Of a DNA stretch of 26,507 nt, positions 1 to 26,507 are shown piece after piece. The notes under the pieces are model-generated. The model had not been told where the DNA came from and searched no databases. It was given only the letters and a program-made list of their open reading frames with translations. The DNA is from Nitrospinaceae bacterium (GTDB lineage: Bacteria > Nitrospinota > Nitrospinia > Nitrospinales > VA-1). Numbering within the stretch: the first letter of the stretch is position 1; each line of letters begins with the position of its first letter. The translations under genes were made by a program, and so were the position numbers. The stretch lies in NCBI GenBank assembly GCA_029937635.1, contig JAPYPM010000004.1, positions 1-26,507 of the forward strand, in the 5' to 3' direction.

Positions 1-1253
1 GATGGCAGGCAATCAATAACAGCGATATGATCGTAATACCGGATCCCACAACAGCAATGATGGACCCTTTCATGAATGTTCCTACTCTAAGCTTGATATG
101 TAATATCTCTGATCCAATCACAAAGGAAAAATATTCTAGGGATCCTCGGTATATTGCTCAAAAAGCGGAGTCTTACCTCAAGTCGACAGGACTTGGGGAT
201 ACAGCATACATTGGACCAGAAGCAGAGTTTTTTATTTTCGATGACGTAAGATATCAAAATGATTCGAACCAGGCTTTCTATGCGGTGGATTCAGAAGAAG
301 GAATATGGAATTCTGGAAATTCTGGAAGAGACGAAGAACCAAATTTAGGATATAAACCTCGACACAAAGAAGGTTATTTCCCAACATCTCCAACTGACAG
401 TTTACAGGACATTCGTAGCGAAATGTTGCTTACAATGGAGGAAGTTGGTATTGAGATGGAATGCCACCACCATGAAGTGGCGACAGCTGGGCAATGTGAA
501 ATTGATATGCGTTATGCTCCTTTAGTAAAATGCGCAGATAACTTAATGTGGTACAAGTATATCGTTAAAAATATAGCTAAGCGTCACGGTAAAACCGCAA
601 CATTTATGCCGAAGCCACTATATGGAGACAACGGAACTGGAATGCATGTGCACCAAAGTATCTGGAAGGGTGGAAAACCTCTTTTTGCTGGGGATGGATA
701 CTCAGGATTTAGTGAAATGGGTTTGCATTATATCGGAGGAATTTTGAAGCATGCGAGGGCAATTTCTGCTTTTACCGGACCAACTACCAACTCATACAAA
801 AGATTAGTTCCTGGTTTTGAGGCACCTGTCAATCTCGCCTATTCAAGTCGAAATCGAAGTGCTGCCGTTAGAATCCCAATGTACTCACAGAGCCCAAAAG
901 CAAAAAGAATGGAGGCCCGTTTTCCTGATCCTTCTGCAAACGGTTATCTAGCCTTTGCAGTTATGCTTATGGCCGGGTTAGATGGAATTGAAAATAAAAT
1001 TGACCCTGGTGAACCAATGGATAAAGATTTATATGCAATGGGAAGGGAAGAGTTGGCTAATATTCCTACGCTTCCAGGTTCATTGGATGAAGCATTGTGT
1101 GCACTAGAGGCAGATCATGATTTCATGCTAAAAGGAGATGTGTTTACTCAGGATTTGATAGATACATGGATTGATTACAAACGTGAAAATGAAGTGGACC
1201 AATTACGATTACGTCCACATCCTTATGAGTTCTATATGTATTATGATGTTTAA
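1..1253 (+). CDS. glnA: Glutamine synthetase type I (5'-truncated by the window edge)
   Basis: Frame is open from the window edge ([15 protein letters not shown]), so the ORF-track Met at 27 is internal. GSI motifs [63 protein letters not shown]. Adenylylation-site region PMDKDLY. C-terminal RPHPYEF. Confidence 0.98.
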
Positions 1254-1274
1254 ACTAATTTTGATGTATTATTC

Positions 1275-1306
1275 AAACCCTCGGCTTTAGCCGAGGGTTT
1301 TTTTTT
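1275..1306 (+). terminator. Rho-independent terminator after glnA
   Basis: Perfect 11-bp inverted repeat aaaccctcggc-ttta-gccgagggttt running into a T9 tract (1298-1306), 21 nt after the glnA stop. Confidence 0.93.
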
Positions 1307-1367
1307 GATTAGATTTACGCACTAATTATAAAATTATTAAGTAAAAAATAAATAATATTAGAAAAAG

Positions 1368-4300
1368 ATGACGGATAATTTACGACTATATAACTCAATA
1401 CATAATTGTGACCCTTGGGAGGAAAGCTTTGAAAAATCTCTGCGAAAATACAATTTTATAGAACCAAAAAAGGCTTGGAAAAATATTCTTACATTGTCTA
1501 GCCAATCAAACTTTGAAGGTTTATTTCCTGGATTTTTTAAATCGTTTATAAAAACAATAGGGTCATCATACCACCCAGATTTAGCACTAAACAATTTTGA
1601 AAGATTTACTGAGACAATAGAAGATAAAAACTACCTGTATACGATTCTATATAATTCGCAAGAAACCCTTAAATCGCTAATAGTTTTATTTTCAGGAAGT
1701 CAGATTTTAACTGATACGTTGCTAAGCAATCCATCATTTTTTGAATGGATCAATAATTCAGAAATAATAAACAATTCAAGGTCAAAAGATGAATTCATGA
1801 GGGCATACTATGAATTCTCAGGGGAACAGTATTTGGATATAAACACTCCTGAACTGCTACGAAAATTTAAAAAAAGAGAATACATACGAATCGGACTTAG
1901 GGACTTATTGGATAAAACAGATTTTGAAGAAACGGGAAGAGACCTGTCATGTTTAGCAGATTTAAGTTTGCAAGTTGCATATGAATATGCAGAGAAAAAA
2001 ATAAAAGAAAAATATGGTGTTCCTTATTATAAGGAAAATAAAGAACAATTAAAGGAAATAGAATTTGCAATACTGGGAATGGGGAAACTGGGTGGTTTAG
2101 AATTAAATTACAGTTCGGATATAGATTTAATTTATATATACACTTCAAGTAACGGAGAAACACAAGAAACAGAAAATTATCCAGATACCATAAATATAAG
2201 TAGTCATGAATACTTTACAAAGTTAGCTGAATTGTTAACAAAAACAATAGATGAAATAACATCAGATGGAAACGTATTTCGAGTGGATCTTAATTTGCGG
2301 CCAGAGGGCGCTACTGGGCCAATAGTTAATTCACTTGAAAGTTGTGAAATATATTATCAATCATGGGGTCGTTTATGGGAGAGACAGGCTCTTATGAAAG
2401 CAAGAGTTTCGGCCGGAAGTGAGTCTTTGGGGAAATTATTTTTTTCGATGATGGAACCATTTGTTTATAGAAAAAACATAGATTTTTCTGCAGTGAAAGA
2501 AATAACAAGTATGAAAGAAAAAATAAACCAGAATATACAAAGAAAAAATATAAATAGAAGAAATATAAAACTTGGTAAAGGAGGAATCCGAGAAGTTGAA
2601 TTTACAGTTCAAACTTTTCAATTGATATTTGGAGGTAGAGAAAAAATAGTAAGAGGAGGTAATACAATAAAAGCTTTAAAATCCATTTATAAATTAAATT
2701 TTATTGAAGAAATTGAATATAAAAAACTAAAAAAAGCATATATTTTTTTAAGAAATTTAGAAAACATGGTGCAAATTTCATTTGGACTTCAAACTCATGA
2801 TTTGCCAGAAGATAGAATGTTGCTAGCAGTACTAGCTCTAAAAATGAATATAAATGGAAATTCAATTGAAGAGTTAACTGAAAAATTAAATAATGAATTT
2901 TCAGACCATACTCAATCCGTTAATAATATTTTTTCTGAATTATTTAAAAAAGAACAAGATAGAAAGCTTGGAAATAAAATAAAAAAGATTCCTGAAATAA
3001 GAACATTGAATGAAAAAGTGATAGAAAGTGTATTTTTTGAAAATAATAAAAATGCGCTACGTTTTTTGAAAATTCTGAGAGATGGACCAAAGTTCTCACG
3101 TATAAACGAAAAGAGTGTCGATGATTTTTATAGGATTCTTCCAAAAATTCTGGACGAATGCCGAGAAGTACCGATGGCAAATACAGCATTAGAAAATTTG
3201 GTAAGGTTTATTGAATCAAGTAAAGCAAGAGAATCTTTTTTAGGATTATTTTCTGAAAATAAAAATTTTCTAAAATTACTTCTTAAAATATTTGGAAGCA
3301 GTAATTTGATGTCAGACATATTAATTAAACAACCCGGCTTAATAGATATAATTGAAGATACGGAGTCTATTTATCGTTTTAAAAATAAAATAAATCTAAA
3401 TAAGGAAATAAAAAAAAGTATTAATATAAGTAATAATTTTGAGGAAAAAAAAAATAACTTACGAAGATTTAAACAGGGTGAGGAATTAAGGATAGGTATT
3501 CGCTATATAATTGGTGAAGCAGATATAGAAGGCACATTAAAAGATCTTTCTAGCTTAGCTGAAATATATATAGAAAATGCGTATCAACTAGCATTAATAA
3601 AATTAAGTGCTCAGTATGCTAATGAAAGAATAATTCCAAGTAATTTTGCTATTATTGGAATGGGGAAAATAGGTGGGAACGAGATAAACTTTAAATCCGA
3701 TTTAGATCTAATTTTTGTTTACGAGACTAACAAAGATGATTCATTATTTTCAGACAATGTAGTTCTATTTTATACAAAAATTTATCAGCTATTGCATGAG
3801 TTGACATCCCAAGTAACCTCTTCTGGATATGCGTATAAAATAGATTCTGACCTACGTCCAGAAGGTAAGAGTGGACTAATGGTAAATTCAATTAAGAGTT
3901 ATGAAGAGTACTATAGAGTAAGGGCAAGAACATGGGAACAACAGTCCATGGTAAGGGCAAGATTTATAGCGGGGAATCAACAAACGGGAAAAAATTTTAT
4001 AAATATGGTAAATAGTTTTACCTATCGTCCCAAGTTAGAATACGAGTCGATTATAGAAATTTCAAGATCAAGAGAAAAAATTGAACAAGATTTAGCGGAG
4101 GAGGCCACTAAGGGAAAAAATATAAAATTGGGTTATGGGGGATTAGCAGATATTGAGTTCTCGGTTCAAATTTTACAGATGATGCATGGAGGTAAAAATA
4201 GTCGTTTAAGAGAAACTAACACACTTTGTGCTCTTGCCCAGTTAGATGCTTTGGGCATTATTGATCATGAAGATTCAAAAAATATCAAAAAAAACTATCT

Positions 4301-4529
4301 TTTCTTGAGAAACCTAGAGTGCTCATTAAGGATTCAAAACGTTTCACTAATGAGTCACTTGCCAAAAGAGCAAGAAAAACTTTTAATACTGGCAAGATTT
4401 TTGAAATATTCTGGGGAAAATCCAATTGTTATCGTGAGAAAATTTATGAATGAATATGATCAAAGTACAAAAGAAATTAGATTTTTTTACAGAAAAACTA
4501 TAGATAATTTGCTGCGAAATGCACTTTAA
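1368..4529 (+). CDS. glnE: Bifunctional glutamine synthetase adenylyltransferase/adenylyl-removing enzyme
   Basis: 1053 aa with two homologous nucleotidyltransferase halves: GMGKLGGLELNYSSDIDLIY...RVDLNLRPEG...WERQALMKAR and GMGKIGGNEINFKSDLDLIF...KIDSDLRPEG...WEQQSMVRAR. NIKLGxGGxxxxEF occurs in both halves. Adjacent to glnA. Confidence 0.95.
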   Translation: MTDNLRLYNSIHNCDPWEESFEKSLRKYNFIEPKKAWKNILTLSSQSNFEGLFPGFFKSFIKTIGSSYHPDLALNNFERFTETIEDKNYLYTILYNSQETLKSLIVLFSGSQILTDTLLSNPSFFEWINNSEIINNSRSKDEFMRAYYEFSGEQYLDINTPELLRKFKKREYIRIGLRDLLDKTDFEETGRDLSCLADLSLQVAYEYAEKKIKEKYGVPYYKENKEQLKEIEFAILGMGKLGGLELNYSSDIDLIYIYTSSNGETQETENYPDTINISSHEYFTKLAELLTKTIDEITSDGNVFRVDLNLRPEGATGPIVNSLESCEIYYQSWGRLWERQALMKARVSAGSESLGKLFFSMMEPFVYRKNIDFSAVKEITSMKEKINQNIQRKNINRRNIKLGKGGIREVEFTVQTFQLIFGGREKIVRGGNTIKALKSIYKLNFIEEIEYKKLKKAYIFLRNLENMVQISFGLQTHDLPEDRMLLAVLALKMNINGNSIEELTEKLNNEFSDHTQSVNNIFSELFKKEQDRKLGNKIKKIPEIRTLNEKVIESVFFENNKNALRFLKILRDGPKFSRINEKSVDDFYRILPKILDECREVPMANTALENLVRFIESSKARESFLGLFSENKNFLKLLLKIFGSSNLMSDILIKQPGLIDIIEDTESIYRFKNKINLNKEIKKSINISNNFEEKKNNLRRFKQGEELRIGIRYIIGEADIEGTLKDLSSLAEIYIENAYQLALIKLSAQYANERIIPSNFAIIGMGKIGGNEINFKSDLDLIFVYETNKDDSLFSDNVVLFYTKIYQLLHELTSQVTSSGYAYKIDSDLRPEGKSGLMVNSIKSYEEYYRVRARTWEQQSMVRARFIAGNQQTGKNFINMVNSFTYRPKLEYESIIEISRSREKIEQDLAEEATKGKNIKLGYGGLADIEFSVQILQMMHGGKNSRLRETNTLCALAQLDALGIIDHEDSKNIKKNYLFLRNLECSLRIQNVSLMSHLPKEQEKLLILARFLKYSGENPIVIVRKFMNEYDQSTKEIRFFYRKTIDNLLRNAL

Positions 4530-4540
4530 AATAGAAAAAA

Positions 4541-6124
4541 CTATTTATTTGACGAGGTTTTGGAGAACGAATTAAGCTTATATTCAACGCTATCTATTAA
4601 AGCTTGCCAACTGGCTTCTATAATATTTTCTGATACGCCAACAGTTCCCCATTTCGAATCATGGTCGCCAGATTCAATTAATACTCGGGTTTTAGCCTGT
4701 GTGCCTTTTTTCTGATCTAGGATTCTCACTTTGTAATCAAAAAGTGAAACATCTTTCATTTCAGGATAAAATTTTCCTAATGCTTTTTTAATAGCCTTAT
4801 CCAATGCGTTAACTGGACCTATGCCTTCAGCAGCAGTAACCTCCTGTACTCCATTAACTCGAATTTTTACTGTGGCTTCTGATATAGTTATTTCATCTTC
4901 CCCTCTTTGTTCTACAATTACACGAAAACCAATAAAATCGAAAAAATGTTTCTTTTCACCAAGGGCATCGCGCATTAATAGTTCAAAGGAAGCTTCTGCT
5001 CCTTCGTATTGATATCCGAGTTGTTCGAGTGATTTAAGGTTATCAAGGATATTTTTTATTTTTGGATCTTGATCATCAAGAGATATTCCATATTCTTGAG
5101 CCTTGGAAAGAATATTACTTTTACCGGACAAGTCCGAAATTAAAATTCGTTGAACATTGCCGACGGACCCTGGAGAAATATGTTCGTATGTTGCGCTATT
5201 TTTTTTAATAGCGCTTACATGTATTCCTCCCTTATGAGCAAATGCACTTTTACCAACATACGGTTGATGATTCCAGTGTGCCTGGTTAGCAAGTTCATAA
5301 ACAAATGATGATAAATCTGTCAACGATTGCATTTGTTCATCAGAAATACAGTTCAAACCCAGTTTAAGTTTAAGATTTGGGATTATGGAAATTAGATTGG
5401 CATTTCCGCATCGTTCACCAAACCCATTTATAGTTCCTTGAACTTGCTCTGCACCATGCTGAACTGCCGTAAGGGCATTCGCAACTGCGAGTTCAGAATC
5501 GTTATGTGTGTGAATTCCAATTTTTGTGGCAATAGAACTTTTAACCAATGAAAATATTTTTCCTACCTCGGAAGGCAAGGACCCTCCGTTGGTATCGCAT
5601 AGTATAATCCAATCGGCACCAGCAGACTCAGCTTCCTTAAGTACTTTCATAGCGTATTCAGGGTTAGTCTTAAATCCATCAAAAAAATGCTCGGCATCAA
5701 ATATTACTTCTGAGCAGTTTTCTTTGAGGTAGCTAACGCTATCTTTGACCATGTTTAGATTTTCATTCAAAGTTGTGGAGAGTGCTTCATTAACATGCAT
5801 ATCCCAACTTTTCCCAAAAATGGTAATAACATCCGTATTTGATGCAATCAAATGTTTGATATTAGGATCATTTTTCACCTTGTGGGTAGGATGTCGCGTA
5901 CTTCCAAAGGCAGTAATTTTTGCTTGTTTAAAATTAATATTTTGGATTCGGTTAAAAAATTCCATATCTTTTGGATTAGATCCAGGCCAACCTCCCTCAA
6001 TATATTTGATTCCAAGCTCATCGAGTTTGTGAGAAATACGAATCTTGTCTTCAACGGTAAAGGAAACATCCTCTGATTGCGAACCGTCTCTTAATGTGGT
6101 GTCATAAATACTAATTGTTTTCAT
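4541..6124 (-). CDS. cimA: (R)-citramalate synthase, DRE-TIM metallolyase with C-terminal regulatory domain
   Basis: [88 protein letters not shown] match the bacterial (Geobacter-type) CimA subfamily rather than LeuA. Confidence 0.88.
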
Positions 6125-6171
6125 AAATCTAATATCAATTTTGTCAGGTAGGTTTACCGCTATTATCGTAG

Positions 6172-6663
6172 TTAACTATTTACAAAAGCTTTATCCATAT
6201 CAAATACTTTGTGAAGAACGCGGACTGCGAGTTCACCATATTTTTCTTCAATAATACAAGATACTCTAATTTCAGATGTGCTTATCATTATAATATTTAT
6301 ATTTTCTTTAGATAGAGCACTAAACATTTTTGCGGCAACTCCTGGATGACTTCGCATACCTGCACCTACAATAGAAATTTTGCATATATTTATATCAGTA
6401 GTAATATCACGAGCTTTAATAAGTTTACCTAGGTCTTGAACGATCTTGTTAGCTTTATTTATCTCTTCTTTTGCAACAGTAAACGAAATATCCGTTTGGC
6501 TTTCATCGCTGACATTCTGAATAATCATATCAACAGAAAGATTTTCATCTGCGAGTCCAGTGAAAAATTTACTGGCAATTCCTGGTTGATCAGGAACACC
6601 TTTAATTGTTATTTTAGCTTGATTTTTATCATTCATTATTCCAGATACTACCGGCTGTTCCAT
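6172..6663 (-). CDS. Aspartate kinase beta (regulatory) subunit from an in-frame internal start at Met249 (163 aa, MEQPVVSGI...)
   Basis: Minus strand reads TAAGGAGG-attcgagt-ATG at lysC codon 249, at the kinase/ACT boundary. Internal initiation of a beta subunit is established for alpha2beta2 aspartate kinases (Corynebacterium glutamicum, Bacillus subtilis AKII). Confidence 0.78.
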
Positions 6664-7407
6664 ACTCGAATCCTCCTTACAGATCAAGGTACCTTTAGAG
6701 TCTTCAACTAAAGATGATTTTACAATAAGTGGCATATCATATTTTTTACAGAATTCCACACAGCGAAACTGCAGTACCTTTGCTCCCAAGCTAGACATTT
6801 CTAGCATTTCGTCATAGGAAACACGCTCCATTTTGTGCGCATTAGGGACAACATTCGGGTCAGCAGTATAAACTCCGTCTACGTCAGTATAAATTTCACA
6901 CCTCTCTGCTTTTAAAGCTACCGCTATAGCGGCAGCAGAAGTATCTGAGCCCCCTCTTCCTAGAGTGGTAACATCACCATGCTCATTTATACCTTGAAAG
7001 CCTGCAACGACTACTACCTGTCCGTCCTCTAAAGACTTTATAGCACGGTTTGTATCGACTTCTTTGATACGTGCATTTGTATGAGAGTTATCGGTGAGTA
7101 ATCCAATTTGTCTACCTGTCATAGAAATAGCTGGGCACCCGATACTATCAAGAGCCATACTTAATAGGGCACATGAAACACGTTCTCCAGATGATAATAA
7201 AAGATCCATATCCCTATCTTTTCCAATGGTACTAATTTGATTAGCCATGGCTAATAGTTTGTCAGTTTCACCGGCCATTGCGGAAACGACGACCACAATA
7301 TCAATTTTTTCTTTTCGCAGATGGGCAATACGTTCTGCAATTTTTTTTATTCGCTCAATATTACCAACGGAAGTACCGCCATATTTTTGTACCACTAATC
7401 GATTCAT
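6172..7407 (-). CDS. lysC: Aspartate kinase (alpha subunit, two C-terminal ACT domains)
   Basis: [64 protein letters not shown] repeats VPDQPGIA and [18 protein letters not shown]. 411 aa. Confidence 0.97.
6672..6679 (-). promoter_or_regulatory. Intragenic Shine-Dalgarno sequence (TAAGGAGG) for the aspartate kinase beta subunit
   Basis: Plus strand cctcctta at 6672-6679 is TAAGGAGG on the minus strand, 8 nt upstream of the in-frame ATG at 6663. Confidence 0.8.
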
Positions 7408-7411
7408 ATTT

Positions 7412-8608
7412 TTAATTTAGGTCAAAAAACATGCTCATCAAATCGGATCCACACTTAAAGTGATTGTTCCCTACATTAAGAAGATTCTCATCAAAATTAT
7501 TAACTAGGTTAGTATCATTTTTTCCGCTCATCACAAATGGGACCCGGTCTTTGCCATATTTAACATCAACAGCAGAATTCATGTGATTAACAACAACCAT
7601 CATTTTGACTTCTTTATTTGAGGAAGTTTCTTTTAATAGTGGGCCAATTACTTTTGAGTCAATATCTTCAATGGTGATGATTTTGTCATCAATATTTCCT
7701 TTTAATGAAATATCTTCAATTCCTGCTACATTAAGGTAAACGATTTCCTGACTCTCTAGCTCATGAATAGCAGCTTTAACTTTATTTCCGAAATTAGTTT
7801 CAGCAAATCCGATAGCCCCTTCAACCTTAACCACCTTCATTTCGGCAGATTTAGCCATTCCTTGAAAAAGTAATGATGCGGAAATCAGTGAAGAGGATTT
7901 TCCATATTTTTTTGCAAATGAAGGAAGATTTCCATTTTTACCATTTCCCCATAACCAGATGCTATTAGCCGAGTCTAGGCTTTCTAGTTTACGTTTTTTA
8001 TTTACCGGATGATTATGTAATATTATTTGGGCTTGATTAATAATATAAATTAAATCTTTAAATTCAGCATCCACAGGCATAAATTTGCGAATACCTTCAC
8101 CGATTAACTCATTAGGTGGTGTCAAACGTTTTGTAAACGGTTTGCTATTCATAACCATTATATTGTGAGGGCCTACGCCAGGATAAAAAGTAACCCCAAA
8201 ATCTGATATTTGAGATTGAAGTGCGTTTAAGTAATTTATAGACTCTTCGCTGGACAAGTGATCTGCCGTATAATCTTTCATTACCATGTCGTTATGACTT
8301 GCTTGCAGAGTTACAAAGTTACAACATAGAGGAATTTCTCCATCTTTGAGGTTTAGCCCTATTGCCAGTGCGTCAAAATATGCTGGACCAATATCATGTT
8401 TTTCGGGGTCGTAACCTAAAAGGGAAAGGTAGGATATCTCATTCCCTGCTTTACAATTTTCGGGGATGGTTTGTACCGAACCTGAACAGCCCTCATGAAC
8501 CATACGATCCAGATTAGGTGTATCCGCAAGCTGTAAGGGAGTCTTATTTTCTTTTTCTGCAATGGGCCTATCAGTCAGGCCGTTGGCAATTACAACCAAA
8601 TATTTCAT
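7412..8608 (-). CDS. ApgM/cofactor-independent phosphoglycerate mutase (proposed homoserine kinase)-family protein with degenerate active site
   Basis: Family scaffold retained: KTPLQLADTPNLD, LSLLGYDP, HPVNKKR, ANSIWLWG, ETNFGNK, DRVPF. Catalytic motifs altered: ANG for xDG, GNE for GSD, EDISL for DExGH, NH for DH. 398 aa, uninterrupted. Confidence 0.85.
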   Translation of the reverse strand: MKYLVVIANGLTDRPIAEKENKTPLQLADTPNLDRMVHEGCSGSVQTIPENCKAGNEISYLSLLGYDPEKHDIGPAYFDALAIGLNLKDGEIPLCCNFVTLQASHNDMVMKDYTADHLSSEESINYLNALQSQISDFGVTFYPGVGPHNIMVMNSKPFTKRLTPPNELIGEGIRKFMPVDAEFKDLIYIINQAQIILHNHPVNKKRKLESLDSANSIWLWGNGKNGNLPSFAKKYGKSSSLISASLLFQGMAKSAEMKVVKVEGAIGFAETNFGNKVKAAIHELESQEIVYLNVAGIEDISLKGNIDDKIITIEDIDSKVIGPLLKETSSNKEVKMMVVVNHMNSAVDVKYGKDRVPFVMSGKNDTNLVNNFDENLLNVGNNHFKCGSDLMSMFFDLN

Positions 8609-8937
8609 AACTTAAACCAAATTTATATGGGTGGATGGTAGCTTGAGGAGTCTTGAAAATTATATCGTATCTTTCTAAAAAATTCACACATAAAAAATAA
8701 TGAAAAGAAATTATTAAAACAATACTATATGGGAGAGGTGTTGAAAATAGTTTATTGAATAGATAACTTAGAGAAGTCTTTTATGTAGTACCTAAACCTT
8801 GTTAATAAAATCCCATTAACTGGTTCTAATTCATTGGAATATAAGGGTAAATTAAATAGACCAAGATATATGGCTATGATACTTTATAAGGAATTGATAC
8901 TTAATGTCTCTAAATATGAGCGTTAAAAAATTTTCGC

Positions 8938-9825
8938 ATGCATAAGATAAATGAAATTTGCAAGGACGGCAAATCTTTACCCTTAAGTACAGGAGGGAAT
9001 TTAAGAGTCGTTTTTTTGGGAGTTGGATCCGCTTTTACAAAGCGTAACCGGCAATCCAATTTTCTAATTATACAGAAAAATCATCACGTTTTAGTAGATT
9101 GTGGCACTCTTGGGTCCTTAGCTCTTGATGATGTTGGATTAAGTGTAAGTGAAGTACAATGTTATCTCCCAACCCACAGTCATGCCGATCATATCGGAGG
9201 TTTTGAGGAAGTTGCTTTAGTTAATCGCTACCTTTCAAACTCCTCTAATAAACCGAAAATGGTTATCCCGAAAGACTATCAACATTTACTTTGGACTAAG
9301 AGTCTTGCTGGGGGATTAGAGTTTTGTGAGGTTTCGCAAGGTAAACCACTCGAGTTAACAGATTTTTTTGATATTCTTCGTCCAAAAGAAACGGAATTAC
9401 TTGGAAGAAAAGTTTGGTCTTATAAGCATGGACCGATGGAATTGGTTCTCATGCGGTCACGCCATATCCCAGATTCTGCGATTAATATTGATGAGGCGCA
9501 ATGGTGTACTGGAATTTTGATAAATAGGAGAGTATGGATTTCTGGAGATACTATGTTTGATAAAGACTATCCTAATCAGTTTTCGAGATTATCAGAAGTG
9601 ATGTTCCACGATTGTCAAATATTTCAAGGCGGAGTTCATGCGTCCTATCATGAGCTGATGACACTACCTAATGAGATACGTTCTAAAATATATCTATATC
9701 ACTACAATGATAATTGGGACAAGCCAAAAACTTGGGTTAAAGATTCAGATAATTTTACAGGTGATCCTATCAAAGACGGATTTCTGGGTTGGGCCAATCA
9801 ACAAGTAGCGTACGACTTTGAATAG
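8938..9825 (+). CDS. MBL-fold metallo-hydrolase, probable (cyclic) nucleotide phosphodiesterase, Apyc1-like
   Basis: FLGVGSAF, LVDCG, THSHADHIGG (HxHxDH), RHIP, SGDT, FHDCQ, VHASYHEL, YHYND. All expected metal ligands are present. Confidence 0.85.
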   Translation: MHKINEICKDGKSLPLSTGGNLRVVFLGVGSAFTKRNRQSNFLIIQKNHHVLVDCGTLGSLALDDVGLSVSEVQCYLPTHSHADHIGGFEEVALVNRYLSNSSNKPKMVIPKDYQHLLWTKSLAGGLEFCEVSQGKPLELTDFFDILRPKETELLGRKVWSYKHGPMELVLMRSRHIPDSAINIDEAQWCTGILINRRVWISGDTMFDKDYPNQFSRLSEVMFHDCQIFQGGVHASYHELMTLPNEIRSKIYLYHYNDNWDKPKTWVKDSDNFTGDPIKDGFLGWANQQVAYDFE

Positions 9826-9928
9826 TCTTGGCATAAAAAATCTGTTGAATGCTGAAAATAAGAGAACAGACCTAGAATAGATTGCTTGATTATAGAAAAA
9901 AATATAGAAACTTTCATAGCTAAGCGCA

Positions 9929-11977
9929 GTGTCCCCTAAATTTTTGTCACCTATCCCAAAATCAATCTTATTAAGTTTTATTGCAGTTATTATCCTAGGT
10001 ACAGTCATTAGACTGGTGGCTATTTCTGTTCCCTTATATGGAGATGAACTAGCAACAATATCGATTTGGGCAAGCATGCCTCTTCTAGATATTCCCACGC
10101 ATTATGAATATCCAAACAATCATATTTTTCACACTCTCGTCGTCGCTACAATATTTAAGATATTTGGGTTAGACCCATTTTTAATACGTACTCCAGTTCT
10201 AATTTGTGGGATTGGGAGTATAGCGTTAGCGTTTTTTACCACTCATCGAATTACGCGAAACTTTCATGCTGGGCTAGCAGTTTCATTACTAATTGCAATT
10301 AATGGTGGTCATATTTTTTATTCGACAAATGCAAGGGGATATATGTTGATTCTCCTTATTGGGCAGTATATTTTTCACCGTTTGATCGTCTGGATAGATG
10401 AATCTAAAGATTCTTTAAGAGGCTCTAAGGAATTTTTTAATTTAAAAGAACTTTCTGTATTAGCAGGGCTTATGATGATTGGCACTTGGACACTACCTAC
10501 ATTTGTATTTTTTGAGGGATCATTGGGTTTATTTTTTCTTATATCCATTGTTCTATCAAAGCCTAGTCGATGGTTAGATCTTTCAAGTCCATATTTTAAA
10601 AACCTTATAGTGCTAATGATTTGCTTATTAGGTTTGTATGTACAGTATTTTATTTTAATTTCACCAGAAATGTTTAAGCTTGGTTTGTCTAATGCGGCCC
10701 AGTCAGAATTGAGATCTTTTCCTATATCCGTTTTAATTAGTTGGATTCAACCAATTAAATCTGGTGAAATATTTACTATTATATTAGTAGTAATTGGATT
10801 CTTTACCTTGCTTCATACCAATAGAGCAACATTTATATTAGTTGTTTGTTTATTAGTGTTTCCTCCCGTAGTTTCGTATCTAGCCAGTCTTTCAGGTTTG
10901 ATTGAAATAACTCCACACTCAAGAGTATTTTTTTATCTACAACCAATATTTATATTGTGTTCAGTTATTGGTGCCTTAGGGATCTTTAATAAAATGCGAA
11001 ATAAATTAGAAGAATCAGCAGGTAAAATAGTTATAGGTTCGATTTTGATCCTAGTCACATTTATGTCAGGCAAAGAATTACTTCAGGTAACTTGGCCAGG
11101 CAGGTTCTCCTATCAACGACTTGACATTGTTGCGAAATTTGTAAAAGATTTAGGAACTAATGATTTAATTGTATTATCTCGACGTCCACATATCGAATAT
11201 TATTTGTATGGTGGAAAGGAAACAACAAAGCGCGTTAATAAAATTATAAACGAAGGAAAGTTGGGGGATATTTATTTTGTAGAGTATGGCGAAGAAGCCG
11301 AATCAGATACATTAAAGATTAATGAGGAAGGTATAGAGTATTTGCACTTAAATGATTACCTTCAAGTTACAAAAACAAAGGGAAAGTCAGAAAGTATTAT
11401 AATACCTATAAAATTATTTATATCGGAACAACGTATTGGGAACTTTACATTTCGTAAAGTAAATCCAGAGTTTATATTTAATAACTATGTTTTAAGATCA
11501 CCAGCAGATTTAAAGAGATGGCATAATAGGCTTAATTCTGCACCGGTAAAATTAGAACCTCCTTCTATGCATCCGGGAGGATTGCCTGCATTAAAGGTTT
11601 TAGAATCAAGTATTTTAATAGCCAAGAAAGAAGATCAGTTAAATGACACCTTTTTTTCAATTAATATTAATTTGATATCTTCCGAACGAAATTTAGGGAA
11701 AAAAGTTTCTTATCTTCATGCGGTTGAAGAGGGCGGGAAGTATGTTTATAAGAATGCATGGTTATTGAATGAGTGGATATTGGATCATCCTTATGGCCCA
11801 CATATTCTAAACTTAGATTGGCAGACAAAAATATTTATCACGGAAGGAAGACAACCTGTGGAAATTATTAGAACACAAAAATTAGAACAAGGAGAATCTG
11901 GTCGCCTGCGTGGTATTCAGAGTTACAGATTAGTTATGAAGAAAAACAAACTAAAGTCTGATAGAGATAAATTATGA
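9929..11977 (+). CDS. GT-C fold integral membrane glycosyltransferase (ArnT/PMT-like) with soluble C-terminal domain
   Basis: GTG start. First TM helix is followed by the loop LYGDE (conserved DE pair), then IRTPVLICG and FYSTNARGY. About 10 or more hydrophobic segments up to about aa 385, then a hydrophilic tail of about 300 aa. ATGA overlap with hldD. Confidence 0.72.
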   Translation: MSPKFLSPIPKSILLSFIAVIILGTVIRLVAISVPLYGDELATISIWASMPLLDIPTHYEYPNNHIFHTLVVATIFKIFGLDPFLIRTPVLICGIGSIALAFFTTHRITRNFHAGLAVSLLIAINGGHIFYSTNARGYMLILLIGQYIFHRLIVWIDESKDSLRGSKEFFNLKELSVLAGLMMIGTWTLPTFVFFEGSLGLFFLISIVLSKPSRWLDLSSPYFKNLIVLMICLLGLYVQYFILISPEMFKLGLSNAAQSELRSFPISVLISWIQPIKSGEIFTIILVVIGFFTLLHTNRATFILVVCLLVFPPVVSYLASLSGLIEITPHSRVFFYLQPIFILCSVIGALGIFNKMRNKLEESAGKIVIGSILILVTFMSGKELLQVTWPGRFSYQRLDIVAKFVKDLGTNDLIVLSRRPHIEYYLYGGKETTKRVNKIINEGKLGDIYFVEYGEEAESDTLKINEEGIEYLHLNDYLQVTKTKGKSESIIIPIKLFISEQRIGNFTFRKVNPEFIFNNYVLRSPADLKRWHNRLNSAPVKLEPPSMHPGGLPALKVLESSILIAKKEDQLNDTFFSININLISSERNLGKKVSYLHAVEEGGKYVYKNAWLLNEWILDHPYGPHILNLDWQTKIFITEGRQPVEIIRTQKLEQGESGRLRGIQSYRLVMKKNKLKSDRDKL

Positions 11978-12945
11978 TTGTTGTAACTGGTGGTGCAGGT
12001 TTTATTGGGAGTGCTATCGCTCAAGAATTAAATATAAGAGGAAGGAAAGATATCATTATAGTTGATGATATTGATCACTTTGAAAAAGAAAAAAATATTG
12101 CATCAATCAAATATAAAGAATTAAGAGGAAAGGATCTTTTTTTAAAGAAGGTCCTAAGTCGAGAAATAGATTCAATAGAGATGATAATTCACATGGGAGC
12201 CTGTTCTTCAACGACAGAAACCGATGAAAAATTTCTTACAAAAAATAATTACCATTATACACGGCATCTTGCAACTTATGCCTTGGAAAAAGATGTTCGT
12301 TTTATTTATGCTTCAAGTGCTGCAACTTATGGAAATGGAGAAATAGGTTATAGCGATGACGAATCAAAACTTAATACATTAAAGCCACTTAACTTATATG
12401 GTGAAAGTAAACATAAGTTTGATCTGTGGGTAAAAAGCCAAGGTGTTCTTGATCGTGTTGTAGGCCTAAAATATTTTAATATTTTTGGACCAAATGAGTA
12501 CCATAAGGGAAATATGCAAAGCATGGTGATAAAAGGATTTATTCAGGCAAGGGAAAAAAATAAAATTTGTCTATTTAAATCATATCAAAAAGAATATCAG
12601 GATGGTGACCAGGAGAGAGATTTTCTTTACATAAAAGATGCAGTTAAGATGACTTTATTTTTTCTAGACCATCCAACTATTGGTGGGATTTTTAATATTG
12701 GATCCGGTAAGGCTAGAAATTGGAACGATCTCGCGGCAACAATTTTTAAAGCAATGGGTAGAGATCCTAAAATTGAATATATTCCAATGCCAGAAACTAT
12801 TCGTAATCAATACCAGTACCATACCTGTGCAGAAACCCAAAAGCTTCTCGAAGCTGGCTATACTTTGCCGATAAACTCTATAGAAGAGGGTATTATAGAT
12901 TATGTTAAAAACTATCTTATACCTAATAAGCGACTAGGAAATTAG
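11974..12945 (+). CDS. hldD: ADP-L-glycero-D-manno-heptose 6-epimerase
   Basis: MIVVTGGAGFIGS, HMGACSSTTE, YASSAATYG, PLNLYGESK (YxxxK), GLKYFNIFGPNEYHKGNMQSMV, RDFLYIKD, YQYHTCA. Confidence 0.95.
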   Translation: MIVVTGGAGFIGSAIAQELNIRGRKDIIIVDDIDHFEKEKNIASIKYKELRGKDLFLKKVLSREIDSIEMIIHMGACSSTTETDEKFLTKNNYHYTRHLATYALEKDVRFIYASSAATYGNGEIGYSDDESKLNTLKPLNLYGESKHKFDLWVKSQGVLDRVVGLKYFNIFGPNEYHKGNMQSMVIKGFIQAREKNKICLFKSYQKEYQDGDQERDFLYIKDAVKMTLFFLDHPTIGGIFNIGSGKARNWNDLAATIFKAMGRDPKIEYIPMPETIRNQYQYHTCAETQKLLEAGYTLPINSIEEGIIDYVKNYLIPNKRLGN

Positions 12946-12975
12946 TCTAAAGATTGGATGCCAAGTATTTGGATT

Positions 12976-14445
12976 CTAATTGGACTTGTGGTTTTCAAGA
13001 ATTTTTGTAACTATATTTGTTGTTGAAAGTCCTTTAACAATAGGGATGAGTTCTACTTTTGCACCATAACCTTCGACAATTTCACGCCCAGCGATTTCAT
13101 CTATATTATAGTCATTTCCTTTGACAAGAATATCTGGACGTACTTGGCGAATGATTTCTTCCGGCGTATTTTCATCAAAAATAGTAATGTAGTCGACGAA
13201 TTTCAATGCAGAGATAATATTCGCACGTTCTTTTTCTGTCTTGATCGGGCGACCATTCCCTTTAATGGCTTTAACAGACCTATCGCTATTGAGCCCAACC
13301 ACTAAAAGGTCTCCTTTTTCTCGGGCCTTTTGTAAAAATTCAATATGTCCTCCATGAATAAGATCAAAACAGCCGTTAGTGAATACAACTATTTTACCCA
13401 CACTCTTTGCAAGGCTAACAGTTTTGGTTAGTTCTTCTAGATTCAGCACAGATTTTGAGGTACGGAGCATTTCTTCATCAAGATATTCATCAATTTCAGC
13501 TAAGGAAACAACAGCGGTTCCCACTTTACCAACAACAATACTAGCAGCTATATTAGATAAACAAGCCGAATCTTGATAATTGAGCCCAATAGCTAGGGCC
13601 ATAGCAAGAACAGAAACGACCGTATCACCAGCTCCGGTAACATCAAAAACTTCTTTTGCTTGAGTAGGAATATCAATCGGATTTTCTTTATTTGGATAAA
13701 GAGTCATGCCGTCCTTACCCCGAGTGATCAAAATTAACTCTGCATGAGTTAGGTTTAATAGGTATTCAGCTGCACGGTCTAAATCTATTTTATCAACAAT
13801 TTTAATGGGGACAGCTTTTTCTACCTCAAATTGGTTAGGAGTGATAATAGTTGCTCCTTTATATAATTCAAAATTAGAGCTTTTAGGATCAACGAGAACT
13901 CGTTTTTTTGAATTACTAGCCCTATGTATTATAGCGCTAAAAACCTTTTCTGTAAGAATGCCTTTGCGATAGTCTGAGCAAATCACAATATCCATATCAG
14001 GCAGAGTTTTATTGATAAACTTGATAATTTTATGCTCAGTTTCTTCTGTAATAGGCCGATTATCTTCTTTATCAATGCGAAGAATTTGTTGGTTATGACC
14101 AATAACTCTAATTTTAGATGTGGTGGGTCTGTACACAAAACGGAAAATACCCTGAGATGTTATTTTTTTTTCTTCTACAAGAGAGAGTAATTTGTCACCT
14201 TTTTCATCGTTACCTATTGCTCCGACAAGATAAACTTCGCATCCAAGAGCAACAAGGTTATTAGCAACATTTGCAGCACCCCCTAAAGTCAGATTCTCTG
14301 ATTTAGTTTCAAGTATAGGTACCGGTGCTTCTGGGGATATACGGCTGACTGAACCCCATATATACTCATCGAGAATAAGGTCACCTACAACCATGATTCG
14401 AGGTTGATGTTCGCTTTCAAGAAAATCTTTAAATTTTGTTTTCAT
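12976..14445 (-). CDS. hldE: Bifunctional heptose 7-phosphate kinase / heptose 1-phosphate adenylyltransferase
   Basis: N-terminal ribokinase-like domain (VVGDLILDEY, RISPEAPVP, GGAANVA, DVTGAGDTV). C-terminal cytidylyltransferase-like domain (FTNGCFDLIHGGH, VVGLNSD, LVKGNDY). Overlaps gmhA by 17 nt. Confidence 0.96.
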   Translation of the reverse strand: MKTKFKDFLESEHQPRIMVVGDLILDEYIWGSVSRISPEAPVPILETKSENLTLGGAANVANNLVALGCEVYLVGAIGNDEKGDKLLSLVEEKKITSQGIFRFVYRPTTSKIRVIGHNQQILRIDKEDNRPITEETEHKIIKFINKTLPDMDIVICSDYRKGILTEKVFSAIIHRASNSKKRVLVDPKSSNFELYKGATIITPNQFEVEKAVPIKIVDKIDLDRAAEYLLNLTHAELILITRGKDGMTLYPNKENPIDIPTQAKEVFDVTGAGDTVVSVLAMALAIGLNYQDSACLSNIAASIVVGKVGTAVVSLAEIDEYLDEEMLRTSKSVLNLEELTKTVSLAKSVGKIVVFTNGCFDLIHGGHIEFLQKAREKGDLLVVGLNSDRSVKAIKGNGRPIKTEKERANIISALKFVDYITIFDENTPEEIIRQVRPDILVKGNDYNIDEIAGREIVEGYGAKVELIPIVKGLSTTNIVTKILENHKSN

Positions 14446-15007
14446 TTATGAGATCTTGTTCAATGATTTCGCAAATAATATGACCGACCGTGATATGTAC
14501 TTCTTGAATGCGTGCCGTGTCATTGGATGGAACTATAATACCGATGTCAACACAATCTTTCATATTTCCCCCCTCGTGACCCATAAGACCTATCGTTTTG
14601 GAGCCTAACTTTCGAGCAAGTTTGAGTGCAAGAATTACATTTTTAGAATTACCACTAGTACTTATCCCAACTACGGCGTCATTTGGAGTTGCAAGCGCTT
14701 CAATTTGACGAGAAAAAATGGTCTCAAATCCATAATCATTTCCAAGAGCAGTCAATGAGGAAGAGTCAACAGTTAAAGCAAGTGCAGGTATTGCTTTACG
14801 CTCTTTTTTAAACCGTCCAATCAATTCGGCTGCAATGTGTTGGGAGTCAGCAGCACTTCCGCCGTTACCCATTAGAAGTAATTTACCTCCATTAGATAAA
14901 CAATCTCTTATGGTATGGGCAGCCTTCAAGATTTCACCAGCCAAGGTATCGGCAACTTGGTATTTCAAATCACCGCTATCTTTTAAAAATTTTCTTACAC
15001 GATCCAT
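14429..15007 (-). CDS. gmhA: D-sedoheptulose 7-phosphate isomerase
   Basis: GNGGSAADSQHIAAELIGRF, TALGNDYGFETIFSRQ, GISTSGNS, TARIQEVH. Confidence 0.96.
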   Translation of the reverse strand: MDRVRKFLKDSGDLKYQVADTLAGEILKAAHTIRDCLSNGGKLLLMGNGGSAADSQHIAAELIGRFKKERKAIPALALTVDSSSLTALGNDYGFETIFSRQIEALATPNDAVVGISTSGNSKNVILALKLARKLGSKTIGLMGHEGGNMKDCVDIGIIVPSNDTARIQEVHITVGHIICEIIEQDLINENKI

Positions 15008-15066
15008 TAAATTATAAATATAGTTAAAAAAGTTATTAGTTTTTTATTATGATTGAAAAAATTAAC

Positions 15067-16020
15067 TTATTTTTCTTTAGTGGTTTTAATGTCTAGTTGG
15101 GTTTTAAAATAATCTATGGTTGCCTTCAGCCCTTCATCTAATTGAACATGCGGTTTCCAGCCTAAATATTTTATTGCTTTATCTATGTTAGGTTGTCGAA
15201 CTTTTGGGTCATCCTTTGGCAAAGGAAGATATGAGATTTTACTATGACTTCCGGTAGCTTGCAAAATTTTATCAGCCATTTGCTGAATTGTCATCTCAAT
15301 AGGATTTCCAATATTAGTCGGGTCGTTAATATTAGACATCAGTAATCTATAGATTCCTTCTATTAGATCGGAGACGTAGCAAAAACTTCTTGTCTGAGAT
15401 CCATCTCCAAATGTAGTGATTTCATTTCCTGTAAGCGCTTGTTTAATAAAATTTGGTATTGCCCTTCCATCGTTAAGACGCATACGGGGACCATAAGTAT
15501 TGAAAATTCTAACAATTTTGGTGTCGATATTATGGTAGCGGTGGTAAGCCATTGTAATGGCTTCCGCAAAGCGCTTTGCCTCATCGTAGACTCCTCGTGG
15601 GCCAACCGGATTAACATTACCCCAATAATCTTCTCTTTGTGGGTGAATTAAAGGATCTCCGTATACTTCAGAAGTAGAGGCAATTAGCAAAACGGACTTC
15701 TTTTTTTTAGCTAAACCAAGTACATTGTGAGTGCCTAGAGAGCCAACTTTTAATGTTGGTATAGGATGCTCAAGATAGTCGATAGGGCTTGCGGGCGAAG
15801 CAAAATGTAAGATGTAATCTAACGGTCCATCAATATTAATAAATTTGGTGACGTTGTGTTCAATAAAATTGAATCGATCATTTTTAATATGTTTTATATT
15901 TGAAAGGGACCCAGTAATCAGGTTGTCCATACAAATAACTTCATGGTCCTTATTTAATAGATAGTCACATAAATGAGAACCAAGAAATCCAGCGCCTCCG
16001 GTAATCAAAGTTCGGTGCAT
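15067..16020 (-). CDS. UDP-glucuronic acid decarboxylase (UDP-xylose synthase) family SDR
   Basis: [79 protein letters not shown]. Confidence 0.9.
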
Positions 16021-16049
16021 AGTTTTTTCTCGTTAGTTAAAGACTAATT

Positions 16050-16994
16050 TTAAAGTGAAGATTTTTTTTCAAACTTACTTCCTATAATTAATTTGTGTCC
16101 AGCTAAAAAGCTTTTTACGTCCATTCTCTTTTTACCTTCGGGTTGTAATTCTGTAATGATAATTTTTTTACTTTGGGTTCCAACCTCTATGCCATGACCA
16201 GAAATACGCAAAATAACACCTGGCTGATTAGACGAATCACAGTTTTTTATTTCAGTTTTACAGATTTTAAAACGTTTAGACTCTAAAAATGAAAATGCAC
16301 CTGGCCAGGGCGCAAGTCCGCGAACTAGATTGTGAATTTTAATAGCAGGTTGATTCCATTGTATCAAGCCATCTTCCTTTTTAAGTTTAGGGGCATAGGA
16401 AGCTAATTTTATGTTTTGGGAAGTCCCTTCCAATGATCCACAATCAAACTGGTTTAGTGTTTCCAAAACCAAATCAGAACCTTTTTGCGCTAAGGTATCG
16501 TGGAGGGACTGGGCATCATCGTCATCATTAATTGGAACTTTATGAGCGAGTAAAACATCACCTGTATCAAGCCCCGTATTCATTTTCATAGTAGTAATTC
16601 CTGTTTCTGTTTCTCCGTTAATGATAGACCAGTTAATGGGAGCAGCACCACGATATTTGGGTAGTAGAGAAGAGTGTAAATTTATACAGAAATGAAGCGG
16701 AAGAGCTAGCAAAGCTTGGTCTAAAATTTGACCGAATGCAACAACAATAAAAAAATCTGCGTTCAATATACCTAAGGTTTTTACAACCTCAAGATTCGTG
16801 CATTTTTTAGGTTGAAGTATGGGGATATTATTTTCTAATGCGAACTGTTTTACAGGAGGTGGAGTTGATTCACGACCTCGCCCCTTGGGTCGATCAGGTT
16901 GAGTGACTACTAATTGAACATTATGATGCGATCTATATAGTTTTTTTAGGGTGGGGATAGAAAATTCTGGAGTCCCCATAAATACAATATTCAT
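16050..16994 (-). CDS. fmt: Methionyl-tRNA formyltransferase
   Basis: VFMGTPEF, VVTQPDRPKGRG, INLHSSLLPKYRGAAPI, GLDTGD, C-terminal PWPGA domain. ATGA overlap with def. Confidence 0.96.
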   Translation of the reverse strand: MNIVFMGTPEFSIPTLKKLYRSHHNVQLVVTQPDRPKGRGRESTPPPVKQFALENNIPILQPKKCTNLEVVKTLGILNADFFIVVAFGQILDQALLALPLHFCINLHSSLLPKYRGAAPINWSIINGETETGITTMKMNTGLDTGDVLLAHKVPINDDDDAQSLHDTLAQKGSDLVLETLNQFDCGSLEGTSQNIKLASYAPKLKKEDGLIQWNQPAIKIHNLVRGLAPWPGAFSFLESKRFKICKTEIKNCDSSNQPGVILRISGHGIEVGTQSKKIIITELQPEGKKRMDVKSFLAGHKLIIGSKFEKKSSL

Positions 16995-17503
16995 GCTACT
17001 AATTCTTTAAGTTTTTTCTTGAACTTGCGTTGCATGATACTTCGTTTTACTTTGCTTAGATTATCCCAGAAAAGAATACCTTTTAAGTGGTCCATTTCAT
17101 GCTGAAATGCTCTGGCAAGAAAACCTTCGGCTTCGTAACGTAACGCGTCTCCTTTAAGATCGTAACCTTTAATTTCAACATGTTGGAAGCGATTAATCTC
17201 TGCAAAGACTTCAGGAATACTAAGGCAACCTTCTTCAGCCATGACTAATTCCTCCGAAGCAGTAATCACTGGATTAATAATAATAACTGGGTCACGTTTT
17301 TCTTTTTCAATACCCACATCAATAACGAAAAGATTAGAGGATACCCCCACTTGATTTGCAGCCAAACCTAATCCAGAGGCTGCATACATGGTTTCGATCA
17401 TGTTATCTGTTAACTTGACTAAAGTTTCATCGATATTTTCAACCTTCAGGCATTTTTTACGGAGTATCGAATCCGTGCAGTTGACAATTTTTAAAAGGGG
17501 CAT
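16991..17503 (-). CDS. def: Peptide deformylase
   Basis: GLGLAANQVG, EGCLS, QHEMDHLKG. Confidence 0.97.
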   Translation of the reverse strand: MPLLKIVNCTDSILRKKCLKVENIDETLVKLTDNMIETMYAASGLGLAANQVGVSSNLFVIDVGIEKEKRDPVIIINPVITASEELVMAEEGCLSIPEVFAEINRFQHVEIKGYDLKGDALRYEAEGFLARAFQHEMDHLKGILFWDNLSKVKRSIMQRKFKKKLKELVA

Positions 17504-17687
17504 GATTTTAAATAAGTGGAAAATTATAAAAGATATGCTACGTGATTTAATAACTATAAGTTATTAAGGTTAGTATTTTATTAAAAATTTTTTCATGGTC
17601 ATTCAGTTATTTATAGAAAATTTAAGTAATTTTGTCTTCAAGATACAGTAGAAGTTGAAAAAGAAAAGATTTTAGCTTCAAAGCTCT

Positions 17688-18905
17688 TTAAGTTGTATAT
17701 TCAGCATTAATGCGAACGTAATCATAAGATAAATCGCAGGTGTAAACCTCGTCTGAGTAGATACCTGATTTAAGGTCGATACAAATAAAAATATTTTTGC
17801 TCTTCATTTTTTTACGAAGGGTTGACTTTAAAGACGATTTTTCGGGCATTCCATTGTTGAAAAGAACAGAATCATTGAGTGAAATTTTAATCTTATTTGG
17901 ATTGAAAGGTACCCCTGAAGAACCTACTGCAGCAATAATTCTTCCCCAGTTTGGATCTTGTCCAAACAAGGCAGTTTTAACTAATAATGAGGTTGCTATT
18001 GATTTAGCGACCACATGGGCATGAGTTTTTACTTTGACACCATGTACTCGAATTGTGACAAATTTAGTGGCCCCTTCTCCATCAAGTACAATTTTATGCG
18101 CTAGATATAAACATAGCTCTGTTAATTTATCGACAAACTTTCTGTAAGCAGGACTACCCGCTCGAATACTTATATTTTTAGCTTTGCCATTTGCTAACAG
18201 TAGAGCCATATCATTGGTACTTATATCTCCATCTACTGTGATACGATTGAAAGTTTTATTATTTGCTTCTTTAAGAGCAAGACCGAGCGTTCTTTTATCA
18301 ATGGCTGCATCTGTGGCAATGAACGCCAACATTGTAGCCATATTCGGATGAATCATTCCAGACCCTTTGGCAATGCCACCCATAGTTATTTTATGTTTTC
18401 CGACATAGAAACTTAGCGATTTAAATTTTGGGGCTAAGTCGGTAGTCATAATTGCTTCAGCTGACTGAGCCCATCCCATAGGAGATAAATTTCTGGATAG
18501 AATTGGTAGGGATTGTACAATTTTATTTATTGGTAAAGGGACACCTATGATACCTGTTGATGCAATAAAAATTTCTTTGGGGTCAACCAAAAGATTCTTT
18601 GAAAGTTTTGAGGCCAAAGATTGACAGTCTTTCATCCCCTTTGGCCCTGTGCAAGCATTGGCATTCCCACTATTAATCACGATAGCTCGAAATTTTTTAG
18701 AACTTTTAAGAATTTGTTGGCACCAGGTTATGGTGGGCGAAACCACTTTGTTTGATGTGAAGACACCTGCACCAACAGAAGGCTCTTCAGAAAAAATTAA
18801 AGCGAGATCTTTTTTTTTGTTAGTTTTGATTCCACAGAAAATACCGGCAGTACTAAATCCTGGGATTCGAAAACCACGGCTTAAAGATTCTTTTTTCATA
18901 GTCAA
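17688..18905 (-). CDS. argJ: Bifunctional ornithine acetyltransferase / N-acetylglutamate synthase
   Basis: NSGNANACTG, ASTGIIG, AIMTTD, GIAKGSGMIHPNMATML (autocleavage Thr), VDGDISTND, DGEGATKF, DPNWGRI, YVRINAEYTT. The track start at 18905 is TTG; ATG at 18899 is an alternative start. Confidence 0.96.
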   Translation of the reverse strand: MTMKKESLSRGFRIPGFSTAGIFCGIKTNKKKDLALIFSEEPSVGAGVFTSNKVVSPTITWCQQILKSSKKFRAIVINSGNANACTGPKGMKDCQSLASKLSKNLLVDPKEIFIASTGIIGVPLPINKIVQSLPILSRNLSPMGWAQSAEAIMTTDLAPKFKSLSFYVGKHKITMGGIAKGSGMIHPNMATMLAFIATDAAIDKRTLGLALKEANNKTFNRITVDGDISTNDMALLLANGKAKNISIRAGSPAYRKFVDKLTELCLYLAHKIVLDGEGATKFVTIRVHGVKVKTHAHVVAKSIATSLLVKTALFGQDPNWGRIIAAVGSSGVPFNPNKIKISLNDSVLFNNGMPEKSSLKSTLRKKMKSKNIFICIDLKSGIYSDEVYTCDLSYDYVRINAEYTT

Positions 18906-18910
18906 TATAT

Positions 18911-19948
18911 CTAGGGGAAAATACCAGGAAAATTAAGTCCGGTTGTTTCTGAAATCCCTAGCATGAGGTTCATATTTTGCACAGCTTGACCAGAGGCACC
19001 TTTTATCAAATTATCAATGGCGCTTGTGATGATGGCCCTTTGGTTGCGTTTATCAACATGTACACCGATATCACAAAAATTTGAGGATACTGTGAAATGG
19101 GAGTTGGCATACTCTCCTAATGGGAGTATTCGAACAAATGGCTCATCTTTGTAAAATTTCTGAAAATACTCAATAAGGTTTTCAGAAGACATATCTTGTT
19201 TTAAATTGATATAAACCGTGCTTAGCATTCCTCGTGTCATTGGTACGAGGTGGGGTGAAAAAGATATCAGCACATTAGTTTTGGCTAATGCTGACAATTC
19301 TTGTTCGATTTCTGGCGTGTGTCTGTGGACAGCAATGTTATAGGCAGAAACCCCTTCATTAATTTCGGAAAACTGAGTTGCAAGAGATACCTTGCGCCCA
19401 GCACCCGAGACACCAGACTTAGAGTCTGCTATGATACTGGATAAATCGACCCAGTCTTCAGTTACTAAGGGGGCAAGGGCGAGAGTTATACTTGTTGGAT
19501 AGCAACCTGGGTTGGCTACCAGACGTGCAGATTTTATTTTTTCTCGATGTATCTCCGGTAAACCATAGACTGCCTCTTTTAATAGCGCTGGTTGATTGTG
19601 TGGAAACGAGTACCAGTCCTTAAAAACAGTTGGATCTTTTAACCGGTAATCAGCGCTCAGATCGATGACCTTGGTGTCCCTACTTAAAAAAATTGGTACC
19701 GGGTCCATAGAGGTTGTATGAGGGAGAGCAAGAAAAACAAGATCGCAAGCCTCGCTGGATACAGACTCAATTGATGATAGCTTTGTGTCGAGAACTCCCC
19801 TGATTGAAGGAAAGACTTTCGAGATATCTTCGCCTTGATAGGTTTCAGAGGTGAGAAAAACGATTTCGATATTCGGATGATTTGTGAGCAAGCGAAGTAG
19901 CTCAAATCCGGTATAGCCACTGGCACCTGCGATACCAATTTTTGCCAT
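18911..19948 (-). CDS. argC: N-acetyl-gamma-glutamyl-phosphate reductase
   Basis: IAGASGYTG, FLALPH, IDLSADYR, AVYGLPE, VANPGCYPT, SGVSGAGR, HRHTPEI, IDNLIKGASGQAVQNMN. AGGA precedes the ATG. Confidence 0.97.
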   Translation of the reverse strand: MAKIGIAGASGYTGFELLRLLTNHPNIEIVFLTSETYQGEDISKVFPSIRGVLDTKLSSIESVSSEACDLVFLALPHTTSMDPVPIFLSRDTKVIDLSADYRLKDPTVFKDWYSFPHNQPALLKEAVYGLPEIHREKIKSARLVANPGCYPTSITLALAPLVTEDWVDLSSIIADSKSGVSGAGRKVSLATQFSEINEGVSAYNIAVHRHTPEIEQELSALAKTNVLISFSPHLVPMTRGMLSTVYINLKQDMSSENLIEYFQKFYKDEPFVRILPLGEYANSHFTVSSNFCDIGVHVDKRNQRAIITSAIDNLIKGASGQAVQNMNLMLGISETTGLNFPGIFP

Positions 19949-20128
19949 AGAATTTCCTATAGAAAATAGCTACCTTTAATTCTTTTGCAAGTCTTCAAAA
20001 TAAAGGGAAGAATACCAGCGCTATTTTAGTATTGAACGATTTAATATAATAGCTGAAAAGTGATTTTTGGGTAGTATTTTTTCTGGAAACGCTTCGGTGA
20101 TCAGAATAGACAATGGGAATTAAATTTA

Positions 20129-20527
20129 TTAACGTTTGGAAAACTGGAAACGTTTACGAGCACCAGGTCTGCCATATTTTTTTCGTTCGACAACACGTGC
20201 GTCACGTGTGAGGAAGCCTCCTCTTTTCAGAGCTGCACGATGTTCGGAATCAGCTTCTAGTAGAGCTCGGGATACGCCTAGACGGAATGCCCCAGCTTGT
20301 CCCGAGATACCACCACCAATAACTGTAGCGTTGATATCGTAAGACTCTGTTGTGTTGGTGCAAGTCAATGGTTGTTTAACATTCATGACTAGAGAATCAC
20401 GCATAAAATATTCTTTGACTTCTTTAGAGTTTACAGTAATTTTACCAGAGCCAGACTGGATCCATACCTTGGCTATAGCTCGTTTGCGTCTACCCGTTGC
20501 GTAAAACTTTTCACCGATGTTTCCCAT
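20129..20527 (-). CDS. rpsI: 30S ribosomal protein S9
   Basis: [47 protein letters not shown]. Confidence 0.98.
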
Positions 20528-20592
20528 AATTTATATTTCCGTGTATTTTTATTAATTAAATTTAGTTATTGAATATTACCGATCGCTACACT

Positions 20593-21021
20593 TTATATAG
20601 AGATTGTCTCTGGGTTTTGCGCAGTGTGGGGATGTTCGTTATCGTCATAAACGCGAAAATTACCAGCCAGTACTCTTCCTAGTCGATTTTTTGGCAACAT
20701 ACCTTGGATAGCATTTTTAAGTAGACTAGAGGGTTTTTTTTCCCTCATTTCTTTGGCTGTTGCTGATTTTATCCCACCAGGGAATCCAGTGTGGTGGTAA
20801 TAAATTTTTTGATCCCATTTTTTACCAGTTAGTTTAACCTTAGAGGCATTAATTATGATCACATTGTCACCACAGTCAACATGTGGAGTAAATGTAGGTT
20901 TAGTTTTTCCACGGATGATGGCTGCAACCTTTGTCGCGACACGACCCAAAACCTTATCAGAAGCGTCTATAACAACCCACTTTTTATCTACAGTATTCGC
21001 ATTCAAAGAAATCGTTTTCAT
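20593..21021 (-). CDS. rplM: 50S ribosomal protein L13
   Basis: WVVIDA, LGRVAT, RGKTKPTFTPHVDCGD, YYHHTGFPGGIK, GMLPKNRLG, HPHTAQNP. Confidence 0.98.
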   Translation of the reverse strand: MKTISLNANTVDKKWVVIDASDKVLGRVATKVAAIIRGKTKPTFTPHVDCGDNVIIINASKVKLTGKKWDQKIYYHHTGFPGGIKSATAKEMREKKPSSLLKNAIQGMLPKNRLGRVLAGNFRVYDDNEHPHTAQNPETISI

Positions 21022-21075
21022 AAGCTCAGTGGCTTGATTTAATAGGGGATTTTAAAGTAAATATGGAAGAGAGCT

Positions 21076-21104
21076 ATACTAGATAAATTAAGGCGTAATG
21101 TCAA
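21076..21104 (-). promoter_or_regulatory. Sigma70-type promoter for rplM-rpsI
   Basis: Minus strand TTGACA (21104-21099), 17-nt spacer, TAGTAT (21081-21076), 54 nt upstream of the rplM ATG. Confidence 0.7.
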
Positions 21105-21384
21105 CTGGTTTCATAATGTTTCAAAGTATTTTTTCTACATTATATAATTAATACTCCCATAATCATAATAAACAGGCCAATCCATAAAGACTTTATTTTT
21201 TAGTTTAATTCAGCTATTTTAGCCATTCTAAACAGCATTTTCTATACTTTTATCTGCCTGTGAGCATTATTTAATGTATTTTGGGTATTTAATATCAATG
21301 ACATACTGAGATAGCTTTAAATTTTATTAATGATTTTTCGATCTCTCCTTGCATACAGTGGCTTAAAATCAAGAAAATACCTTT

Positions 21385-23277
21385 ATGAATTTTGATGAAC
21401 GATTAGATTTAGCAATCAATAAATCACGCAATTTTATGTTATCCAGGCAAACAGAAGAGGGTTACTGGGTCGACGAATTAGAGTCCAACGCTACCATTAC
21501 GGCGGAACTTGTTTTTTTTATGCACTTTACCGAAACGGTCGACCTAGAAAAGCAGAAAAAAATTACCAATTACCTTCTTCATACACAAAGAGAGGATGGA
21601 AGTTGGCCTCTGTATTTTGGAGGACCTTGTGATATCAACTCTACAGTGGAATCTTACATGGCCTTAAGGCTTGCAGGCGTTTCAAAAGGACGTCCAGAAA
21701 TGATTCAAGCGCGCGAAGCAATTTTTGCAAACGGTGGCATTAAAGCTACGCGTGTGTTTACCAAAGTTTTCCTCGCTATGTTTGGCCAAATTTCCTGGAG
21801 TGTTTGTCCCTCTGTTCCGGTAGAGATTATTCTGCTTAAAAATTGGTTTCCTCTAAATATTTATGAGATGTCCAGTTGGTCTCGCGGTACGGTGGTCCCG
21901 CTTTCGATCGTTATTAGCCATAAACCAGTGTGTCATCTTCCTAAAGGAAATGATTTTAAAGAGCTATTTACTAGTGGTGACTCGGAGTTAGGTTTTGAAT
22001 CGGACGGACTAGTTTTTAGTTCTTGGAGAAATTTTTTTATCAATCTGGACAAAGTTATAAAGTTCATTGGTAGATCGCCGTGGAAACCTTTTCGTAAAAT
22101 AGCTCTTAAAAGGGCTCTTAGTTGGGTTATTGAACATCAAGAAGAACAAGGAGACTTCTCTGGAATTCAGCCGGCAATGCTCAATTCTTTATTAGCCTAT
22201 CATTATGAGGGAATTTCTAAGAATGATCCAAAGTGGGTTAAGGGATTGGAAGCGGTAGAAAGATTCTTAATAAACAAGAAAGAGGGCACGCTTATGCAAG
22301 CTTGTGTTTCTCCGCTATGGGATACTGCCATAGCGGCTAATGCTCTTTGTGATTCTGGAATGTCTACAGATCATCCGGCTTTGGTAAAAGCAGCCAAATG
22401 GATTCTGAGTAAACAGGTAGTTAAAAAGGGAGATTGGGCCATTAAAAACCCTAAGGTAGAACCCGGTGGCTGGGCTTTCGAGTTTTATAACGAGCTTTAT
22501 CCGGACTGTGATGATACGGCGGAGATTCTTATTTTTCTTAACCGAATAACATTACCGGATTCTTATCAAAAATTGCAAGAATCGAGGAAAGCGACCTCAT
22601 GGTTACTTAGTATGCAATGTCAGTCCGGTGGTTGGGCAGCGTTTGACATAAATAATGAACAGGAAATTCTAAATCAAGTCCCATTTGCAGACCATGGTGC
22701 CATGCTAGATCAGCCATCGGCAGATGTGAGCGGGCGCGTTTTGTGGTTACTTGGCCAACTTGGCTTCAAAAATAATCACCCAAAAGTTAAAAGAGTTATT
22801 AATTTTCTAAAAGCAAAGCAAGAAAGTAATGGGTCTTGGTGGGGTCGTTGGGGAGTCAACTATATTTATGGAAGTTGGTTAGCTCTTACTGGTCTTGCTT
22901 CCATCGGCGAAGATATGAGTCAGCCATATGTTTGTCGCTCGATGAAATGGTTTGAAGATCATCAAAATAAAGACGGCGGTTGGGGAGAAACTTGCGAAAG
23001 TTATAAAATTCCATCATTAGCAGGAAAAGGTAATAGTACAGTTTCGCAAACAGCTTGGGCTGTGATGGGGATGATTGCCGGTGGGGAGGAAGAAAGTTTG
23101 GTTGTTAAGCGTGGTATAGAGTTTTTATTGAATAAACAAGAGCCCCACGGGTCGTGGCAGGAAGATGAGTTTACGGGAACGGGATTTCCCATTCACTTCT
23201 TTATTAAATACCATATGTATCAGCACTTCTTCCCGCTTATGGCCCTTGGAAGGTATCGCTCCGTCCTTAAACCTTAA
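21385..23277 (+). CDS. shc: Squalene-hopene cyclase
   Basis: Protonating motif YPDCDDTA, GGWAFE, QW repeats (QTEEGYW, QREDGSW, QCQSGGW, QESNGSW, QNKDGGW, QEPHGSW), WGVNYIYG, FTGTGFP..F..YHMY. Confidence 0.96.
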   Translation: MNFDERLDLAINKSRNFMLSRQTEEGYWVDELESNATITAELVFFMHFTETVDLEKQKKITNYLLHTQREDGSWPLYFGGPCDINSTVESYMALRLAGVSKGRPEMIQAREAIFANGGIKATRVFTKVFLAMFGQISWSVCPSVPVEIILLKNWFPLNIYEMSSWSRGTVVPLSIVISHKPVCHLPKGNDFKELFTSGDSELGFESDGLVFSSWRNFFINLDKVIKFIGRSPWKPFRKIALKRALSWVIEHQEEQGDFSGIQPAMLNSLLAYHYEGISKNDPKWVKGLEAVERFLINKKEGTLMQACVSPLWDTAIAANALCDSGMSTDHPALVKAAKWILSKQVVKKGDWAIKNPKVEPGGWAFEFYNELYPDCDDTAEILIFLNRITLPDSYQKLQESRKATSWLLSMQCQSGGWAAFDINNEQEILNQVPFADHGAMLDQPSADVSGRVLWLLGQLGFKNNHPKVKRVINFLKAKQESNGSWWGRWGVNYIYGSWLALTGLASIGEDMSQPYVCRSMKWFEDHQNKDGGWGETCESYKIPSLAGKGNSTVSQTAWAVMGMIAGGEEESLVVKRGIEFLLNKQEPHGSWQEDEFTGTGFPIHFFIKYHMYQHFFPLMALGRYRSVLKP

Positions 23278-23350
23278 ATTTTTTAAAACTATCCCCTTGC
23301 TAATATCATTATGATGTATATTGGCGTGAGTTAGGCATAAATGAAAATAG

Positions 23351-23923
23351 TTAATGCTGTCTAAGCATCTCGACTGCAAATCTAGTACGCTTGATATGCT
23401 GTGTAGCTGATGAGATCACTTCACCTGTACCGACATCGGTTAGGGTAAGATGCATATCAATATTGGTACCTAGATCTGTGATTTTTCCTGTTAGAATCGC
23501 TTGAGAATTCAGTGATTCACCAAGAGCCTTTAAATCTTTTTTTGCATACAAGTAGTTATGCTGCAGATTAAGTTGCTGCAAAATTTCGTTGACCTCGCCT
23601 TTTTGAGTGACGTGAAAAATACGGTCTTGAAACAAAGTCCGATCAGTAAATGCCTCAACTATTCTGGATGAAAGGTACTCACCTAGGATAGTTGTTTGAC
23701 TTTCCTCATCAACAAAGTCCATAACGGTAATTTTGTTGATTTCGTACTCCTCAATATCTTTGGCTATTTTACTTGTTAAACTTTCTGATTTTCCTTGATA
23801 GTAACTCGAATCGGTTTGGGTTCGAAAAATCTTTGACCAAGAATCAATAGGATCAACTCGAAGCGAACATGCCGAAAAAACGATAAAAAAAAGGATAGGA
23901 TAAAATATTCTGTAATTTTTCAT
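23351..23923 (-). CDS. FlgO/CsgG-HfaB-like outer-membrane lipoprotein
   Basis: Likely start MKNY at 23923 (track start 23971 is TTG). Signal peptide ends in FSA-C19. Pattern ITVMDFVD...LGEYLSSRI...LGESLNSQAILTGKITD...LTLTDVGTGEVISSA is typical of this alpha/beta lipoprotein fold. Confidence 0.62.
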   Translation of the reverse strand: MKNYRIFYPILFFIVFSACSLRVDPIDSWSKIFRTQTDSSYYQGKSESLTSKIAKDIEEYEINKITVMDFVDEESQTTILGEYLSSRIVEAFTDRTLFQDRIFHVTQKGEVNEILQQLNLQHNYLYAKKDLKALGESLNSQAILTGKITDLGTNIDMHLTLTDVGTGEVISSATQHIKRTRFAVEMLRQH

Positions 23924-24436
23924 ATAGACTTTTCTCATTGATATCAAATGGTATATCGTAATATTAAGCAAATCTCTAAAGGTTTTATTCCGAAATTCAT
24001 GTACAGAATCAAAGTTTTTTAAGAATATTTTGTAAAACCTTATGATTAGGGAAATTAAAAGGGTTCATATACCTCCATGAATAAAAAAAGTTTTTAAACT
24101 ATAAAAATATTTCGGGTAATAATTTTCATTATTAAATATTAAAAGAACATTCCTTGCTTGGTATATTATGAATTCCTCTTTGGTAGGACTGATTGTTTTA
24201 GAGGAGTTTCTATAGATTCATATTACGGTTTTAGTGTCTTGGTTTGACTAACCAGAACTGAAGACGGGCAGAAAAAATTCATAAGTTTGTATTGGTCTGG
24301 ATTAGGTTATGTAATCTTCATCAATAGTATACTCCATGATGCATTGAAAAAATAAGGACTTTTCTGGAATCCTTTTAGGATTTAGGGTATAAAGTGGGTA
24401 AAAATAAAATCATTTAAATATTTTTAAAAGTATTTC

Positions 24437-25276
24437 ATGAAAATTTGGTTTGCTATTTTCACAGTCTATTTAATGTCCATGACGGTTTTAATTGCGTGTG
24501 ATGGTGGGGAGGAAGTGAAAGGTCCAGTTATTCAACCAAAGAAAGAATCCACATGGGTTCGCACGGAGAAAGTGCAAATAACTAAGGAGGAAGTTTTCTC
24601 GAATTCTAAAAAAGTTTTAGCGAAAATTCCTATTAATTCTTCTTTAATTGAAAAAATTAATACGAAAAAATTTAGTTCATATGTGGCGATAGATAAAACT
24701 TCATGTCTAGATAGATTCGATTCATTGGACTTAAGGCGAACTTTAGTTCAAAAATTTGGAGGTATGTGGGGTGCATTTGAAAGGAATGAAGATTCAAAAT
24801 CTTACTCTTTTCACGGAATGCAACTCGATAGCAATATAAATAAAATTATTTTTAGCTTAGGGTACCTGTGTAAAACCTCAGAAGGGGTTCCTTTAAATAA
24901 TGTGGCCATTGAATTTAAAAAATTGCTACAAGACTATGGACTTGACGAGACAAAAAAAATATTGCTTTCCCGTGGAGAACATCCTAAGGATATTGAAAAT
25001 TATCTCAATTATGAGGAGTTTGCTCGTAAGATAAGTGCGCGAAAAATAGATTATAAAATGATTAATTCTCGTCTGGATAAAGCAGAACGTCTAATATATT
25101 TTTATGAAGATTTTTATAAAAAATCGATAAAAAAACAAGCTGTAGATGAGTTTCTCTCTAACACTGCTACTTTGTTAAAAATAACGAATGAATTTATTCA
25201 GACTGATCAGCTAATGGCTATGGTTTTAAATGAAGATAGGTTAGTTCCTTATAACCATATCGACCAGGATATGTAA
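24437..25276 (+). CDS. Hypothetical lipoprotein
   Basis: 279-aa ORF with basic-hydrophobic N-terminus and lipobox LIA-C21. No family recognised. Confidence 0.7.
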   Translation: MKIWFAIFTVYLMSMTVLIACDGGEEVKGPVIQPKKESTWVRTEKVQITKEEVFSNSKKVLAKIPINSSLIEKINTKKFSSYVAIDKTSCLDRFDSLDLRRTLVQKFGGMWGAFERNEDSKSYSFHGMQLDSNINKIIFSLGYLCKTSEGVPLNNVAIEFKKLLQDYGLDETKKILLSRGEHPKDIENYLNYEEFARKISARKIDYKMINSRLDKAERLIYFYEDFYKKSIKKQAVDEFLSNTATLLKITNEFIQTDQLMAMVLNEDRLVPYNHIDQDM

Positions 25277-25339
25277 CTTTCATTATAGAGCTTGTGAAGA
25301 GGCAGGTCACACAAATTTATTTATGAGATTATATGAAAC

Positions 25340-25363
25340 TAGCTATTAAAAATTTAATGGCTA
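25340..25363. terminator. Possible weak bidirectional terminator hairpin between the convergent lipoprotein and lon genes
   Basis: tagctattaaa-aa-tttaatggcta: 11-bp inverted repeat with one G.T pair, 3 nt from the lon stop. AT-rich stem and no good U-tract. Confidence 0.3.
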
Positions 25364-25366
25364 AAG

Positions 25367-26507
25367 CTAGTTTAGTGTAGATACAGATTGTTGGCGAGAA
25401 TTTTCTTGCTGTTTTTTTGTTTTAGGTAGTTTTAGTCTAGGGTTTATTTTTTTGTCAAAAGCATGTTTCATAGCCTCATCAATATTAGAGACTGGATAAA
25501 ATTTCATTTTCTTTTTAATTTTGTCCGGAATTTCAGAGATGTCTTTTTCATTTTCTTTCGGCAAAATAATTTTCAAAATTCCCTCTCGATAGGCAGCCAG
25601 ACATTTTTCTTTGAGTCCACCAATGGGTAAAACCTTTCCAGTTAATGTTAGTTCCCCAGTCATTGCAACATCGTGTCGCAGAGGGTTGTTTGTTAAGGCC
25701 GATACCATTGCAATAGCCATGGTTATTCCTGCTGAGGGCCCATCTTTAGGGACGGCCCCTTCGGGGATATGTATATGGATATCAGTTTTCTGATAGAAGT
25801 CATTTTCAAGCCCAAAACCTTTCGCTCGAGATCGAACATAGCTAAGAGCTGCGTGAGCAGATTCTTTCATTACATCTCCTAGCTTACCTGTAGGCGAAAG
25901 TTTTCCGCTACCAGATAAAACAGTTACCTCGATAGATAAAAGTTCTCCTCCAACTTCTGTCCAAGCTAAGCCTGTGGCGACACCAGCTGGGAGGGGTTTC
26001 TTAATGGACAAGCGTTGAAATTTCAAAACACCTAAAAACTTTTCAATGTCTTTAGTTTCTATTTTATTTGAATAGGATTTTCCCTTATCTACAACTATTC
26101 TGGCGATCTTGCGACATATGGTAGCTATTTCTCGTTCTAAGTTACGAACTCCTGATTCTCGAGTATAATTTTCCACAATTTGGGATAGAATTTTTTTTGT
26201 AAACGTAACATTTTTTTTAGTTAGCCCGTGTTCTTGTATTTTTTTAGGAATAAGAAACTTTTCAGCAATACCTACTTTTTCTTCGTCCATATAACCATGC
26301 AATCGGATTACCTCCATTCGATCTAAAAGGGGTTTTGGTATGGTATGGGTAACGTTGGCGGTACAGATAAAAAGTACTTGTGAAAGGTCGTAATCTGCCT
26401 CAAGGTAATGATCGTTGAAGGACGAATTTTGTTCTGGATCTAGTACTTCTAATAACGCAGAGGAAGGGTCACCACGAAAATCAGAATTCATTTTATCAAC
26501 TTCATCC
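25367..26507 (-). CDS. lon: Lon ATP-dependent protease (5'-truncated by the window edge)
   Basis: Frame is open to the edge ([27 protein letters not shown], Walker B region). [30 protein letters not shown], catalytic PKDGPSAG and IGGLKEK. Confidence 0.98.

Follow-up and report, generated by a model that had tools for sequence, protein, structure and literature searches.

Catalytically dead homologs of enzymes, kept as regulators or scaffolds, are known from both bacteria and eukaryotes. A full-text literature search found no report of such a pseudoenzyme among the cofactor-independent phosphoglycerate mutases. The closest described relatives of the protein analyzed here are ApgM, the archaeal-type cofactor-independent phosphoglycerate mutase, with solved structures from Pyrococcus horikoshii (PDB 2ZKT) and Thermoplasma (PDB 3KD8/3IDD), and the homoserine phosphotransferase HomK (also ThrB2 or TIGR02535), typified by BT2402 of Bacteroides thetaiotaomicron and DET_RS08350 of Dehalococcoides mccartyi. 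HomK has the ApgM fold. The residue aligned with position 56 in the numbering used here is the catalytic serine of BT2402, and E299 of that protein is the HomK specificity glutamate, which is lysine in phosphoglycerate mutases (bioRxiv 10.1101/2024.10.14.618325). The reaction attributed to HomK is also carried out by ThrH, described for Pseudomonas aeruginosa as a bifunctional phosphoserine phosphatase/phosphoserine:homoserine phosphotransferase (Singh et al., 2004; cited via PMC5764234 and bioRxiv 10.1101/2024.10.14.618325). ThrH has an unrelated HAD fold and is not a homolog of HomK.

Nitrospina-type bacteria are the main marine nitrite oxidizers, and their amino acid metabolism is known from genomes only. 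We analyzed a stretch of 26,507 nucleotides (the window) that carries a HomK-like gene followed by lysC and cimA, all three on the minus strand, a detail that the preliminary description left out. The features of the operon are:

7412..8608, minus strand: catalytically degenerate gene of the HomK/ApgM family, referred to below as the homK-like gene (open reading frame and translation; 398 amino acids plus stop)
6172..7407, minus strand: lysC, aspartate kinase with two ACT domains (NF005155, 606 bits; Pfam AA_kinase and ACT)
4541..6124, minus strand: cimA, citramalate synthase, the third gene of the operon (TIGR00977, 821 bits)
8609..8937, no strand: AT-rich intergenic region between the homK-like gene and a divergent MBL-fold gene (from the sequence)

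The homK-like frame ends in TAA and has no internal stops. Only 4 nt (AAAT) separate its stop codon from the ATG of lysC, which bears out the intact 398-residue frame ending just before lysC that had been reported in the preliminary description. No obvious Shine-Dalgarno sequence precedes lysC at this junction. The intergenic region presumably contains the promoter of the operon. A riboswitch or leader 5' of the operon was considered and rejected, since no Rfam family was detected anywhere in the window. Seawater metatranscriptome contigs (95–99% identical) span the homK-like gene and bridge its junction with lysC, and their depth drops upstream of about position 8700.

By profile search, the HomK-like protein falls within the ApgM subfamily (TIGR00306, 372.4 bits against a cut-off of 320) and matches PF10143 (115 bits) and PF01676 (75.8 bits). 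Its scores against the HomK model TIGR02535 (336 bits; cut-off 446.3) and against PRK04200 (343 bits; cut-off 426) lie below threshold. The nearest relatives in sequence are nevertheless HomK-type proteins, at 30–38% identity and of the same length, and identity to ApgM is about 25%. The AF2 model (pLDDT 94.1, pTM 0.93) has the two-domain alkaline-phosphatase-like fold with an inserted transferase domain, so the predicted fold is intact. A Foldseek search with this model gave 2ZKT as the best PDB match (E = 5e-32, TM 0.76–0.83), and 2ZKT is also the best solved relative by sequence.

The catalytic positions were mapped through three independent alignments: to 2ZKT, to approximately 145 family representatives, and to the HomK proteins of sister orders. 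The consensus of the representatives is D9, S56, D57, R75, R95, N97, H149, H166, D167, E295, D298, H302, D341, H342, and H351. At the corresponding positions the window encodes:

8582..8584, minus strand: codon 9, AAC (Asn), in place of the family's metal-ligand Asp (D9 in 126 of the ~145 representatives)
8438..8443, minus strand: codons 56–57, AAT GAG (Asn-Glu), in place of the family's phospho-acceptor Ser and the Asp after it (alignments and codon check)
8318..8326, minus strand: codons 95–97, Cys-Cys-Asn for the substrate-binding Arg-Cys-Asn (codon check)
7703..7717, minus strand: codons 298–302, E-D-I-S-L for the metal-binding D-E-x-G/S-H (alignments and codon check)
7556..7588, minus strand: codons 341–351, with N341-H342 for Asp-His and Y351 for the last metal His (alignments and codon check)

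Six of the seven core residues (D9, S56, D298, H302, D341, H342, and H351) are replaced, and only H342 is kept. All three alignments agree on this count, which is the one originally proposed, and none of them places the ligands elsewhere. The residues and codons named in the preliminary description were all found (N9 AAC, N56 AAT, E57, P75, C95-C96-N97, H148-N149, N166-E167, E298-D-I-S-L302, N341-H342, and Y351), as were the retained structural motifs TPNLD, GYDP, HPVN, and ANSIWLWG. The protein therefore has neither the phospho-acceptor serine and two-metal site of ApgM (N9, N56, E298, L302, N341, Y351) nor the catalytic S56 and metal-coordinating residues of HomK, lacking S56, D9, D298, H302, D341, and H351. 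Position 295 is alanine; this column is glutamate in 121 of the ~145 representatives and lysine in 2ZKT, a pattern from which it probably corresponds to E299 of BT2402. If that equivalence is right, the HomK specificity glutamate has gone too.

Public sources label homologs of this protein phosphoglycerate mutase, in line with the TIGR00306 score. We give almost no credence to an assignment as a cofactor-independent mutase: the catalytic serine and metal ligands are missing, the nearest relatives are HomK-type with glutamate rather than lysine at position 295, and the gene stands with lysC and cimA rather than with genes of glycolysis. The window's genome has no second ApgM/HomK copy and no gpmI, but it does contain candidates of the His-phosphatase family for a cofactor-dependent phosphoglycerate mutase.

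The loss extends through the order. The order of the window comprises four families (f1–f4; Nitrospina/Nitrospinaceae in source names), and five further families (f5–f9) make up the sister orders. Each of the 38 orthologs sampled from f1–f4 keeps only 0–2 of the seven core residues. R95C, H149N, D298E, H302L, and H351Y are common to these orthologs, and the sharing of substitutions that the preliminary description proposed to check thus extends to the whole order. D298E and H302L are fixed throughout in constraint maps; R95 is present in 100% of canonical HomK proteins and is cysteine in 92% of the degenerate clade. AT bias was considered as the source of the Asn and Tyr replacements and was rejected because identical replacements run through the entire order. 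Some former catalytic positions are much looser, with N, S, A, G, C, or D at position 9 and N, S, D, A, G, P, or E at position 56.

In the sister orders the counterpart is a canonical HomK (TIGR02535/BT2402 type) with all seven residues, and in 4 of 10 loci (L044, L045, L047, and L053) it lies directly upstream of lysC. The degenerate gene adjoins lysC in all 38 Nitrospinales loci tested, and wherever a locus extends far enough, the next gene after lysC is cimA. Metagenome-assembled genomes (MAGs) of Omnitrophota and Planctomycetia have an operon of canonical homK, lysC, and cimA, and those of Pirellulales have homK-lysC. Canonical HomK of the sister orders, Omnitrophota, and Planctomycetota thus occupies the same slot upstream of lysC-cimA as the degenerate gene, and the genomic association with the aspartate pathway is one shared with intact HomK genes. 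In a family tree the degenerate clade is monophyletic on a long stem and is not placed beside the sister-order HomK proteins. Given this long-branch uncertainty, orthology rests on synteny.

Selection on the gene is comparable to that on its neighbor. NG86 estimates of dN/dS are 0.05–0.22 for the homK-like gene and, across the same pairs of genomes, 0.04–0.17 for lysC, and a homK gene was found in 57 of 57 high-quality genomes in the sample of the phylum. Purifying selection is evident, and there is no sign of the near-neutral dN/dS and frequent loss in sister genomes that simple decay would leave. We considered whether the gene could nonetheless be a functionless, decaying relic, retained only because translation of lysC depends on translation of the frame upstream. 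The 4-nt spacing and the lack of an obvious Shine-Dalgarno sequence would suit such coupling, as would the protein's rate of evolution, which, measured against LysC, is about 1.8 times that of canonical HomK (protein distance relative to LysC of 1.83 in the degenerate clade and 1.00 in canonical HomK). This acceleration is what partial relaxation after loss of catalysis would be expected to produce. Translational coupling, however, would not preserve an amino acid sequence, and here the dN/dS is low over the whole length, the length is held at approximately 391–402 residues, every complete ortholog is free of frameshifts and stops, the predicted fold is confident (pLDDT 94), and 80 positions reach 95% conservation or more in a clade with a mean identity of 53%. 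With constraint newly gained besides, a relic is very improbable.

The new constraint was located by comparing the degenerate clade with a depth-matched clade of canonical HomK proteins. Eighteen positions, including 12 in the middle domain, are invariant in the former and variable in the latter. One segment stands out:

8009..8098, minus strand: codons 171–200 of the middle domain (LIGEGIR ... NQAQIILHNH), with many positions invariant in the degenerate clade and variable in canonical HomK (constraint maps)

The newly invariant residues here are G170 (in the adjacent codon), E171, I173, R174, N191, Q194, I195, I196, and N199; H105 and K111 (codons at 8276–8296) behave in the same way. Positions 9, 56, 75, 79, 166, 295, and 299, which belong to the old substrate and metal sites, vary freely within the clade. 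Such free variation, together with the placement of the new invariants away from these positions, in the middle domain, speaks against a sensing role for the former active site.

Many of the 18 positions are polar or charged, and together with the strong selection and the conserved operon context this raises the possibility that the protein is a neofunctionalized enzyme. The old center would be dead, and polar residues of the middle domain (H105, K111, E171, R174, N191, Q194, and N199, with the retained H200, N203, and R206) would form a site for a different reaction of the aspartate family. No chemistry is known for the middle domain alone, though, and the invariant residues could equally make a surface for binding a protein or a ligand, so we regard a new catalytic activity as unlikely. 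We read the protein as either a true pseudoenzyme or a neofunctionalized one. Assignment as a bacterial pseudoenzyme is well supported, in that it is a clear homolog of active enzymes, lacks residues essential for catalysis, and is held under purifying selection.

How the order phosphorylates homoserine bears directly on the fate of HomK. No genome of the 120 searched has a ThrB above cut-off (TIGR00191), and the weak GHMP matches in the window's genome are IspE and an HddA-like (sugar) kinase. The Pseudomonas-type ThrB-alt (TIGR00938) was found in none of five genomes checked. The Desulfovibrio-type homoserine kinase, a relative of shikimate kinase, was also discounted, as each of the five genomes checked has a single SKI homolog. 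Both hom and thrC are present, and their operon (aminotransferase, hom, thrC, FGE-sulfatase-like, trxB) conceals no kinase.

ThrH (TIGR02137, cut-off 223.4 bits) was matched in 81 of the 101 genomes of the order (f1, 55/69; f2, 4/5; f3, 4/6; f4, 18/21), nearly all at approximately 300–330 bits and one as a partial fragment below cut-off. It is present in all nine single-contig genomes. The 20 genomes of the order in which ThrH was undetected are mostly incomplete MAGs, four being at least 90% complete. No match was found in the 18 genomes of the sister orders (f5–f9). The window's genome encodes ThrH elsewhere, downstream of murJ:

G000:C307:8364-8945: thrH, 205 amino acids, scoring as an equivalog (TIGR02137, 305.7 bits, cut-off 223.4; NF010109, 308.9 bits, cut-off 133)

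ThrH is presumed to be the functional replacement of HomK, and we infer that it phosphorylates homoserine in vivo. As ThrH is also a phosphoserine phosphatase, it might serve serine rather than threonine synthesis. The coincidence of ThrH with degenerate HomK reflects in effect one evolutionary event, so within the phylum the correlation has n = 1.

A homoserine phosphotransferase with a remodeled active site was weighed against displacement. One version of this proposal has phosphate transferred directly, with no phospho-enzyme intermediate, perhaps from aspartyl phosphate made by LysC. The protein does fill the HomK slot of the operon in genomes that lack ThrB (and, in the five checked, ThrB-alt and the shikimate-kinase-like enzyme) yet keep hom and thrC, and several of the substituted residues (C95, N149, E167, E298, N341, and Y351) are conserved in their own right. 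An active site would not, however, tolerate the free variation seen at positions 9, 56, R75, H166, and 295; both metal sites are gone; and the occurrence of ThrH in every closed genome leaves no pathway gap to fill. We therefore consider continued phosphotransfer improbable.

Our preferred explanation, which we hold to be probable, is that the protein descends from a HomK displaced by ThrH and is kept as a pseudoenzyme with a binding function, most likely one that modulates aspartate kinase or its pathway. The ancestor would have been an ApgM-like homoserine phosphotransferase supplying O-phosphohomoserine in bacteria without ThrB, and its descendant would still occupy the inherited homK-lysC-cimA operon. 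At the base of Nitrospinales (as named in the sources), HAD-family ThrH may have become the homoserine-phosphorylating enzyme. HomK would then have shed the phospho-acceptor serine, both metal sites, and most of the substrate-binding arginines and histidines, while keeping its two-domain fold under strong purifying selection and acquiring new invariant residues in the middle domain that formerly held the substrate. Retention of the fold and of selection, with the new invariants, suggests that the protein works as a pseudoenzyme. Judging by its residues, it would be without phosphotransfer activity, no longer moving phosphate by an alkaline-phosphatase-type mechanism, and would be kept for binding; the most likely target is a partner or ligand with a modulating effect on the co-translated aspartate kinase or on the aspartate-family pathway. 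Its retained role may involve LysC, although the adjacency to lysC was inherited from the canonical ancestor and is not independent evidence of such a link. The core of the preliminary description, namely that the family member is intact, that its catalytic center is dismantled, and that it serves some purpose other than the ancestral catalysis, is supported by the order-wide substitutions, the lysC-like selection, the presence in 57 of 57 genomes, and the occurrence of ThrH exactly where the residues were lost. The more specific role suggested there, as a metabolite-sensing or scaffold subunit of aspartate kinase or CimA, is conjectural.

Like pseudoenzymes in general, this protein is homologous to active enzymes, has lost key residues, and is under purifying selection; it differs in that the loss spans a whole order and a particular enzyme can be singled out as the likely displacer. 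With a nameable ancestor, operon, and displacing enzyme, it is an unusually clean natural experiment in the birth of a pseudoenzyme, one in which catalysis was lost long ago (at order level), the loss has been stable, and new positions have come under constraint. Why cells keep a dead enzyme after non-orthologous displacement becomes a directly testable question. For annotation, both the current name, phosphoglycerate mutase, and the name that context would suggest, homoserine kinase HomK, are wrong for the order, and the candidate enzyme is ThrH.

HomK proteins, which have been recognized only lately, might play a hidden part in regulating aspartate kinase. More speculatively, the family may have a second, non-catalytic function tied to that enzyme, for instance as a subunit that regulates or scaffolds LysC or an aspartate-pathway metabolon. 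Such a function would be older than the catalytic loss and would come to light wherever the chemistry passes to ThrH or another kinase. The Nitrospinales protein would then be an obligate regulatory subunit acting through its new middle-domain surface, and the same outcome would have been reached independently in Phycisphaerae and in the P0221 lineage. We put this forward tentatively and think it rather less likely than not. Degenerate homologs were checked in six other lineages, three of which have the gene next to lysC and three of which do not; as only three adjoin lysC, a general rule of adjacency was rejected. Co-occurrence with ThrH was sought for the P0153 lineage (Phycisphaerae), which is absent from the genome collection, where the closest matches are canonical HomK proteins. 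Fusions of HomK to aspartate kinase were sought among long HomK-containing proteins, and none was present among those checked. Proteins of 970–1120 residues have C-terminal parts without a Pfam domain, and a 622-residue protein is a fusion with signal peptidase.

The locus is arranged in the window as follows.

4541-6124, minus strand: cimA, citramalate synthase (TIGR00977, 821 bits), which comes after lysC
6172-7407, minus strand: lysC, aspartate kinase (NF005155, 606 bits), starting 4 bases after the homK stop
7412-8608, minus strand: degenerate homK, the sole open reading frame at the coordinates under study, 398 residues, TAA stop
Upstream of homK: AT-rich spacer, 329 bp, then the divergent gene
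8938-9825, plus strand: MBL-fold gene, divergent from the operon (Anti-Pycsar Apyc1, PF23023, 100 bits against a Pfam cut-off of 50)

No Rfam family was found anywhere in the window. The MBL-fold gene is a conserved chromosomal neighbor of the degenerate homK throughout the order, which points to a probable housekeeping hydrolase, of cyclic-nucleotide or RNase Z-like type, and not to a phage gene. A 682-residue reading frame (9929-11977, plus strand) without a Pfam or NCBIfam match has homologs (32-60% identity) close to this operon in a number of related genomes (loci L009, L016, L055). An ordinary nitrogen-regulation pair, glnA (type I glutamine synthetase) then glnE (adenylyltransferase), sits beside the operon (3-4529, plus strand); distantly related genomes of the order also have glnE next to cimA.

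The 398-residue protein matches PF10143 and PF01676. It exceeds the cut-off of the ApgM subfamily model TIGR00306 (372 bits; cut-off 320) and falls below those of the HomK equivalog TIGR02535 (336 bits; 446) and the PGM equivalog PRK04200 (343 bits; 426). The preliminary description had proposed a family member with a dismantled catalytic centre. The residues and codons that it named are all present in the sequence, and its mapping of the catalytic positions was upheld in three alignments: HMMER against the solved ApgM 2ZKT, MAFFT with about 145 family representatives, and one with proteins of the sister orders. The consensus of the family reads D9, S56-D57, R75, R95-x-N97, H149, H166-D167, H200, R206, H293, E295, D298-E299, H302, D341-H342 and H351; at these positions the window protein carries N9, N56-E57, P75, C95-C-N97, N149, N166-E167, H200, R206, N293, A295, E298-D299, L302, N341-H342 and Y351. 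H342 is the sole survivor of the seven core residues making up the nucleophile and both metal sites (D9, S56, D298, H302, D341, H342 and H351). The fold is predicted with high confidence (pLDDT 94.1, pTM 0.93), and its best superposition is on 2ZKT (Foldseek E 5e-32, TM 0.76-0.83). Judged from these residues, the protein has very probably lost alkaline-phosphatase-type phosphotransfer.

A homolog is present in 111 of 120 genomes of the phylum, including all 57 of high quality. Marine metagenomes are rich in homologs named 'Nitrospina sp.' or 'Nitrospinaceae bacterium', nearly all of 398 residues and 76-97% identical. Orthologs were extracted from the window's order (38, families f1-f4) and from other orders of the class (10, families f5-f9), with order and family names deduced from those that the sources give to homologs. 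All 38 are degenerate, keeping 0-2 of the seven core residues, and every sister-order protein is a canonical HomK type with all seven. The replacements R95C, H149N, D167E, D298E, H302L, H351Y and D341N (occasionally S, G or P) are fixed in f1-f4, and there is free variation at positions 9, 56, 75, 166, 295 and 299. H293 was lost more recently, in just the window's genus and one neighboring genus. Catalytic degeneration, as read from these orthologs, is not a private defect of the window's genome.

In all 38 loci lysC directly follows the degenerate gene, and cimA is next wherever the locus extends far enough. An intact homK precedes lysC in four sister-order loci (L044, L045, L047, L053), with cimA next in one. 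MAGs of Omnitrophota and Planctomycetia likewise carry the live homK-lysC-cimA operon, and those of Pirellulales carry homK-lysC. This shared order indicates that the dead gene occupies the ancestral HomK slot. In a maximum-likelihood tree the dead clade is monophyletic on a long stem and does not lie beside the sister-order HomKs, a misplacement we attribute to the long branch; orthology to HomK rests on synteny. The TIGR02535/ThrB2 family was named HomK in the 2026 GapMind preprint, where an E. coli thrB deletion is complemented by BT2402 and by DET_RS08350, the catalytic serine is S56, the metal ligands are Asp and His, a specificity Glu takes the place of the Lys of true PGMs, and phosphoserine is proposed to donate the phosphate (bioRxiv 10.1101/2024.10.14.618325). 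Unlike HomK, the window protein falls short at S56, the metal ligands and the specificity Glu alike, the last on the assumption, suggested by the Glu/Lys pattern, that BT2402 E299 corresponds to window position 295.

Nei-Gojobori dN/dS between genomes of the window's genus and the neighboring genus is 0.05-0.22 for the degenerate gene against 0.04-0.17 for lysC in the same pairs. Protein distance relative to LysC is 1.83-fold for dead HomK (152 pairs) versus 1.00-fold for live sister-order HomK (5 pairs), so constraint has been relaxed about two-fold but not abolished. That the gene is a functionless relic is very improbable. Constraint was mapped by comparing the dead clade (mean identity 0.53) with depth-matched live Planctomycetota HomKs (0.59), in which 80 and 109 positions, respectively, are at least 95% conserved. 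It is lost in the dead clade at D9, E14, P77, E79, T100, H117, D208, E211, D270, E295, A296, P297, E299, P343 and E392. Positions conserved in both clades but switched are R95C, H149N, V245S, D298E, H302L, H351Y and a few others. Eighteen positions have gained constraint, and the middle domain holds 12 of these (H105, K111, L162, G170, E171, I173, R174, N191, Q194, I195, I196 and N199). This map argues that the old phosphoryl-transfer site was abandoned and partly refilled by fixed non-metal side chains, and the gains point to a new conserved feature on the domain that formerly held the substrate. A new enzymatic activity in that domain is a less likely but serious alternative.

The order's hom-thrC operon consists of an aminotransferase gene, hom, thrC, an FGE-sulfatase-like gene and trxB. 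Retention of hom and thrC indicates that the order needs O-phosphohomoserine. Canonical ThrB exceeded the cut-off in none of the 120 genomes; weak ThrB-like matches in the window's genome were IspE and an HddA-like kinase, not ThrB. ThrB-alt was not found in the window's genome or four closed genomes, the search for a shikimate-kinase-related homoserine kinase returned just one shikimate-kinase homolog per genome in the five checked, and no second ApgM/HomK copy was found. Since the window's genome, a MAG, is 85% complete, absences were rechecked in closed relatives. Residual homoserine phosphorylation by the degenerate protein through a different mechanism is unlikely. ThrH is a HAD-family phosphoserine phosphatase/phosphoserine:homoserine phosphotransferase, and its gene was located in the window's genome.

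G000:C307:8364-8945: thrH, downstream of murJ (TIGR02137, about 300 bits or more; cut-off 223 bits)

ThrH scored about 300 bits or more also in each of the four closed genomes searched initially. It was detected in 55/69 f1, 4/5 f2, 4/6 f3 and 18/21 f4 genomes (one a partial match under the cut-off), including every single-contig genome of the order, and in none of 18 f5-f9 or 14 control genomes; these groups are taxonomic, not chosen by homK state. By order the pattern is exactly complementary: a live HomK goes with the absence of ThrH and a dead HomK with its presence. These genomes are related, so the correlation amounts to one event, not 100.

Several neighborhoods were recorded alongside. 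Gene thrH (locus L087, 4832-5449, minus strand) is immediately downstream of murJ in the window's genome and the closed relative G073. The FGE-sulfatase/EgtB-C-terminal-like protein (240-250 residues), an odd companion for threonine synthase, is encoded abutting or overlapping thrC, followed by trxB (G000:C20, L069; G073, L070). Besides the thrC of that operon, the order retains another thrC-like gene, flanked by cysK and a moeB/moeZ-like adenylyltransferase gene (G000:C214, locus L043, 378-3690); the cluster is similar to thiocarboxylate-carrier pathways in which cysteine or homocysteine is made from phosphorylated serine or homoserine.

Taken together, the results favor a HomK-derived pseudoenzyme that arose after ThrH displaced HomK non-orthologously. 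The gene is still the first of the lysC-cimA operon, four bases before lysC. Its whole length is under purifying selection, the old active-site positions drift, and in the middle domain a conserved surface or pocket has been gained. The simplest interpretation of its present role is a protein that binds a ligand or partner and acts on the aspartate-family pathway, with LysC as a tentative first candidate partner.

Most of the degenerate homK is covered by contigs of four metatranscriptome runs from seawater (95-99% identity to the window). Two bridge the junction with lysC (7076-7495 and 7391-7564), and contig depth drops upstream of about 8700. These contigs come from RNA libraries, where DNA carry-over is possible, and count as supporting evidence of expression, no more.

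A few further degenerate sequences occur among the family representatives. P0153 and P0271, which are 75% identical, keep two of the seven core residues and differ from each other at the dead positions; P0271 and other close homologs are named Planctomycetes, Phycisphaerae or Sedimentisphaerales. The P0153 operon is hom, degenerate homK, lysC (L082-L084; a Planctomycetota lineage, likely Phycisphaerae). The remaining 117 relatives retrieved keep six or seven residues (all seven in 114). P0221, a degenerate homolog independent of P0153, keeps none and is encoded directly upstream of lysC (L085-L086), and three more degenerate homologs occur in unrelated contexts. Catalytic loss is therefore recurrent in this family, the Nitrospinales loss being the one that is old and spans an order. 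Intact HomK domains also occur with C-terminal extensions of 570-720 residues that lack a Pfam domain (P0125, P0127, P0144, P0145, P0150, P0151, P0154 and P0177), and P0170 combines HomK with a signal peptidase S26 domain.
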